Assembly (NCBI GenBank): GCA_021323225.1
Contig: JAJTCH010000001.1
Coordinates: 689,120-753,119 of the forward strand
Source of the DNA: Rickettsiaceae bacterium
Lineage (GTDB): Bacteria > Pseudomonadota > Alphaproteobacteria > Rickettsiales > UBA1997
Length of the DNA stretch: 64,000 bases
Direction: 5' to 3'
The notes beneath the pieces were generated by a model, which worked only from the letters and a program-made list of their open reading frames with translations, was not told the DNA's origin and made no database searches. This document shows, one piece after another, positions 1 to 64,000 of this stretch. Every line of letters starts with the position of its first letter. Within the stretch, counting starts at the first letter, position 1. The translations under genes and the position numbers were made by a program.

Positions 1-86
1 TGCTTGAGGTTGTCAGCGATGACAATCCTAGACGAATGACTATCACCCTAAGCAATTAGGGGACAGAATCCGGCTTATGGGGACTT

Positions 87-113
87 GGTCATATTAATAA
101 TCTTAATATGACC
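87..113. other. perfect 11-bp stem / 5-nt loop hairpin abutting the dnaQ stop codon
   Basis: ggtcatattaa-taatc-ttaatatgacc read directly. There is no U-tract on either strand, so a terminator role is uncertain. Confidence 0.3.
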
Positions 114-114
114 A

Positions 115-801
115 CTAATATTCCCAGAGATTTTCTTTGAAATTCTTTAGAATAAAATCTTTGTGCGCTTTAATTTCTTCTTCATTTAAAGGAAATTTGC
201 GCTCTGGATAGGATGAGGAATCTGTAGAAATTTTGTCATCTTTTTGAATGGTTTTTTTCGCTTCAAAACCAATATCAAACATCGAAATTTGGTTACCACC
301 CATCAGCTCTATATAAATATCGGCCAGTAATTCCGCGTCGAGCAACGCTCCGTGTTTTACTCTTCTTGAGGCATCAATGCTAAATCTTTTACACAACGCA
401 TCCAAAGAGTTGCCAGCGCCGGGGAATTTGTTGCGGGCGATTTCTAAAGTATCAACAACATTACCGCGTTCAATAATTTCCAGGTTGCAACCACGCAAAT
501 GGTGGTTGATGAATTTCATATCGAAACCGGCATTGTGGATCACTAGCTTGCTATCAGCAATAAAAGCTAGGAAATCCTTAACCACCTCAAGAAATTTTGG
601 CTTATCTTTTAAAAATTCTCCTGTAATTCCGTGGATTTTAACCGCTTCTTCAGGTACTTCCCTTTCCGGGTTAATATAAACATGAAAGGACTTTCCGGTT
701 CTAACTTTGCCAATAATTTCAATACAGCCAATTTCGATAATGCGATGACCGTCTTTTGGGTCAAGACCAGTGGTTTCAGTATCCAGACAAATTTCTCTCA
801 T
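115..801 (-). CDS. dnaQ: DNA polymerase III epsilon subunit (3'-5' proofreading exonuclease)
   Basis: DEDDh exonuclease motifs LDTETTGL, HNAGFDMKF and HGALLDAELLADIY; 228 aa. Confidence 0.9.
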   Translation of the reverse strand: MREICLDTETTGLDPKDGHRIIEIGCIEIIGKVRTGKSFHVYINPEREVPEEAVKIHGITGEFLKDKPKFLEVVKDFLAFIADSKLVIHNAGFDMKFINHHLRGCNLEIIERGNVVDTLEIARNKFPGAGNSLDALCKRFSIDASRRVKHGALLDAELLADIYIELMGGNQISMFDIGFEAKKTIQKDDKISTDSSSYPERKFPLNEEEIKAHKDFILKNFKENLWEY

Positions 802-804
802 TTG

Positions 805-1440
805 TTAATTATTAATAAAATTTTTTAACAGCTGCAGGCCGGCGTCAGAACTTTTTTCCGGGTGAAATTGAGTGGCAATGATATTTTCTTTGGCAATTAT
901 GGCAGTCAAGTCTTCACCATAATTGACGCTTGCTATAACCTCTTCCGGATTTTTAGGAACAAAATGGAAGCTGTGAACAAAATAAAAATGTTCGTCATTT
1001 TTAATATTATCCAAAATTGGATGGGGCTTTTTAATGGAAATATTATTCCAGCCAACATGAGGAATTTTTAAACTGTTATTTTGGTCATCAATTTTCACCA
1101 CATTTCCGGAGATAAACCCGAGACCGGAATATTCTCCATGCTCAAAGCCAAAGTCAGCCAAAAGCTGCATGCCAACACAAATTCCCAAAAATGGTTTTTT
1201 GAGTTTTAGAACTTGGTTTTGTAGCTCTTCAACCATTCCGGAAATTGATTTTAAACCCGTAATACAATCGCCAAAAGCGCCAACTCCGGGTAGGATTATA
1301 TTAGTTGCAGATTTTAGGTCGTCAGAGTTGCTGGAGATTTTAACTTCCTGAGAAGAGTGTTTAACCAAATTTAGAGCATTAAAAACGGACTGCAAATTGC
1401 CGGAACCGTAATCAATGATGATTATTTTGGAGTTGTTCAC
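805..1440 (-). CDS. hisH: imidazole glycerol phosphate synthase, glutamine amidotransferase subunit
   Basis: Class-I GATase pattern IIIIDYGSGNL, nucleophile elbow GICVGMQLL, FHPEKS near the C-terminus. Confidence 0.9.
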   Translation of the reverse strand: MNNSKIIIIDYGSGNLQSVFNALNLVKHSSQEVKISSNSDDLKSATNIILPGVGAFGDCITGLKSISGMVEELQNQVLKLKKPFLGICVGMQLLADFGFEHGEYSGLGFISGNVVKIDDQNNSLKIPHVGWNNISIKKPHPILDNIKNDEHFYFVHSFHFVPKNPEEVIASVNYGEDLTAIIAKENIIATQFHPEKSSDAGLQLLKNFINN

Positions 1441-1452
1441 TTATTTAAGGGC

Positions 1453-1902
1453 TTACGCGGTGAAATGCCGCTCGGTGGATTCTTTAAACTTTTTAAGATC
1501 AACAATTGATTCACAGAAAATATCAGTATCTTTCTGGAAATAATTTTCAATAAAACGTATCTTTGCTTCGTCCCTATTTTTGCCAAAAACACAACCAAAA
1601 AACTGATAGCCCCGCGCTTTTAAATTCTCGCCATACCAATAGCCAGCATTAATGGCAATAATCAACAATAGGCCAAATATCAAGATTGCGGCGTCAAAAA
1701 ATTCAAAAATATCTTTATAAACAACTTCAATAAATAAGGTGCCTACCAACACTAGAGCAAGGGATTCCTTCCACATTTTGTGTTGTAAAAACCAGAAAAT
1801 ATTGAAAAAAAATGCTGAAAAGGAAAAGCTATTTTTAACCATCACCAAATCTTGGACCGCTTCGTTCTTCGATTTTTTGATGTAGATGCTAAAAAGCTTC
1901 AT
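1453..1902 (-). CDS. DUF2628-like small membrane protein
   Basis: Pattern VKNSFSFSAFFFNIFWFLQHKMW followed by two hydrophobic helices. Family assignment is from memory of the DUF2628 signature. Confidence 0.5.
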   Translation of the reverse strand: MKLFSIYIKKSKNEAVQDLVMVKNSFSFSAFFFNIFWFLQHKMWKESLALVLVGTLFIEVVYKDIFEFFDAAILIFGLLLIIAINAGYWYGENLKARGYQFFGCVFGKNRDEAKIRFIENYFQKDTDIFCESIVDLKKFKESTERHFTA

Positions 1903-1968
1903 GGGAAGAGAAGATTTAGAAATTAGTAATTTGAAAATTAGCCAATTCCCTATCTGAATTAACCTAAA

Positions 1969-2325
1969 CTATTTTACAGCTGCCTTAGCTTTCTCAACAA
2001 TTTGTTTGAAGACATTTGGCTCTTTAACCGCAAGATCAGCCAGAATTTTTCTATCCAAACCGATATTAGCAAGCTTCAAACCATTGATGAATTGGGAATA
2101 AACTAAACCATGTTCACGAACAGCGGCATTGATTCTTTGGATCCAAAGACCTCTGAAATCTCTTTTTCTAACTTTTCTGTCTCTATAAGCATAACGCAAA
2201 GCCTTTTCAACTTTTTGAATAGCAACACGGAAGCAATTTTTTGCTCTGCCACGATAGCCTTTAGCTAGATTTAATATTTTTTTATGTCTTGCTCTTTTAG
2301 TGACACCTCTTTTTACACGACTCAT
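1969..2325 (-). CDS. rplT: 50S ribosomal protein L20
   Basis: [18 protein letters not shown]...GYRGR, a typical L20 N-terminus; 118 aa. Confidence 0.95.
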
Positions 2326-2349
2326 TTTCTACTCCGAATATTGATTTAA

Positions 2350-2553
2350 TTAGCGATTGTAAGGCATTAAAAACTTAAGAGCGCCTGCAGTATTTGCCTC
2401 GCTCAAAATTGCTGATTTTCTTAGATTTCTGATCTGATTTTGGCTTTTTTTAGTCATGCCATGTCTTTTGCCGGCAGATTTGTGCTTTATCTTGCCGCTT
2501 CCGGTAACTGATAAGCGTTTTTTAGCGCTGCTATTTGTTTTTAACTTAGGCAT
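2350..2553 (-). CDS. rpmI: 50S ribosomal protein L35
   Basis: MPKLKTNSSAKKR...GKIKHKSAGKRH; 67 aa; directly upstream of rplT. Confidence 0.9.
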   Translation of the reverse strand: MPKLKTNSSAKKRLSVTGSGKIKHKSAGKRHGMTKKSQNQIRNLRKSAILSEANTAGALKFLMPYNR

Positions 2554-2599
2554 TGGTTAGATCTTTTGAATTTGTGAACCAGTTGCTATTGTTGCTAGT

Positions 2600-2676
2600 T
2601 GGTGGGACCGGTAGGACTCGAACCTACGACCAAGACGTTATGAGCATCCTGCTCTAACCAACTGAGCTACAATCCC
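2600..2676 (-). tRNA. tRNA with CAT anticodon (elongator Met; Ile2-lysidine type not excluded)
   Basis: Minus-strand cloverleaf folded by eye: GGGATTG acceptor, GCTC/GAGC D-stem, CTCATAA anticodon loop, GTAGG-TTCGAGT-CCTAC T-arm, encoded CCA. G1-C72 pairs, so it is not an initiator. Confidence 0.8.
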
Positions 2677-2708
2677 TAAAAATCGAGTGAAGATTTAGTT
2701 GCGGCAAC

Positions 2709-2734
2709 AAAAAGGAGTCGGGAATTTACCGACT
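2709..2734 (-). terminator. putative rho-independent terminator downstream of grpE
   Basis: Minus strand reads agtcgg-taaattc-ccgact, then cc, then ttttt. The plus strand also has a T-run after the stem. Confidence 0.45.
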
Positions 2735-2768
2735 AACTTTATTTTTTGCAAGAAATTTATTACCTATT

Positions 2769-3308
2769 TTAACTAGTCACCACAACTAAAGCCGGCCTGA
2801 TTAATCTATCACCAATAATATATCCCGCCTGTATCACCTGTTTTACCACCCCACCCTCTTCTCCTTCGGCTGCTGGCAATTGAGAAATTGCTTCATGATA
2901 GTTATGGTCGAATTTTTCTTCCAAAGGATAAATTCTTTTGATGCCGTATTTTTCCAGAACCTTCACCATCTCCTTCTTGGTCATGATCATTGCATCGGCA
3001 AAATGTTTCACCGATGGAGATTTTTCAACATCTTCTGCCGGCAAATTTTCTGACGCCAAATAAAAATTTTCTACAACCAAAACCAAATCTCCGGCAAAGT
3101 TGGAAACAGCATATTTATTGGCTTTTTCAAGCTCTTCACGATTTCTTTTTCTGGTATTTTCTAACTCTGCCGCCAAACGCAGAAAGGAATCATTCAAGCT
3201 TTTATTTGCTTCTTCCAGCTTGGAAATTTTTGCCTCAAGCTCTTGGTTTTGATTTGGTCGTTCTTCAGTTTGGGTTTGTTCTGGATTATTATTTTGTTCT
3301 TCAGTCAT
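2769..3308 (-). CDS. grpE: nucleotide exchange factor GrpE
   Basis: Coiled-coil N-terminus; RLAAELENTRKR motif; C-terminal beta domain GYIIGDRLIRPALVVV. Confidence 0.9.
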   Translation of the reverse strand: MTEEQNNNPEQTQTEERPNQNQELEAKISKLEEANKSLNDSFLRLAAELENTRKRNREELEKANKYAVSNFAGDLVLVVENFYLASENLPAEDVEKSPSVKHFADAMIMTKKEMVKVLEKYGIKRIYPLEEKFDHNYHEAISQLPAAEGEEGGVVKQVIQAGYIIGDRLIRPALVVVTS

Positions 3309-3415
3309 AGGCTTTGATGCTTTGAAATGATTGGGAGGCCAAGAAATCTATAGTTGTAAATAACTTTTTTCAACCTATTTTCTAAAAGTTATTAGTAATT
3401 TTAGCTTTATTCTAC

Positions 3416-3886
3416 GTGGTTAAAAGAATCATTTTCTGTTTAGGCTCAAATGTCGGAGACCGTCAATTTTATATTGATGAAGCCATAAAATCTCTTGAAT
3501 CCAGGCTGGAACTAAAAAACTTAAAAAAATCCTCTATTTTTCAAAATCCCGCCAAACTTTTAGAAGGATCTCCAAAGGAATGGGATATGGATTTTTTTAA
3601 TATCGCCCTTTCCGCTGATATTGATTTAGAAAAATTCCCACCGTTAAAAATCCTAAAACTCATTCAACAAATTGAAATTGATGTCGGCAAAAATTACCGC
3701 GGCAAATGGGCGCCACGGGAAATTGATATCGATATTGCCTTAATTGACGGGCTAAAAATGAATCTGGAGAATGTTTTACAAATTCCTCATCAGCATCTTC
3801 TTGAAAGGGAATTTTTCCTAAAAACCATCGAAGAAATCGAACCAGATATTCTTCTTGCAGCATCTAATCTTAAATCCTCCCAATAA
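3416..3886 (+). CDS. folK: 2-amino-4-hydroxy-6-hydroxymethyldihydropteridine diphosphokinase (HPPK)
   Basis: CLGSNVGDR N-terminus; REIDIDIALIDG and PHQHLLEREF motifs; GTG start. Confidence 0.8.
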   Translation: MVKRIIFCLGSNVGDRQFYIDEAIKSLESRLELKNLKKSSIFQNPAKLLEGSPKEWDMDFFNIALSADIDLEKFPPLKILKLIQQIEIDVGKNYRGKWAPREIDIDIALIDGLKMNLENVLQIPHQHLLEREFFLKTIEEIEPDILLAASNLKSSQ

Positions 3887-4539
3887 TGTTTGTTAAAAAA
3901 GTTGCATTACTGACCTTATTATTTTTGCTTGGCTCTTGCGTTTTCCTGACTGAAAACAGCCTTAAACAAAATGTTAACCAAAACAGTTTTTTAAACCGCT
4001 TCCCAGAAAATCAAAAATCAATTATCATTTTCAAGGCCAGAGGAAAAGCCAAAAGCAGCATTTTGTTTTGCGATCAAGAATCAACAAATGACTGTCGAAA
4101 AATTTATGTTTCAAACCATTATCAAATTTTAATGCTAGAACCAGGCATTTATTCCTTGCAAGCCAACTCTTATGATTCGCCGATTTTTTCCAGATTTAAA
4201 AAATCAAATAAAGAACTCGTTTTGCTGGAATTAATGCCAAGAGAAATTGCTTATTTGGGAACTTTATCAATTAGAAAACGCAGCAATAGCAATAATTCTG
4301 CAAGCAGGTCTAACTTTGAAGTAACTAGCGACTCGGGGGCAAAAGATGATTCCCAGATGATAAAAAATCTACTGGAAAATAATGAGCGTCAAAAGCTGGA
4401 AGAGCTTTTTGCCAATCAAATTTTAGAAATTAATTTTCTGATTGATAAATATCCTGAAGTAAAAAATCTCTTTAAAAAAAGATTGATCAAAGCTCCTAAA
4501 TTCAATGAAAGGCAAATTGATGATGAGAATAATTATTAA
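3886..4539 (+). CDS. hypothetical lipoprotein
   Basis: Signal peptide with lipobox LLGSC; no family recognised. Confidence 0.5.
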   Translation: MFVKKVALLTLLFLLGSCVFLTENSLKQNVNQNSFLNRFPENQKSIIIFKARGKAKSSILFCDQESTNDCRKIYVSNHYQILMLEPGIYSLQANSYDSPIFSRFKKSNKELVLLELMPREIAYLGTLSIRKRSNSNNSASRSNFEVTSDSGAKDDSQMIKNLLENNERQKLEELFANQILEINFLIDKYPEVKNLFKKRLIKAPKFNERQIDDENNY

Positions 4540-4924
4540 ACTGTTTTTGTTGATTATGCTTGCCTCTTGTCAGGCAAAATCCGGCAATAAATCAGTCATT
4601 AAGCTTTATAACGCGGACTTGCAAAAGGGTGTAAGCTTGAATGAAATCACTAAAAATTACGGCGATTATTCAAAAAAATGGAAGGACAATACAGGGAGAG
4701 ACTTATATCAATATAGCTTTTCTACCAACCGCTATGATCTCATTTCTTATCTACCAATCATCAATCATTTTGGCTGGATAAAATCAGAAAATTATGAGGT
4801 GCTTTTAGTGTTTGATAAAAAGAATTTGCTGATTGAAAAGAAAAGATTTTATAACCGTGCCAAATCAAGAAACAGCCTGGTTTGCAACCCGGAAATTTAT
4901 AGCTGTTTAAGAAAAATCTATTGA
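4505..4924 (+). CDS. hypothetical small lipoprotein (start may be the ATG at 4520 or 4523)
   Basis: Lipobox MLASC after a K/R n-region; overlaps the end of the previous lipoprotein gene; weak BamE/SmpA-like feel only. Confidence 0.5.
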   Translation: MKGKLMMRIIIKLFLLIMLASCQAKSGNKSVIKLYNADLQKGVSLNEITKNYGDYSKKWKDNTGRDLYQYSFSTNRYDLISYLPIINHFGWIKSENYEVLLVFDKKNLLIEKKRFYNRAKSRNSLVCNPEIYSCLRKIY

Positions 4925-5695
4925 GATCGGCACATGATCCGAAGGTTGGGTTTCGATTCTAAAATCTTTAAAGATCTCTGCTTTTTGTAAATTGTTTTTT
5001 AAATTTGGCGTGACCCAGATATGGTCTATTCTTCTGCCGCGGTTTGATATAAAAGGCTCCAAAGCACGATAACTCCACCAACTATAAAGTTTTTCTTCCT
5101 CGCCCAAAAGCGCTCTGTGGCTATCAATCCAAGCTAGACTGGCTCTTAGATTTTCCATTTTTTCCAGCTCAATTGGTGTGTGCGAAACAACTGTTAGCAT
5201 TTGTTTATGCGACCAAACATCATTGACTAGAGGCGCAATATTCATATCGCCAAGCATGATGATTTTGTCATCTTTGCTGTAGTTGGCAGCAAAATATTGA
5301 GTCATCCAATCCACAAATTTTAGCTTGAAGTCAAATTTGTTATTAAGCGTAATATCAGGAATATCGCCGCCCGCCGGCACATAAAAATTATGCAAAATCA
5401 CTCCATTTGGTAATTTAGCGGCAATATGTCTTTTATGTCCGGAATTTAAAATATCATATTTCTTAATATCGGTAAGCGGCACTTTTGATAGGATAGCAAC
5501 GCCATTATAGGATTTTTCCCCAATAAATTCGACAAACTCAAAGCCAAGATTTTTTACAAGCAAAAGTGGAAATTCGCTATCTTGAACCTTGGTTTCTTGG
5601 AGGCAAATAATGTCTGGATTTTGTGTTTTAACTAGCTTTTCTAAAAGAGGAAAACGCAAACGAAGGGAATTGATATTCCAGGAAATTATTTTCAT
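4907..5695 (-). CDS. xthA: exodeoxyribonuclease III (AP endonuclease)
   Basis: MKIISWNINSLR, CLQETK, GDMNIAP and C-terminal SDHVP motifs of the EEP/ExoIII family. Confidence 0.9.
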   Translation of the reverse strand: MKIISWNINSLRLRFPLLEKLVKTQNPDIICLQETKVQDSEFPLLLVKNLGFEFVEFIGEKSYNGVAILSKVPLTDIKKYDILNSGHKRHIAAKLPNGVILHNFYVPAGGDIPDITLNNKFDFKLKFVDWMTQYFAANYSKDDKIIMLGDMNIAPLVNDVWSHKQMLTVVSHTPIELEKMENLRASLAWIDSHRALLGEEEKLYSWWSYRALEPFISNRGRRIDHIWVTPNLKNNLQKAEIFKDFRIETQPSDHVPISIDFS

Positions 5696-5743
5696 TTGAC
5701 TAGAGATTTGATGGAAAAAGAAAAGTAAACCGAAGCCTAAAAG

Positions 5744-6124
5744 CTAAGCAATATCAGATATAATTTGATCCAGCTTTTTCAAATTAACCTCGATTCTGGC
5801 AATGATTTTATTAAGGGAATCTTTCGTCTCCAACTCATCAGAAGAAATATCATCAGCTTCATCTTGATCAACCTCCTCAGATGTCTCTTTTAACTCCTGA
5901 TCCAGCAATTCTTTTAAATGGTCTATATCATGGCCTTCCTCAAGCAAGGTTTTGATTGCAACAAAAACCTCCATATCCCTATCGGAATAATGTCTTCTAT
6001 TGCCCTTGCCAATTTCAGGATTTATTTGTGGAAATTTTGATTCCCAAAAGCGAATTGTCTGAGCATCCACTTCAAGCTCCTTTACAACTTCGCCGATAGA
6101 TCTTTTTTTGTCAGATTCTTCCAT
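5744..6124 (-). CDS. MerR-family transcriptional regulator
   Basis: N-terminal HTH SIGEVVKELEVDAQTIRFWESKF and RHYSDRDM; acidic C-terminal tail. Confidence 0.7.
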   Translation of the reverse strand: MEESDKKRSIGEVVKELEVDAQTIRFWESKFPQINPEIGKGNRRHYSDRDMEVFVAIKTLLEEGHDIDHLKELLDQELKETSEEVDQDEADDISSDELETKDSLNKIIARIEVNLKKLDQIISDIA

Positions 6125-6160
6125 AAGTGGTTATGATTTAGAAGCACTAAACCAATCGCC

Positions 6161-6640
6161 TTAATTGATGATACGACTGATATTTTCTATAGATTTTGCT
6201 GACAATTGTGCCGCTTGATTGCTGGAAATATTTGCAGCCTTTTCTTCAACAATTTTAATTGCGGAATTTATAATTTCAGATTTTATTTCTCTAATGGCCT
6301 TTTCCTCTTCGGTTTTGATTTTTTCTTTGGCTAGACTGGTTCTTTTGGCAATTTCTTCTTCCAATGCTCTTTGTGAATCTGCCAGCAATCGGCTAGCTTC
6401 ATTTTTAGCATCTTCAATTAATTTTTTAGAATATTCCAAAGATTCTTCACGATGTTTTTTTGCGTCAGAAAAGAGTTTTTCAGCTTCTTCTTTTAGCTGT
6501 TTTGCTTGAGCAATTTCATCAGCAACTTGTTTCGATTTATCATCTAAAAGGGCAAGTATTTTTGGCATCACATATTTGATCACCAAGCACAAGAATAAAA
6601 GAAATGATATGGCTAACCAGAATTTAGGGTCTAAAAACAT
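6161..6640 (-). CDS. atpF: F0F1 ATP synthase subunit b
   Basis: Single N-terminal TM helix then a long charged coiled coil; last gene of the a-c-b'-b cluster. Confidence 0.8.
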   Translation of the reverse strand: MFLDPKFWLAISFLLFLCLVIKYVMPKILALLDDKSKQVADEIAQAKQLKEEAEKLFSDAKKHREESLEYSKKLIEDAKNEASRLLADSQRALEEEIAKRTSLAKEKIKTEEEKAIREIKSEIINSAIKIVEEKAANISSNQAAQLSAKSIENISRIIN

Positions 6641-6648
6641 ATTCTTTA

Positions 6649-7092
6649 CTAGTTAACTTTATTACCAAGAAATAGATGGCTGATATCTTCAGCTAATTTT
6701 TCCATCACCTTTTTGCGTTCACTTTGAGAGCTGTTTTTGAACTCGGCAATTTCGATTTTTGATTGCTCCATCATTTTAGAAATTTGCAACCTTAAATTAC
6801 TCAAACCTTCTTCTTTATGAAGGCTGGCCTGTTTGACCGATTGATCAATCGCGTCTTTATATTGCGATATCGAACTTTCTTTTAATTTTTTATTAGCCTC
6901 TTCAATTTCATTTGTTTGAGAGCAAATTTGCAAAGCAAGGGACTGGTTTTTGTCGATATTGGAATGTCTTTCTCTAAGGATTTCCCTAATTCTAGGCAAA
7001 AATATTTTGCTCATTGAGAAATAAAGCAGCCCGAAGCAAATAGCTAACCAAAATAACTGGGATATAAATGATGAAGGATCAAATTGAGGCAT
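6649..7092 (-). CDS. atpF2: F0F1 ATP synthase subunit b' (second b-type subunit, alphaproteobacterial layout)
   Basis: MPQFDPSSFISQLFWLAICFGLLY N-terminus typical of b'; coiled-coil remainder; position between c and b. Confidence 0.75.
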   Translation of the reverse strand: MPQFDPSSFISQLFWLAICFGLLYFSMSKIFLPRIREILRERHSNIDKNQSLALQICSQTNEIEEANKKLKESSISQYKDAIDQSVKQASLHKEEGLSNLRLQISKMMEQSKIEIAEFKNSSQSERKKVMEKLAEDISHLFLGNKVN

Positions 7093-7152
7093 CGCTTACT
7101 ATTAATTATAGTGGGAAAAATGGCTGGTAATTTTTACCAGCCATTAATCTGT

Positions 7153-7377
7153 TTATCCAAACAAAATCAAGAAGGCTAAAAGAACAGCAAAAATGCCCAT
7201 CGCTTCTGCCAAACCAACCGCAATATAAATATATTTTTCAATTTTAGCAGATGCAGAAGGATTTCTAGCAATACTATTAAAGAAAGCAGCAAAGATATTG
7301 CTGATAGCAATCGCAGCAGCAGCCATACCGATAGAAAGCAAGCCAACGCCGATATATTTTAGTGGTAGAAGTTCCAT
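7153..7377 (-). CDS. atpE: F0F1 ATP synthase subunit c
   Basis: 74-aa helical hairpin with ARNP loop and the proton-binding Glu in GLAEAMGIF. Confidence 0.9.
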   Translation of the reverse strand: MELLPLKYIGVGLLSIGMAAAAIAISNIFAAFFNSIARNPSASAKIEKYIYIAVGLAEAMGIFAVLLAFLILFG

Positions 7378-7497
7378 GTTTTTTAATTTTAAAATTAATA
7401 TAAAAATCTGCCCAATTTAACTAATGTTTTAACTAGAGAATCCTCAAAATTGACCTTGGCCAATTTCGTTTAAAACATTGATAAATTTAAACAAATA

Positions 7498-8247
7498 CTA
7501 GTGTTGCTTGGTCACATCGCCCAAATAGGCACAAACCAAAATTGCAAAAATATAAGATTGTAGCACTGCCACAAAAAGCTCAAAGCCAGTCATGATAACG
7601 GCAAAAAGCATTGGCATGGTTCCAAAAATTACCCCAAGGGCTATGATGAAACCGGCAATGACTTTTAAAAGCACGTGACCCGCAACAATATTGGCAAACA
7701 AACGCACTGAGAGTGTAAGTGGCCTGATTAGAAATGAGAAAAATTCAATCGCAAAAATAAACGGAGCCATAAAAATTGGAACTCCGGAAGGAAGAAACAT
7801 ATGTAAAAAACCACCAAAGCCATTTCTTGCGATGGCAAAAATTGTGATAGCTAGAAAGGCAATCATGGCCAAGCTAAAAGTAACGGCAATATGGCTAGTT
7901 ACCGTAAAGCTATAAGGCGTCATACCCAATATGTTGCAAAACAAAATAAAGATAAAAAGACTGAAAACCAAAGGGAAGAATTTATTTCCCTCATTACCAA
8001 TACTGGTTTTAACCATATCAGCAACAAAATTATAAACAGATTCTGCAACAGTTTGAAGACGACCGGGAATTAGGGACTTTTTACGCGTAGCTAAAAACAT
8101 GAACAAAATGGCGGAAAGAGTAGCCAAAATCATGTATAGCGAAGAATTGGTCAGGCTGATATCCCAAGCACCGATTTTTAGATCGAATATTTTTTCAATT
8201 TTGAACTGATCGAGCGGGCTATGCTTCTCGTGAGCTATGTCAGACAT
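7498..8247 (-). CDS. atpB: F0F1 ATP synthase subunit a
   Basis: Polytopic membrane protein with the conserved LSVRLFANIVAGH motif. Confidence 0.9.
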   Translation of the reverse strand: MSDIAHEKHSPLDQFKIEKIFDLKIGAWDISLTNSSLYMILATLSAILFMFLATRKKSLIPGRLQTVAESVYNFVADMVKTSIGNEGNKFFPLVFSLFIFILFCNILGMTPYSFTVTSHIAVTFSLAMIAFLAITIFAIARNGFGGFLHMFLPSGVPIFMAPFIFAIEFFSFLIRPLTLSVRLFANIVAGHVLLKVIAGFIIALGVIFGTMPMLFAVIMTGFELFVAVLQSYIFAILVCAYLGDVTKQH

Positions 8248-8337
8248 CAGGACTTTAAAGGATTGTTAAAAAGAGGCGGCATTTTTGTTGAAGAGAAGCA
8301 GAAAGTCAACAAAAAATTGGCAAATTTAAGCAGATGA

Positions 8338-9621
8338 TTAGTTAGAGAAACCGCTATAAAATTCGACAATTTGGGGATTGGCCCTGATTCTGTTAAAATC
8401 CAGACGATCAATATATAGACCTTCCAACTTTCTCACTCTTGATAGGGCAACATAAATTTGGCCATCGGCAAAAACTTTTCCTAAATCGCATTTCACCTTA
8501 TCTAAAGTCATGCCTTGAGATTTATGGATTGTCATTGCCCACGCAAGCAATAGAGGTATTTGCGACATTTCCGCTTCAGTTATTATTTGCCTTTTTTCAA
8601 CGTCAAATTTTTCTAAAGCCCAAACTTCAGGAGCAATTGTTAGAACTGCGCCATTATTGAATTCAACAATCGGATAATTCATTTTTTTAGAAAATTCTCT
8701 GATAATTCCTAGAGAACCGTTGATCACGCCATCTTTTTGGTAAGTATTTTTTAACATCATCACCTGCGCTCCAACTTTTAGCTCTAAGCTGTCACTGGCT
8801 AAACAATTTTTGCGCAGGAAATCAATTTTGGAAGAATCGCCGGAAAATTTGGCAGCAAAAACTTGCGAGTTAGAAGTGATTTTTTTCAATTCAATTTGAT
8901 TGATGGCATCAGCTTGGGCATTATGCGAAGCTAGAATTGTTGGCCTTAAGGCACTTGGTTCTTCTTGCAGACCAATTCTTGACTTTAGAGACTCGATATC
9001 ACTTTCATCAATTTTCCCAAATCGAACATTATTCAGCAATCTAACAAATCCTTCATCTTCCTGGCGAAAAACAGTTTTGAGCATAATCGGCTTTGGACTT
9101 AACTCTTTCCAAGCATTCGATTGAAAGCAAAATTGATAATTATCAGCCAATTCTCCGCTTCTATTAACTGGCGGAAGTTGCAAAAAGTCACCAAATAAAA
9201 TTATCTGCAAATCGCCAAATGGTTTGTCATTTTCCCTCACTGCTTTTAATAACTCATTTAACAGATCAAAAACTGGCGCCGAGATCATGGAAATTTCGTC
9301 AATAGCAAGCATCTTCGCCAATTTTAATTTGCGCCTTATGCGGCTGAATTTTGCAGAAAACATATTTTCAATAATTTGCTCTGCCGGCAAATTTCCAAGA
9401 CCGATTGCCGCCCAGGAATGCAAAGTTTGCCCACCAACATTAACCGCGGCGATGCCAGTGCTAGCGGTGATATGCAAACCAGCATCAGAATAATTGGCTT
9501 TTAAATATTGCAATAAATGGGATTTACCCGTTCCAGCGCTGCCGCTAACAAAAACACTGTCACCATCTTCAATTGCATAGACAACTTTTTTTTGTTCTTC
9601 AGATAGTAATTTTATGGACAT
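8338..9621 (-). CDS. Pif1/RecD-family SF1B DNA helicase (ATG at 9621 preferred over TTG at 9633)
   Basis: Walker A GSAGTGKSHLL, LAIDEISM, GDFLQLPPV, TIHKSQGMT, ALSRV. Order and spacing match the Pif1-like helicase core. Confidence 0.75.
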   Translation of the reverse strand: MSIKLLSEEQKKVVYAIEDGDSVFVSGSAGTGKSHLLQYLKANYSDAGLHITASTGIAAVNVGGQTLHSWAAIGLGNLPAEQIIENMFSAKFSRIRRKLKLAKMLAIDEISMISAPVFDLLNELLKAVRENDKPFGDLQIILFGDFLQLPPVNRSGELADNYQFCFQSNAWKELSPKPIMLKTVFRQEDEGFVRLLNNVRFGKIDESDIESLKSRIGLQEEPSALRPTILASHNAQADAINQIELKKITSNSQVFAAKFSGDSSKIDFLRKNCLASDSLELKVGAQVMMLKNTYQKDGVINGSLGIIREFSKKMNYPIVEFNNGAVLTIAPEVWALEKFDVEKRQIITEAEMSQIPLLLAWAMTIHKSQGMTLDKVKCDLGKVFADGQIYVALSRVRKLEGLYIDRLDFNRIRANPQIVEFYSGFSN

Positions 9622-9773
9622 TTTAATTGACAAAAATATTTGGCTTGGGTAAATTGCCCGCCTGCTTTTTCTAACGGAGATTTATATTGATGTTTGTTTA
9701 TGTAGGCTTTGAGCGCTAAATACAACCTCACAGAAAGCAGATCCTAGTTCTTTAAAACTTAATAAATCAAGCA

Positions 9774-10085
9774 ATGTTTGCAATAATTCAGACCGGTGGT
9801 AAGCAATACCGCGTTGCTAAAAATGACACACTAATAGTTGAAAATCTGAACTCCAACCCTGGTGATGTTGTAAAGTTGGATGTGCTTTTCGGTCAAAAGG
9901 AAAATGGCGAAGCAGTTTTCGGAAGCCCCAATGTCAAAGGCGCTAGCGTTGAAGCAACAGTCAGCAAAAATTTTAAAGATGATAAAATTATTATCTTCAA
10001 GAAAAGAAGAAGACAAAATTCCAGAAGGAAAAACGGTCACCGTCAGTTGAAAACTCTTTTAAAAATCACTGACATTAAATTTTAA
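9774..10085 (+). CDS. rplU: 50S ribosomal protein L21
   Basis: MFAIIQTGGKQYRV N-terminus; GHRQ near the C-terminus. Confidence 0.9.
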   Translation: MFAIIQTGGKQYRVAKNDTLIVENLNSNPGDVVKLDVLFGQKENGEAVFGSPNVKGASVEATVSKNFKDDKIIIFKKRRRQNSRRKNGHRQLKTLLKITDIKF

Positions 10086-10167
10086 GAATTTTTATTTTCA
10101 TGCGGCATTGCCCGCATTTCTTCAGGTCGAATCCAAGGATTCGATTTAATTAAATTGGTACAAGACA

Positions 10168-10431
10168 ATGGCAACCAAAAAAGCAGGTGGTAGTTCGAGA
10201 AACGGTCGCGATTCGGCTGGTAGAAGATTAGGCATCAAAAAATACGGCGGTGAGTCAGTTATTTCCGGCAATATCATTGCCCGTCAAAGAGGTACTAGAT
10301 GGCATGCTGGTTCCGGAGTAAATATTGGCAAAGACCACACTATTTTTGCTGTTATCAGCGGCGTGGTTGAGTTTGTTAAATCAGGCAAAAATAACCGCAT
10401 CTATATTAACGTAAAGCCTGTTCAAGCTTAG
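10168..10431 (+). CDS. rpmA: 50S ribosomal protein L27
   Basis: [24 protein letters not shown]...RQRGT..H.G.NVG. Confidence 0.95.
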
Positions 10432-10465
10432 CTTTACGCTTTCCCTTACAAATTCCTTTTGCCTT

Positions 10466-10540
10466 GCCGAATTAGCTCAGTGGTAGAGCAACCGCCTTGT
10501 AAGCGGTAGGTCGTCAGTTCGAATCCGACATTCGGCACCA
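10466..10540 (+). tRNA. tRNA-Thr (TGT)
   Basis: GCCGAAT/ATTCGGC acceptor, ACCGC-CTTGTAA-GCGGT anticodon arm, TTCGAAT T-loop, encoded CCA. One A-C mismatch in the T-stem. Confidence 0.8.
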
Positions 10541-10569
10541 TTTCCCTGCAATCTCAAATCTGCAAAACA

Positions 10570-11295
10570 TTGTTAAACAAAACTTTTGCAATCCGCTCTC
10601 TTCTATTTGATATTTTCATCTGCATTTGGAGCATGATCATTCCACTTGTCTATTGCTGGTCATTTATAAAAAATGATTCCGTCCTTGCCGACAAGGGGGC
10701 TAAAAACTGGGCAAGATTTTCACTTTGGATGTTGGAAAAATTATGCAACATAAAATATGAAATCCGCGGTTTAGAAAATTTGCCAAGCAAAAACGGATTT
10801 GTTGTTGCCTGCAAACATCAATCAATGTGGGAGACAATTGTTTTTCATCTAGTCTTTAATCGTCCAGTTTATTCATGGAAAAAAGAACTGCTTAAAATTC
10901 CATTTTATGGTTGGTTCTTGAACGCAATGAGCGGCATCACCATTGACCGCAAAGGCGGCTCCAAAGCTTTGAAAAATCTTCTTGCTCAAAGCAAAAAATA
11001 TGTTGATAAAGGACAAAATATAATTCTCTTTCCGCAAGGCACCCGAACTCCAGTTAACGCCAGTATTCAAGATTATCCTTATCAACCCGGCATTGTGGCA
11101 ATCTATAATCATTTGCAAGTTACTGTTGTGCCGGCCGCTCTAAATTCTGGTGTCCATTGGAATAAAAAAGGCAGCAAAAAACCAGGAACCATAATTTTAG
11201 AATTCTTGCCAGCAATTGAACCGGGATTAGAAAAAAAAGAATTTTTACAAAGATTAGAAAACGCGATTGAAACCAAAAGCGAACAGCTTCTTTAA
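10570..11295 (+). CDS. plsC: 1-acyl-sn-glycerol-3-phosphate acyltransferase
   Basis: Acyltransferase block I KHQSMWE (HX4D/E) and block III FPQGTR; N-terminal TM helix; TTG start. Confidence 0.8.
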   Translation: MLNKTFAIRSLLFDIFICIWSMIIPLVYCWSFIKNDSVLADKGAKNWARFSLWMLEKLCNIKYEIRGLENLPSKNGFVVACKHQSMWETIVFHLVFNRPVYSWKKELLKIPFYGWFLNAMSGITIDRKGGSKALKNLLAQSKKYVDKGQNIILFPQGTRTPVNASIQDYPYQPGIVAIYNHLQVTVVPAALNSGVHWNKKGSKKPGTIILEFLPAIEPGLEKKEFLQRLENAIETKSEQLL

Positions 11296-11387
11296 TAGCA
11301 AAATTCTATATATTTAAATTGACAAATTAATGTTGATTTATACACTCTGCGCCTTCTTTTTATTCAACCCCAAGTTTGGACATTCCG

Positions 11388-11513
11388 ATGAAAATCTACA
11401 ACTCGCTAAAATCAGCTAAAGCAAGAGATAAAAACTGCAAAGTTGTTCGCAGAAAAGGCCGTTTATTCGTCATCAACAAAGTTAACCCAAGATTCAAAGC
11501 TAGACAGGGCTAA
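11388..11513 (+). CDS. rpmJ: 50S ribosomal protein L36 (41 aa, below the ORF-track cutoff)
   Basis: My own translation: [41 protein letters not shown]. This matches the alphaproteobacterial non-zinc L36 pattern. Confidence 0.85.
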
Positions 11514-11531
11514 GTTAATTAACAATTAAAG

Positions 11532-12470
11532 ATGCCTGCTGCCAAAAAGATCTCCATCGGTACCAGAGGAAGCAAGCTCGCCCTAGCCCAAGCTGAAGAA
11601 ATAAAAAACCGGATTCTTTCTAAATATCCGGTTTATCAAGATTCCCCCGATTTAATTTCCATCATTCCCTTTAAAACCACCGGTGACAAAATCACCAATA
11701 AGCCCCTGGTTGATATTGGCGGCAAGGGTTTATTCATCAAAGAAATTGAAGAAGCGCTTCTCGCAGGACAAATCAATATTGCCGTCCATTCAATGAAGGA
11801 TATGCCTGGTTTTTTTAGTGACGGGCTGGATATTTTTTCCGTCCCGGAAAGACAAGATTCCAGAGACGCTTTTATTTCCCGTCAATATTCATCAATTGCA
11901 ACTTTGCCTTCTGGCGCTACTGTTGGCACTTCATCTCCTAGACGCGCGGCACTTATATTGCACCAAAGGCCTGATTTAAAAATCATCAATTTTCGCGGAA
12001 ATGTTGATACCAGGCTAAACAAACTTGAGCAAAAACAAGTTGATGCAACAATTCTAGCTGTTGCCGGTTTAGAGAGAATTTCCATGCAAGACCATATAAC
12101 TTCGATAATCGATAAGGAAGAAATGTTGCCGGCAGTTGGTCAGGGCGCATTAGCCCTACAAGCAAGAATTGATGATGATTTTACAATCGAAATTTTAAAA
12201 TCTGTTAACCACCATGAAAGCAAGATTTGCGTTGATGCTGAGCGATCTTTTCTCAAAACTATTAACGGCTCTTGCAAAACTCCACTTGCCGCTAATTGTA
12301 AAATCCAAAATAACCAGCTGCATCTAAAAACCTTGTTAGCCAGCCTTGATGGCAAAGAAATTTATCAAACTTTCAGAATCGGAAATCTGCAGGATGGAAT
12401 AGCAATGGGAAAAGATGCGGGGGAAGAAATCAGAAAAGCCGGCAAGCATATTTTGGATAAATTATGCTAA
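11532..12470 (+). CDS. hemC: porphobilinogen deaminase (hydroxymethylbilane synthase)
   Basis: IGTRGSKLALAQA, TTGDK, AVHSMKD, GNVDTRL, cofactor-binding C in GSCKTP. Confidence 0.9.
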   Translation: MPAAKKISIGTRGSKLALAQAEEIKNRILSKYPVYQDSPDLISIIPFKTTGDKITNKPLVDIGGKGLFIKEIEEALLAGQINIAVHSMKDMPGFFSDGLDIFSVPERQDSRDAFISRQYSSIATLPSGATVGTSSPRRAALILHQRPDLKIINFRGNVDTRLNKLEQKQVDATILAVAGLERISMQDHITSIIDKEEMLPAVGQGALALQARIDDDFTIEILKSVNHHESKICVDAERSFLKTINGSCKTPLAANCKIQNNQLHLKTLLASLDGKEIYQTFRIGNLQDGIAMGKDAGEEIRKAGKHILDKLC

Positions 12471-12473
12471 AAA

Positions 12474-13124
12474 ATGCAGCACAAAATTCTTCTTACCAGG
12501 CCAGTAAAATCCTCTCAAAAAATCGCTAAAATTTTAACTGAGAAAAATCTTTCTTTTCTAATACAGCCTTTATTTTCAATTATTAAAAACAAAAATTTGG
12601 AGCCTCTAAGTCAAATGCCGCAGGCGGTTTTGATTACCAGCTCTAACGCTGTTTTTGCTTTGAAAAAATTGGGAATCAAAAAAGATATTTTGATTTTGGT
12701 AGTCGGAAAAAAAACAGCCGATTCCATCAAAAAAACAGGTTATAAAAATGTTGTTTTTGCTAATAATTCTGCAACTTCTCTTTTGGAGTTAGCTAAAGAA
12801 AAACTTTCAAAAAATAGTGCTGAAATCCTCTATTTGTCAGGCTCAATCATAACTATTGATTTGGCACAAGAATTGCTTCAACAAAATTATTCAGCAAAAA
12901 GGATTATTGTTTATGGCACAAAAGAAGTGGAGGAGTTTTCTAAAGAAAGCATTGATGAAATTGGCTCCGGCAACATAACGGAAGTGTGGATTTATTCTAA
13001 AAATAGTGAGAAAATTTTTTACAAATTGGCAGAACAACATAATTTGCTTGGACCTTTAAAGCGGGTCAAAATATTATATCTTCCCGGAAAAGACGGCAAA
13101 AATGACGAATTTATTAACTATTAG
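12474..13124 (+). CDS. hemD: probable uroporphyrinogen-III synthase
   Basis: ILLTRP start, size, and position 3 nt after hemC. Sequence conservation is weak, as usual for HemD. Confidence 0.6.
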   Translation: MQHKILLTRPVKSSQKIAKILTEKNLSFLIQPLFSIIKNKNLEPLSQMPQAVLITSSNAVFALKKLGIKKDILILVVGKKTADSIKKTGYKNVVFANNSATSLLELAKEKLSKNSAEILYLSGSIITIDLAQELLQQNYSAKRIIVYGTKEVEEFSKESIDEIGSGNITEVWIYSKNSEKIFYKLAEQHNLLGPLKRVKILYLPGKDGKNDEFINY

Positions 13125-13132
13125 AAATCAAT

Positions 13133-13993
13133 ATGTTAGAAGCAAAAAACTCTCTAAGAAAATCCAGAAAATTTTATTTTTCAGCAATTTTTTGGATCGC
13201 CCTAGTCATTTTCACCTATTTTGCCGCCCGCTATTTTATTAGCGAGTTTAAACATCGTAAAGATTCGGCTTCAGAAATCCAAGACACGGATAGCACAAAA
13301 CAAGACCAATCTTTGGAAAATCCAACTGAAGCAGACAAAACAACAGCTGGAGCTAATGAACAAACACTAAATAGCAATGATATTTTGCTAAAACAGCAAC
13401 TGCAAATTTCCGAATTACAAAAGAATTATAATGATTTGAAGCTCGATGTAGAAAAACTGAAAACCAATAACGAACTGCCAAAAATTATTTTAAGCTTTGT
13501 AAAATTGCAGGATTTGGTGAGCTTAAAGCAGAATTACAATAATCAACTTCAAAAATTGGAAGTGCTTTGCAGAGCTGATTTTGCTCTTACCGCTAAAATT
13601 TCTAAATTAAAGATCGCGCTACAAAATCAGCCAAAAAGCAATATGGAATTGGCAGAAGAATTCTCCAAATTGATTCCTAAAATTAATGCAAAAAGGCTTG
13701 AATCTGAAGGATCTAAAGGCTGGATTGGCAAGATCAAAGCTTTTATAGGCAAATTTATCATTATCAAAAGAACTGACGGCAAAGGTGAGCGGGCAAATTT
13801 TGACGCATTGATTACCGATGCCGCAAACTCCATTGCCAATCAGCAATATGACAAAGCACTGCAAGCAATCAATTTGCTTGGAAGCCAATACGCATCAATA
13901 TTATCAGCGATTGAGATTGATCTTCAAAATGCGGATTATTTCCAAAAAACTACTGATGAAATTTATCAATATTTGCAAACGCTGAGTAACTAA
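13133..13993 (+). CDS. membrane-anchored coiled-coil protein, candidate alphaproteobacterial Mic60/HemX-like (mitofilin-type C-terminus)
   Basis: One N-terminal TM helix (FSAIFWIALVIFTYFAARYF), a long coiled coil, and a C-terminal helical block ANQQYDKALQAINLLG. Sits directly after hemC-hemD. Confidence 0.45.
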   Translation: MLEAKNSLRKSRKFYFSAIFWIALVIFTYFAARYFISEFKHRKDSASEIQDTDSTKQDQSLENPTEADKTTAGANEQTLNSNDILLKQQLQISELQKNYNDLKLDVEKLKTNNELPKIILSFVKLQDLVSLKQNYNNQLQKLEVLCRADFALTAKISKLKIALQNQPKSNMELAEEFSKLIPKINAKRLESEGSKGWIGKIKAFIGKFIIIKRTDGKGERANFDALITDAANSIANQQYDKALQAINLLGSQYASILSAIEIDLQNADYFQKTTDEIYQYLQTLSN

Positions 13994-13996
13994 AAG

Positions 13997-14587
13997 ATGC
14001 CTAAGCTCTTTAAAATCACGCTTCTCATAAATCTTTTTTTCTCATTTTTTATGAATTCCTCACTGGAAGCTGCCAATCAAAACTCCGTTAAATATCAAAA
14101 AGCGATTTTGGCCGGTGGCTGTTTTTGGGGAATGCAGGAGCTTTTTAGGAAACAGGAAGGCGTGGTAAAAACCCGTGTTGGCTATATTGGCGGAAAAGCT
14201 CCTAACCCAACTTATAAAATAGTTTCAACCGGCCTTAGCAATTACGCTGAAAGTATTGAGATCACTTTTGACCCAGTTAAAACCAGCTATGAGAAAATCC
14301 TGAAATTCTTTTTTACCATTCACGATCCAACCACGCCAAATCGCCAGCAAAATGACATTGGCAGCCAATATCGCTCGGCAATTTTTTATTTAAATGATGA
14401 ACAAAAGAAAATTGCCGAAAATGTGGTAATTCAAGCTAATAAATCCGGCGTTTTTAAAGGACCGATAGTTACTAAAATTGAAAAGGCCGAAATATTTTAC
14501 AAGGCTGAAGAAGAGCATCAGGATTATCTGGAAAAACATCCTTATGGCTATACTTGCCATTTTGTGCGTACTGACTGGAAGTTTTAA
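13997..14587 (+). CDS. msrA: peptide methionine-S-sulfoxide reductase MsrA with signal peptide
   Basis: [11 protein letters not shown] catalytic motif; N-terminal hydrophobic signal-like segment. Confidence 0.9.
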
Positions 14588-14630
14588 GAACCTGTTTAGA
14601 ATCTTTTCTAATCCCAGTTTCTAAACCACT

Positions 14631-14662
14631 CTTGTTTTTCTAAAAACCAATACTTATATCTG
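14631..14662 (+). promoter_or_regulatory. putative RpoH (sigma-32)-type heat-shock promoter upstream of dnaK
   Basis: CTTG (14631-14634), 18-nt spacer, then CTTATATCTG (14653-14662). Matches the alphaproteobacterial consensus CTTG-N17/18-CYTATNTNNG as I recall it. Confidence 0.45.
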
Positions 14663-14823
14663 CCCCAAGTCTTTTTGAGTGTTGGGGTTTTGCCTCAGCG
14701 CATCAATAACCACACTGCCCCAACGGGAAGTTAAAACAAATTCAAACTGGTTCTAGGCTTATTAATAGCCTGAATTACATTCTGGTTTGAATAAATAACT
14801 AATTATCACAAACGAAAAAATAT

Positions 14824-16755
14824 ATGAGCAAAGTCATTGGAATTGACCTCGGCACCACCAACTCCTGTGTGGCCATCATGGAAGGCAAAAATACCAAAGT
14901 TATTGAAAATTCTGAAGGCGCCAGAACCACGCCATCTATCGTTGGCTTTTTAGCTAATGGTGAAAGAGTTGTCGGTGCATCCGCTAAAAGACAGGCTGTG
15001 ACCAATCCAAAAAACACAATTTTTGGCATTAAAAGACTAATTGGTAGAAGATTCGAGGATCCTCTAACCAAAAAAGACCAGGAACTGGTGCCGTATGATA
15101 TTGTTAAATCCGCTAACAGCGATGCTTGGGTGGAAATTAAGGGTGAAAAATTCTCTCCTAGCCAAATTTCTGCCTTCACTTTGCAAAAAATGAAAGAAAC
15201 CGCAGAAAGCTACTTGGGCGAAAAAGTTACCAAAGCCGTTATTACCGTTCCTGCTTATTTCAACGATTCACAAAGACAGGCCACAAAAGACGCTGGCACA
15301 ATTGCCGGTTTGGAAGTTTTAAGAATTATCAATGAGCCAACCGCAGCAGCTCTAGCTTATGGTTTTGAGAAGAAAGAAGGCCAAACTATTGTGGTTTATG
15401 ACCTGGGCGGCGGCACATTTGACGTTTCAGTCCTTGAAATCGGCGATGGCGTGTTTGAAGTTAAAGCTACCAATGGCGACACTTTCTTGGGCGGTGAAGA
15501 TTTCGATATGAGAATTTTGAAGTTCTTATGTGACGAATTTAAAAAGGACAATTCTGTTGATCTATCAAAAGACCCGCTAGCCCTACAAAGACTTAAAGAG
15601 GCAGCTGAAAAGGCTAAAATTGAACTTTCTTCAACTTCTGAAACTGAAATCAATTTGCCATATATAACTGCTGACGCAAGCGGTCCAAAACATTTAAATG
15701 TTAAATTGAGCCGTGCCAAACTTGAGCAGTTGGTGGATGATCTAATTTCAAGAACTATCAAACCTTGTGAAAATGCTCTTAAAGATGCCGGGTTAAAAGC
15801 TTCCGACATTGATGAAGTGATCCTGGTTGGCGGTATGACCAGAATGCCAAAAGTGATTGAAACCGTTAAACAATTCTTTGGCAAAGATCCAAATAAAGGT
15901 GTAAATCCTGACGAAGTTGTGGCAATTGGTGCCGCAATTCAAGGCGCCGTTTTACAAGGTGATGTGCGTGATGTTTTATTGCTTGACGTTACTCCACTTT
16001 CACTTGGTATTGAAACCGCCGGTGGCGTTTTCACCAGGCTGATTGACCGCAATACAACAATCCCAACCAATAAAAGCCAGGTTTTCTCCACTGCGGCGGA
16101 CAACCAAACTGCAGTTACAATCAAGGTTTACCAAGGCGAAAGAGATATTGCTGTCCATAATAAGCTACTTGGTGAGTTTAATTTGGAAGGAATTGCCCCT
16201 GCCCCGCGTGGTTTGCCACAAATTGAGGTTATTTTTGACATTGACGCCAACGGCGTGGTCAAAGTATCTGCCAAAGACAAGGCTACAGGCAAGGAGCAAA
16301 GTGTTCGCATCCAGTCATCTGGCGGTTTGTCTGAGGCTGAAATCCAAAAAATGGTTAAAGATGCCGAGGCCAATGCAGCAGCAGATAAAGAAAGAAAAGA
16401 ATTGGTTGAAGCTAAGAACCAGGCTGATAGTCTTATATATTCGACCGAAAAAAGTCTGAATGAACATAAAGACAAAATTGACGAAACTACCAAAAAGTCA
16501 ATTGAGGAAGAAATCCAAAAACTAAAAGATTTACTTGCTAAAACTGACGCTAAGGCTGATGAAATTAAATCCGCCACAGAAAGTTTAATGCAAAACTCAA
16601 TGAAACTTGGTGAAGCGATTTATAAACAAAATGCTGATTCTGGCTCTACAGCAAATCCTGGAGAAGCTGACAGCAATAACGAATCTTCTTCAAATTCCGG
16701 CGAAAAAGTTATGGACGCCGAATATGAGGAAGTAAAAAATGACGATAAAAAATAA
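14824..16755 (+). CDS. dnaK: molecular chaperone DnaK (Hsp70)
   Basis: [22 protein letters not shown], full-length Hsp70 (643 aa). Confidence 0.97.
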
Positions 16756-16807
16756 CTATAGGTAAAATAAAAACCAAATATCTATAGCGCTTTTGCGTCA
16801 TTCTTGG

Positions 16808-16842
16808 AAGCCTTGCAGATTCAGTTCTGCAAGGCTTTTTTA
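16808..16842 (+). terminator. rho-independent terminator of dnaK
   Basis: aagccttgcag-attcagtt-ctgcaaggctt (11-bp perfect stem) running into a tttttta tract. Confidence 0.7.
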
Positions 16843-16941
16843 TTGTGATGTTTTTGGATTATTTTTAGTGACAAAGAACAAAGGGAAGCAAAAAACCAAG
16901 ACGGTGTTTGTTTTTAATTTTGCGTTTCAATTTCATTATCC

Positions 16942-17055
16942 CTGGATTGCCACATCGCTGGCTGCGCACGCTCCTCGCAATGACGGTGCCAGAGATTCCC
17001 GCATTAAAACTTTCAACATCGTCATTGCGAGGAGCAAAGCGACGCGGCAATCCAG
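16942..17055 (+). repeat. RPE-like palindromic repeat element, copy A (full length)
   Basis: CTGGATTGCC...GCTCCTCGCAATGACG arm, ~34-nt centre, CGTCATTGCGAGGAGC...GGCAATCCAG arm. Near-identical to copy D, and to copy C in inverted orientation. Confidence 0.75.
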
Positions 17056-17108
17056 AAAGAACAAACCAACAACTACAACTTAAAAGCACTCAACAGATTC
17101 TAAACAAG

Positions 17109-18146
17109 ATGCTAAAAACTTCCGATTTCGATTTTCACTTACCGCAAGAATTAATTGCCAATCAACCGGCCAGTCCAAGAGATTCTGCGAGAATGCTAGT
17201 GTGGAAAGGCCAAAAAATAATTGATAAAAATGTTAGAGATTTAGCGGATTTTCTTGATGAAGGTGACGTGTTGGTTTTAAACGACACCAAAGTCATCAAG
17301 GCAAAATTAATCGGCAAAAGAGGTGAAGCAAAAGTTGAAATCAATCTCCACAAAAATCTCCAAAGCCAGATTTGGCAAGCTTTTGCAAAGCCAGCAAAAA
17401 GACTGAAAATTGGCGATAAATTTATTATCGCTGATGATTTTTTTGCTGTAGTTATTGCTAAGAATTCAGATGGGATTGTTGATTTAGAATTTAATGTCGA
17501 TGGCAACGACTTTTTCTCTAGGCTGGAAAAATACGGCCAAATGCCACTTCCGCCTTACATAAAAAAAGAAGCGACTTCAGAAGATAATCAAAATTACCAA
17601 ACAATTTATGCAGCAAATTCCGGTGCAGTTGCAGCGCCAACCGCCGGTTTACATTTTACTGAAGAACTATTTCAAAAATTGGAAGCAAAAGGGATAAAGA
17701 AAGTTTTTGTTACGCTAAATGTTGGAGCCGGAACATTCCTGCCGGTGAAGAGTGATTTTATAAAAGATCACCAAATGCATGAGGAATATTTCAGCATCAA
17801 ACAGGAAGCTTGCGATGTGATTAATGAAGCTAAAAAAAATGGGAAAAAAATTATCGCTGTGGGCACAACTTCTCTTCGGGTTTTAGAATCTGCTATTGAT
17901 GAAAATGGCCAACTGAAAGCTCAGAACAGAGAAACAAAGATTTTCATCCACCCGCCTTACAATTTCAAAATAGTTGATATTTTGATGACCAATTTTCACC
18001 TGCCAAAATCAACTTTATTCATGCTGATTTCTGCCTTTATCGGCAAAGAAAATGCTCACCAACTCTATAACCACGCCATCTCTAACCAATATCGCTTTTA
18101 TTCTTTCGGCGATGCAACTTTGCTATTTAAGCAATCAAAGGCATAG
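17109..18146 (+). CDS. queA: S-adenosylmethionine:tRNA ribosyltransferase-isomerase
   Basis: MLKTSDFDFHLPQELIANQP start typical of QueA; AAPTAGLHFT, VGTTSLRVLES. The ORF-track start at 16908 (TTG) runs through the repeat and is not used. Confidence 0.9.
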   Translation: MLKTSDFDFHLPQELIANQPASPRDSARMLVWKGQKIIDKNVRDLADFLDEGDVLVLNDTKVIKAKLIGKRGEAKVEINLHKNLQSQIWQAFAKPAKRLKIGDKFIIADDFFAVVIAKNSDGIVDLEFNVDGNDFFSRLEKYGQMPLPPYIKKEATSEDNQNYQTIYAANSGAVAAPTAGLHFTEELFQKLEAKGIKKVFVTLNVGAGTFLPVKSDFIKDHQMHEEYFSIKQEACDVINEAKKNGKKIIAVGTTSLRVLESAIDENGQLKAQNRETKIFIHPPYNFKIVDILMTNFHLPKSTLFMLISAFIGKENAHQLYNHAISNQYRFYSFGDATLLFKQSKA

Positions 18147-20130
18147 GGCAATCAAGGATCATGCAAAAGGCTCTAAATAGCTCAATTTCTGATATCAGCA
18201 CCTGGTCTTGAACAATGCAGGCTATGCAAAGACTCAATAATTTTTGCTTCTCCAGGGGATATAATTTTTCCAGCTTTTTAATTGCCTCATCCAATTTTGA
18301 AATAGTGATTTCACTTTTGTCTATAAAATAAAATTTATCAGCGTCTTTCTTGTCAGCCATTGCTTCTTTAAAATTATCTATCGCTTTAGCGCCAGATCTG
18401 GTGCCTTTGTGGATCAACAAAGACAAAAACAAACTCACTTCTTTTTCCAGATTATTCAAATTATAAGAGGCTTTAACCGGAATATTATTTTTATCAAACT
18501 CCCCCTCAAGACTCACTGACAAAATCTTGATCAGCATCCATTCAAAGAAATTGGTTTTGGAATCAACCCCAACCAATAATTCAATATTTCTTTTAAAATT
18601 CTGATATTGGAAAGGTGATAACTGCTTTAAAACCGGGATGCAAAGACTGATCAGGGCAATATAATATTTTTCTGCCAATTGGTGAATTTGCGGGCTTAAT
18701 TTTTGCACCAAATTAAGCACTTGGCCTTCAGAATTATTTTTTAAAATTTCTAGCTGTTGTTGATAAAAACTTTCTTCTTTCATCAGAATTAGCGAATAAA
18801 TAATCGCTCTGGCACCGAAAGTATTTGAGGTAGAATCTTTGATAAATTGCGGAATAGAAACAGTTAAATTGTGCGCCTTTTTTACCAATTCTTCATCAAT
18901 CACGCCAATAGTTTGGACCATGGCTCCTACCAATGAAACTATCGAACTTCTTTTATCAATCGAATTGTTATTTTTTATTTCTTCATCTGAAGCAAAAGTC
19001 TTTGGGGTTGGCTGGATGAATTGGCCATCCCAGTAAGGATCAACTTCCAATATCCTCTTTTCAAGAGGCGGATGAGTTGCCATTAGTGAGGACAAAGCAT
19101 TGTCTAACGCTGGCGCAAAAAACATGTGGCTAATTTCCGGAGCTTTTGCGTTAGTAATTTTTGAACCGAATTGACATCCGCCAATTTTTTTGAGAGCACC
19201 TGCCAAACCAAATGGGTTACGGGTAAATTGCACCGCACTGGCATCGGCCAAAGCTTCTCTTTTTCTACTAACCGATGCCTTAATTAAATTGCCGAAGAAA
19301 GTTCCTACATAGCCCACAATCATTAAAATAAAACCGGGAATAATTAATGTCTCTGATCCCAATCTTCCATATCTGCGGTTTCTGTATGTAATTATACTAC
19401 TGAGTTGTGCGGAATGATTATTCAAGTCCACTTTTATCCTGTTATGTATATCTCGCACCAAAAAATAGCCGGCCATTCCGATAACTAAAATGCCGTGCAA
19501 TATCGCTATCAGATTAATATTGAGACGGGCATCACCATTAAAAATATGGCTAAATTCATGGGCAATTACCCCTTGCAGCTCTTCCCGGTTCAAATTTTCT
19601 ATCGCACCGGATGTGACGCAAATAATAGCATCGCGCGCTGCAAAACCGGCCGCAAAAGCATTAATGCCATCTTCTTTAAGGATATAAACGGGAGGAACCG
19701 CAATGCCGGACGCAATTGACATTTCAGTGACAATATTAAGCAATTGTTTTTCCTGAAAATTTGTGGTGTCTGGCCAAATCATCCTGACGCCCATTTCTAT
19801 GGCAATCGCCTTACCACCACTTGCCAGTTGGAATCTTTTATAAATGCCGCAAATAACAATAAAAATGGCAACCGCAGCACCAATCTCAGAAAAGAGAATC
19901 CAATTAAAATTGATGAATAAATTATGAAATACTTGCTGAAAAGAAAGGCCGGAATAAGGATCAATATATATAATATTTCCCTCTTGATAATAAGAGTTTC
20001 GAAGCAGTGCCATGAAAAGCATTATCGATATATTAACAATGGCGGTAATGGCCAATACTGACAATATCAATAAAAAAATAAGCCTTCTGGTGACAGAACG
20101 CGCGCGGTCCTGCTTTTCAAAGAAGTTCAT
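18127..20130 (-). CDS. M48-family zinc metallopeptidase with long helical C-terminal extension
   Basis: N-terminal TM helices, HExxH in VIAHEFSHIFNGD, and about 300 aa of extra helical C-terminus. Adjacent to lemA. Confidence 0.75.
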   Translation of the reverse strand: MNFFEKQDRARSVTRRLIFLLILSVLAITAIVNISIMLFMALLRNSYYQEGNIIYIDPYSGLSFQQVFHNLFINFNWILFSEIGAAVAIFIVICGIYKRFQLASGGKAIAIEMGVRMIWPDTTNFQEKQLLNIVTEMSIASGIAVPPVYILKEDGINAFAAGFAARDAIICVTSGAIENLNREELQGVIAHEFSHIFNGDARLNINLIAILHGILVIGMAGYFLVRDIHNRIKVDLNNHSAQLSSIITYRNRRYGRLGSETLIIPGFILMIVGYVGTFFGNLIKASVSRKREALADASAVQFTRNPFGLAGALKKIGGCQFGSKITNAKAPEISHMFFAPALDNALSSLMATHPPLEKRILEVDPYWDGQFIQPTPKTFASDEEIKNNNSIDKRSSIVSLVGAMVQTIGVIDEELVKKAHNLTVSIPQFIKDSTSNTFGARAIIYSLILMKEESFYQQQLEILKNNSEGQVLNLVQKLSPQIHQLAEKYYIALISLCIPVLKQLSPFQYQNFKRNIELLVGVDSKTNFFEWMLIKILSVSLEGEFDKNNIPVKASYNLNNLEKEVSLFLSLLIHKGTRSGAKAIDNFKEAMADKKDADKFYFIDKSEITISKLDEAIKKLEKLYPLEKQKLLSLCIACIVQDQVLISEIELFRAFCMILDCPMPLIA

Positions 20131-20141
20131 TTGATGCAGAG

Positions 20142-20738
20142 CTAAAACGAAACTCTAGGAGCATTTTGCATGGCTTTGCTATCTTCAAATTCAAGCAAAG
20201 ATCCGTCTTCTTTTGCGCCAAAAAGGCTGGCAAAAATATTTTGCGGAAAGCTTTGTTTGTAAGTGTTATAAAGCATAACTTCATCGTTGTAAGCTTGTCT
20301 AGCAAAGGCAATTTTATTTTCCGTGCTGGTCAGTTCCTCAGAAAGCTGCATCATATTTTGATTGGCTTTCAAATCCGGATAGCTCTCCATCACCATATTG
20401 AATTTGCTCAAATTGCTTGCCAAAACACTTTCCGCATGGCCTAAATCTTGTATGGAAGACGCATTATTTGGATCGGAGGAGGCTTTGTTAAGAGCGTTAA
20501 CAGCGCCAGTTCTAGCTGCTGTAACGGCTTCCAAAGTGTTACTTTCATGCTTTAAGTAACCTTTGGCGGTTTCAATTAAATTTGGGATCAAATCATAGCG
20601 TCTTTTAAGCTGGACTTCGATTTGGGCAAAAGAATTTTTGATTCTGTTTTTAAAAGCAATAAGGCGATTGAAGACACTGACCAGATAAAATATAATGATA
20701 GCGACAATTGCGATAACGGAAATTAAGGCGGTGCTCAT
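20142..20738 (-). CDS. lemA: LemA family protein
   Basis: N-terminal TM helix then QIEVQLKRRYDLIPNLIETAKGY, the typical LemA core. Confidence 0.85.
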   Translation of the reverse strand: MSTALISVIAIVAIIIFYLVSVFNRLIAFKNRIKNSFAQIEVQLKRRYDLIPNLIETAKGYLKHESNTLEAVTAARTGAVNALNKASSDPNNASSIQDLGHAESVLASNLSKFNMVMESYPDLKANQNMMQLSEELTSTENKIAFARQAYNDEVMLYNTYKQSFPQNIFASLFGAKEDGSLLEFEDSKAMQNAPRVSF

Positions 20739-20773
20739 ATTGATTTGGGTTGGAGTTAGAGAAAAATAAAACT

Positions 20774-23491
20774 TTATTCGTAAGTATCAGCCTTTAAAAA
20801 AGGTATAATATCAAAAACCAGCGGCTTTTCACTATCTTCCAGAACCAATATTTTCCCGGCATTGCAGACATTTTGCAAATCAAGAATTATTGCAGAAATG
20901 TCGGATTTGCTATTGATATAAAATTTTTCCAACGGCGTTTTCATTGATAAATTATTATCCGATTTAAATTTGCGGATATTAAAAATCACTTCCTTGGCAA
21001 GCTCCCCAACTTTTATAGAATCTTCGTCCAGAATATAATCTTCCGATTTGCACCAACTTCCTCTTTGATGAATTGAGATTAATTTATTCGGGAAAATCGC
21101 CTGATAAAGCTCTTCAGAAACATGCGGAATGAAAGGCGCGAATAATTTAAGTAAAGCTTCCAGGCAGTGATAAAGCGTAATCAAACCACTTTGCTGGCCC
21201 GCAGCTATTTTTGCTTTTTCTTCCGCAGTTAAATCCAATTGCTTATATTTGTCAGCAGCAAGACCATAAGAACGCACTTTGACAATTTCTAAATAATTGT
21301 CACAAAAATCATTCCAGAAAAAATCCTCCACAGCCTGACGGGCTTTGGCATATTCGAATTCTTCAAATTCTTTTTCTGCCTTATTTATAGTTTGTGTCAG
21401 ACGACTCAAAATCCATAAATCAGCAGCTTCGTTGATGATTCTGGAAGCAACATCCTGTTTAGCAGTGCTTGGTTTATGAGTTAAATCAGCAAAATTCTGG
21501 CTAACAAATTTGGAAGCATTAAATAATTTGGTAATCAATTTTCCACCAATCTTGAACAGCTCCTCACTATAAGCAATATCTGCGCCCAGATTAGATGCTG
21601 AAGCCCAATAACGCACAACATCCGCACCCTTCTCTTCAATCAAAGATTGCGGAGTAATCACATTACCTTTCGATTTACTCATCTTGGTTTTATCCGCCGC
21701 TAAACACCAACCAGAAATCATCAAATTTTTCCATGGGATTTTATCCTCATGCAACATCGCCTTAGCAATAGTATAAAACGCCCAAGTACGAATAATCTCA
21801 TGCGCCTGCGGACGCATATCAGCAGGAAAAAGTTTTTCGTGACGCTGTTTATCAATACAGAAATCTTTGCTAATCCCTTTAGAAGAAAGTTGTGGAGAAA
21901 TTGAAGAAGTGGCCCAGGTGTCCATTACATCGGTTTCTGCATCCACTATCCATTCGATCCCATCCTTATCCGTAACAATTTTTCTACCATCTTTAAATTT
22001 TCCAGTATCAAAATATCCAGTTGGCAAATCTTTCAAAGGATCAACTGGCAGCTGTTCCAACGGAGCAACAATTATTGGAGCTATTGGCTTTTCATTGGCT
22101 TTTTGCTGATCAAATTTTCCACCAACATACCAACTATCTGCTCTTACTTGCTTTTCTTTCTCATCCTTTATTTCTAAATGCCAAACTGGAAATGGCACCC
22201 CAAAATAACGCTGACGAGAAATACACCAATCCCACGCTAAATTATCAATCCATTGCTCGACACGGATTTTCATATAGTCAGGATACCATTTGCATTCATT
22301 GGCTTTTGCTTTGAGCTGTTCTTTCTTATCGAGGATTTTTACGAACCATTGTGGCATTGTTAAAATCTCAATTGGAGCTCCAGAACGCTCGGCACATTTA
22401 ACAGAATGGGTAATTGGATTTGATTTTAGTAAAAGATTTTCACTGATTAAATTTGCAATTACATCTTCTCTTGCTTCTTTGATTTTTTTCCCAATTAAAG
22501 GAACAAAAAACTTTTCATGTTTCTCTTCTGTAGCTTTTATATAATTTTGATCCTTTTCGAATATCTCTTTCAAACTCTTTTCTAGGTAAGCAATTCTTCC
22601 ATCTTCACCGATCATGATTTTCAGATCTAACTCATGTTTCTGCCACCACTTGATATCGGTCTCGTCACCAAAAGTACAGCACATCACCGCACCACTTCCT
22701 TTATCCATCTGCACTAATTCATCAGGAATAATTGGAACTTTAACACCAAACAAAGCAGTGATTGCCTTTTTGCCATGTAAATTTTTATAACGAGAATCAT
22801 CAGGATGAACCATCACAGCAACGCAGGCAGGAAGTAGCTCAGGACGGGTTGTGGCAATAACAATTTCCCCACCACCTTCCACACCAAATTTGATGTCATG
22901 CATCGCACTTGGCATTTCTTTATCTACCAAATCGGCTTGTGATAAAGCAGTTCTATCGACACAATCCCAAAGCACCGGCGCAAATCTTCTTTCAACTAAT
23001 TTTTTATTAAACAAGTCAACAAAACTAGCTTGGGAAATTTTTTGAGATTCCTTGGAAATAGTTTGATATTTCTGGCTCCAATCAACTGAAAGCGCAACTG
23101 TGTTGAATAGATTTTCAAACTCAACCTCTGCAACATCTACAACTTTTTGGCATTCATTAACAAACTCTTCACGCGGCATTTGATTAGCTTTTTTGCCAAT
23201 AGTTTTCTCAACCAATCTTTCAGTCGGCAAACCATTATCATCAAAACCCATCGGATAAAAAACATCAAAGCCCTTCATGCGTTTGAATCTGGCGATGAAA
23301 TCTGCTTGGGTATAGCTAAAAATATGGCCCATATGGAGAAGGCCGGAAACTGTTGGTGGTGGGGTGTCGATTACGAAAGTTTGATTTTTCGGCAAATCAT
23401 TTTGCCATTTGTAAATTTGCTTTTCGGCCCAGAAATTTTGCTGTTTCTTTTCAGTTTGCTGCGGATTGTAGCGATCGGGAAGTTTAGACAT
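20774..23491 (-). CDS. valS: valine--tRNA ligase, type-2 (archaeal/actinobacterial-like) form
   Basis: IDTPPPTVSGLLHMGH...YPMGFDDNGLPTE N-terminus and KMSKSKGN; 905 aa; no long C-terminal coiled coil. Confidence 0.85.
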   Translation of the reverse strand: MSKLPDRYNPQQTEKKQQNFWAEKQIYKWQNDLPKNQTFVIDTPPPTVSGLLHMGHIFSYTQADFIARFKRMKGFDVFYPMGFDDNGLPTERLVEKTIGKKANQMPREEFVNECQKVVDVAEVEFENLFNTVALSVDWSQKYQTISKESQKISQASFVDLFNKKLVERRFAPVLWDCVDRTALSQADLVDKEMPSAMHDIKFGVEGGGEIVIATTRPELLPACVAVMVHPDDSRYKNLHGKKAITALFGVKVPIIPDELVQMDKGSGAVMCCTFGDETDIKWWQKHELDLKIMIGEDGRIAYLEKSLKEIFEKDQNYIKATEEKHEKFFVPLIGKKIKEAREDVIANLISENLLLKSNPITHSVKCAERSGAPIEILTMPQWFVKILDKKEQLKAKANECKWYPDYMKIRVEQWIDNLAWDWCISRQRYFGVPFPVWHLEIKDEKEKQVRADSWYVGGKFDQQKANEKPIAPIIVAPLEQLPVDPLKDLPTGYFDTGKFKDGRKIVTDKDGIEWIVDAETDVMDTWATSSISPQLSSKGISKDFCIDKQRHEKLFPADMRPQAHEIIRTWAFYTIAKAMLHEDKIPWKNLMISGWCLAADKTKMSKSKGNVITPQSLIEEKGADVVRYWASASNLGADIAYSEELFKIGGKLITKLFNASKFVSQNFADLTHKPSTAKQDVASRIINEAADLWILSRLTQTINKAEKEFEEFEYAKARQAVEDFFWNDFCDNYLEIVKVRSYGLAADKYKQLDLTAEEKAKIAAGQQSGLITLYHCLEALLKLFAPFIPHVSEELYQAIFPNKLISIHQRGSWCKSEDYILDEDSIKVGELAKEVIFNIRKFKSDNNLSMKTPLEKFYINSKSDISAIILDLQNVCNAGKILVLEDSEKPLVFDIIPFLKADTYE

Positions 23492-23519
23492 TATTTAGCG
23501 AATAAAGATGAGATGGATA

Positions 23520-23828
23520 TTACCAAACTTCCTTGCCGACTGGCTTGGTTTCAAATTCTTTGGAATTAGGACGATTTTTAGAATTAATCTTTTTGCACAT
23601 TTTTTCTAAGTCCATTTTTTCAACATCCGCCCAGAAATTACTAGAATTATCATCAACATCTTTCTGAATGACCAGTGTATTACTTTTAACAGTAAGGCTA
23701 ACTTTTGATCCTTTTTTTAGTCCAAGTAGATCTAGGACTTTTTTAGGAATTCTAAAGCCAACACTGTTTCCCCAGGAATTAAGTTCGGATTTAATCAGAT
23801 AATGTGTGTTTAAAATTGCTTTGGTCAT
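23520..23828 (-). CDS. mazE: MazE/ChpS-like antitoxin (AbrB/SpoVT fold)
   Basis: WGNSVGFRIPKKVLDLLGLKKGSKV swapped-hairpin motif. The C-terminus ...KPVGKEVW resembles the E. coli MazE ending ...DKEVW (recalled). Confidence 0.8.
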   Translation of the reverse strand: MTKAILNTHYLIKSELNSWGNSVGFRIPKKVLDLLGLKKGSKVSLTVKSNTLVIQKDVDDNSSNFWADVEKMDLEKMCKKINSKNRPNSKEFETKPVGKEVW

Positions 23829-23872
23829 ACTAACTTGTTAATTAAAGATTTTTGTGCTTATACGAAAATTTA

Positions 23873-23968
23873 TATTTCCCTATTTCCCTATTTCCCTATT
23901 TCCCTATTTCCCTATTTCCCTATTTCCCTATTTCCCTATTTCCCTATTTCCCTATTTCCCTATTTCCC
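23873..23968. repeat. perfect tandem array (TATTTCCC)x12; minus strand reads (GGGAAATA)x12
   Basis: Counted directly from the sequence: 12 contiguous identical 8-bp units, 96 bp. Confidence 0.95.
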
Positions 23969-23971
23969 TAT

Positions 23972-24003
23972 ATATATTTATATATTTATATATTTATATA
24001 TTT
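23972..24003. repeat. perfect tandem array (ATATATTT)x4
   Basis: Counted directly; begins 3 nt after the first array. Confidence 0.9.
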
Positions 24004-24091
24004 TGTCAATAATATGTTTATACATGTATATATTTATTGACTAATTTTTCTTTTTAAAAATAATCCAGATTTTTCACCTTATATATTCTAT

Positions 24092-24436
24092 ATGACTGGC
24101 TACAAGGCTCAAAGAGGGGATATTGTCTGGATTGATTTTGATCCACAATCAGGAAGAGAAATTCAAAAAAGAAGGCCAGCTTTAGTTATATCCTCAGGAA
24201 GTTATAATGAAAAATCCCATTTCATTATTGTTTGTCCAGTTACCAGCAAAGTTAAGGGCTATCCTTTTGAAGTAGCGATAAAACAGAAAGGAATAAACGG
24301 ATCAATATTAGCCGATCAAATTAAAAGCTTAGACTGCGTAGCTAGAAAAATTGAGTTTATTGAGAAGTGCAACCAAGAGTCTTTTGATAAGACATTAAAA
24401 ATTATAGCCTTAATACTAGATCTTCACAGAATTTAA
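24092..24436 (+). CDS. mazF: MazF/PemK-family endoribonuclease toxin
   Basis: RGDIVWIDFDPQSGREIQKRRPALVIS and KGYPFEV...LADQIKSLD align by eye with E. coli MazF (GDLIWVDFDP...RPAVVLS...KGYPFEV...LADQVKSI). Confidence 0.85.
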   Translation: MTGYKAQRGDIVWIDFDPQSGREIQKRRPALVISSGSYNEKSHFIIVCPVTSKVKGYPFEVAIKQKGINGSILADQIKSLDCVARKIEFIEKCNQESFDKTLKIIALILDLHRI

Positions 24437-24443
24437 GTAGAAG

Positions 24444-25817
24444 CTACTTCACCACCACTAAATTAGTAGTGAACCTACCGATAGTATGCAAATATAAGGT
24501 TCCATCAACCACGATTGGGCTGTGGAAAATTTGCTGGTCAAGTTTTTTGGTTTGCAAAATTTTGCCGTCCAAAGGCGAGATAACTAGCAATTCACGGTTA
24601 GAATTGGTCATGATTAAATTATCTCCAGCCATGATGATGCCATTATAAATAATTTTGCCGCTTTTGGCTTTTTTGCCTAAATATTTTTTGAGCTGGACAA
24701 ACCATTTAATGCCGCCGGTATTTTTATATAGGCAGATTAGTTGGTTGTCATTATTTACCAAATAAATGAAATCTCCGGCAATCCAGAAATCCGTAATCGA
24801 AGCTAGCTCTTTTTGCCACAAAATTGCGCCGTCGATAATTCTAATTGCCATCATCAATCCGCCATTGCCAATGGCGTAAACCACGTCATTTTTTATAACC
24901 GGAGTGGCATCAACATCATTTAGGATGAAATCAGAATTGTCGATTTTGCTGATATTTAGATCATAAACCCAGCCAACTTCGCCATTCTTTTTGTTTAGAG
25001 CGTAAACTTCACCCGATGAGTAGGAAGAAATCAGGTAATTTTTATAAAGAACTGGGTTGGCCGAACCTAAAATACCGGTTGCCTTTAAAATGCCGGAATG
25101 TGTCCAATTTATCTCGCCGGTTTTAGCATTTAGTGCATAAGTTTTATTGTCATTAGCGATAACAAAAACTTGATTGCCGTCAGAAATTGGTGCGGAAATT
25201 GGTATTGAAGAAATGGTTTTGCGCCAGATGATTCTGCCATCTTTGGCATTAACACATATAACCATATTGTAACCACTGGAGACAAAAACCTGGCCGTTAA
25301 AATAAGAAATTTTGCCGCTGGCTAAGCTTTTGATAAACCATTTATTGATGAGCTTTTTCTTCCAAATGACTTTGTAGGTAGATAAATCCCTGGCATATAA
25401 ATTGCCCTTGGCATCAAGAACATAAATTGCCTTAGCTTCATCAGTTTTTGGTTTTACCAATAAATTTTCATCCGAATTTGGTGAAGAAATAGCAGGCGCA
25501 AAAACTGCCCGGTCATTAAAGCCTGGCCTATAGCCAGCCCAGATTGAATCTAGGGAAGAAATGTGACTGGTAAAAGCAAAATTCTCGCTTCTTTGGTTAT
25601 TGTCATTATTGCTGCCAAACCAGGAATTATTATTGATTTGTTTTGGAAGTGAAATTTTAAGATCGGATAAAGCAGAATCGGCCTTGATTGATTCGATATC
25701 AGCAAAAACCGAAACGGCGTTTTTATCATCAATTTTTTTATCGGAAGCGCAGGAGGTTAGAAAAATTGCGCACAAAATTGCAGATGGAACCAATAAAAAA
25801 TTTCTCATTACTAGCAT
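24444..25817 (-). CDS. bamB: outer-membrane protein assembly factor BamB-like lipoprotein (PQQ-type beta-propeller)
   Basis: Lipobox LTSC. At least six blades with the x-A-x-D/N-x-x-T/D-G-x-x-x-W signature (e.g. NAKDGRIIW, NAKTGEINW, NKKNGEVGW). Confidence 0.7.
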   Translation of the reverse strand: MLVMRNFLLVPSAILCAIFLTSCASDKKIDDKNAVSVFADIESIKADSALSDLKISLPKQINNNSWFGSNNDNNQRSENFAFTSHISSLDSIWAGYRPGFNDRAVFAPAISSPNSDENLLVKPKTDEAKAIYVLDAKGNLYARDLSTYKVIWKKKLINKWFIKSLASGKISYFNGQVFVSSGYNMVICVNAKDGRIIWRKTISSIPISAPISDGNQVFVIANDNKTYALNAKTGEINWTHSGILKATGILGSANPVLYKNYLISSYSSGEVYALNKKNGEVGWVYDLNISKIDNSDFILNDVDATPVIKNDVVYAIGNGGLMMAIRIIDGAILWQKELASITDFWIAGDFIYLVNNDNQLICLYKNTGGIKWFVQLKKYLGKKAKSGKIIYNGIIMAGDNLIMTNSNRELLVISPLDGKILQTKKLDQQIFHSPIVVDGTLYLHTIGRFTTNLVVVK

Positions 25818-26608
25818 TATTTTTTATCTTCTTTTTTTTCCTCTTCAGACTTTTTTTCGTCTTTGGATTCAGTTTTAGCTTCAGTTTTTTCTTCAACTTT
25901 AGCTTTGTCTTTATCCGCTGATTCTTCAACTTCTTCGCCAAACCTTACTTTGTAAAGACCAAGCATTTCTTCGGTTCTTTTTTTCAAAGCGTCAGGAATG
26001 TCTTTGTTGGAATCTAATTCCTTAAAAATTTTCCCGGCTTCTTTAAAATTGCCGGCATTCCACTCAAAAATACCTTTTTGTTCAGTGACGTAATATTTAA
26101 GGGTTTTACTGTTTTTTTCTAAATCAGTTAACAACGCTCTGATCTTGTCATGGCTTTCTTTGTTATTTTGATTGATCAAAAATTTGATTGCCACCAAACC
26201 AGCATATTCTTTGATATATGGATCAAAATTTTTGCTTTTGCTGATTCTTAAATAAACATCAATTGCCTGTTCAATTTTTTTATCTTTAACAAGTTGAGAA
26301 GCATATTTTAAAGAAGCAATTTCCCTAACTCCGACAGGCGCCATGCTGTTATAAATTTTCTTCAAAGCTTCGTTGGATTTTTCCATCTCACCATTTTGCT
26401 CATCAACTAGTGCTTGATGCAAAATAGCAGAATATTTTTTGGATTGGACTTGGTTATAAAAATTAAAAGATAGGACCAAAACCAAAGCCAATAGAGCGAA
26501 CACCACCAAATAGATGATGGAGTTTTTATGTCTTTGCAAGCAAGCAATGATTTTCTCTTGAGTGAATTCAGATTTAACTTTTTCGCAAAATAAATTTAGC
26601 TTGTTCAT
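25817..26608 (-). CDS. membrane-anchored TPR-like protein, YfgM-like
   Basis: One TM helix (IIYLVVFALLALVLVLSF), helical repeats, K/E-rich tail. Lies directly upstream of bamB, as yfgM does in other proteobacteria. Confidence 0.5.
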   Translation of the reverse strand: MNKLNLFCEKVKSEFTQEKIIACLQRHKNSIIYLVVFALLALVLVLSFNFYNQVQSKKYSAILHQALVDEQNGEMEKSNEALKKIYNSMAPVGVREIASLKYASQLVKDKKIEQAIDVYLRISKSKNFDPYIKEYAGLVAIKFLINQNNKESHDKIRALLTDLEKNSKTLKYYVTEQKGIFEWNAGNFKEAGKIFKELDSNKDIPDALKKRTEEMLGLYKVRFGEEVEESADKDKAKVEEKTEAKTESKDEKKSEEEKKEDKK

Positions 26609-26611
26609 ATT

Positions 26612-27496
26612 CTAATTAGTGTTTTTTGTATAAAGACTTAAAGTGTTTTTAAGCAGGTAGGCAATAGTCATTGGACCAACACCACCAGGCACTGGCGTGA
26701 TAAATTTAGCAACCTGTTTTACGCTTTCAAAATCAACATCTCCGACCAGTCTGGTTTTTCCGCCACCAATATCAATACGATTTATTCCGATATCAATTAC
26801 TGTCGCACCTTCTTTTACCATATCGCCCTTCACTAACCCGGCAACACCCGTAGCGGTAAAAATAACATCAGCTAATAAACATTCGGCTTTTAAATCTTTA
26901 GTGTTGCTATTGGCAACCGTTACTGTGCAACCTTCTAGCATCAAAAGCCTGGATAAAGGACGGCCGACAATATTTGAAGAACCAATAACCAGAGTCTTTA
27001 AACCCTTAAGATTATTGCCCAAAGCTGATTTTAAAAGATGTACAGAACCAAGAGGAGTGCAAGGAATTATCGCCCCATCTTTTTCTCCAACTTCTCCGAT
27101 TGCAAGTTTACCAACATTGATGACATTAAAACCATCAACATCTTTTTTATGGTCAATATTGTGAATAACTTTTTTGCTATCAATATGTTTAGGAAGCGGC
27201 AGCTGGACTAAAATGCCATGGATATTTTCATCCTCATTTAGCTCGGTAATTTTTTGCAGCAGATCACTTTCTGAGATATCGCTGGAAAATTTATAAAGAA
27301 CGGAATTCATTCCAACCAAATGTGCAGCCTTTTCTTTATTGCTGACATAAACCTCGCTGGCAGGATCATTTCCAACTAAAATAACCGCTAAAGTGGGAAT
27401 TATATTATATTTTGCTTTAATTTGCTGAACTTCCTCGGCAATTTTTTGCTTCAAATCAGCAGCAATTTTTTTGCCGTCAATAATCTGTGCGGTCAT
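26612..27496 (-). CDS. folD: bifunctional methylenetetrahydrofolate dehydrogenase/cyclohydrolase
   Basis: MTAQIIDGKKIA start, GILVQLPLP, VGRPL, PVPGGVGPMT. ATG at 27496 preferred over the TTG at 27541. Confidence 0.9.
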   Translation of the reverse strand: MTAQIIDGKKIAADLKQKIAEEVQQIKAKYNIIPTLAVILVGNDPASEVYVSNKEKAAHLVGMNSVLYKFSSDISESDLLQKITELNEDENIHGILVQLPLPKHIDSKKVIHNIDHKKDVDGFNVINVGKLAIGEVGEKDGAIIPCTPLGSVHLLKSALGNNLKGLKTLVIGSSNIVGRPLSRLLMLEGCTVTVANSNTKDLKAECLLADVIFTATGVAGLVKGDMVKEGATVIDIGINRIDIGGGKTRLVGDVDFESVKQVAKFITPVPGGVGPMTIAYLLKNTLSLYTKNTN

Positions 27497-27652
27497 TATT
27501 CTGATTAGTTTCTTTTGGGAAATTCTTTTGGGAAACGGCAAAGCGTAATGGCTAAAAATTTTTAATTCCAGAACTTATTTTTAGAAGTTGTTTTTTAACT
27601 GTGAAATCTTATATTGTCCGCCTCTTTCGAACAAGCTTTAGCAAGATCCGTA

Positions 27653-29419
27653 ATGACTTCCAACAATAAATTTTCCGGCGCAGAAATTATAATTAAAGCC
27701 CTGATTAACGAAGGCGTGGATACCGTATTTGGCTATCCTGGCGGCGCGATCCTGCCATTTTATGATGCGCTTTACCAACAAAATAAACTTACCCATATCC
27801 TTGCTAGACATGAGCAAGCCGCTTCTCACGCTGCTGAAGGCTATGCAAGATCAACCGGAAAAGTTGGCACAATTATTGTTACTTCGGGCCCAGGCGCAAC
27901 AAACGCCATCACCGGCTTAACCGATGCTTTTATGGATTCAATCCCGCTAGTTTGCATCTCCGGCCAGGTTGCAACTCATGTGATTGGCACCGATGGCTTT
28001 CAGGAAGCTGATGTTACCGGCCTTACCCGCCCTTGTACCAAATATAATTATCTAGTTAGAAATGTTGATGATTTGGGATATATAATTCATGAAGCCTTTC
28101 ACATTGCTAGAAGCGGCAGGCCTGGCCCAGTATTGATCGACATTCCAAAAGATATTCAAAATAATTTAGGAATTTATAACGGCAAAATTGAAATCAACCG
28201 CCCTTCTTACCAAATAAAGCCAAAAGCTACTTCTGTGGCTGATAAAGAAAAAATCAAACAAGCGATTGAACTTTTGGCATCAGCAAAAAAGCCAATGATT
28301 TATACCGGCGGCGGCGTTATCAATTCAGGCCCTAAAGCTTGCGAGTTGCTAAAACAATTTGTTGAATTAACCGGCTTTCCAATCACCAACACTTTGATGG
28401 GGCTTGGCGCTTTTCCAGCTAGCGATCCACATTTCGTTGGGATGCTTGGCATGCATGGCACTTATGAAGCCAATATGGCAATGCATGATTGCGATGTGAT
28501 GCTAAATATCGGCGCCAGATTTGACGACCGCATCACCGGCCGCGTTGATAAATTCTCTCCTACTTCCAAAAAAATCCATATTGATATTGACGATTCTTCG
28601 ATTGATAAAATCATCAAAGTTGATATCGGGATCATTGCCGATGCCGCTACCGGCTTGCAAGCGCTGGTTGATGAATGGAAAAATAGCGGATCAAAAAATA
28701 CAAAAGATCAAATCAAGGATTGGTGGGCGCAAATTAAAAAATGGCAAGATATCAAAAGCCTTGCTTATGTTAATAGCGATAAAATCATTAAGCCTGGCTT
28801 TGCTTTGCAAATGTTGGATAAACTTACAAAACCACAAACTCCATTTGTTTCAACCGATGTAGGTCAGCACCAAATGTGGGCCGCACAATATCTAACTTTT
28901 GACAAACCAAATCACTGGCTTACTTCTGGTGGACTTGGCACTATGGGTTATGGTGTTCCGGCAGCAGTTGGCGCGCAAATTGCCAATCCTAATGCTTTGG
29001 TTATGTGTATTTCAGGAGACGCATCTTTCTTGATGAATATGCAAGAGCTGGCCACAATCAAACAATACGAACTTCCGGTTAAAATCATTATTTTGAATAA
29101 CCGCTATATGGGCATGGTGCGCCAGTGGCAAGAGTTGATTTACAGCAGCCGTGAATCTCATTCTTACATGGAATCTTTGCCGGATTTTGTGAAATTAGCA
29201 GAGTGTTTCGGCATTAAAGGAATTAGGTGTGAAGATCCGTCGCAATTGGAAGAAAAATTCCAGGAAATGCTAAATCATAAAGGCCCGGTTCTGTTTGATT
29301 GCGTAGTTGAAAAATCGGAAAATGTTTTCCCGATGATTCCTGCGGGCTCTGCCCATAACGAAATTTTGCTTGGATCGCAATCCAAACAATATGTCCAAAA
29401 AGATCAAAACGCAGTTTAA
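27653..29419 (+). CDS. ilvB: acetolactate synthase large subunit
   Basis: ThDP enzyme: [37 protein letters not shown]. Followed by the small subunit. ATG at 27653 preferred over the TTG at 27614. Confidence 0.9.
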
Positions 29420-29421
29420 TT

Positions 29422-29940
29422 ATGACTGAAGAAATTAGAAAACATGTAATCTCAATTTTGGTTGATAATGAAGCTGGCGCTTTGGCGCGCATTGTCGATT
29501 TATTTTCCGGCCGCGGCTATAACATCGAGTCGCTAAATGTTGCGCCAATTAATAAGGAGAAGACTTTATCAAGAGTTAATATCACAACTTTTGGCACTGA
29601 TAAAACTATCGATCTAATATGCAAACTGCTCAACCGCATTGTACCGGTGCACACAGCTGCAGAACTTTCTAAACAGGAAGGTTATATTGAACGCGAACTA
29701 CTGTTGCTAAAAATTATCGGCGGCGAAGAAAGAAAGGCTAAAGCAATGGCAATTGGCGATAAATACCGCACCAATGTAGTTGACATTTCCGGCGATTCCA
29801 TAGTTTTTGAAATTGTCGGCAATTCCAAAACTGTTGACGAAATAGTTGAAGAATTTTCTGAACTGGGCATTGATAGCGTTTCTAGAACCGGCGTTGCTGC
29901 TGGATTCAGAGGTAATAAAAAACTAGCAGCTGGCAACTAA
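29422..29940 (+). CDS. ilvH: acetolactate synthase small (regulatory) subunit
   Basis: ACT domain [31 protein letters not shown]. Confidence 0.85.
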
Positions 29941-29956
29941 TTTTAATTTCAAAATT

Positions 29957-31243
29957 ATGCTTAACGAAAAAGATAAAATTTTTACCAATCTATTCGGCTT
30001 TGAATCACCTAATTTGGACGCAGCTAAAAAACGCGGCGATTGGTCAAATACGGCAGAATTTTTAGCTAAAGGTGAAGGATGGCTTATTGAACAAGTTAAA
30101 GCTTCTGGCCTTAGAGGCAGAGGTGGCGCTGGTTTTCCAACCGGGCTTAAATGGTCTTTTGCTCCGAAAAAATCTGATAAGCCTCATTATTTAGTGGTTA
30201 ATGCCGACGAATCTGAACCCGGCACTTGTAAAGACCGCGATATTTTAAGACATGAACCACATAAATTAATTGAAGGTTGTTTGATTGGCGCTAGAGCCAT
30301 CAATGCCAACACTTGTTACATCTATATCCGTGGCGAATATTATAATGAAGCAGTCGCTCTGCAAAAAGCAATTGATGAAGCTTATGCTGCAGGGCTAATT
30401 GGCAAAAATGCCTGCAAATCAGGATGGGATTTGGATATTTATATTCATCGTGGAGCAGGAGCTTATATTTGCGGAGAAGAAACTGCACTTTTAGAAAGTC
30501 TTGAAGGCAATAAAGGTCAACCACGTCTCAAGCCACCCTTCCCCGCCTTGATTGGTCTTTACGGCTGTCCAACGATTATCAACAATGTCGAGTCAATTGC
30601 GGTCGTTCCAACAATTTTGCGTCGTGGCGCTGAGTGGTTTGCAAAAATTGGAAAAGAAAAAAATACTGGCACAAAAATTTTCTGCATCTCCGGCCATGTC
30701 AATAAGCCTTGCAATGTTGAAGAAGAAATGGGAATTCCTTTAAAAGAACTGATTGAAAAACATGCCGGCGGAGTCCGTGGCGGCTGGGACAATTTGTTGG
30801 CTGTTATTCCAGGCGGCTCCTCCGTTCCACTTTTGCCTAAAAATATTTGTGATACTATCACAATGGATTTTGATGCGCTGCGCGCTGCGGGTTCTGGCCT
30901 TGGCACTGCCGGTGTTATCGTTATGGATAAATCTACCGATGTTATTGCTGCCATTGCCAGACTTTCTTATTTTTACAAACATGAATCTTGCGGACAATGC
31001 ACACCATGCCGAGAAGGAACTGGTTGGGTTTTGCGGGTGATGAAGAGAATGATAAAAGGTGATGCAGAAATTGCTGAAATTGATCAGCTTTATGATCTAA
31101 CTAAACAAATTGAAGGTCATACAATATGCGCCCTTGGAGATGCTGCAGCCTGGCCGGTACAAGGTTTAATCAGGCATTTTAAAGATGAGATGATTGCTAG
31201 AATTGAAAAATACAAAAGCGCAACGCAGCAAAGATTTGCTTAG
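29957..31243 (+). CDS. nuoF: NADH-quinone oxidoreductase subunit F
   Basis: [20 protein letters not shown] site and [12 protein letters not shown] 4Fe-4S motif. Confidence 0.95.
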
Positions 31244-31273
31244 CGTTATATCGATGTAACAAAATTATTATAT

Positions 31274-32485
31274 ATGCAAAAAATTGTAGCTCTAATTACC
31301 GCTTCTGGGCGCGGTTCTCGCCTTAGCGTCAATGGCGAAGGAATTCCTAAACAATATCTGCCTTTGGCTGGCGTTCCAATGCTTAGACATACTATCCTGG
31401 CATTTCTCCACCACCCACAAATAACTGATGTTATCTGCACCATTCACCCGGATGATGTTGCCCTTTATGAAGAAACAATCGTTGGGCTTGATTTGTTGAA
31501 TCCGGTTTTTGGTGGCGAAACAAGACAAGCTTCCGTTCTTAATGGTTTAGAAGCGCTTATTGAATATGCTCCTGATAAAGTTTTAATCCATGACGGCGCA
31601 CGGCCATTTGTTTCCAGACGTGTTATTGATGGCATTTTGCAAAAGCTGGAAACTCACCCGGCCGTTATTCCGGCAATTGCCGTTGAAGATACTATCAAAA
31701 AATATAGTGATGGAAAAATTGAATGGACGGTTGAAAGAGAAAATCTCTGGCGCGCTCAAACCCCGCAAGGTTTTATTTATACCGATATTCTAAATGCCCA
31801 TAACGCATTTAAAGATATTAATTTTACTGACGATGCTGCTCTTGATGAATATGCCGGTATTCCGGTTGCCATTATTCCTGGCTCACAAAATAATTTTAAA
31901 ATCACTACTGAAGAAGATTACGAAAGGGCAAAAAGAGTTATTTCTCTAAAAATTAAGGAAGTTAAAGAAGAAGTGCGCTGCGGAATTGGCTATGATGTTC
32001 ACCGTTTCCGACCAAGAGAAAAAGGTGAAGCGCATTCAGTGAGAATTGGAGGTGTTGATATTCACACAGCAGAAGATTTTGACAAAAAAATTGAAGCCCA
32101 TTCCGATGGTGATGTTGCTATCCATTCCATAATGGACGCGCTTTTAGGGGCAATTGGTAGCGGCGATATTGGCGAACATTTTCCGCCAACTGACAATAGA
32201 TGGAAAGATTTTGATTCGAGAGAAATGCTCAAACAAGTCAATCATATGGTGAGAAAAAAAGGCGGAAGCATAATCAATATTGATCTAACTATTATTTGCG
32301 AAAGACCAAGGATTTCCAAATATAAACATCAAATGGCAGAATCAATCGCAGCAACTTTGAATATTGACAAAACCCGCGTCAATGTAAAAGCAACCACAAC
32401 TGAAAAGCTCGGGTTTTTAGGACGTGAAGAAGGCATTGCCGCAGAGGCAATCTGTAATGTTTCTATGGCTGTTTTGGAGAAATAA
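31274..32485 (+). CDS. ispDF: bifunctional IspD/IspF (MEP cytidylyltransferase / MEcPP synthase)
   Basis: N-terminal ASGRGSRL cytidylyltransferase motif; C-terminal GYDVHRF...HSDGDV IspF motifs. Confidence 0.9.
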   Translation: MQKIVALITASGRGSRLSVNGEGIPKQYLPLAGVPMLRHTILAFLHHPQITDVICTIHPDDVALYEETIVGLDLLNPVFGGETRQASVLNGLEALIEYAPDKVLIHDGARPFVSRRVIDGILQKLETHPAVIPAIAVEDTIKKYSDGKIEWTVERENLWRAQTPQGFIYTDILNAHNAFKDINFTDDAALDEYAGIPVAIIPGSQNNFKITTEEDYERAKRVISLKIKEVKEEVRCGIGYDVHRFRPREKGEAHSVRIGGVDIHTAEDFDKKIEAHSDGDVAIHSIMDALLGAIGSGDIGEHFPPTDNRWKDFDSREMLKQVNHMVRKKGGSIINIDLTIICERPRISKYKHQMAESIAATLNIDKTRVNVKATTTEKLGFLGREEGIAAEAICNVSMAVLEK

Positions 32486-32920
32486 TTAACAATCCTCACT
32501 TTTCATAAAGGATTTATATTGCTCTAATTCACTCTTTCTCTGTCATTTTCTAAAAGTTTATCATTCGATTTGTACAATTCTCAATTCCCTCCCTTATTAC
32601 TCCTGAGTAGAATTTTGAGCTCGCTAAAAACCTTGGGAGATCTTGCGCTCAGCAGCTTGAATGAAGAATTTCAAGAATCATTCTTTAAAAACTGATCCTG
32701 GTTTTTTCCAAATCAACAATAAAACTTTTCTTGGGCAATAAACTACTTAAGAAAATCTAGCACAAGAGATGATCCTGCATAGAAAATGGAGAAACAAAGA
32801 AGAATAAAAATTATAAATAAGAATTACTAGATAGATAAGCTTTCGCGCTTAGTAGGAAAATATCTGAATGGGAAAAGAGGGAGGAAATAAAGGAATGAAG
32901 TTAAGCAGAGCGCTTTATAA

Positions 32921-33036
32921 GCTTGGCGACAACCTAATCTCCCGGGAAACAAATCCAAGTACCATCGGCGCGACGCACGTTTCACTGGCGAGTTCGGGAT
33001 GTATCGAGTGGTTCCATGCCGCAATAATCACCAAGC
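32921..33036 (-). rRNA. rrf: 5S ribosomal RNA
   Basis: Minus strand: GCTTGGTGA...CCCGAACTC...GTGAAACG...CGCCGATGGTACT...TCGCCAAGC aligns by eye with bacterial 5S. Flanked by a 13-bp inverted repeat. Confidence 0.85.
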
Positions 33037-33180
33037 CAATAAAGCGCTCTGTTCTAATGGTTAATTGTTAATTGGATAGAACCAAAAAACAATTAACCAT
33101 TATTTTTAATAACTGACACCATAAAGAATATTTCACAATCAAGCACAAACAGATTTAACACTGCATATGACTTACTTAAA

Positions 33181-35790
<2,610 letters not shown>

Positions 35791-36049
35791 AGCCATATGC
35801 AGAATTAAATCTGCTTACGACTAGATTGCATATACTCTTTTGCGCTTGATTGATACTTTGTATTTACATTCCGTAAATACGGTATTCTCTACATTTGCAT
35901 TTACATTATTTGTAAATGCGGTGTCAGTTATTATTCACAATGTCAAACAACAAAACACACTTCATCAATCAGAAAAATGACTGGCGAAGCGTTGTAACAC
36001 TTGTCTTAAGAAGGATTTTTAAAAAGATTTTCTAAAGTCAAGGCGGGGA

Positions 36050-36078
36050 AATTTAGTGATATTATTTGGCAATGTCAA
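36050..36078 (-). promoter_or_regulatory. candidate sigma-70 promoter for the 23S-5S unit
   Basis: Minus strand reads TTGACA, 17 nt, then TAAATT, about 260 nt upstream of the 23S 5' end. Sequence match only. Confidence 0.3.
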
Positions 36079-36167
36079 CAGAATTATTTAAAAAAAATTA
36101 CAGAACTGTTTTTATAAATTTAGAAATAGATTATTAAATCAAAACTCAACTAGCTAAACCAACCAAA

Positions 36168-37982
36168 ATGAAACTCTCTTCGCCATCACAAATTCTTGAA
36201 AAAACCTTCGGCTATAAAAATTTTCGCTGGCGGCAAGAAGAAATTATTAACCAAATTGTTAATGGCAAAAATGCATTGGTACTGATGCCAACCGGCGGCG
36301 GTAAGTCGCTTTGCTATCAGGTTCCTGCTTTATGTTTGCCTGGTACGGCAATTGTGATTTCACCTTTAATTGCCTTGATGCAAGATCAGGTCGGGGCGCT
36401 AAAACAATTAGGAATTGCAGCCGGATATATCAATTCTTCAATGACGGCCTCACAGGTTTTTCAAACTAAAGCTGCACTGGAAAATGGTGAATTAAAATTA
36501 CTTTATGTGGCGCCGGAAAGATTGTTGTTGGAAGATTTTTTGAACTTATTATCCAAAATCAAAATCTCACTTTTTGCTATTGATGAAGCTCACTGCGTTT
36601 CTGAGTGGGGTCATGATTTTCGGCCGGTTTATACTGAGTTGTCAATTTTGGAAGATAGATTCCCAAAAGTTCCCCGTATTGCTCTTACCGCCACTGCAGA
36701 TGTCGCAACCAGAAAAGATATTATCCAGCGTTTAGGTCTTAATTCTGCACAAATTTTTGTCTCCAGTTTTGATCGTCCGAATATCCACTACAGCATCCAC
36801 AACAGGCAAAACAGCAAGCAACAACTACTGGAATTCATCAAAACCAATCATCCAAAAGATAGTGGAATTGTTTATTGTTTATCACGAAATAAAACTGAAG
36901 AAATCACTAGTTGGCTACAAAGCGAAGGCTTTAAGGCTCTCGCCTATCATGCCGGAATGAAAAATGACGAGAGAAAAAAGAATCTGGAAAAATTCTTGCA
37001 GGAAGAAAATATTATTATTGTAGCGACAATCGCATTTGGTATGGGCATTGATAAACCGGATGTGCGTTTTGTTGCTCACCTAAATATCCCCAAAAATATC
37101 GAAGCTTATTACCAAGAAACCGGAAGGGCCGGAAGAGATGGACTGCCGGCTTCTGCCTGGATGTGCTATGGCATGAGTGATGTCGCAATGCAAAGAAATT
37201 TTATTGAAGAATCAAATGCCGATGAAAACCAAAAACGCATTGAGCGTCAAAAATTAAGCTCGCTTTTGGGCCTATGCGAAGCCACAACTTGCCGGCGCCA
37301 AATTCTTCTTGAATATTTCGGCGATCAAATTTCTCCTTGTGGCAATTGCGATATTTGTCTTACTAATCCAGAAACTTTTGATGGCACAATTGCTGCACAA
37401 AAAGCTATCTCTTGCGTCTATCGCACTGAGCAAAGATTTGGTATGATTTATTTAATTGATGTTTTACTTGGATCTGAAAATGACCGCATAAAAAACTTCC
37501 GCCATGATCAAATTAGCACCTTCGGCATCGGCAAAGAATTTAGCAAGCAAGAATGGCAAAGTATTTTTAGACAATTGGTGGCAATGAATTTTCTAAAAGT
37601 GGATATCGCTGGCCATGGCGGAATATCAATAACTGAAAGTGGAATGGAATTTTTGCGCAATAAAAAACCAATTCAATTAAGAAAATATGTCGGCAAAGTA
37701 AAAATAAAATCCACCACCAAAACCCAGTCTAAAACCGCAGTTAATCTGGAATTATCTAATGAAAAAGAAAATAATCTCTTCGCCAAACTAAAAGCCAAAC
37801 GACTAGAACTGGCAAAGGCACAAAATCTTCCATCCTACATAATTTTTCACGATAAAACTTTGATTGAAATGATAAAAGCCGAACCAAAAACTTTGGAAGA
37901 TATGCTAAAAATCAACGGCGTTGGCGAAGCAAAGATTAAAAATTATGGGGAAATATTTTTGGGAGTTTTAAATGAAGAATAA
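36168..37982 (+). CDS. recQ: ATP-dependent DNA helicase RecQ
   Basis: [25 protein letters not shown], zinc-finger CRRQ...CGNCDIC, C-terminal HRDC-like [12 protein letters not shown]. Confidence 0.9.
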
Positions 37983-38182
37983 TTAAAAGGTGAATTTTAT
38001 AACTATGGTTTGTAACCTATTTTAATCTTCAAATCATTGGGGTTTTCAATTTTATCCTTCTGGCACAACAAGACTTTCGCTGATTTAAAATATCTGCTTG
38101 TGAGTTGCCGATCTTTCATTTTACCATAAAACTATAACCATCTAATAACATTATTTCTTATATCTATTTATCACGATAAATC

Positions 38183-39070
38183 ATGAAGAAAACCCAAGCT
38201 AAGTCAGCTTTTTCCCTTATCGAACTCTCAGTAGTCATCCTCTTAATCGGAATTTTAGTGTTGGGTGTCGTCAAAGGATCATCAATTATTAGGCGAGCTA
38301 AACTTTCTTCCGCCATTTCTCTTACTAAAGCATCACCAGTTAATACTACGGAAAATTTATTACTTTGGCTAGATACCACATCAGATGACGCCTTTACCGC
38401 TACTGAAAAAATGGATGGCGGCAAAATTAGCAATTGGTATAACACCAGCTTACAAGCAACAGACAAGACTGGAGGAGCTCAAGGTGGCGCTACATCATTA
38501 AAACCAACCTATGTTGCCGATGGTATCAATAACTTGCCAGCACTTAGCTTTAACGGCACCAGTAATTACTTACTAACCAAAAATATCACTACCGGTGATT
38601 ATACTGTTTTTATTGTTCTTAAAACTCAACATCCTGGTCCTGGCACTGCTGGCGGTCATGCATTTACAGGGTCTGGAATTTTAAGTGCTGATGTTAGTGG
38701 TGGCGCAAATGATGTCATACCACTCTCCATCACCGCAGGATATGCCAAAACTTTTGTCGGTGCCCCAGGCTTAACCGTAACCAGTACTAATACAATAAAT
38801 GACAATAAAGCAAATATAGTAACAGTAACTCGTTCACTATCGAGTGGATTATTGTCCCTATATGTTAATGGAGCTAATGGCGTCTCCGCAACCGGAACCG
38901 CGGGGGTATCCTTAACAACCCCAGCAAACTTAGGAATCGGCGTTGATGTAGTAAATGCTCGCTATTATCAAGGCTTTCTTTCTGAGATAATTATTTTTAA
39001 CAGAGTATTATCTCCTTCCGAAAGAACAAATATTGAGAATTATCTCAAAGACAAGTGGGGAATAAAATAA
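38183..39070 (+). CDS. prepilin-type N-terminal methylation-motif protein with LamG/concanavalin-like C-terminal domain
   Basis: KSA|FSLIELSVVILLIGIL (E at +5, hydrophobic helix). C-terminus GFLSEIIIFNRVLSPSERTNIENYL is typical of LamG-type jelly rolls. Confidence 0.65.
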   Translation: MKKTQAKSAFSLIELSVVILLIGILVLGVVKGSSIIRRAKLSSAISLTKASPVNTTENLLLWLDTTSDDAFTATEKMDGGKISNWYNTSLQATDKTGGAQGGATSLKPTYVADGINNLPALSFNGTSNYLLTKNITTGDYTVFIVLKTQHPGPGTAGGHAFTGSGILSADVSGGANDVIPLSITAGYAKTFVGAPGLTVTSTNTINDNKANIVTVTRSLSSGLLSLYVNGANGVSATGTAGVSLTTPANLGIGVDVVNARYYQGFLSEIIIFNRVLSPSERTNIENYLKDKWGIK

Positions 39071-39092
39071 GGAAAATATCAACTAGCATAGA

Positions 39093-39111
39093 ATTGCTTT
39101 TGAAAAGCAAT
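39093..39111. terminator. possible bidirectional hairpin between convergent genes
   Basis: attgcttt-tga-aaagcaat (8-bp stem); weak flanking T tracts. Confidence 0.3.
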
Positions 39112-39194
39112 ATAGATGGATTTGTTATTAAGCTAAAACGTCAATTTTTGACAAGATTAAAAAGCTATAGATTAAGATTTGCTACCAAAATCAA

Positions 39195-40376
39195 CTATCT
39201 ATCCACTTCCCCAAAAACAATATCCTGAGTAGAAATCACCGTCACAACGTCAGCCAGCAAGTGCCCTTTAACCATGAAGTCCAGGGCCTGGAGGTGAACA
39301 AAACCTGGGGCACGAAGACGACAGCGATAGGGACGGTTGCTGCCATCGGAGATTATATAGACGCCGAATTCACCTTTTGGGGCTTCGACGCAACCATAGG
39401 TCTCTCCGGCCGGGACATGGTAACCTTCAGTGTAGAGTTTGAAATGGTGAATTAGGGCTTCCATGGAGGTTTTCATGTCAGCTCTTTTTGGAGGGGTAAT
39501 TTTGTGATCCGTAGTAGAAACTGGGCCTTGCGGCATTTGTTCGATACATTGTTTGATAATACGAATTGACTGGCGCATTTCTTCAACGCGAATTAGATAA
39601 CGGTCATAGGAATCGCCATTTTTGCCGACCGGCACATCAAAATCCATTTTGTCATAAACTTCATAAGGTTGCGATTTTCTAAGATCCCAGGCAATGCCGG
39701 AGCCACGAATCATCGGGCCAGTGAAGCCCCAATCGAGAGCTTGCTCTGGCGATACAACGCCAATGCCAACCATTCTTTGTTTGAAGATTCTGTTATCAGT
39801 TAGGAGATTTTCTAGATCATCAACATATTTGATATAACCATCGGCAAATTTCTTAATATCCTCTAAAAGTCCTGCCGGCAAGTCTTGGTGAACTCCTCCT
39901 GGACGTATATAGGCAGCGTGCATTCTAGAACCACTAACCCTTTCATAAAATTCCATCATTTTTTCTCTTTCTTCAAAAAGCCAAAGTAATGGGGTCATTG
40001 CTCCCACATCCAGAGCCTGGGTGGTGATGGCCATGATATGGTTGAGAATTCTAGTAATTTCAGAAAACAAAACGCGGATATATTGACCGCGGGGAGGAAT
40101 TTTGCAGCCCAGCAATTTTTCTACCGCCAGTGAATAAGCATGTTCCTGGCACATTGGAGAGACATAATCCAAACGATCCAGATAAGGCAAGGCTTGTAAA
40201 TAAGTTTTATATTCCATCAATTTTTCAGTGCCTCGATGCAGTAATCCGATATGCGGGTCAGCACGCTCAATTACTTCTCCATCCATTTCCAGCACTAAAC
40301 GCAAAACGCCGTGAGCGGCCGGATGTTGCGGACCGAAATTGATGGTCATATTTTTTAGATCAACTTGCTTTTCCAT
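39195..40376 (-). CDS. nuoD: NADH-quinone oxidoreductase subunit D
   Basis: [22 protein letters not shown]; C-terminal DIVFGEVDR. Confidence 0.95.
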
Positions 40377-40398
40377 TTTGATTTTATCAATTTGTTAA

Positions 40399-41175
40399 CT
40401 AATTATTTCTTGCCGCGGCATCATCGGCATTTTTGGTTGCTAGATTCATTTTTTCTTCCAACAACATATTTAAACCCGGAATATCTTCCTCTTTAACATT
40501 CTTATCTGCCCAAAAAAAATCACCATAACAATAACAAACAACGCCAAAAGGCAAAGGTATCCTGAGTTTATCCCAAGTGTTTAGACTAAAAAATTTGGAA
40601 TAACCGATACCAAGCGGAACAATCGGGGCAGATGTCAATTTAGCAATTTTAACAACTTCACCATTGATTTTATGCACTGGGCCTCTTGGGCCGTCAGGAG
40701 TGATAGAAATCCCCAAACCATTCTTGAAGGAACGGATAATTTCCTTCAAACCATGCATATCGATGCCACGGCTAGCTTTTCTGCCTGATTTTGAAGAACC
40801 CAAAACAATATTGGCTCCAAATTTTTTTATTACTCCTCCGATAAATCTGCCGTCACCATGTTTGGAAGCAAGAGCAGAGATTTTATCAATTTTGTTAAAT
40901 TTCCTGATTGTGGCAGGAACGAAAGGCGACATCATTATCCGATTATGCCAAGTAACCAATAGAGCCGGTTGCTTGTTTTTAAACCTCTCCATCACCTGCT
41001 CGTGACCGATTATGATTTTTTTGCTGGTGCAATGAACAAGGCGAATATAGGAAGCAATTAGACAACAAATTATTTCTTGAACCAAACTGGTATAAAAAAA
41101 ACTTCTGATAATTTTTTTAAATTTGGTTCTAACATCAAACCAACTAATTTTCCTCATCTTAGGCTGATTCCCCAT
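40399..41175 (-). CDS. DUF374-type lysophospholipid acyltransferase-family protein
   Basis: LVTWHNR and ITPDGPRGP motifs recalled for DUF374. Confidence 0.6.
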   Translation of the reverse strand: MGNQPKMRKISWFDVRTKFKKIIRSFFYTSLVQEIICCLIASYIRLVHCTSKKIIIGHEQVMERFKNKQPALLVTWHNRIMMSPFVPATIRKFNKIDKISALASKHGDGRFIGGVIKKFGANIVLGSSKSGRKASRGIDMHGLKEIIRSFKNGLGISITPDGPRGPVHKINGEVVKIAKLTSAPIVPLGIGYSKFFSLNTWDKLRIPLPFGVVCYCYGDFFWADKNVKEEDIPGLNMLLEEKMNLATKNADDAAARNN

Positions 41176-41831
41176 TAAGCAATTTTTTGTCCGGTTCCTT
41201 GCCAGTCTTTAACAAAGGTTTCAAGCCCTTTATCAGTTAGTGGATGAGAAGCGAGCTGTTTCAAAACTTTGCCGGGAATTGTAGCAACATCAGCACCCAT
41301 TTTGGCAGCAGTGGTGATGTGAATTGGATTGCGAATTGAAGCAACCAATATTTGAGTCTCAAATTCCGGATAATTGCTGTAAATTTGGCAGATTTCTCCG
41401 ATCAAATCCATACCGTCTTGGCCAATATCATCCAGCCTGCCAACAAAAGGAGAGACAAAAGTGGCACCGGCTTTAGCAGCTAAAATTGCCTGAGCGGCAG
41501 AAAAGCAAAGCGTGACATTGGTTTGAATTCCTTTGTTAGAAAAATATTTGCAAGCTTTCAAGCCATCCATGGTTAAAGGCAATTTGATGCAAACATTATC
41601 AGCCAATTTGCTTAAAATTTCTCCTTCACGAACCATGCCAGCATAATCTGTGGCAGCCACTTCAGCACTGACTGGACCCTCAACAATCTCGCAAATTTCT
41701 TTGATGACTTCTAAAAAATTTCTACCGGACTTGGCAATTAAAGATGGATTGGTGGTAACGCCATCAAGCAGGCCGTAACTGGCCAATTCTTTGATCTCGG
41801 CAATTTCAGCAGAATCAATAAAAAACTTCAT
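41175..41831 (-). CDS. tal: transaldolase / fructose-6-phosphate aldolase (short type)
   Basis: [15 protein letters not shown]...GVTTNPSL and the Schiff-base Lys context IKLP; 218 aa. Confidence 0.85.
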
Positions 41832-41926
41832 ATTTAAGGGGAGTTAAATTTATAATAGGGGGTTTTAAGTCTGGGAAAATGAGGCGCTATTTTTATCCGT
41901 AAACTCCCTTTAAATCAAGAGCATAA

Positions 41927-43906
41927 ATGAATAAGAAAGCTATCTGCCAAGTTCTGCTGCCTGCGCCTTTCAATTTTGGCTTTAGCTATTTTGCGCCGGA
42001 TGATTTAGCGCTTGAAATTGGTGATGTTGTGAAAGTTTCCTTCGGCAGCAAAAACCTCTTTGGGGTGGTGATTGGCTTTAATCAGGAAAACGAGGTTGAT
42101 GAGAAGAAAATTAAAACAGTTATAAGTAAAGAGGAGAGAACAAGATTTTCACCAAAATTGCTTGAATTTATCGATTGGGTCTCGTCTTACAATCTGGCAC
42201 CAAAAGGTTTGGTTCTAAAACTGGCTTTGTCAATTTTGAATAGCAGCAAAGAACCGAAGAAAAAAATTGGGTGGGGAAAATCAGATCTAAACATAAAGCT
42301 TAAATCTTTATCAAATGATCAGCAAAAAGCAGCTGATTTTTTGTTGCAAAAAATTGATGAGCAAAAATTTTCTACCATTTTGCTGGATGGTGCAACTGGC
42401 ACCGGAAAGACGGAGATTTATTTTTCCGCAATTGCCAAAATTTTACAAAAATTCCCTGACGGACAGATCCTAATCCTGCTTCCCGAAATCGCCCTCACCT
42501 CACAGCTTTGCAAAAGATTCTCTTCGCAATTTGGCTTTGAACCGGATTTGTGGCATTCCAAGATTAGTCCGGCTAAAAAAAGGGTGCTGTTTTTTAGAAT
42601 TGCTGATGGATCTTGCCGAGTTTTGATTGGCGCACGTTCTGCTTTGTTTTTGCCTTTTAAAAATTTGCAATTGATTGTAGTGGACGAAGAGCATGATGCC
42701 AGCTTTAAACAGGAAGATGTTGTCAATTATAATGGCAGAGACATGGCAATCACTCGCGCCAAAATTGAAAATTTTCCGGTTATCTTATCTTCTGCCACCC
42801 CTTCTTTGGAAAGTTATCTAAATGCCAAAAACGGCAAATATGAGCTAATCACCTTGCGCCAAAGATTTGGTCAGGAGGAAAAAACCGAAATTGAGCTGGT
42901 TGACATGAGGAAGGAAAAACTTGGAAAAAACCAATTTATCTCCTCTGAGCTAAAAAAACTTTTGCAGGAGAACCTGGAAAATAATCGTCAGTCTTTATTG
43001 TTTCTAAACCGTCGTGGCTATGCTCCACTAACCTTATGCAAAAAATGCGGAGAAAGAATTTCCTGCAACAATTGCAGCTCACATTTAACACTTCATAAAA
43101 GGACAAACCGCCTCACCTGCCATCATTGCGGGCTATCCAGAAAAATGGTTGATATTTGCCAGAATTGTGGCGAAAAAGATTGCCTGACCAATTGCGGCGT
43201 GGGAATAGAAAAATTGCAGGAAGAAGTCTTGAAATATTTTCCTGAGGCAAAAATTGGGCTGATGACAAGCGACCACATCACCAGCACAAAAGAGGCAGAA
43301 GATTTAATCGACAAAATTCTGGAACATAAAATCGACATCATTATTGGCACACAAATGATCGCCAAAGGTCATCATTTTCCGTCTCTGGCTTTAGTTGGAA
43401 TTGTTGAGGGCGATGCCAGTTTTCTAGGTGGAAACTTGCGCACGGCGGAAAGATCTTACCAACTTTTAACTCAAGTAATTGGGCGCGCCGGAAGAGAGCA
43501 TTTTGCCGGTAAAGTGATCTTACAAACTTACAATCCACAAAATTCAGTCTTTGAAAAAATTATTGCCGGAAAACAGGAGGAATTTTTAGAAGATGAGATC
43601 AAGAACCGCAAAGCTCTAGACTTTCCACCATTTTCAAAAATGGCTTCAATAATTTTTAGCGGAACAAATGAAGAAGAGGTGATAAAAACTGCCAAAATAG
43701 TTTTGCAAAAATTTCTGCCACACCAGGAAGTAGAAGTTTTTGGACCCGCACCGCTAGCAATTGTAAGGGTAAAAAACCGTTTTCAATATTGCCTGAATAT
43801 CAAAGTGGAAAAGAAAATCAATCTACAAAAATTGCTGATTGAAATTTTAAAAAACTGCGAGACTCCAGCTAAAATCAGAGTGAAAATTGATATTGATCCA
43901 CTCTAA
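41927..43906 (+). CDS. priA: primosomal replication-restart helicase PriA
   Basis: GATGTGKTEIY, VVDEEHD, Cys-rich insertion CKKCG...CNNC...CHHCG...CQNCG. Confidence 0.9.
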   Translation: MNKKAICQVLLPAPFNFGFSYFAPDDLALEIGDVVKVSFGSKNLFGVVIGFNQENEVDEKKIKTVISKEERTRFSPKLLEFIDWVSSYNLAPKGLVLKLALSILNSSKEPKKKIGWGKSDLNIKLKSLSNDQQKAADFLLQKIDEQKFSTILLDGATGTGKTEIYFSAIAKILQKFPDGQILILLPEIALTSQLCKRFSSQFGFEPDLWHSKISPAKKRVLFFRIADGSCRVLIGARSALFLPFKNLQLIVVDEEHDASFKQEDVVNYNGRDMAITRAKIENFPVILSSATPSLESYLNAKNGKYELITLRQRFGQEEKTEIELVDMRKEKLGKNQFISSELKKLLQENLENNRQSLLFLNRRGYAPLTLCKKCGERISCNNCSSHLTLHKRTNRLTCHHCGLSRKMVDICQNCGEKDCLTNCGVGIEKLQEEVLKYFPEAKIGLMTSDHITSTKEAEDLIDKILEHKIDIIIGTQMIAKGHHFPSLALVGIVEGDASFLGGNLRTAERSYQLLTQVIGRAGREHFAGKVILQTYNPQNSVFEKIIAGKQEEFLEDEIKNRKALDFPPFSKMASIIFSGTNEEEVIKTAKIVLQKFLPHQEVEVFGPAPLAIVRVKNRFQYCLNIKVEKKINLQKLLIEILKNCETPAKIRVKIDIDPL

Positions 43907-43928
43907 TCCAACTATTGAAAATATTATA

Positions 43929-45029
43929 TCACTGCTGCCAAGGAAATTTTTCTGCATCTCCCAACAATCTAGCAGCACCAATTGGACGAATAGCCGCTCT
44001 GTTATGAAATGAAATCATTATATCTTCCAACCTACCAACAATCTCTTGCGCCACAGAAGGGATAGACATTATCTTCTTTAAATCTTTATCAAGACCAAGA
44101 TATTCCTCCACAATATTAGCCATATTGTCCGGCATATGTCCAATTAGCGCTTCATGCTTCTTGTTAATATCCGAAACTTTTTCTTCTTTTTCTTTGTGAC
44201 ATATGGCAGAAATCAGTTTTGCTGCATTGGTTATCTTGTTCTCAGGATTTAAGGATAGTTTTACAAATTGGGTTATAAGATCGATGGCTTCTAGCGCTCT
44301 AGGATTGTGTAAAAATAATATTGTAGATAAATCTCTATCTACCTCAATAGGATAGGATGAACCTAAACCTAACAATTTTTCTTTCTGTCTATTCTCAGGC
44401 AACAAAGCAAACAGAAATAATAATATAGATAAATAATCCTTATCTACGGCTTTAATAAAATTCCCACCACCACCTGCATCTGACATTTTCTCGTGCATAT
44501 TCGATTCGCTATTTTCTATTATCCATTGCAGAGATTTTATTTGTCCATTTTCTACCGCCCCGCAAAAAACTTCACAATCATTGTCATTTAATATTCGGGA
44601 AAAGTCACCAACATCACTTTTTCCTCTTATCCATTTCATTGCAGGTGTCTGACCACCCCATGATGCCCGCCTAAAAACACCGGGACTACATGGATTTAAC
44701 TCTTCTCTTTTATTTGGGTCAGTATTGTGCCATAGCCAATCCATTACTTCTGTATGACCACCAGCTGCGGCACGCCGTAGAGCAAGACGTCCGTCTAAAT
44801 CTATATTTGCTCCACATTCTACCAAATATTTTATCATCTTTATGGAGCCATTACCTGCAGCATCTACCAAGAGATTACTCTCATATCTCCAATCATAACC
44901 CATAGATATTGATTCATAATTTTCTTTATCAATCATTCCTTTAACTACAGCGATATCATCCCTTTTTATAGCATCATGCAATTTATCAAAATCAATATTT
45001 ACAGGGCTTGTTGGACTTAATGATTTCAT
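43929..45029 (-). CDS. ankyrin-repeat-like protein, function unknown
   Basis: Repeated ~33-aa units such as LLVDAAGNGSIKMIKYLVECGANIDL and ALRRAAAGGHTEVMDWLW. The C-terminal half is unrecognised. Confidence 0.55.
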   Translation of the reverse strand: MKSLSPTSPVNIDFDKLHDAIKRDDIAVVKGMIDKENYESISMGYDWRYESNLLVDAAGNGSIKMIKYLVECGANIDLDGRLALRRAAAGGHTEVMDWLWHNTDPNKREELNPCSPGVFRRASWGGQTPAMKWIRGKSDVGDFSRILNDNDCEVFCGAVENGQIKSLQWIIENSESNMHEKMSDAGGGGNFIKAVDKDYLSILLFLFALLPENRQKEKLLGLGSSYPIEVDRDLSTILFLHNPRALEAIDLITQFVKLSLNPENKITNAAKLISAICHKEKEEKVSDINKKHEALIGHMPDNMANIVEEYLGLDKDLKKIMSIPSVAQEIVGRLEDIMISFHNRAAIRPIGAARLLGDAEKFPWQQ

Positions 45030-45052
45030 ATGATTATTAATTTATTAGCAAT

Positions 45053-46150
45053 TTAAGAAGCTTTTTTACCAACTAATTTTTGGTCTTTAAGAATTCTAAC
45101 GCTAATTATAATAAATAATAATATTATTAAATAAAGTAATATTACAAATTGCGGTTTTCTGCTAATCAAATTATAACTAACCATCATCAAACCAACAAAG
45201 CCTGCTGCGGCGAATACCGCTTTTAGATTATGCGATAAATTTCCATAACGGTTAAATTTCCCATCTAAAACAAAGGCACAGGCAATTAAAGTTAAAACCA
45301 GCGATAATAGCGGATAAGTGATTCTTTGATGCAACTCAACATAATATTCAGCTAAATCTTTGGCTGAGACTTTATCGGTTGGGTTCAGCAATTCGTTAAT
45401 ATATCTCTCACTTGCTTTCCATTTTAAACCAATGGTTGTCTCGTTGCTGTTATCACTTAAATTAACCACATAACTGTCGAAATGAAGAATGTCTGATTTT
45501 TTAGATTTGTAGCTAAATCTTTGAACTGTGCCTTCCTTTAAATAAAGCAGCACCAAATTATTCTCCTCATTGATGGTGCCGGTTTTTGAGGTGATAGTGG
45601 TTGAATAATCTGGATTGCGACTGTCGTAAATTAATATGCCGGAAAGGTGGTTTGAATTATCCTTGGTTTTAACATAAATTGTCAGGCTTCGAAGCTGCTC
45701 AAATATGCCTGGGGAAATTAGCAAATTGGCATAATTATTCTGAAAGTCAGAACGAATTGAGCGCAATTTTTTGTTGGAATAAGGCATCAAGAAAAATGAG
45801 ATGAGGAAGCAAATTATGCAGCAAATTGAAGATATATAAATTGCCGGTTTGGCCAGTTTTAATTTGTCCAACCCTGCATTTTTTAAGATGGTGATTTCAT
45901 TATGGTTGATCATCTGGTTATAAGCCACCAGCACCGCCATGAACAAAGAGACCGGTATGATGATGAGCAAAAGCCAAGGCAAAATCAGCACAAATAAATT
46001 CAAAAAATCGGAAATTGAAATGCCTTTTTCAGTAATAAATTTTATGAAAGAAATTGCTTTGGCAAACCAAATTAGCGAAACTAAAACGCCAACGATCACT
46101 AAAAAATAAGCAATGATTCTACGGATGATATATAGGTTGTAGAGCTTCAA
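45053..46150 (-). CDS. lptF: LPS export ABC permease, LptF/LptG family
   Basis: YjgP/YjgQ topology: three N-terminal TM helices, a periplasmic beta-rich middle, three C-terminal TM helices. F versus G is not resolvable by eye. Confidence 0.7.
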   Translation of the reverse strand: MKLYNLYIIRRIIAYFLVIVGVLVSLIWFAKAISFIKFITEKGISISDFLNLFVLILPWLLLIIIPVSLFMAVLVAYNQMINHNEITILKNAGLDKLKLAKPAIYISSICCIICFLISFFLMPYSNKKLRSIRSDFQNNYANLLISPGIFEQLRSLTIYVKTKDNSNHLSGILIYDSRNPDYSTTITSKTGTINEENNLVLLYLKEGTVQRFSYKSKKSDILHFDSYVVNLSDNSNETTIGLKWKASERYINELLNPTDKVSAKDLAEYYVELHQRITYPLLSLVLTLIACAFVLDGKFNRYGNLSHNLKAVFAAAGFVGLMMVSYNLISRKPQFVILLYLIILLFIIISVRILKDQKLVGKKAS

Positions 46151-46302
46151 ATTTTTGCAGATAAGATGTTGATAAGTTAACTTGTGTAATTATTTTATTC
46201 GCGCTTTAAGATACTAAATAGTTTCTAAGAACAAAAGGGGAAACTACAACTCCCCAACTCCGCCTAGGGCCCAGATGAAGTAACAATCCGAATTCAAAAT
46301 TT

Positions 46303-46980
46303 ATGTATATATTATACCATCAACCTCTTTGTCCATTTTCAAGAAAAGTCCGCTTTCTGCTTGCCCAAAAAAACATTGAATTTAATTTAATTAAAGAAAA
46401 TTTTTGGGAAAGAAGAGACGAATTTATTGCCATCAACACCATGGGCACTGTGCCGGTTTTGTTTGATAACAATAATCAACATATCATCTGTGGCAGTCCA
46501 GTCATTGTTGAATATATTGAAGAAAAACATGATGACAGCAAAAGTTACTTGGGAGATTCTTTAACAAAAAGAGCCGAAGTAAGAAGAATTCAAATATGGT
46601 TTGATGAAAAATTTTATAACGAAGTCAGTAAGCTCATTTTAAAAGAACGGTTTTTTGACCGCTTCACTTCCAGCAAGCTCAGCCCAGATCCAGACAATAT
46701 CCGTCTTGCCAAAAACAATCTTAACATTCATCTCAATTACATGGAATTTTTGCTGGAAAATAGAAAATATCTGGCCGGAGATAAAATTTCCGTGGCCGAT
46801 TTTGCAGCTGCCGGTCATATTTCTGCCATTGATTATTTTGGAGACATAAATTGGCAAAACCGCGATATTATTAAAGAATGGTATTTGGTAGTTAAGTCTC
46901 AAAAAGGCCTACCCGAAATATTGAAAGATCGCATTCCCGGCGTTGTTCCGCCTAGACATTATGATAAACTTGATTTCTAA
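46303..46980 (+). CDS. glutathione S-transferase family protein
   Basis: Thioredoxin-like N-domain (LYHQPLCPFSRKVRFLL, GTVPVL) plus a helical C-domain. Confidence 0.75.
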   Translation: MYILYHQPLCPFSRKVRFLLAQKNIEFNLIKENFWERRDEFIAINTMGTVPVLFDNNNQHIICGSPVIVEYIEEKHDDSKSYLGDSLTKRAEVRRIQIWFDEKFYNEVSKLILKERFFDRFTSSKLSPDPDNIRLAKNNLNIHLNYMEFLLENRKYLAGDKISVADFAAAGHISAIDYFGDINWQNRDIIKEWYLVVKSQKGLPEILKDRIPGVVPPRHYDKLDF

Positions 46981-47017
46981 ACTAAATTTTCATCAATCCA
47001 GAAAGTAATTTGATCTT

Positions 47018-47911
47018 ATGAAACTCCAATTCACCCCACAAAAATCCGGCTTCCTTGGCATTGAAGAAAAATATTTGGATAAACAAGAAGATGCCAAAGC
47101 AATTATCGTTCCATTTGGCTTAGAAGCTTCGGTTAGTTATGGCGGCGGTACCAAAACCGGCCCTGCGGCAATTATCAAAGCTTCACATCAGGTTGAACTT
47201 TTTGATGAAGAACATTGGTGTGAGGTTTATCGCAAATTTGGCGTTGCCACTCTCAAAACTCCAGAAATTGCTCAGCCAATTCCAGCAGCACTGGAACAGC
47301 TAGAAAAAATCACTGAAACAATTCTTAATTTAGGAAAATTCCCATTGATTTTAGGCGGCGAACATTCAATAACCGCCGGCTCAATTCGCCCCTTCGTTAA
47401 AAAATATCCTGATCTGGCAATATTACATTTCGATGCCCATGCCGATTTAAGAGACGGTTATGGTGATGAGCATTATTCCCACGCAGCAGCGCTTCGCAGA
47501 GTTATGGATCATCCAATTTCTACCCTGATTTCTTGCGGCATTAGAAATATCTCAGCCGGAGAAATTCCTTATCTGGAAGCCAATAAACACCGCATCAAAA
47601 TCTATTGGGGCAAAGATCGCGAAAGCTGGAATGTGGAAGAAATTGTAGCGCCTCTAAAAGGTCGTCCGGTATTTTTAACTTTTGATCTGGATGGTTTTGA
47701 TTCAAGCCTAATGCAAGCAACAGGAACGCCGGAACCAGGAGGGGTTTTCTGGTCTGACGCCATAAAAATTATTTCCTCCGCTGCTAAAATTTCCAACATC
47801 GTCGGCGCTGATGTTGTTGAGTTGGCACCAATCAAACAATTCCATTCCTGCGATTTTTTAGCCGCTAAATTATGCTATAAAATTTTAGGTTACGCTTTGG
47901 GAAACAAATGA
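47018..47911 (+). CDS. speB: agmatinase / ureohydrolase family
   Basis: Mn-binding motifs GGEHSIT, HFDAHADLRD, TFDLDGFD. Confidence 0.7.
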   Translation: MKLQFTPQKSGFLGIEEKYLDKQEDAKAIIVPFGLEASVSYGGGTKTGPAAIIKASHQVELFDEEHWCEVYRKFGVATLKTPEIAQPIPAALEQLEKITETILNLGKFPLILGGEHSITAGSIRPFVKKYPDLAILHFDAHADLRDGYGDEHYSHAAALRRVMDHPISTLISCGIRNISAGEIPYLEANKHRIKIYWGKDRESWNVEEIVAPLKGRPVFLTFDLDGFDSSLMQATGTPEPGGVFWSDAIKIISSAAKISNIVGADVVELAPIKQFHSCDFLAAKLCYKILGYALGNK

Positions 47912-48516
47912 GTAGGTTCATAACTTTTGAAGGAATTGAAGGCAGCGGAAAGTCAACTCAAGCTAAACTTCTGTACAAATATTTTTCCAACAAAAATATT
48001 CCGGCAATCTTAACCAGAGAACCAGGCGGGACGCCAATTGCGGAAGAAATCCGCAATTTGTTGGTGAATGGTGAAATTGATAAAATGGATGGAGTTTGCG
48101 AAGCTTTACTTAATTTTGCAGCAAGAAGAAACCATGTTGAAAAACTAATCAAACCCGCACTATCAAACAGCACAATAGTAATTTCCGACCGCTTTTTTGA
48201 TTCAACAATTGCTTATCAGGGTTTTGCGCAAGATGTGGGTTTGCAGCTAATTAAAAATATCCGCGAACTTGCAATTGGCCACTTCAAACCTGATTTAACA
48301 ATTCTAATTGATGTTGATGTAGAAACTGCCTTTGAAAGAATCAAAAGCCGCGCTGATAATAATCGTTATGAGAAAATGGATAAAAATTTTCACCAAAAAG
48401 TGCGTGAGGGATTTTTAGAAATTGCCAAAAATGACGCGCAGAGAATCAAGGTGATTGATGGCAATAAATCTGAACAAGAGATTCATCAGATGGTTTTGGA
48501 TTATCTAAGCAATTAA
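47908..48516 (+). CDS. tmk: thymidylate kinase
   Basis: FITFEGIEGSGKSTQ P-loop, TREPGGT, DRF. Confidence 0.9.
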   Translation: MSRFITFEGIEGSGKSTQAKLLYKYFSNKNIPAILTREPGGTPIAEEIRNLLVNGEIDKMDGVCEALLNFAARRNHVEKLIKPALSNSTIVISDRFFDSTIAYQGFAQDVGLQLIKNIRELAIGHFKPDLTILIDVDVETAFERIKSRADNNRYEKMDKNFHQKVREGFLEIAKNDAQRIKVIDGNKSEQEIHQMVLDYLSN

Positions 48517-48576
48517 ACAAATGCTTAGTCTGTTTTAATATCCTAATAACCTATTAGAGTAAACTTATATGCTTAT

Positions 48577-50361
48577 ATGCGTCAAAAAAAATCAAAAAAA
48601 CCTAGTGCGGTAGCAAGAGCACAAGGAGAAGCTTATGAAAATCGGGCAAATGTTCTCTCAGCCCTAGCACAGGATGCAATTAAAAAATCTAATTATTCTA
48701 ATACCATTAAATTCTGCAGCGAACTAATATCATTATTTGAAGAAAAGAAGGCTAATATTAATCGACCAGAGGAATTATACCGACACAGGTCTTTGGCCTA
48801 TAAAGCTCAAAAGAATTATTTAGAACAAATAGCCGACATCGATAGAGCTCTTAAATTATTAGACTCTAAAAATCCAACTTATACTCAAACTTACACTCAA
48901 TTATTGTTAAGTCGCTTCAGAGCTTATGAGGAGATTGCAATTAATGATCCAGATAAAATATACGGGCATATAAATGAAATAATAAAAAGTGATGGAAGTA
49001 AGCTTCTTAAGCTGTTAGAGGGTAACCCTGAAAAAAAAGCAACAATCAATAGTATCCATATAACACTCGGAGTAACAGCTTGGGATGATAAAGATATGTA
49101 CGAGTGCTACTCTCATTTATCCAAATTAACAGAAGATGATTCTCAAAGTTGTAATGAGTTAATCTTACTTATTGCGGCTTGTATTAATATACTCGAGACA
49201 GAAGAAGACAAAGTAGAATGGGGAAAGAAAGTATTATTCTATGCAGAACAATTGCCCAATAATGATTTTAGAAAAGGATATTATGACTTTGCAAAAGGAA
49301 TGTCATTGCAGTACCAATCGCCACAAGAAGCAATTTATTATCTTGAACAAGCACTAAAGGATGAGGTCAATAAAAAGTGCTCAAAATTACATAAAACACT
49401 TGCGAAGCTGTATAATAAAACAAATGATTTCGAGAAAGCTGCAAAACACCTTCTATATGCCGTTGGAAAACTACCCCCGGAAGAACGAGAAAATTTCACC
49501 CTATCTGAATATGAAGAACTAACGGAAGATGTAAACCAATCTCTAATTTCTAAAAATCCTTCAGGAATAGGATCGGATAAAATAGGACAACAAGACATAT
49601 CTCATCCTTCATCAAAGCCAGAATCTGCTGAAAATGGGACAGAAGAAGTATCACAAGAAGATATAGCGAAAGAAAATATAGAAATATCAAATGCCACCGA
49701 CAATCCTTCAGAAGTGGCGGAATCTGCAACAACAGAGACATCGGTCGAAAGTTCCGCATCTGAAGCAGCTGTAGAAGATGAAGAGAAAAAGGATCCTTCG
49801 CCACTTCCATCTCTCCCTCAAAAAAAGATGGCTGCAAAAAATCTTGTTAATGAACAGCGCAAAAAGCGCTTTGAGAAATTAATAAGGAAATTTCCAAAAC
49901 TGGAATTGCCGTCCCCTAAAGAGAACAAGGAGGTTTTCACCTGGAAAGAGGAAGAGCAAAAAGAAGGTGCAGAACCAAGTTTTCCTTCTTCCGGTTCCGA
50001 AGAAATTAATAGAGCATGGGGGTGGGGACTCCCTAAAAATAATACGCTTTTTGTCTATTTTGACGAGAAAAGTCCATCAATTATTAAATTAAGACGTGAA
50101 AACGAAAGAGCTTATGATGCATTAAAATTAATCATTAATGAAGCACATATCGTTCCTCCCACAGGTAAACAGGGTATTAAACTGATAGAAATAGATGGTC
50201 AAAAATGTTGGGAAGCAAAAATTTTGGGTAAGAATGGTGAAGTACGGATATTTGCAAGGGTGGTAGATTCTATTGAGGTTACCACAGAAGGTAATCCCGC
50301 AGCAAAATTATTAGTATTTGACGATGCGGCCAGAGCATTACATAGGAACCATGGCAGGTAA
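48577..50361 (+). CDS. large hypothetical protein: TPR-like helical N-half, acidic/Ser-rich linker, unassigned ~130-aa C-terminal domain
   Basis: Uninterrupted 594-aa ORF; no signal peptide or TM helix; no catalytic motif recognised. Confidence 0.5.
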   Translation: MRQKKSKKPSAVARAQGEAYENRANVLSALAQDAIKKSNYSNTIKFCSELISLFEEKKANINRPEELYRHRSLAYKAQKNYLEQIADIDRALKLLDSKNPTYTQTYTQLLLSRFRAYEEIAINDPDKIYGHINEIIKSDGSKLLKLLEGNPEKKATINSIHITLGVTAWDDKDMYECYSHLSKLTEDDSQSCNELILLIAACINILETEEDKVEWGKKVLFYAEQLPNNDFRKGYYDFAKGMSLQYQSPQEAIYYLEQALKDEVNKKCSKLHKTLAKLYNKTNDFEKAAKHLLYAVGKLPPEERENFTLSEYEELTEDVNQSLISKNPSGIGSDKIGQQDISHPSSKPESAENGTEEVSQEDIAKENIEISNATDNPSEVAESATTETSVESSASEAAVEDEEKKDPSPLPSLPQKKMAAKNLVNEQRKKRFEKLIRKFPKLELPSPKENKEVFTWKEEEQKEGAEPSFPSSGSEEINRAWGWGLPKNNTLFVYFDEKSPSIIKLRRENERAYDALKLIINEAHIVPPTGKQGIKLIEIDGQKCWEAKILGKNGEVRIFARVVDSIEVTTEGNPAAKLLVFDDAARALHRNHGR

Positions 50362-50414
50362 TGTTGATTAACTGAGTTGTAAATGTTGGATGCGGATTTT
50401 GCTAAACACTATTT

Positions 50415-51173
50415 CTATTTAGTACGCATTCCAATATGCAGCGCCACAACTCCGAAATTAAAATTTTGGTAGGAAATATTTTCAAATCCTGCTTTTGCAA
50501 TCATCTTTTTAAAATTTTCCTGATTCGGAAATTTGCGGATGCTCTCTACCAAATATTGATAAGAACCCTCATCTTTTGCCACTAGCTTGCCGATTTTGGG
50601 AATGATTTTGAAAGAATAAAAATCATAGAGCTTGCCCAAAGGCAGATTGTCAATTTGAGAAAATTCCAGACAAACAAATTTTCCTCCCGGTTTTAAAACC
50701 CTGAAAGCTTCATTCAAACCATTTTGAATATTGGTGAAATTTCTGATGCCAAAAGCAATTGTGTAATAATCAAATTGCCCGTCAGCATAAGGAAGTTTTT
50801 CACCATCAGCGCAATTAAAATTTAAACCGGCAAATAGATTTTTATCTATCGCCCTCGCCTTGCCAACCGCCAGCATTTCCGGATTAATATCTACCACTTC
50901 GATTTTTGCTTCTATATTGTCTTTAATAGATTTTTTTAAAATGCGGAAAGCAATGTCACCCGTCCCGCCAGCAACATCAATGGTTGAATAATTTTGGCCC
51001 GGGATAAATTTTATCTCCTTCACCATACAATCTTTCCAAATGCGGTGCAGCCCACCACTCATAAAATCATTCATCACATCATATTTCGAGGCAACAGAGC
51101 TAAAAACCTCTTTTACCAAGGATGATTTTTGATTTTCAGAAACTTGTTTAAAACCAAAATGCGTATTGGTCAT
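50415..51173 (-). CDS. ubiE: ubiquinone/menaquinone biosynthesis C-methyltransferase
   Basis: YDVMNDFMSGGLHRIWK and the SAM motif DVAGGTGD. Confidence 0.9.
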   Translation of the reverse strand: MTNTHFGFKQVSENQKSSLVKEVFSSVASKYDVMNDFMSGGLHRIWKDCMVKEIKFIPGQNYSTIDVAGGTGDIAFRILKKSIKDNIEAKIEVVDINPEMLAVGKARAIDKNLFAGLNFNCADGEKLPYADGQFDYYTIAFGIRNFTNIQNGLNEAFRVLKPGGKFVCLEFSQIDNLPLGKLYDFYSFKIIPKIGKLVAKDEGSYQYLVESIRKFPNQENFKKMIAKAGFENISYQNFNFGVVALHIGMRTK

Positions 51174-51296
51174 ATTTATTTAATTAAAAATTTAGGCCAA
51201 ATAGCCAAATAAAATGTAGATAAAAACTTGTTATCTTTATAACTTTTATCTAGTGATCGTAAAAAATATTTTTCACAAATCTCAACATAAAACAAC

Positions 51297-52361
51297 ATGT
51301 ATCTAGCAAATATCATCGGCGGCCTCGTTGCTGCATTTTTCTTATGGCGTGGATATAGAAGAGGATTTTCCGCTTCTCTTATACATTATTTTAACTGTTT
51401 GGTTGCATATGTTATATCCGTTCTCTTCATTGCTCCTCTTAGCGATGTAATGACTAAATATCTTCATCTGGAAGGGCTGATTGTTTATTTCATTGCTGGC
51501 ATTTTGATTTTTTCTGCCTCACTTGTAACTCTAAATTTTGTAATCAACAAAACATTGGAAATTGTTTTAGAGCAAATTCCCGAAACTGAATTTACCGCAG
51601 ATATGTCAAGAATCGGCGGCACGATTATTGGCCTAATTGCCGGCTGTTTCATTGGCTTATTAGTGGTTTATGCGGTTAATCTTTCGCAAGAAACAGATAC
51701 AAAATCACTTGCTGCACAAGTTAAATCTCCCGATAACAAACCAGATGGCAAATTTACAAAAGAAGGGGTTTATACATACCAAGCTAATGGTTTAAAAAAA
51801 CGCCAATCAAAAGCTGATTCATCAGAAACTGCCTCAACAAATTTTATCGATTTAGCCTCCAGAAAAATGGTTAGCACAATTTTAGCGGCAACCGTTAAGT
51901 TTAGTTTTCAAAATCAAACTATTACCCAATTAACAAAAACTATATCAGCCAATCCGCAAGCCGCTTCTCAAAGCATCAATCAGCTTGCCAATTCTAAAGA
52001 AACAGCAAATTTATTTTCAAATCCTGAGATACAGAATTTGCTTAATAAGGGCAGTTCTAAATTATTGCTAAACAATAAAAGTTTTCGTGAGTTTATAGAC
52101 AGCAAACAAGTGCGCACCATAGTTGGATACAGCGGCAATGCGCAAACTTCAACCACCTATGAAGAAATTGCCACTGATGCCGTGATAATGGCCTGGAAGC
52201 GTTTTGAAACAATCAGGCAAAACCCGCGCGCAACTGAAATTATAAGCGATGAGAAATTTATCAAAAAATTGGAATCTTCTAACACCCTACAACTATTGAT
52301 AGACCGGCAGCTAAAAGAGCTGTTTGATATAATGATCGGTAAAGAAAATAAAAATGCTTAA
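51297..52361 (+). CDS. CvpA-family membrane protein with ~200-aa C-terminal extension
   Basis: N-terminal WRGYRRGF and four TM helices as in CvpA; the extension is unrecognised. Confidence 0.5.
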   Translation: MYLANIIGGLVAAFFLWRGYRRGFSASLIHYFNCLVAYVISVLFIAPLSDVMTKYLHLEGLIVYFIAGILIFSASLVTLNFVINKTLEIVLEQIPETEFTADMSRIGGTIIGLIAGCFIGLLVVYAVNLSQETDTKSLAAQVKSPDNKPDGKFTKEGVYTYQANGLKKRQSKADSSETASTNFIDLASRKMVSTILAATVKFSFQNQTITQLTKTISANPQAASQSINQLANSKETANLFSNPEIQNLLNKGSSKLLLNNKSFREFIDSKQVRTIVGYSGNAQTSTTYEEIATDAVIMAWKRFETIRQNPRATEIISDEKFIKKLESSNTLQLLIDRQLKELFDIMIGKENKNA

Positions 52362-52848
52362 AAAAACAATTTCAACTTTGCTGTTTTTACTGGCTTTTCA
52401 GGCAAGTGTTCTTGCTGAAGAATTTCAGGGAAAATTTGCCGATTGGAATGTTTTTGCGGTTGATTTCGGCAGCAAGAAAATCTGTTATATGATGTCTTTA
52501 CCGGTTAAAAAAGACGGCAATTATTACCGCCGCGGGGAGCCATATTTCCTGATTGTAAATTCTAATGACAATATCGACGAAATTACCATCTCTTCCGGGT
52601 ATAATTATAAAAATAATTCGGAAGTTGAACTCTCCTTCGGCTCAAAAAAATTCAATGCCCTAACCTATAAAACCCTCTCATGGGCCAATAATAAAACTGA
52701 TGACATCGAGATTATAAAAGAGATGAGAAGAAGCTTGGATGTTTTGGTTCTGGGCGTTAACAAAAACAACCAATATTCCATTGATACCTATTCCCTCATT
52801 GGTTTTAACCAGGCATTTGGGAAGATGAAAGAAGCTTGTCGTTCGTAG
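52354..52848 (+). CDS. exported protein, possibly invasion-associated locus B (IalB)-like
   Basis: Signal peptide, FADWNVF...KICYM, C-terminal YSLIGFNQAF. Resemblance to the IalB family is from memory only. Confidence 0.4.
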   Translation: MLKKTISTLLFLLAFQASVLAEEFQGKFADWNVFAVDFGSKKICYMMSLPVKKDGNYYRRGEPYFLIVNSNDNIDEITISSGYNYKNNSEVELSFGSKKFNALTYKTLSWANNKTDDIEIIKEMRRSLDVLVLGVNKNNQYSIDTYSLIGFNQAFGKMKEACRS

Positions 52849-52850
52849 TT

Positions 52851-54641
52851 TTAGTTCTTCGCCCACCAGCTATCCAAGGCCAGAGAATAAGGCGGTGTTT
52901 TACCCGGCATCGCAAATTTATTTTGGTATAAAATTCGGTAAGTTTGATTATGCCATTGCGGAATTACATAGAAATTCCACAACAAAACTCTGTCTAAGCA
53001 TTTAGTGAAAGTTTGAATTTCCCCCTTACTTTGGCTGCGGGTAATTTTTTCCACCAGATAATCCACCACTTTATTATCAATTCCGGCAATATTATTCCCG
53101 CCAACCACATTTTTCTGTGAAGAGTGCCAATAGCTAAATTGCTCATCACCTGGCACCATGCCATTGCCAAAAACGCTAACCACAATATCATAATCATAAT
53201 TTTTTAGACGGTTTTGATATTGGTTATCGTCAACTAATCTGGTTTTGGCTTTGATGCCCAAAACAGCAAGATTTTTTATCATCGGCGCAATTACCATTTG
53301 AAAGGATTTGGTGTCGATTAGAAATTCAAATTCCACCTGTTTGCCGGTTTTTGGATCAATCAATTTTTGATCACGAACTATATAACCAGATTTTTCTAAA
53401 AGCGTTTTAGCCTGCAATAAATTTTTTCTTGAGAAGCCGCTACCATCGGTTTCCGGCAATTTAAATTCGCTATCAAAAATTTCCGGTGGAAGATCATTTT
53501 TAAATTTATTCAAAACCTCTAGTTCATTTTTTCCAGGCAAACCTTGGCTACCAAATTGCGAATTGGCAAAAAAACTCTGGGTTCTGGCATAAGATCCGTA
53601 AAATATTTTTGCCCTCGCCCATTCAAAATCAAAGCTCAACGCAATTGCCCTTCTCAAATCACGGTTCTGGAATTTTTCTCTTCTTAAATTAAAAACAAAA
53701 GCCTGCATTGGCGCCGGCAGAGAATGTTTGATTTCCTTCTTGATAATTTCGCCGTTTTTTACCTTGTCGATATTATAAGCAGTGGCCCAATTGCGGGCGA
53801 TATTTTCCTGTCTAAAGTCGTAAGCGCCGGCTTTAAAAGCTTCAACCAAAACATTATTATCCCGATAATAATCATATCTAACTTTGTCAAAATTATATCT
53901 GCCAACATTGACCGGCAGGTCTTTGGCCCAATAACTTTGCGCTCTTTCAAAAGAAATTGATTTGCCTGGATCGACCTTAGCAACCTTATAGGGCCCACTT
54001 CCAAGCGGCGCATCAAAAGTGGTTTTGTCAAATTGACGTTCTTGATAATCATTTTTGGAAAAGACGGGAAGACTGGCAACGGCAAGCGGCAACTCACGGT
54101 TATCACCATTTTTAAAGATAAACTTTACTTCATAATCATTGATTTTTTGCACCGCTAAAACATCACGATAAATCAGTGAATAAGAAGGATGACCTTTAGC
54201 TTTTAAGGTTTCGAAGGAAAACACCACATCATCAGCATTTAGCTTTGAACCGTCAGAAAATTTGGCAATTTTTCTCAGTTTAAAAGTAATTGATTTTTTA
54301 TCATCCGCCAATTTCACAGACTCCGCAACCAAACCATATTTAGAAGAAATTTCGTCAGCAGAACCTTCCATCAAACTGTCAAAAACCATCTCCATTCCTG
54401 CAGCCGCAATGCCCTTTAGAATAAATGGGTTAAGATTATTAAAAGTTCCCTCCACCCCATATTTTATCTCACCTCCTTTTGGCGCATCGGGATTAACATA
54501 ATCAAAATGTTCAAAAATTTTCGAATATTTTAAATTGCTGGATCCGGAACCAAAAATTGAAATGCCGCGACTAAACTCCGCCGCCTGCGAAACATTGCTT
54601 ATAAAGAAAAAAATTGTGAGAATGTGCAAAATTTTTGTCAT
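52851..54641 (-). CDS. ABC transporter substrate-binding protein, family 5 (peptide/YejA-like)
   Basis: Signal peptide and ~600-aa SBP_bac_5-like architecture (GSGPYKV). No permease or ATPase genes are adjacent. Confidence 0.75.
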   Translation of the reverse strand: MTKILHILTIFFFISNVSQAAEFSRGISIFGSGSSNLKYSKIFEHFDYVNPDAPKGGEIKYGVEGTFNNLNPFILKGIAAAGMEMVFDSLMEGSADEISSKYGLVAESVKLADDKKSITFKLRKIAKFSDGSKLNADDVVFSFETLKAKGHPSYSLIYRDVLAVQKINDYEVKFIFKNGDNRELPLAVASLPVFSKNDYQERQFDKTTFDAPLGSGPYKVAKVDPGKSISFERAQSYWAKDLPVNVGRYNFDKVRYDYYRDNNVLVEAFKAGAYDFRQENIARNWATAYNIDKVKNGEIIKKEIKHSLPAPMQAFVFNLRREKFQNRDLRRAIALSFDFEWARAKIFYGSYARTQSFFANSQFGSQGLPGKNELEVLNKFKNDLPPEIFDSEFKLPETDGSGFSRKNLLQAKTLLEKSGYIVRDQKLIDPKTGKQVEFEFLIDTKSFQMVIAPMIKNLAVLGIKAKTRLVDDNQYQNRLKNYDYDIVVSVFGNGMVPGDEQFSYWHSSQKNVVGGNNIAGIDNKVVDYLVEKITRSQSKGEIQTFTKCLDRVLLWNFYVIPQWHNQTYRILYQNKFAMPGKTPPYSLALDSWWAKN

Positions 54642-54662
54642 GGTTTTTCTTTAAGTAGGTAA

Positions 54663-55598
54663 ATGCAAGTTATTAGAAATTTTCAAACTAATCATAATTT
54701 AAAACCCGATGCGCACGGCACGGTTCTTACTATCGGCAATTTTGACGGCATCCATCTTGGGCATCAAAAAATTTTGAATCAGGCAAGGGAAATTGCCAAA
54801 AAAAATAATTTAAAATCCGCACTTTTAACTTTTGAGCCACATCCGACTAAAATTATAAATCCAACCAAATATTGCCACATCAAAATTAATAACCTGGCTG
54901 GGAAACTTGATTTTCTAAGACAAAAAGAACTGGCAGATATTGTTTTTATCACAGCTTTCAATCAACAAATGGCGAATTTATCACCACAAGATTTTGTTGA
55001 AAAACTGATGGTAGAAAAATTGAAAATAAAACATCTAATTGTTGGCTATGATTTTGTCTTCGGAAAGAACCGGGCCGGCAATACTGATTTACTTGAGGAG
55101 CTATCAAAAAAATATGGATTTTCTTTCCACAAAATTGAAGCAATAAAAAGTGCCGGAGAGCAAATTTGTTCTTCAACCGGGATCAGAAAATTTCTTGCTG
55201 AAGGCAATATCAAAGCGGCAAGTCAAATGCTTGGCCGAGATTATCAAGTCAGCGGAATCGTGATTAAAGGAAAAGAACTAGCAAGAACTCTAGGCTTCCC
55301 AACCGCTAATTTCCTACCCAAACAAAATCTGATCAAACCAAAATTTGGTGTTTATAAAGCAGAAATTTTAGTTGATGGAAAGACTTATAAAGCAATTTTG
55401 AATTTCGGCATCAAGCCTACCTTTGCAGGAACAACGCCGCTTTTTGAAATACATATTTTTGATTTTAACCAGCTGATTTATGGCAAGAAGATTGCCGTTA
55501 GATTGCTTGATTTTGTAAGAGAGGAAAAGAAATTTGCTTCAGTTGAAGAGTTAAAGTTGCAGATTGCAATGGATTGCAAATTGGTTCAAAAAAACTAA
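54663..55598 (+). CDS. ribF: bifunctional riboflavin kinase / FMN adenylyltransferase
   Basis: GNFDGIHLGHQ, GFPTANF, FEIHIFDF. Confidence 0.9.
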   Translation: MQVIRNFQTNHNLKPDAHGTVLTIGNFDGIHLGHQKILNQAREIAKKNNLKSALLTFEPHPTKIINPTKYCHIKINNLAGKLDFLRQKELADIVFITAFNQQMANLSPQDFVEKLMVEKLKIKHLIVGYDFVFGKNRAGNTDLLEELSKKYGFSFHKIEAIKSAGEQICSSTGIRKFLAEGNIKAASQMLGRDYQVSGIVIKGKELARTLGFPTANFLPKQNLIKPKFGVYKAEILVDGKTYKAILNFGIKPTFAGTTPLFEIHIFDFNQLIYGKKIAVRLLDFVREEKKFASVEELKLQIAMDCKLVQKN

Positions 55599-55610
55599 AA
55601 ACTGTAAGCC

Positions 55611-55635
55611 CGTCATTGCGAGGAGCGTGCGTAGC
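55611..55635 (-). repeat. truncated RPE-like repeat (one arm only), copy B
   Basis: CGTCATTGCGAGGAGCGTGCGTAGC matches the start of the right arm of copy C, then diverges. Confidence 0.55.
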
Positions 55636-55639
55636 ATTA

Positions 55640-56518
55640 TCAAGCACCTTTACTTGATAAATGAACCATCTCATCGAACAATTTCTGATCAACAACTGGT
55701 TTAGCTTCAAACCATTTTTCAAATCCAATCAATCCTTGAAAAATTAACATGCCGATTCCGGTAACAATCGGATTGCCGCGCTTTTCAGCTTCTACAAGCA
55801 ACTTGGTCATCAATGGCTTATAAACAATATCACAAACCAGCGCTGTCTTTTTCAAAGAAGTTAAATCAATTTCCAATTCCTCTTTTCCTTGCATTCCAAG
55901 CGATGTGGAATTGACGATGATGTCAAATTGTTCCAGATTTTTTTCGCGTTCATTCCAGTGGATTGGTGAAACATTTTTAAAATTTTCTGACAAAATTTTT
56001 GCCCTTTCAAGATTACGGTTGGCAACAACAATTTCGCCAACTTGTTCTTTTAGCAATCCAAAAACAATAGCCCTAGCAGCACCGCCAGCGCCTAACAGCA
56101 AAGTTTTTTTATTTTTAAAATCAAAATTCGGATGAGTGTTTTTGATATTGGCAATGAAGCCAAAATGGTCGGAATTATCGCCGAAAATTTTACCGTCTTT
56201 TTCAAATATAATCGTGTTAACAGCGCCAATTTGTTTAGCGCTTTCACTTAAATTATCGCACAATTTTAACGCAACTTCTTTGTGAGGAATGGTGATATTG
56301 CAACCAGCAAAGCCAAGCTGCGGAAGGGTTTTTAGAAATTTTGGGAAATCGACTTCAGAAACTTTTAACGGAATATAAATACCGTCAATTTTATGTTTCT
56401 TTAGAAGATAATTATGAAGGTAAGGAGAAAGAGATTGAGCAATTGGATCGCCAATCACCGCGGCAATTTTTGTGCTTGGAGAAAAGTTATAATCTTCAAG
56501 AATTTTTAAAATATCCAT
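55640..56518 (-). CDS. aroE: shikimate dehydrogenase
   Basis: IGDPIAQSLSP, NITIPHK, GAGGAARA. Confidence 0.85.
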   Translation of the reverse strand: MDILKILEDYNFSPSTKIAAVIGDPIAQSLSPYLHNYLLKKHKIDGIYIPLKVSEVDFPKFLKTLPQLGFAGCNITIPHKEVALKLCDNLSESAKQIGAVNTIIFEKDGKIFGDNSDHFGFIANIKNTHPNFDFKNKKTLLLGAGGAARAIVFGLLKEQVGEIVVANRNLERAKILSENFKNVSPIHWNEREKNLEQFDIIVNSTSLGMQGKEELEIDLTSLKKTALVCDIVYKPLMTKLLVEAEKRGNPIVTGIGMLIFQGLIGFEKWFEAKPVVDQKLFDEMVHLSSKGA

Positions 56519-56541
56519 CAGGTCTACCGATTTAATTATCC

Positions 56542-58353
56542 TTAGCCTAGAGCCTCAGTACTTTTTTTAGCTTCCTCTTTTTCCTGTTTAGTCTTGCCAT
56601 GCTCTGGCATATAAGGTGCTTGAACTGGAATTTTAATTTTTGGTAACAATCTTTTTTTGAAAATTCTCTCTTCAAAATATTTGATCTTATAACATTTCAC
56701 TGCCGGCTGGGATTCAATCAGCAGAATTTGTTCGTCTCTTGGTAGTTGAATAACCTCTTGAGGAAGCAACAAAGCTCTTTGCGTTTCTGAAACATGCAGA
56801 GAACGAGAACCAGGATTAAGATCCAAAAATTTTGGCTTGTTGTAAGAAATTTGCGTAGCGGTTTTGTTGCCTAGTAATTGCGAAATTAAATTGGCAGTTT
56901 CCATATTATTCGCGGCAAAAGTAACACGATAAGTTGAGTTAGATAAAAATGAGTTCATCCCACTTTCTTCATAAATACCTTTGAGCTGCTCGGTATCTTG
57001 AATGATCAAAAACAACCGCACTTTATAGCCTCTAAAATAGGCAATACCAGCTTGAAATTGCTCCATCTTACCCAAGGTCGGGAACTCGTCCATCAGCATT
57101 AATACACCATGTTTTTCTTGGGGAGTTGGAATTCTGGCGGTAAAAAATGCCGCCGCTTGCTGATAAAAAATCCCCATTAATGGCTTCAAACGGCTGATAT
57201 TATCTGGCGTCAAACCAGCATATAAAGTGTGAGGGGTGATTTTAAATTGGTGTAAGTTGAAGTCGCTAGTAGCAGTTGTGGTGTCAATTAGCGGGTTGGC
57301 CCAAAGTTCTAATGAAGAGTTAGCGGTTGAAGTGACCGAACCCCTTTCCTTATCCGGCTTCTGCAAATAGGCGGCAATATTCATATAAGAAACCGGGTGG
57401 ATTTTTTTGCCCATAGTGTCCAACACTACAGCCAGATTATAAACCACGTCATCATTTCTAAGTGTTCTTACAACTTCACCCAAAGTGGTTGGCTTGCTGG
57501 GGTCTGCAACCAGATAAAGCATGACGCCAGTGAGCAAAGCTCTTGCCTCATTTTGCCAAAATTCCTGCTCCGGCAAAAGGAAGTTACAAATCTTTTGCAC
57601 GTCATCCACCATCTGCCCTGGCTTTTTGCTGATCCAATCCATCGGATTATAACAATGTGAAATACCGTCAGGATCTGCAGGGTTCCACAAAAATACTTTT
57701 TGCTTGAAATGCTTTTTTCTCCAACCGGAAGTGAGTTCGTAATTTTCCAGCTTAATATCATGAACAATAACCGAATCGCGCCAAAAAAGCAGGTTAGGAA
57801 TAACAAAGCCCACACCTTTACCAGAACCTGTTGGTGCAAATAGAAGGCAATGTTGATAGCCATCTGCCACCAAGAATTTGCCTTTATATTTTCCAAGCAA
57901 CAAACCGTGCTTTGCACGAAGACCCATTTTTTTTACATCTCTTGCACTAGCCCATTTTGCATCACCGTGAATTGACTCCGCTTTTTTAAATGGACGAAAA
58001 TCCATCAAAGGCGCCCTAAAAATAAAGGAAGTAATCGCTAAAGCGGTATAGGGAAAGAAGGTGGAAATTAAAAGCTTGGGAATAAAAAAGTTGTGACTCT
58101 CAAAAGTCATGCGGTCATAATTTTTGAAATAGAAGATCCAGTAATTTTGAATGACTTTCCAAAGAAATAAAAACTGCTGCAACAAGGTGAAATTGAAATA
58201 GCTCTTGATGACGTTAAAATCACCTTTAATGCTGACTAAAACCAGCATTCCAGTCACATAAAAACAACCCGATAGTACAAGCACAATCAATATGCTGATG
58301 ACTATAAAGTTTCTAAAATATCTTACTGCATCGCTGGTTTGATCTTGAGCCAT
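56542..58353 (-). CDS. virD4: type IV secretion coupling protein VirD4/TraG
   Basis: N-terminal TM helices, Walker A FAPTGSGKGVGFVIPN, Walker B LMLMDEFPTLG; 603 aa. Confidence 0.85.
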   Translation of the reverse strand: MAQDQTSDAVRYFRNFIVISILIVLVLSGCFYVTGMLVLVSIKGDFNVIKSYFNFTLLQQFLFLWKVIQNYWIFYFKNYDRMTFESHNFFIPKLLISTFFPYTALAITSFIFRAPLMDFRPFKKAESIHGDAKWASARDVKKMGLRAKHGLLLGKYKGKFLVADGYQHCLLFAPTGSGKGVGFVIPNLLFWRDSVIVHDIKLENYELTSGWRKKHFKQKVFLWNPADPDGISHCYNPMDWISKKPGQMVDDVQKICNFLLPEQEFWQNEARALLTGVMLYLVADPSKPTTLGEVVRTLRNDDVVYNLAVVLDTMGKKIHPVSYMNIAAYLQKPDKERGSVTSTANSSLELWANPLIDTTTATSDFNLHQFKITPHTLYAGLTPDNISRLKPLMGIFYQQAAAFFTARIPTPQEKHGVLMLMDEFPTLGKMEQFQAGIAYFRGYKVRLFLIIQDTEQLKGIYEESGMNSFLSNSTYRVTFAANNMETANLISQLLGNKTATQISYNKPKFLDLNPGSRSLHVSETQRALLLPQEVIQLPRDEQILLIESQPAVKCYKIKYFEERIFKKRLLPKIKIPVQAPYMPEHGKTKQEKEEAKKSTEALG

Positions 58354-58370
58354 TTTGGAAAAATTTAGAA

Positions 58371-59126
58371 TTAAATTCGCACTGCAATTTTGTTACTAGC
58401 CAAATAGTTTTTGGCCTCAGCAATTGTATAAGTTTTAAAGTGAAAAATGGAAGCGGCAAGAACAGCGGAAGCGCCCGCTTTAATTCCTTGCGCCAAATGT
58501 TCCAAATTTCCCACTCCGCCGGAAGCAATAACCGGAATTTTTAAAACTGAAGAAACTGCCGATAATAATTCCAGATCATATCCGGACTTTGTTCCATCCT
58601 TATCCATCGAAGTTAGCAAAATTTCTCCGGCGCCAAAATCTTGCATTTTTTTGGCCCATTCAATTGCATCAATTCCAGTTGGTTCTCTGCCACCTTTAAC
58701 AAAAATTTCAAATTTGCCGGAAGCGTTTTTCTTGGCATCAATTGCAACTACTACACATTGACTGCCGAATTTTTTTGCGGCTTGGCGAACTAGTTCAGGA
58801 TTTGTAACCGCAGCGCTATTGATTGAAACTTTATCCGCACCGCAAAGCAGAAGTTTTCTGACATCCTCAACCTCTCTCACGCCGCCGCCAACTGTAAATG
58901 GAATGAAGCAAACAGAAGCAACTCGGCGCACAACATCAAAAATGGTGGAGCGATTTTCGCTAGAAGCGGTGATATCTAAAAAACATAATTCATCAGCTCC
59001 TGATTTTGAATAAAACTCAGCTTGAGCAACCGGGTCACCGGCATCAATTAAATTTTCAAAATTAACTCCCTTCACTACGCGGCCGTCTTTGACATCTAAA
59101 CAGGGAATGATTCTATTTTTTAACAA
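58371..59126 (-). CDS. hisF: imidazole glycerol phosphate synthase cyclase subunit
   Basis: [38 protein letters not shown]; TTG start. Confidence 0.95.
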
Positions 59127-59200
59127 AACTCAAAATAATTAATTGGTTAATGATCAATGATTAATGGCCGATCAATTGATGAACGGCCATTATCATTGTT

Positions 59201-59734
59201 TTAGAACATTCTTTTTAAAACATCATTTTCCGGCAAATCAAAGAAACGATGTTTTACAACAGCAATAATATGTAACAATAAAACCGCTATCAGCCCATAT
59301 CCTAAATATTTATGAGCAGAATGGAAAAATTGTCCCAACTCTGGATTTTTCTCGACCAACATTGGCAGTTCAATGCCAAACATGTGCACAGGGTAGCCGA
59401 AAAAATTCGACATCAAATAACCGCTAAGCGGGAGAAGAATCATAAAAAGATAAAGCAGAACATGCACAGAGTGAGATAGTCTTTGAACGATCACCGACAT
59501 TGAACTTGGTAGTGGTGGCACCGCTTTGGAAAGTCTTACAAAAATTCTAAATACAATTAAAAACAGTACTAAAGCACCGAATGATTTATGCAAACCATAA
59601 ATCATCATTCTATTTGGCGCTTCCTTATCCAAAAAATTGGCCATATAAATGCCAATAGCCAAAAGAGGAATAATAATTAATGCCATGGTCCAATGCATTA
59701 ATCTAGCCGATAAGTGATATCTTTGATTATTCAT
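59201..59734 (-). CDS. cytochrome b561 family protein
   Basis: Four TM helices with conserved His (RLMHWTMA, HKSFG, HSVHVLLY, HIIAVVKH). Confidence 0.8.
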   Translation of the reverse strand: MNNQRYHLSARLMHWTMALIIIPLLAIGIYMANFLDKEAPNRMMIYGLHKSFGALVLFLIVFRIFVRLSKAVPPLPSSMSVIVQRLSHSVHVLLYLFMILLPLSGYLMSNFFGYPVHMFGIELPMLVEKNPELGQFFHSAHKYLGYGLIAVLLLHIIAVVKHRFFDLPENDVLKRMF

Positions 59735-59794
59735 GTGGGATATGGGTTGGATTGATATTGTTAGGACTTATTGTATTTTGGAGAAAAGAGTTTG

Positions 59795-59956
59795 AGAAAC
59801 TGTTTACGATCTTTTTTGATCCCAGATTTTGTCATATTTTTAGCGCTTTTTTAGTAAAATTATTACTAATATCTGGATATATTTGTAATAATTTTACTGA
59901 AAAATAAGCAAAAATAGGGCGGAATATGGGATCAAAAAAGATCGTAAACAGTTTCT
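59795..59956. repeat. 162-bp nested palindrome (30-bp perfect terminal inverted repeats plus an inner 20-bp imperfect pair)
   Basis: AGAAACTGTTTACGATCTTTTTTGATCCCA at 59795-59824 is the exact reverse complement of 59927-59956. The inner pair TTTTTTAGTAAAATTATTAC / GTAATAATTTTACTGAAAAA has 1 mismatch. Confidence 0.85.
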
Positions 59957-59999
59957 GGAATAGTAAAATATCGAAATTCAATTGCAATTAAAACAACCA

Positions 60000-60440
60000 A
60001 TGACACAGATAGCGAGCAATCGCAAGGCTAGATTCAATTATCATGTTGAGGAGGAAATTGAGGCCGGAATTATGCTTTTAGGCAGCGAAGTGAAATCCGC
60101 CCGCGATGGCAAGGTCAATCTCAATGACGGTTACGCCTTTGAGCAAAATGGCGAGCTGGTTTTGCTTAATGTCCATATTGCCGAATATAAAGGCGCCAAC
60201 AAATTCAACCATGCCCCAATGCGGCCAAGAAAATTGCTGCTGCACAAAAAGCAAATTGATAAATTGCTGGGCAAAATCAAAACTAAAGGCATTTCGATCA
60301 TTCCGCTGGCGATGTATTTTAACAAACGAAATATCGTTAAAGTGAATCTCGGAATTTGCACCGGCAAAAAACTTCATGACAAAAGAGCGGCGATAAAAGA
60401 AAGGGACGAAAGAAGAAGTGCTGCCAGAGGCGAAGAATAA
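60000..60440 (+). CDS. smpB: SsrA-binding protein
   Basis: IASNRKARFNYHVEEEIEAGIMLLGSEVKS; basic C-terminal tail. ATG at 60000 preferred over the TTG at 59982. Confidence 0.9.
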   Translation: MTQIASNRKARFNYHVEEEIEAGIMLLGSEVKSARDGKVNLNDGYAFEQNGELVLLNVHIAEYKGANKFNHAPMRPRKLLLHKKQIDKLLGKIKTKGISIIPLAMYFNKRNIVKVNLGICTGKKLHDKRAAIKERDERRSAARGEE

Positions 60441-60449
60441 CTAACTTTC

Positions 60450-60564
60450 CTGGATTGCCGCGTCGGCGTTGCCTCCTCGCAATGACGATGTTGGAAGTTT
60501 TAACGCGAAGTTCTCAATATCGTCATTGCGAGGAGCGTGCGAAGCCAGCGACTCGGCAATCCAG
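60450..60564 (-). repeat. RPE-like palindromic repeat element, copy C (full length, inverted relative to A and D)
   Basis: Same termini CTGGATTGCC / GGCAATCCAG. The arm variants are swapped, and the centre is the reverse complement of the A/D centre (..GTTAAAACTT.CAACAT). Confidence 0.75.
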
Positions 60565-60598
60565 GAATGAATCAGATCCAATTAATAATCAATCCATA

Positions 60599-62707
60599 GT
60601 GAATCACCAAATCTTTCACAATCTTCAAGAACTGCCTTTTGTTGGTGAAAAGCTGGCACAGGTTTTGTCGCGTATGGTTAATGGTGATAGAATTGTTGAT
60701 TTGCTTTATCACCAACCAAGCAATGTTCTTCAAAAAAGATTCCTGCCACCTTTATACGAAATCAGAAGCAAGGAAATCATCATTACTAAAGTAAAAGTTG
60801 AATCTCATCTACAACCAGCCAGAAAAAGCCAACCAACGCGTATCATTTGCTTTTCTCCAACCGGATATTTGACTTTGGTATTTTTCAAAACTTTTCCAGG
60901 TTATATAGAAAAAAATTTTCCCATCGGTGCAGAAATTGTAGTTAGTGGAACTGCAGAACGGTTTAATGACGAGTTGCAAATGGTCCACCCGGATTATGTT
61001 TTTCCTGCATCGGCAATTGATAAAATTCCTAAAATTGAAGTTATTTATCCGTCGATTAATAACATCAACCAAAAATTTATCAGGAGCAAAATTGCTTCAG
61101 CGCTGGAAAAAATTGATCCAAAAAAATTTGGAGAATTTCCGGAATGGATTAACAAAAATCTACTCAAACAACAAAACTGGCCAGCATGGAATCAGGCAAT
61201 TTTTAATCTTCATAATCCAAACAATAGCGAGGCTTCGGGCCCAAATAATTTATCCAGAAAAAGACTGGTTTTTGATGAGCTTTTTGCTTCGCAAATTGCC
61301 AATTTAATTGCCAAAAAACATCTCAAAAATAAAAGCGGGACAATGCTAAAACCCACTAATATTTTGCGGGAAAAATTGATCGCTTCGCTGCCTTTTCAAC
61401 TAACCAAAGGCCAGAAGAAAGTTCTTGCAGAAATTGACGGTGATTTATCAGAAAACAAAAAAATGTTGCGACTTTTGCAAGGTGATGTTGGAAGTGGCAA
61501 AACTGTTTTGGCGCTTTTAGCCATGTTGCTTGCGGTTGAAAATAAAAAACAGGCGGCAATTATTTGCCCAATCACTTTGCTTGCCATTCAACATCACAAA
61601 AATTTCCAGATTTTTGCTGAAAAACTTGGTATAAAAATCGCCATTTTGACTTCCAAAACCACCAAGAAAAATAAAGAGAAAATTCTTGATGATTTAAAAG
61701 AAGGCGAAATTGATATTTTAGTTGGCACCCATGCTTTGCTGGAGCCGGATGTTATTTTTAAAGATCTGGCGCTAATTGTAATTGACGAACAACACCGTTT
61801 TGGCGTTGCTCAAAGAATGCGTTTGGTAGAAAAAGGCAATAATGCCAATATTTTGCTGATGAGCGCCACGCCGATTCCGCGCAGCCTGATGATGACTTTT
61901 TACGGCGATATGGATATTTCAATTTTAGATGAAAAGCCAAAAAACCGCACAGCAATTGACACCAGAGTTATTTCGCAAAATAAAGACCAGGAAATTTTGC
62001 AATCGATTTCCCATTCTTTAGAAAATGGTGAAAAAATTTATTGGATTTGTCCGCTGATTGAAAAGGCAGAAATTGAAGATGAAGAAAATTTATCCGATAC
62101 CGATTTAAGCAATGTCACCCATAGATTTGAAGAATTCCAAAAAAAATTCGGTGTAGAAAAAGTTGGGATAATTCACGGCAAAATGAAGGAAAAAGAGAAA
62201 GATCAAATAATGAATGAATTTGTTAGCGGAGACTTGCAAATTCTGGTAGCAACAACTGTCATTGAAGTTGGAATTGATGTTTCAGACGCCACAATAATCG
62301 TCATCGAAAATTGCGAAAATTTTGGCCTGTCCCAACTCCACCAACTTCGCGGCCGCGTTGGCAGAGGCGATAAAAAATCCTACTGCCTGCTGCTTTACGG
62401 CAAAAAAATTAGCCATAACGGCAAAAAACGATTGGAAATTATGAAAAACAGCAATGACGGTTTTTTCATCGCCGAAGAAGATCTAAAACTCCGCGGCAGC
62501 GGCGAGATGATTGGCACCAAACAAAGCGGCCTGCCGGAATATAAAATTGCCAATTTGGATTATGATTTGGAACTGCTAGGCATCGCCAATCGCCATGCCC
62601 AATTCACGCTGGAAAACGCAAATGGCAAGATTGATAAAGAGGCACTAAGGATCTTGCTGGGAATTTTTGGCTATGATGAGTGTTTAAAATTAGTTTTTGG
62701 TGGGTAG
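60599..62707 (+). CDS. recG: ATP-dependent DNA helicase RecG (GTG start at 60599 proposed)
   Basis: LPFVGEKLAQVL wedge-domain start, GDVGSGKT, DEQHRFG, SATPIPR, QLRGRVGRG. The ORF-track start at 60455 (TTG) lies inside the repeat. Confidence 0.85.
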   Translation: MNHQIFHNLQELPFVGEKLAQVLSRMVNGDRIVDLLYHQPSNVLQKRFLPPLYEIRSKEIIITKVKVESHLQPARKSQPTRIICFSPTGYLTLVFFKTFPGYIEKNFPIGAEIVVSGTAERFNDELQMVHPDYVFPASAIDKIPKIEVIYPSINNINQKFIRSKIASALEKIDPKKFGEFPEWINKNLLKQQNWPAWNQAIFNLHNPNNSEASGPNNLSRKRLVFDELFASQIANLIAKKHLKNKSGTMLKPTNILREKLIASLPFQLTKGQKKVLAEIDGDLSENKKMLRLLQGDVGSGKTVLALLAMLLAVENKKQAAIICPITLLAIQHHKNFQIFAEKLGIKIAILTSKTTKKNKEKILDDLKEGEIDILVGTHALLEPDVIFKDLALIVIDEQHRFGVAQRMRLVEKGNNANILLMSATPIPRSLMMTFYGDMDISILDEKPKNRTAIDTRVISQNKDQEILQSISHSLENGEKIYWICPLIEKAEIEDEENLSDTDLSNVTHRFEEFQKKFGVEKVGIIHGKMKEKEKDQIMNEFVSGDLQILVATTVIEVGIDVSDATIIVIENCENFGLSQLHQLRGRVGRGDKKSYCLLLYGKKISHNGKKRLEIMKNSNDGFFIAEEDLKLRGSGEMIGTKQSGLPEYKIANLDYDLELLGIANRHAQFTLENANGKIDKEALRILLGIFGYDECLKLVFGG

Positions 62708-62760
62708 ATTCTTAGCTTATTTTTCCATATTTGATAAATATTAGAACTGCATAATCTTTT

Positions 62761-62874
62761 CTGGATTGCCACGTTGCTGGCTGCGCACGCTCCTCGCAAT
62801 GACGGCGTTAAAGATTTATGCGCTAAAACTTCCCGCATCGTCATTGCGAGGAGCAAAGCGACGCGGCAATCCAG
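62761..62874 (+). repeat. RPE-like palindromic repeat element, copy D (full length)
   Basis: Arms are near-identical to copy A over most of their length; the centre differs at several positions. Confidence 0.75.
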
Positions 62875-62901
62875 AAGGAACAACAAAGCAAAACTAAAAC
62901 C

Positions 62902-63693
62902 ATGAACAACAAAAAAATCGGCATCATCTCCAGCTCCAATAAACAGGCAATTGTTAGAAAAAAGCAGCTAATAAAAAAATATAATTTAATCGATCTAGGG
63001 TCAAAAAAATCCGCCAAGCTTTCCGAAATGGATTTAATCATCGCCCTTGGCGGTGACGGGCTGATGCTGCATTTGTTGCATTTGATCCAACAAAACCCGG
63101 TACCAGTTTATGGCATAAATTTCGGCACAATCGGCTTTTTGATGAATTCAGATTGCGGGAATAATAATTTGCTAAATATCATCTCCAAGGCCGAGCCTAG
63201 CGTGTTAAAACCATTAAAAATGACCGCTACCGATACCAATAACAAAAAGCATCAATTATTAGCAATCAACGAAGTTTCTCTTTTAAGACAAACAAACCAG
63301 GCCGCACAAATCAAAATCACCATCAATAATAAAGCCAGAATTGAAAGCCTATCCGCCGACGGCGTTTTAGTTGCCACCTCTGCCGGAAGCACCGCCTACA
63401 ATCTTTCAGTTCGCGGCCCCATAATCCCCTTCGGCACCGAAGTCGTCGCCCTCACCCCCATCAGCCCATTTCGCCCCCGTAACTGGCGCGGCGCCCTACT
63501 TCCCGCTAATTCAAAAATCAAATTCACAATATTAGACCACAAAAAACGCCCAGTCAGCGCCACAGCGGATTATAACGAAGCGAGAAATGTAAAAGAGGTA
63601 GAAATATCGGAAGATCAGAATAAGGAATTTACTATCTTATTTGATGCCAATCATTCGCTGGAAGAGAGGATTATTAGGGAGCAGTTTTTATAA
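62902..63693 (+). CDS. nadK: NAD kinase
   Basis: GGDGLMLH, GINFGTIGFL, ATSAGSTAYNLS. Confidence 0.85.
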   Translation: MNNKKIGIISSSNKQAIVRKKQLIKKYNLIDLGSKKSAKLSEMDLIIALGGDGLMLHLLHLIQQNPVPVYGINFGTIGFLMNSDCGNNNLLNIISKAEPSVLKPLKMTATDTNNKKHQLLAINEVSLLRQTNQAAQIKITINNKARIESLSADGVLVATSAGSTAYNLSVRGPIIPFGTEVVALTPISPFRPRNWRGALLPANSKIKFTILDHKKRPVSATADYNEARNVKEVEISEDQNKEFTILFDANHSLEERIIREQFL

Positions 63694-63698
63694 TACTT

Positions 63699-64000
63699 AT
63701 GGAAGAATTTTTTAAGAACTATCAGCACACTTTTGCAGCTATTGGATCTATTGGAACAATGCTTGCAGTCTTTATTTCTTTAGCTGCATCATCTGTTGCC
63801 ATCTTTTTAGCATTCAATAAATTCAGACCGAAAGTAAAGTTAACAGCCGAAATAATGTCAAATTATGATATTATTAACTCGGAAGAAATTTTGGAAAAGG
63901 CTATAAATAATAACATTGGATTCTTTATCAAAAATGTAGGCGCATTTCCAATTGTATCAGGAATTATTTCTTTAAAAGCTAACTTTGCTGGAGATGCTAT
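63699..64000 (+). CDS. hypothetical membrane-anchored protein, 5' partial (runs off the window)
   Basis: My own translation from the ATG at 63699 has no stop through 64000. One TM-like segment (IGSIGTMLAVFISLAASSVAIFLAF). Confidence 0.4.
   Translation, partial: MEEFFKNYQHTFAAIGSIGTMLAVFISLAASSVAIFLAFNKFRPKVKLTAEIMSNYDIINSEEILEKAINNNIGFFIKNVGAFPIVSGIISLKANFAGDA

What the first reader, a model, noticed from the sequence alone, without database searches (positions are those of the whole stretch)
23520..24436. mazE and mazF homologues arranged head-to-head instead of as a co-directional operon
A clear MazE-like antitoxin lies on the minus strand (WGNSVGFRIP swapped-hairpin motif, C-terminus ..GKEVW). 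A clear MazF/PemK-like toxin lies on the plus strand (GDIVWIDFDP..RPALVIS..KGYPFEV). Their start codons (23828 and 24092) face each other across 263 bp. In the canonical mazEF/pemIK/chpBIK modules I know, the antitoxin gene precedes and is translationally coupled to the toxin gene under one autoregulated promoter. Here the two genes must use separate divergent promoters, so the toxin:antitoxin ratio cannot be set by co-translation. The locus is wedged between two essential or near-essential genes, valS and bamB.
Basis: partly seen in the sequence, partly recalled or inferred. Interest (0 to 1): 0.65.

Follow-up and report, generated by a model that had tools for sequence, protein, structure and literature searches.

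The report
Conserved head-to-head mazE/mazF toxin-antitoxin pair
A real MazE/MazF toxin-antitoxin pair has its two genes pointing away from each other instead of forming one operon, an arrangement kept in at least six related Rickettsiales lineages, apparently with one shared control site between the genes, so it is an unusual but recognisable variant of a well-known system.

Summary
mazE (23520-23828, minus strand) and mazF (24092-24436, plus strand) are intact and diverge across a 263-bp spacer between valS and bamB.

It is not an assembly inversion. Five further lineages (MazF 59-76% identical) show the same valS-mazE><mazF-bamB layout, on independently assembled contigs that bridge the spacer.

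Sixteen more distant Rickettsiales MAGs have folD-TPR-bamB-valS on one strand, with bamB next to valS and no mazEF. The pair is therefore a clade-specific insertion, since inherited vertically:
- Its identities track those of ValS and BamB.
- dN/dS is 0.08-0.19.
- The MazF catalytic Arg and Thr and the MazE C-terminal tail are kept.

The nearest outgroup homologues form ordinary co-directional mazEF operons.

All six spacers share an invariant palindromic block, GTTTATA[C/T]ATGTATA. It lies between two outward-facing -35-like boxes. My inference is back-to-back promoters with one shared MazE operator, and mazE co-transcribed with valS.

The mazE-proximal half of the spacer is hypervariable. 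In this window it holds a perfect (TATTTCCC)x12.4 repeat, and short-read assemblies break there.

Verdict: a new architectural variant of a known family. No published divergent type II module turned up in six full-text searches. Regulation and toxicity are untested.

The parts
20774..23491 (-). valS (valyl-tRNA synthetase, 905 aa). It starts 28 bp after the mazE stop and is probably co-transcribed with mazE.
   Evidence: ORF list. Pfam tRNA-synt_1 at 1.2e-80 plus Anticodon_1. The same short mazE-valS junction is seen in relatives.
23520..23828 (-). mazE-type antitoxin gene (102 aa). It has an N-terminal AbrB/SpoVT swapped-hairpin DNA-binding domain and a C-terminal MazF-binding tail ending in PVGKEVW.
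   Evidence: Pfam MazE_antitoxin at 8.7e-8. PDB 7d2n_E at 1.3e-4 and E. coli MazE 1ub4_C at 0.035, N-terminal domain only. The C-terminal I81, N85, E100 and W102 are invariant against E. coli MazE and canonical outgroups. dN/dS is 0.08-0.16.
23829..24091 (.). Divergent intergenic spacer (263 bp, 23% G+C).
   Evidence: Spacer length ranges from 156 to 304 bp in the six lineages.
23873..23971 (.). Perfect octanucleotide repeat (TATTTCCC)x12.4. It is specific to this lineage, lies in the hypervariable mazE-proximal half of the spacer, and reads (GGGAAAUA)n on the mazE strand.
   Evidence: TRF reports 100% matches. It is unique in the window: 11 matches against 0.01 expected. Short-read contigs end in it, and one carries at least 16.5 copies.
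23971..24003 (.). AT-rich 8-bp repeat (ATATATTT, about 4 copies). The units resemble the left half of the conserved palindromic block.
   Evidence: TRF period 8, 73% matches over 23971-24037. There are 2-mismatch matches to the operator pattern at 23976 and 23984.
24004..24009 (-). -35-like box, TTGACA on the minus strand. Candidate -35 of the mazE(-valS) promoter.
   Evidence: Present as TTGAC[A/T] or TTGCAA in all six lineages, with a -10-like hexamer 16-17 nt downstream in 5 of 6. It is retained in L043 just outside the 220-bp deletion that removes the block and the mazF 5' end. Inference only; no TSS data.
24016..24030 (.). Invariant block GTTTATACATGTATA, containing the perfect 12-bp palindrome TATACATGTATA (24019-24030). 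Candidate shared MazE operator.
   Evidence: Identical apart from one C/T position in all six lineages, although synonymous divergence is about 0.7-1.2 or more and the rest of the mazE-proximal spacer cannot be aligned. It occurs once per locus in the 15 fetched loci that include the sequence upstream of mazF, and never in the 24 empty-site loci.
24002..24044 (.). Quasi-palindromic control region. Its outer inverted arms, TTTGTCAATAA and TTATTGACTAA, carry the two outward-facing -35-like boxes and flank the central palindrome.
   Evidence: Inverted repeat I14, 91% complementary; I11, a 28-nt extended palindrome.
24037..24064 (+). Candidate mazF promoter: TTGACT, 16 nt, AATAAT. The -10 ends 27 nt before the mazF ATG.
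   Evidence: Consensus scan, 10 of 12. The same TTGACT-16-(A/G)ATAAT is conserved 27-37 nt before the ATG in 5 of 6 lineages. Promoter-like sites in the region as a whole are at chance level, so the case rests on conservation.
24092..24436 (+). mazF-type endoribonuclease toxin gene (114 aa). It is the only plus-strand gene within the minus-strand array 18127-27541.
   Evidence: Pfam PemK_toxin at 1.2e-27. PDB 7bye_B at 6.5e-25 and E. coli MazF at 4.7e-18, with R28 and T51 aligned without gaps to E. coli R29 and T52. dN/dS is 0.08-0.19.
24444..25817 (-). bamB (457 aa). It is convergent with mazF, with 7 bp between the stop codons and no predicted terminator between them.
   Evidence: Pfam PQQ_2 / BamB at 2e-50. 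Terminator scans.

Best explanation
This is a functional, vertically inherited MazEF-type type II toxin-antitoxin module in which the toxin gene is inverted relative to the antitoxin gene.

Origin. The module entered the bamB-valS junction of an ancestral co-directional folD-TPR-bamB-valS array once, in the ancestor of a small environmental or host-associated Rickettsiales clade. It has been kept under purifying selection since.

Neutralisation (inferred from homology). MazE neutralises MazF by wrapping its conserved C-terminal tail around the MazF dimer.

Transcription (inferred from phylogenetic footprinting). The genes are transcribed from two back-to-back promoters. Their -35 boxes are TTGACA on the minus strand at 24009-24004 and TTGACT on the plus strand at 24037-24042. 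These boxes flank a single invariant palindrome, TATACATGTATA. MazE binds there, probably together with MazF, and represses both directions at once. The toxin:antitoxin ratio is then set by relative promoter and translation strengths and by antitoxin turnover, not by translational coupling.

Link to valS (inferred). mazE is co-transcribed with the essential valS 28 bp downstream. The cassette therefore now supplies valS with a promoter, or at least lies within its transcription unit, and this would disfavour loss of the cassette.

Shown here: the gene identities, the arrangement and its conservation, the insertion, purifying selection, and the conserved cis-block.
Inferred: binding, promoter use, co-transcription, toxicity.
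For: **Identity**
- Pfam and PDB matches for both proteins.
- The MazF catalytic Arg and Thr align to E. coli R29 and T52.
- The MazE C-terminal ...I..N.....PVGKEVW aligns to E. coli ...ITPEN...KDKEVW.

**Arrangement is real and conserved**
- L004, L005 (with L006, L007, L010, L012 and L014), L015, L040 and L045 all show valS(-) mazE(-) >< mazF(+) bamB(-). They come from NCBI, ENA, JGI and Logan assemblies.

**Insertion**
- 16 of 24 related Rickettsiales loci have folD-TPR-bamB-valS on one strand, with bamB ending about 10-215 bp (median about 70 bp) before valS by tblastn coordinates, and no mazE or mazF.

**Vertical inheritance and selection**
- Pairwise identities of MazE (0.76-0.87) and MazF (0.69-0.78) rank like those of ValS and BamB.
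- dN/dS is 0.08-0.19 with dS of 0.7 or more.

**Departure from the family norm**
- The nearest outgroups are co-directional, overlapping operons: MazE 44% and 39% identical, MazF 56% and 51% identical.

**Control region**
- The invariant block, the flanking inverted -35-like boxes and the conserved TTGACT-16-RATAAT are described.
- The block is absent from empty-site loci.

**Decay cases**
- L043 deleted the block, the mazF promoter and about 43 mazF codons, yet kept the TGTCAA box, mazE and valS.
Against: - There are no transcript, binding or toxicity data.
- The -10 of the proposed mazE promoter is poorly defined in this window (AAATAT), and L004 has none with A2 and T6.
- Sigma-70-like matches are at chance frequency in this AT-rich DNA: 5 found against 5.6 expected, and 37 against 33.
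- The distance from the palindrome to the mazE ATG varies from 79 to 250 bp. An additional or alternative mazE-proximal promoter, or read-through from bamB, could therefore drive mazE-valS.
- L005 lacks the TTGACT-16-RATAAT promoter form.
- The MazE match to solved MazE structures covers only the N-terminal domain.
- Two lineages show decay (L043; a MazE frameshift in L041 and L042), so the module is not indispensable.
Confidence: 0.62

Rival explanations
1. Antisense or transcriptional-interference control. The ancestral operon transcript still reads from bamB through the antisense strand of mazF and the spacer into mazE-valS. Housekeeping-operon transcription would then both make MazE and silence mazF, by polymerase collision or RNA duplex formation. 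The conserved palindrome would play a secondary role.
For: - mazF is the only opposite-strand gene in the array 18127-27541.
- Only 7 bp separate the bamB and mazF stop codons, and no terminator-like site lies between bamB and mazE on the minus strand.
- In empty-site relatives bamB and valS are adjacent on one strand; in L016 they are 31 nt apart with no hairpin.
- E. coli mazEF itself carries an annotated antisense RNA, aMEF.
Against: - This does not explain why a 15-bp palindrome and a TTGACT-16-RATAAT element are conserved next to mazF.
- Some empty-site relatives (L039, L022) have a strong hairpin between bamB and valS, so ancestral co-transcription is not certain.
- The terminator scan detects only canonical intrinsic terminators.
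- This model can coexist with the shared-operator model.
Confidence: 0.2
2. Relic or domesticated pair. MazF no longer acts as a toxin, and the MazE-like protein is kept only as an AbrB-type transcription factor, or merely as a promoter-bearing leader gene, for valS.
For: - L043 lost the mazF 5' half while keeping mazE-valS.
- L041 and L042 have a frameshifted MazE tail.
- mazE lies 28 bp upstream of valS in the window.
Against: - mazF is intact in six lineages with dN/dS of 0.08-0.19 and the catalytic Arg and Thr retained.
- The MazE toxin-binding tail is invariant where mazF is intact.
- In the lineage that lost mazF, MazE has an 11-aa in-frame deletion. This fits relaxed constraint after toxin loss, that is, a functional link between the two.
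Confidence: 0.1
3. Assembly artefact: a mis-join or inversion at the tandem repeat in this MAG.
For: In JGI sample 3300042904 and Logan SRR35179664, the contigs carrying exactly these proteins end inside the octamer or AT repeat. The junction in this strain is therefore hard to assemble.
Against: - In both broken contigs the 5' end of the gene faces the repeat. valS and bamB sit directly behind mazE and mazF, so a single-gene inversion is impossible.
- Five diverged relatives that lack this repeat bridge the spacer in the same orientation, in independent assemblies.
Confidence: 0.02

Closest known systems
E. coli mazEF (chpA) module in the relA-mazE-mazF-mazG operon
   Same: - MazF fold, with the catalytic Arg and Thr aligned without gaps to E. 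coli R29 and T52.
- MazE swapped-hairpin N-terminal domain and a KEVW-type C-terminal tail.
- An A/T-rich palindromic sequence with TATAC/GTAT-like half-sites in the promoter region. E. coli has ...GATATATACTGTATCTACATATGATA.... That this is the MazE operator is from my own knowledge of Marianovsky et al. 2001, and the resemblance was not tested.
- It is embedded among housekeeping genes.
   Different: In E. coli, mazE and mazF are co-directional and share one base between stop and start (792 in locus L047), under one promoter. Here mazF is inverted, lies 263 bp from mazE, and needs its own promoter. MazE here is 102 aa against 82 aa, with extra N-terminal residues and a longer linker.
Nearest outgroup homologues (L048, L044, L046): uncharacterised canonical mazEF operons in metagenomes
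   Same: MazE is 44% and 39% identical and has the same ...EFDTKPVGKEVW tail. MazF is 51-56% identical.
   Different: Antitoxin first, co-directional and overlapping. They are not located between valS and bamB.
Staphylococcus aureus mazEF upstream of the sigB operon (own knowledge, not checked here)
   Same: A mazE-led transcript continues into downstream housekeeping or regulatory genes, as proposed here for mazE-valS.
   Different: There mazE and mazF are co-directional and both lie on that transcript.
Reverse-order type II modules (higBA, mqsRA, hicAB)
   Same: They depart from the antitoxin-first rule, and in some the ratio control does not rely on canonical coupling.
   Different: They are still single operons on one strand, and their toxin families are unrelated.
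RacR / ydaS-ydaT of the E. coli rac prophage (PMC5700377, abstract seen)
   Same: The repressor gene and the toxin gene or genes are adjacent, and silencing the repressor raises toxin expression. The term 'divergently transcribed' occurs five times in that paper, but I did not read the passages.
   Different: RacR is reported as a transcriptional repressor only, not a protein-binding antitoxin, and the proteins are unrelated.
Type I toxin-antitoxin loci with divergent or antisense antitoxin RNA
   Same: Toxin and antitoxin are transcribed from opposite strands, with possible antisense interplay.
   Different: The antitoxin is an RNA. Here it is a MazE protein.

Membership tests
MazEF / PemIK (type II TA, MazF-PemK toxin with AbrB-type MazE antitoxin) | Toxin with the PemK/MazF (CcdB/MazF) fold domain | tested here: met
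   Pfam PF02452 at 1.2e-27, profile positions 1-109 of 109. PDB MazF chains from 6.5e-25 to 4.7e-18.
MazEF / PemIK (type II TA, MazF-PemK toxin with AbrB-type MazE antitoxin) | Catalytic residues equivalent to E. coli MazF R29 and T52 | tested here: met
   The gap-free alignment to 3nfc_A and 1ub4_A places R28 and T51 at those positions. Both are invariant in four aligned lineages.
MazEF / PemIK (type II TA, MazF-PemK toxin with AbrB-type MazE antitoxin) | Antitoxin with an N-terminal SpoVT/AbrB swapped-hairpin DNA-binding domain | tested here: met
   Pfam PF04014 at 8.7e-8, above cutoff. 7d2n_E at 1.3e-4. BLASTP against E. coli MazE at 2e-7.
MazEF / PemIK (type II TA, MazF-PemK toxin with AbrB-type MazE antitoxin) | Antitoxin C-terminal toxin-binding segment ending in a conserved Trp | tested here: met
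   In the multiple alignment with E. coli MazE and three canonical or clade MazEs, I81, N85, E100 and W102 are invariant. This rests on sequence only; no complex was modelled.
MazEF / PemIK (type II TA, MazF-PemK toxin with AbrB-type MazE antitoxin) | Bicistronic operon with the antitoxin gene upstream, overlapping or abutting the toxin gene | tested here: not met
   The genes are on opposite strands with starts 263 bp apart. The same holds in five relatives.
MazEF / PemIK (type II TA, MazF-PemK toxin with AbrB-type MazE antitoxin) | Autoregulation through a palindromic operator in the promoter | tested here: inconclusive
   An invariant palindromic block lies between two -35-like boxes in all six lineages. 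Binding and repression were not tested.
MazEF / PemIK (type II TA, MazF-PemK toxin with AbrB-type MazE antitoxin) | Toxin inhibits growth by mRNA or rRNA cleavage and is neutralised by the cognate antitoxin; the antitoxin is protease-labile | not testable with these tools
   Needs expression and neutralisation assays and RNA cleavage mapping.
NCBIfam equivalog 'endoribonuclease MazF' (NF007386) / 'antitoxin MazE' (NF007312, NF052488) | Score at or above the curated equivalog cutoff | tested here: not met
   MazF scores 103.3 bits against a cutoff of 120. MazE scores 16.8-19.3 bits against cutoffs of 113-130. These are family members but not equivalogs of the E. coli or Agrobacterium proteins.
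Phase-variable simple-sequence-repeat contingency locus | A perfect SSR placed within a promoter or ORF so that changes in unit number switch expression, with copy-number polymorphism within populations | tested here: inconclusive
   The array is a perfect 8-bp x12.4 repeat. Another assembly of the same proteins carries at least 16.5 copies at a contig end. The array lies outside the conserved promoter core and is absent from other lineages, so a switch function has no support so far.

The most novel reading that the evidence does not exclude
The module has been rewired into a housekeeping transcription unit as a sensor-effector circuit. The MazF gene is embedded antisense in the folD-TPR-bamB-(mazE)-valS transcript. 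mazE and the essential valS share a MazE/MazF-controlled promoter. Operon transcription would then silence the toxin and supply the antitoxin, and the TA state would feed back on valyl-tRNA synthetase expression. This would be a type II module with a type I-like antisense layer and an essential gene as a regulated passenger. It would also be a natural test of whether translational coupling is needed for stable toxin:antitoxin ratio control.
Probability: 0.15. Interest if true: 0.7.

Novelty: new variant of a known kind. Interest (0 to 1): 0.5.

Why it matters
Type II toxin-antitoxin biology assumes one autoregulated operon, often with translational coupling. That assumption underlies conditional cooperativity, ratio control and addiction. 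My understanding, which I did not check here, is that most TA-finding software also requires co-directional neighbours.

This locus is a MazEF pair that has stayed intact, under purifying selection, in a divergent layout. It has done so across lineages as far apart as about 80% ValS identity. It therefore shows that the operon is not obligatory for long-term maintenance, and it offers a natural system for asking how the ratio is set without coupling.

It also illustrates how a TA cassette can become fixed in reduced Rickettsiales genomes. By inserting into an essential gene array it probably captured valS transcription.

On a practical level, co-directional-only TA predictors would miss such pairs. 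In addition, the octamer repeat is a reproducible assembly breakpoint.

Tried and rejected
1. **Assembly inversion or mis-join.** Rejected. Contig ends in the repeat looked suspicious at first, but five relatives bridge the spacer in the same orientation.

2. **Searching for clade members with the MazE alignment.**
   - In genome contigs it returned nothing. The clade is not among the GTDB species representatives held.
   - In metagenome contigs it also returned nothing.
   - Switching to a ValS alignment gave 24 Rickettsiales loci, all empty sites or lacking the upstream region.

3. **A known structured RNA in the spacer.** Rfam gave no match at E <= 1. The minus-strand leader folds weakly (-12.4 kcal/mol, z = -2.65, mostly AU pairing) and the octamer array stays unpaired. 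No riboswitch- or terminator-like element is proposed.

4. **Intrinsic terminators insulating mazF or mazE.** None were found.

5. **An alternative antitoxin ORF next to mazF.** There is no room for one. The plus-strand ORFs in the spacer are translations of the repeat. No paralogue of either gene occurs elsewhere in the window.

6. **Literature.** Six full-text searches and four papers were checked. None described a divergently transcribed type II or MazEF pair. This is absence of evidence in an open-access library, not proof.

7. **The octamer repeat as part of the conserved mechanism.** Rejected. It is lineage-specific, and other lineages carry different material at the same place.

8. **Target-site duplications or mobile-element remnants at the insertion junctions.** None were obvious on inspection. 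I did not test this rigorously.
Full report
**1. The observation**

- ORF 23520..23828 (minus strand, 102 aa) and ORF 24092..24436 (plus strand, 114 aa) have start codons facing each other across 263 bp.
- The minus-strand protein hits Pfam MazE_antitoxin at 8.7e-8, above the gathering score.
- The plus-strand protein matches PemK_toxin over the whole profile at 1.2e-27.
- NCBIfam ranks endoribonuclease MazF first for the toxin (7e-30), but below the equivalog cutoff. The MazE equivalogs score far below their cutoffs. These are family members, not orthologues of the E. coli proteins.
- valS (20774..23491, minus strand) starts 28 bp after the mazE stop.
- bamB (24444..25817, minus strand) ends 7 bp from the mazF stop.
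- mazF is the only plus-strand gene in a co-directional minus-strand array that runs from 18127 to 27541 (M48 peptidase, lemA, valS, mazE, [mazF], bamB, TPR protein, folD).

**2.

The spacer contains a perfect octanucleotide array, (TATTTCCC)x12.4, at 23873-23971. It is unique in the window: 11 overlapping 16-mers against 0.01 expected. An AT-rich 8-bp repeat follows it.

Exact-protein look-ups show where short-read assemblies fail:
- In JGI metagenome 3300042904, mazE-valS and mazF-bamB lie on two different contigs (154 kb and 54 kb).
- Both contigs end in these repeats. One carries at least 16.5 octamer units.
- A Logan contig ends the same way.

**3. Not an artefact: the layout is conserved**

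The closest MazF homologues are 76, 73, 69 and 66% identical. A MazE homologue at 67% lies beside a MazF that is 59% identical. Together these come from five further lineages.

Contigs from NCBI, ENA, JGI and Logan bridge the spacer in all five, and all show valS(-) mazE(-) >< mazF(+) bamB(-). The loci are L004; L005 with L006, L007, L010, L012 and L014; L015; L040; and L045.

The broken contigs of the window strain are also consistent with this layout. In both, the 5' end of the gene faces the repeat, and valS or bamB sits directly behind.

**4. Origin**

- The MazE family is tiny: 10 proteins among 5.8 billion.
- The two nearest outgroup MazEs (44% and 39% identical) and a 56%-identical MazF all sit in ordinary antitoxin-first, overlapping operons (L048, L044, L046).
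- A ValS-alignment scan of GTDB species genomes returned 24 Rickettsiales-type MAG loci.
- In 16 of them folD, the TPR gene, bamB and valS lie on one strand. By tblastn coordinates bamB ends about 10-215 bp (median about 70 bp) before valS, and there is no mazE or mazF. These include the closest ones: L039 (ValS 79%) and L016 (ValS 72%, BamB 70%).
- The pair is therefore a clade-specific insertion into the bamB-valS junction.
- Pairwise identities of MazE (0.76-0.87) and MazF (0.69-0.78) rank exactly like those of ValS (0.80-0.87) and BamB (0.68-0.79) in the same four lineages. The cassette has therefore been inherited vertically with its neighbours.

**5. Is it a working toxin-antitoxin pair?**

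This rests on sequence evidence only.

- dN/dS is 0.08-0.16 for mazE and 0.08-0.19 for mazF, at a dS of about 0.7-1.2 or more.
- MazF aligns without gaps to E. coli MazF, so R28 and T51 correspond to the catalytic R29 and T52.
- MazE matches solved MazE structures over the N-terminal DNA-binding domain only. A multiple alignment shows that the C-terminal segment (...I81..N85...PVGKE100-V-W102) is shared with E. coli MazE (...[21 protein letters not shown]) and with the canonical outgroups.
- No paralogue and no alternative partner ORF exists in the window.

Two lineages show decay of the kind expected for a true pair:
- L043 is about 90% identical in DNA to L004. It has a 220-bp deletion that removes the palindromic block, the mazF promoter region and about 43 mazF codons, plus a frameshift. 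Its MazE carries an 11-aa in-frame deletion.
- L041 and L042 have a frameshift in the MazE tail.

**6. The control region**

Most of the spacer cannot be aligned between lineages. One block next to mazF is conserved in all six.

- The invariant sequence is GTTTATA[C/T]ATGTATA (window 24016-24030), containing the perfect palindrome TATACATGTATA.
- It is flanked by inverted arms TTTGTCAATAA (24002-24012) and TTATTGACTAA (24034-24044).
- The right arm is the -35 of a TTGACT-16-(A/G)ATAAT promoter-like element. It lies 27-37 nt before the mazF ATG in 5 of 6 lineages.
- The left arm reads TTGACA on the mazE strand. A -10-like hexamer follows it at 16-17 nt in 5 of 6 lineages. This is weak in the window (AAATAT), and L004 has none with A2 and T6.
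- The block occurs once in each of the 15 fetched loci that include the sequence upstream of mazF. It never occurs in the 24 empty-site loci.
- In L043 the deletion starts a few bases past the TGTCAAT box, so the box is kept.

Generic promoter scans are at chance level in this AT-rich DNA. The argument rests on conservation, not on the scans.

The E. coli mazEF promoter region read from NC_000913.3 also carries A/T-rich TATAC/GTAT-type palindromic sequence. That this is the MazE-binding 'alternating palindrome' is from my own knowledge. The resemblance is a lead, not a test.

**7. Mechanism proposed**

- Inferred: back-to-back promoters share one MazE (and MazF) operator between their -35 boxes, so both genes are co-repressed. 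The ratio is set by promoter and translation strength and by antitoxin turnover, not by coupling.
- Inferred: mazE is co-transcribed with valS. The gap is 28 bp in the window and 29-62 bp in three relatives (L015, L005, L004).
- A rival layer, or an additional one: no terminator-like site lies between bamB and mazE on the minus strand. Read-through from the ancestral operon would therefore be antisense to mazF and would also feed mazE-valS.
- Some empty-site relatives (L039, L022) have a strong hairpin between bamB and valS. Ancestral co-transcription is therefore not certain.

**8. The hypervariable half of the spacer**

The distance from the mazE ATG to the block ranges from 79 to 250 bp. 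Each lineage holds different material there:
- Window: (TATTTCCC)x12.4 plus ATATATTT repeats.
- L004: (TATTAAAA)x4.0. Its close relative L043 has about two units.
- L005: a 166-bp palindromic element with 73-nt arms, 81% complementary.

This region tolerates slippage and insertions, so it is not part of the conserved mechanism. The window's AT-rich units resemble the left half of the block, with 2-mismatch matches at 23976 and 23984. Whether MazE binds them is unknown.

No Rfam family matches the region, and the leader has no convincing structure.

**9. Comparison with what is known, and novelty**

By protein features this is a MazEF/PemIK-family module. The one defining feature it fails is the operon architecture.

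Six full-text searches and four papers were checked. None turned up a divergently transcribed type II or MazEF pair. The nearest analogies are:
- reverse-order operons (higBA, mqsRA);
- RacR with ydaS-ydaT;
- antisense type I systems;
- S. aureus mazEF upstream of sigB (own knowledge).

I rate it a new variant of a known kind. It is of moderate interest as a natural uncoupled TA module fixed inside an essential gene array of reduced Rickettsiales genomes. All of the regulatory and toxicity claims still need experiments.

Noticed in passing
window 23873-23971; L002 1-133; L003 1-27: The perfect (TATTTCCC)n array is a reproducible assembly breakpoint. The window has 12.4 units. A JGI contig encoding the identical MazE ends with at least 16.5 units, and a Logan contig also ends inside the array. 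This suggests copy-number polymorphism, or an array longer than the assembler's k-mer in other samples.
   Followed up: partly
L005 2780-2945 (also L006, L007, L010, L012, L014): A 166-bp palindromic element (73-nt arms, 81% complementary, 20-nt loop) sits in the mazE-proximal spacer of this lineage. It looks like a small MITE- or RPE-like insertion.
   Followed up: partly
L004 3168-3199 versus L043 (reverse complement, about 190-210): A different perfect 8-bp repeat, (TATTAAAA)x4.0, occupies the same spacer position in L004. Its close relative L043 has about 2 units. 8-bp slippage-prone repeats therefore recur at this site in separate lineages.
   Followed up: partly
L043 1-290 (GCA_013558375.1 contig JACCDG011519215.1): mazF is a pseudogene here. 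A 220-bp deletion removes the palindromic block, the promoter and about 43 codons, and there is also a 1-nt frameshift. mazE (with an 11-aa in-frame deletion) and valS remain. The contig numbering (over 1.5 million contigs; L004's assembly has over 47,000) suggests that these bacteria were sequenced as passengers in eukaryotic genome projects. I did not identify the hosts.
   Followed up: partly
L041/L042 80-403: The MazE homologue has a frameshifted C-terminus, so the toxin-binding tail is read in another frame. The contigs start 79 bp upstream of mazE, so the state of mazF is unknown.
   Followed up: no
L039 about 3060-3090; L022 about 4950-4975: In relatives without the cassette, the bamB-valS intergenic region carries a perfect hairpin (for example TTTTTGTGCTACACGTAGCACAAAAA). 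It could be a terminator, an attenuator or a REP-like element. The closest empty site, L016, lacks it.
   Followed up: no
window 20774-23491 versus L004 288-2768 and L015 1910-4456: ValS length differs markedly among close relatives (905, 826 and 848 aa at 80-82% identity). There are lineage-specific insertions around window residues about 300-335 and 440-515 (alignment A3 has 1053 columns).
   Followed up: no
window 25817-26608 (minus strand): The 263-aa protein between bamB and folD gives a weak TPR_21 hit in relatives, and I read it as YfgM-like. It ends in a long Lys/Glu-rich low-complexity tail (..EESADKDKAKVEEKTEAKTESKDEKKSEEEKKEDKK). Its stop overlaps the bamB start.
   Followed up: no
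L047 752-1151 (E. coli K-12 NC_000913.3 2911051-2911450): RefSeq annotates a small antisense RNA, aMEF (ameF), opposite mazE and the start of mazF in E. coli. This is relevant background for the antisense-control rival.
   Followed up: no
window 23520-24436: mazE and mazF have 33-34% G+C against 38% for the whole window and for valS and bamB. This fits a foreign origin that has not fully ameliorated, or simply the composition of small genes.
   Followed up: no

Follow-up and report, generated by a model that had tools for sequence, protein, structure and literature searches.

In Haemophilus influenzae, the overlapping divergent promoters of hifA and hifB have a (TA)n repeat between their -10 and -35 elements, which sets the promoter spacing. 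The (TAAA)n repeat of nadA in Neisseria meningitidis is situated upstream of its promoter, on which it acts via the geometry of a regulator and IHF. The pilE G-quadruplex (G4) of Neisseria is a single conserved 16-nt motif with loops of 1-2 nt. In Rickettsiales, with their reduced alphaproteobacterial genomes, intergenic variable-number tandem repeats (VNTRs) used for strain typing consist of short repeats that differ even among close strains and for which no function is known. Type II toxin-antitoxin (TA) systems, for their part, are autoregulated, and the ratio of their toxin and antitoxin products is dosage-sensitive. [quoted passage not shown]

Here, we describe an octanucleotide array in the spacer of a mazE-mazF pair from a Rickettsiaceae bacterium, located in a window of 64 kb (64,000 nucleotides), the window being the whole stretch of DNA that was analysed. 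The array is most likely not a conserved switch, a G-quadruplex device or a replication origin. The head-to-head, valS-linked cassette that carries it, present in at least seven lineages of an uncultured Rickettsiales clade, is, together with its compact palindromic core, the more durable and noteworthy finding.

Results

A head-to-head mazE-mazF cassette next to valS

The divergent MazE/MazF pair named in the original prediction is real, and its two genes stand head to head, 263 bp apart, rather than in a bicistronic, antitoxin-first order (Table 1). Beyond the PF04014 match, MazE has the AbrB/SpoVT fold and matches the MazE structures 7d2n and 1ub4 in the PDB; MazF has the PemK/MazF fold, with PDB MazF matches down to 6.5e-25 beside that to PF02452. 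The products of valS, mazE, mazF and bamB are exact matches to MCE3255139-42. No terminator was predicted in the mazE-valS gap, and the two genes are probably co-transcribed.

Table 1. Coordinates of the genes and spacer features discussed, numbered along the window
Feature	Position	Strand	Remarks
valS	20774-23491	-	28 nt downstream of mazE, same strand
mazE antitoxin, AbrB/MazE fold	23520-23828	-	102 aa; C-terminus ...KEVW; PF04014 32.4 bits (cutoff 24.7)
Unique 44-nt segment, array to mazE ATG	23829-23872	-	unconserved in relatives; weak -10-like TATAAG and TTTAAT
Octamer array	23873-23968		perfect (TATTTCCC)x12; (GGGAAATA)12 on the minus (mazE sense) strand
AT-only continuation of the 8-bp tract	23969-24003		TATATA + (TATTTATA)3 + TATTT, alternatively TAT + (ATATATTT)4, the latter units read at 23972-24003
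Inverted repeat TTTGTCAATAA / TTATTGACTAA	24002-24044		flanks the palindrome; 91% complementary; arms hold two outward-facing -35 boxes
Candidate -35 of the mazE(-valS) promoter	24004-24009	-	TTGACA, in the left inverted-repeat arm
Perfect 12-bp palindrome TATACATGTATA	24019-24030		candidate MazE/MazEF operator; unique in the window
Candidate mazF promoter	24037-24064	+	TTGACT-16-AATAAT (promoter scan)
mazF/PemK endoribonuclease toxin	24092-24436	+	114 aa; PF02452 E = 1.2e-27
bamB	24444-25817	-	convergent with mazF, 7-nt gap

Searches with MazF and MazE homologues, followed by gene-context look-ups, recovered the order valS-mazE-mazF-bamB, with mazF alone facing rightward, in six further lineages, referred to by their loci as L119, the L120 group, L130, L131, L134 and L135. 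Head-to-head orientation is kept in all five of the related lineages in which both genes were read intact. The nearest relatives by ValS (L003 at 72% identity, L006, L008 and L009) lack the cassette and have DUF2659, bamB and valS contiguous, bamB directly preceding valS, with a gap of 28 bp in L003. Because bamB and valS adjoin in these relatives, the mazF-spacer-mazE block of ~920 bp is an insertion between them. The valS gene is now probably dependent on the mazE promoter. Outgroup MazF homologues, with 53-56% identity, are encoded in canonical overlapping operons in which mazE precedes mazF. Across the cassette, MazE is 78-87% identical in the three lineages whose full-length copy was aligned, compared with 71-75% for ValS, 67-75% for BamB and 65-76% for MazF; the cassette is thus old, vertically inherited and under purifying selection.

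In the P0003 lineage, mazE and a valS fragment are separated in contigs L121 (389-2388) and L122 by an ORF of 124 aa and a further 1.3 kb or so; this extra sequence is absent in L120 and L123, and either a rearrangement or an artefact of scaffolding could account for it. The L134 locus has lost the operator along with some 45 codons at the start of mazF, and its MazE is shortened to 91 aa, the module decaying there; the assembly has more than 1.5 million contigs and probably stems from a host genome project.

One in-register octanucleotide tract in the spacer

Direct reading, TRF and a pattern search all returned the same 96 bp of 12 identical, contiguous octamers; the proposed 3 nt and four AT-only octamers follow. 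TRF placed the match at 23873-23971 (period 8, 12.4 copies, 100% matches, score 198); no other array of such kind occurs in the 64 kb, and none there comes near it in strength. A two-unit TATTTCCC probe gave 11 overlapping matches, all at the array, against 0.09 expected from shuffles. The G-rich reading of the mazE sense strand, as predicted, follows from the head-to-head layout, with mazE on the minus and mazF on the plus strand. The repeat had also been called conspicuous in so AT-rich a genome; conspicuous it is, but the AT-richness is moderate, the window having 38% GC.

The two arrays of the original prediction are better described as one. Their letters stand as read, but the periodic units belong to a single tract of TATTTNNN units, in which the CCC-containing and the AT-only units share one register and 5/8 bases (TATTT), and the AT-only units abut TATTTTGTCA of the adjoining core. 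The window tract as a whole reads (TATTTCCC)12 + TATATA + (TATTTATA)3 + TATTTTGTCA. The tract has the look of a single expansion with 8-bp periodicity whose seed was the core edge (TATTTTGTCA). A 17-nt direct repeat, AGATTTTTGTGCTTATA at 23846-23862 and AGATTTTTCACCTTATA at 24067-24083 (82% identical), brackets tract and core, one copy lying just upstream of either start codon; it may be due to chance.

The same octamer recurs in unrelated settings. A metagenome scan with (TATTTCCC)4, in a collection that does not include JGI sample 3300042904, found 34 loci (L085-L118) with arrays of at least four units in unrelated organisms of 24-62% GC, and in none of these 34 do the flanks of the window occur. 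Long TATTTCCC arrays among these contigs reach 13 units in L086, at least 16 in L087, 14 in L089 and at least 12 in L115; L086, L097 and L117 have common flanks, and their contigs end in the array. A scan of viral sequences gave two unrelated three-unit TATTTCCC matches.

A second assembly and the number of units

By exact-protein look-ups, the strain is known from the NCBI MAG and one JGI assembly only (sample 3300042904, L001), in which the locus is split into two contigs. A ValS scan of species-representative genomes gave 80 loci, the best 72% identical, and no second strain of this species. The JGI flanks agree with the window without a mismatch across 3353 nt on the left and 3433 nt on the right (6.8 kb), and the tract is the only disagreement between the two assemblies. 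The left, mazE-side contig ends within the array after 135 nt of TATTTCCC, that is, 16.9 units, hence at least 16.9 against 12 in the window, a difference taken from two assemblies, one of which may be collapsed, rather than from reads. The right contig begins with C(TATTTATA)4 TATTTTGTCA, fully in register; relative to this junction the window has a 2-bp (TT) deletion that yields TATATA + (TATTTATA)3. Because the JGI contig reads in register, the 3 nt that seemed to part two arrays are the trace of a 2-bp deletion in one unit.

Of the predicted perfect x12 array, the perfection of the units holds, but the count is insecure and is best taken as at least 12. Slippage, also suggested beforehand, is plausible: the same-strain assemblies differ in the tract only, and the 8-bp repeat that a sister lineage has of its own at this position varies there by two units. 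This leaves two readings: a population with differing numbers of units (12 versus at least 17), or a window array that has collapsed to a minimum.

The latter would make the count of 12 an assembly product, the real array being longer, with at least 17 units, and a de Bruijn cycle having been traversed minimally, which would also have forced the copies to look identical. We regard this as a serious possibility, if somewhat short of an even chance. The periodic stretch in the window measures exactly 99 nt, a standard k-mer size that is common among assemblers (MEGAHIT/SPAdes defaults), although this could be coincidence. De Bruijn assembly at k = 127 leaves 127 + 8 nt at an unresolved period-8 cycle, and the JGI contig end carries precisely 135 nt of array, unbridged, so that in the underlying reads the array should measure no less than about 134 nt. 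Against collapse, the two assemblies are also set apart by the TT indel where the array meets the AT-only units, which suggests different data or real heterogeneity.

A conserved control core on the mazF side

Spacer alignment of the five lineages with an intact spacer showed that only the mazF-proximal ~90 bp are conserved. Toward mazF, this core runs through TGTCAATA, the palindrome TATACATGTATA, TTATTGACTAA and TTTTAAAAATAAT. Each locus read with an intact spacer core has a single copy of TTTATAYATGTATA, a motif found in 0/120 other loci, and a similar TACAATGTATATA lies upstream of mazE in a canonical Rickettsiales mazEF locus. The perfect palindrome, the candidate operator, is conserved between two -35 boxes; the two boxes with the operator are 27 bp apart, and the array does not touch them.

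The minus-strand -35 box, counted as conserved in five lineages, reads TTGACA in the window, L119, L120 and L131, TTGCAA in L130 and TTGACT in L135. An acceptable -10 follows at 17 bp in L120 and L135, the scan of L120 giving TTGACA-17-TAAATT; in the window this promoter is weak by consensus (TTGACA-16-AAATAT or TTGACA-19-TATATA), and the promoter scan of the window did not call it. The candidate mazF promoter has the same hexamers and spacing in L119 and L130, and in L131 reads TTGACT...GATAAT. Conservation and consensus together suggest that the core is likely a shared MazE operator and bidirectional promoter.

Both arrays lie wholly on the mazE side of the core, where no two lineages have the same segment. 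Here L119 has about four units of its own, (ATTAAAAT)~4 (L119:2860-2895), and L134 about two (170-252), roughly two units fewer; the L120 group has a palindromic insert of ~170 bp (L120:2737-2902) with 73-nt arms, 81% complementary; L130 has (AATTAATTGC)2; and the mazE-proximal spacers of L131 and L135 contain no array. The octamer array of the window is absent from all six related lineages, in which the cassette is intact or nearly so, and the core is separated from the mazE ATG by anything between about 50 and 215 bp, a sign that length is tolerated in this segment. Since the mazE-proximal segment differs from lineage to lineage, the array is lineage-specific and occupies a stretch free in both length and sequence. 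Rotated to TATTAAAA, the unit of L119 agrees with TATTTATA in 6/8 positions, so that an octamer repeat of A and T alone may have existed before the lineages of L119 and the window parted. The insert of the P0003 lineage (L120, also L121-L129) is MITE-like and invariant in seven contigs; three other assemblies break inside it.

This position speaks against the idea that gain or loss of units would re-space and re-phase two divergent promoters, as the mazF promoter, the palindrome and the minus-strand TTGACA are all on the mazF side of the arrays. Being outside the core, the array does not separate the two core promoters; with the core on the mazF side, unit changes would alter the distance from the core to the start of mazE, most likely the length of a leader. 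The array is outside ORFs and not between the core promoter boxes, in a putative leader.

Discussion

We consider the tract a lineage-specific, slippage-generated octanucleotide VNTR, most likely in the 5' leader of mazE-valS, an explanation to which we give a little better than an even chance. Its restriction to one lineage and its place outside the conserved control region make a slippage-prone spacer of variable length the most likely identity. An AT-rich 8-bp proto-repeat at the core edge would have grown by slippage until the tract filled the one unconstrained spacer segment, that between the core and the mazE start codon. Transcription of mazE, and with it valS, would start from the conserved minus-strand TTGACA with a -10 within the AT-only units, such that (GGGAAAUA)n units, if transcribed, would be carried in the 5' leader of the mazE-valS transcript. 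Replication slippage, the presumed cause, would then add or remove units and alter the leader in steps of 8 nt, and the mazF promoter and the operator would stay untouched by the change. Any phenotype would be a graded output of MazE antitoxin and of ValS, by analogy with the hmw1A leader. For a graded effect on output that is under selection there is no evidence; what was observed is the array, its context, the pattern of conservation and the disagreement between assemblies.

A stronger version holds that the array is an evolved contingency locus or rheostat, a selected hypermutable tract that varies the MazE:MazF ratio and the ValS level and so produces heritable, reversible heterogeneity in growth arrest. 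Several features fit such a locus: at least 12 perfect units (at least 16.9 in the second assembly) without a single decayed copy form the kind of perfect short-unit array found at contingency loci, two assemblies of one strain disagree in the tract and nowhere else, the gene directly downstream of the tract belongs to an autoregulated TA pair, hmw1A offers a precedent, and identity over 12 or more units could reflect selection for mutability. However, the array is missing in all six related lineages that retain the cassette, unrelated inserts are tolerated in the same segment, and there is one such array in 64 kb, hence no sign of a genome-wide repertoire of contingency loci. On balance, we find selection for a rheostat unlikely.

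Doubtful to a somewhat greater degree is the geometry of the original prediction, in which mazE has its own proximal promoter, the array lies between that promoter and the operator with the mazF promoter, and each unit re-phases them by 8 bp. Weak candidates for such a promoter do exist, since the 44-nt segment contains -10-like TATAAG (about 30 nt from the mazE ATG) and TTTAAT, L130 has TGGAAA-16-GATAAT near mazE, and in L120 a perfect TATAAT is found at 14 nt from the start codon; the TATAAG of the window and the TATAAT of L120 also speak against the leader placement that we favour. In the window, however, no acceptable -35 accompanies these elements, as it would fall in GGGAAATA units with 0-2/6 matches, and the proximal segments are wholly unconserved among lineages. 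An array of at least 12 units would put more than 160 bp between the operator and a proximal promoter, a distance at which 8-bp phasing would matter little.

A combined possibility, in which a hypermutable, G4-capable leader acts as a stochastic dial on the mazE-valS transcript and sets both the antitoxin:toxin ratio and the ValS level, seems to us quite improbable. If it were true, an obligate intracellular bacterium would be making growth-arrested subpopulations through a contingency locus in a domesticated, head-to-head TA module.

We rate as very improbable a G4 device proper, in which G-rich non-template DNA or a leader RNA of (GGGAAAUA)n, folding into up to three tandem three-tetrad G4s, modulates the transcription, stability or translation of mazE-valS. 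The canonical rule invoked beforehand is indeed satisfied. Twelve G3 tracts with 5-nt loops lie on the mazE sense strand, and minus-strand positions 23878-23968 give nine overlapping G3N1-7 regex matches with at least four G3 runs; this is one of only two canonical sites in 64 kb, the other being at 63449-63478. That second site, on the minus strand, has a G4Hunter score of 1.96 and runs antisense within a 263-aa ORF resembling NAD kinase. Folding of (GGGAAAUA)12 in ViennaRNA with G4 energies predicts three tandem G4s at -16.1 kcal/mol (-5.2 per G4), the RNA having no other structure (0.0). Submitted to a G4 predictor, however, the array proved borderline, with a mean G4Hunter score of 1.125 and a windowed maximum of 1.2, at or under the thresholds of 1.2-1.5 in common use, and scores of 1.0 or more recur at some 40 further places in the window; 5-nt A/T loops, moreover, make for merely moderate G4 stability. 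No G-runs were found in the corresponding spacer segment of L119, L120, L130, L131, L134 or L135, so a G4 is not part of a conserved design, and the quadruplex reading of the array is weak.

A replication origin, suggested by the superficial layout of iteron-like direct repeats beside an AT-only unwinding element, has a vanishingly small probability, given units of 8 bp where iterons have 17-22 bp, neighbours that are mazE, mazF, valS and bamB with no adjacent Rep or DnaA gene, no DnaA box in the spacer or cluster of them nearby, a cumulative GC skew that declines monotonically through the site (20-28 kb) with no switch, and absence of the array in relatives of the same gene order.

Other roles were considered for the tract. 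An N-terminal extension of mazE is excluded by TAG in all three minus-strand frames. On the plus strand, frames at 23835-24044 are open (52-69 aa, LFPYFPIS repeats), but have no start context, homologues or conservation and show no sign of being genes. Triplex or H-DNA was set aside because the strand, although 7/8 purine, is not mirror-symmetric (GGGAAATAGGG versus GGGATAAAGGG). Rfam gave no match on 23300-24600, and a Shine-Dalgarno-like or CsrA-like GGA sponge role for (GGGAAAUA)n was considered as well.

For the lineage-specific VNTR, then, the significance depends on its effect. If the array tunes mazE-valS output, it would be, as far as we are aware, the first known simple-sequence rheostat on a toxin-antitoxin module; a literature search for TA modules controlled by simple-sequence repeats, divergent mazEF and a link between G4s and TA systems found nothing relevant. 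On present evidence, the array is mainly a marker of local hypermutability and a warning that the locus is misassembled or heterogeneous.

Comparison with known systems

Like hmw1A and hmw2A, the locus has a long array of short, non-triplet units between a promoter and a start codon, here in a putative leader; at the hmw genes, variation and its effect on expression are experimental, and the array is conserved across strains and belongs to an adhesin, whereas here it is confined to one lineage and precedes an antitoxin gene. With hifA/hifB it shares a simple-sequence repeat in the spacer of divergent genes, but the repeat has the operator and the two candidate -35 boxes all on the same side. 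The nadA repeat is likewise non-coding and modulates rather than switches the adjacent promoter, through proteins and sites whose counterparts have not been identified in our case. The pilE G4 resembles the array as a G3-tract motif upstream of a gene on the transcribed strand, and differs from the 5-nt A/T loops, the borderline G4Hunter score and the lack of conservation seen here.

The gene pair itself recalls Escherichia coli mazEF (PDB 1UB4) in its AbrB-type MazE, its MazF/PemK toxin and a control region with a TACA(N)TGTATA-like, AT-rich palindrome, and departs from the canonical overlapping operon, in which mazE precedes mazF, by standing head to head. Plasmid and chromosomal iterons have in common with the tract direct repeats beside an AT-rich block, and differ from it in unit length, initiator gene, skew and conservation. 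Compared with the VNTRs of Rickettsiales, an array of at least 12 perfect copies, with an 8-bp unit that has three consecutive G/C in a 38% GC genome, stands out for its length and purity. Even so, the array is best filed as another example of an intergenic or leader VNTR, not as a conserved regulatory invention.
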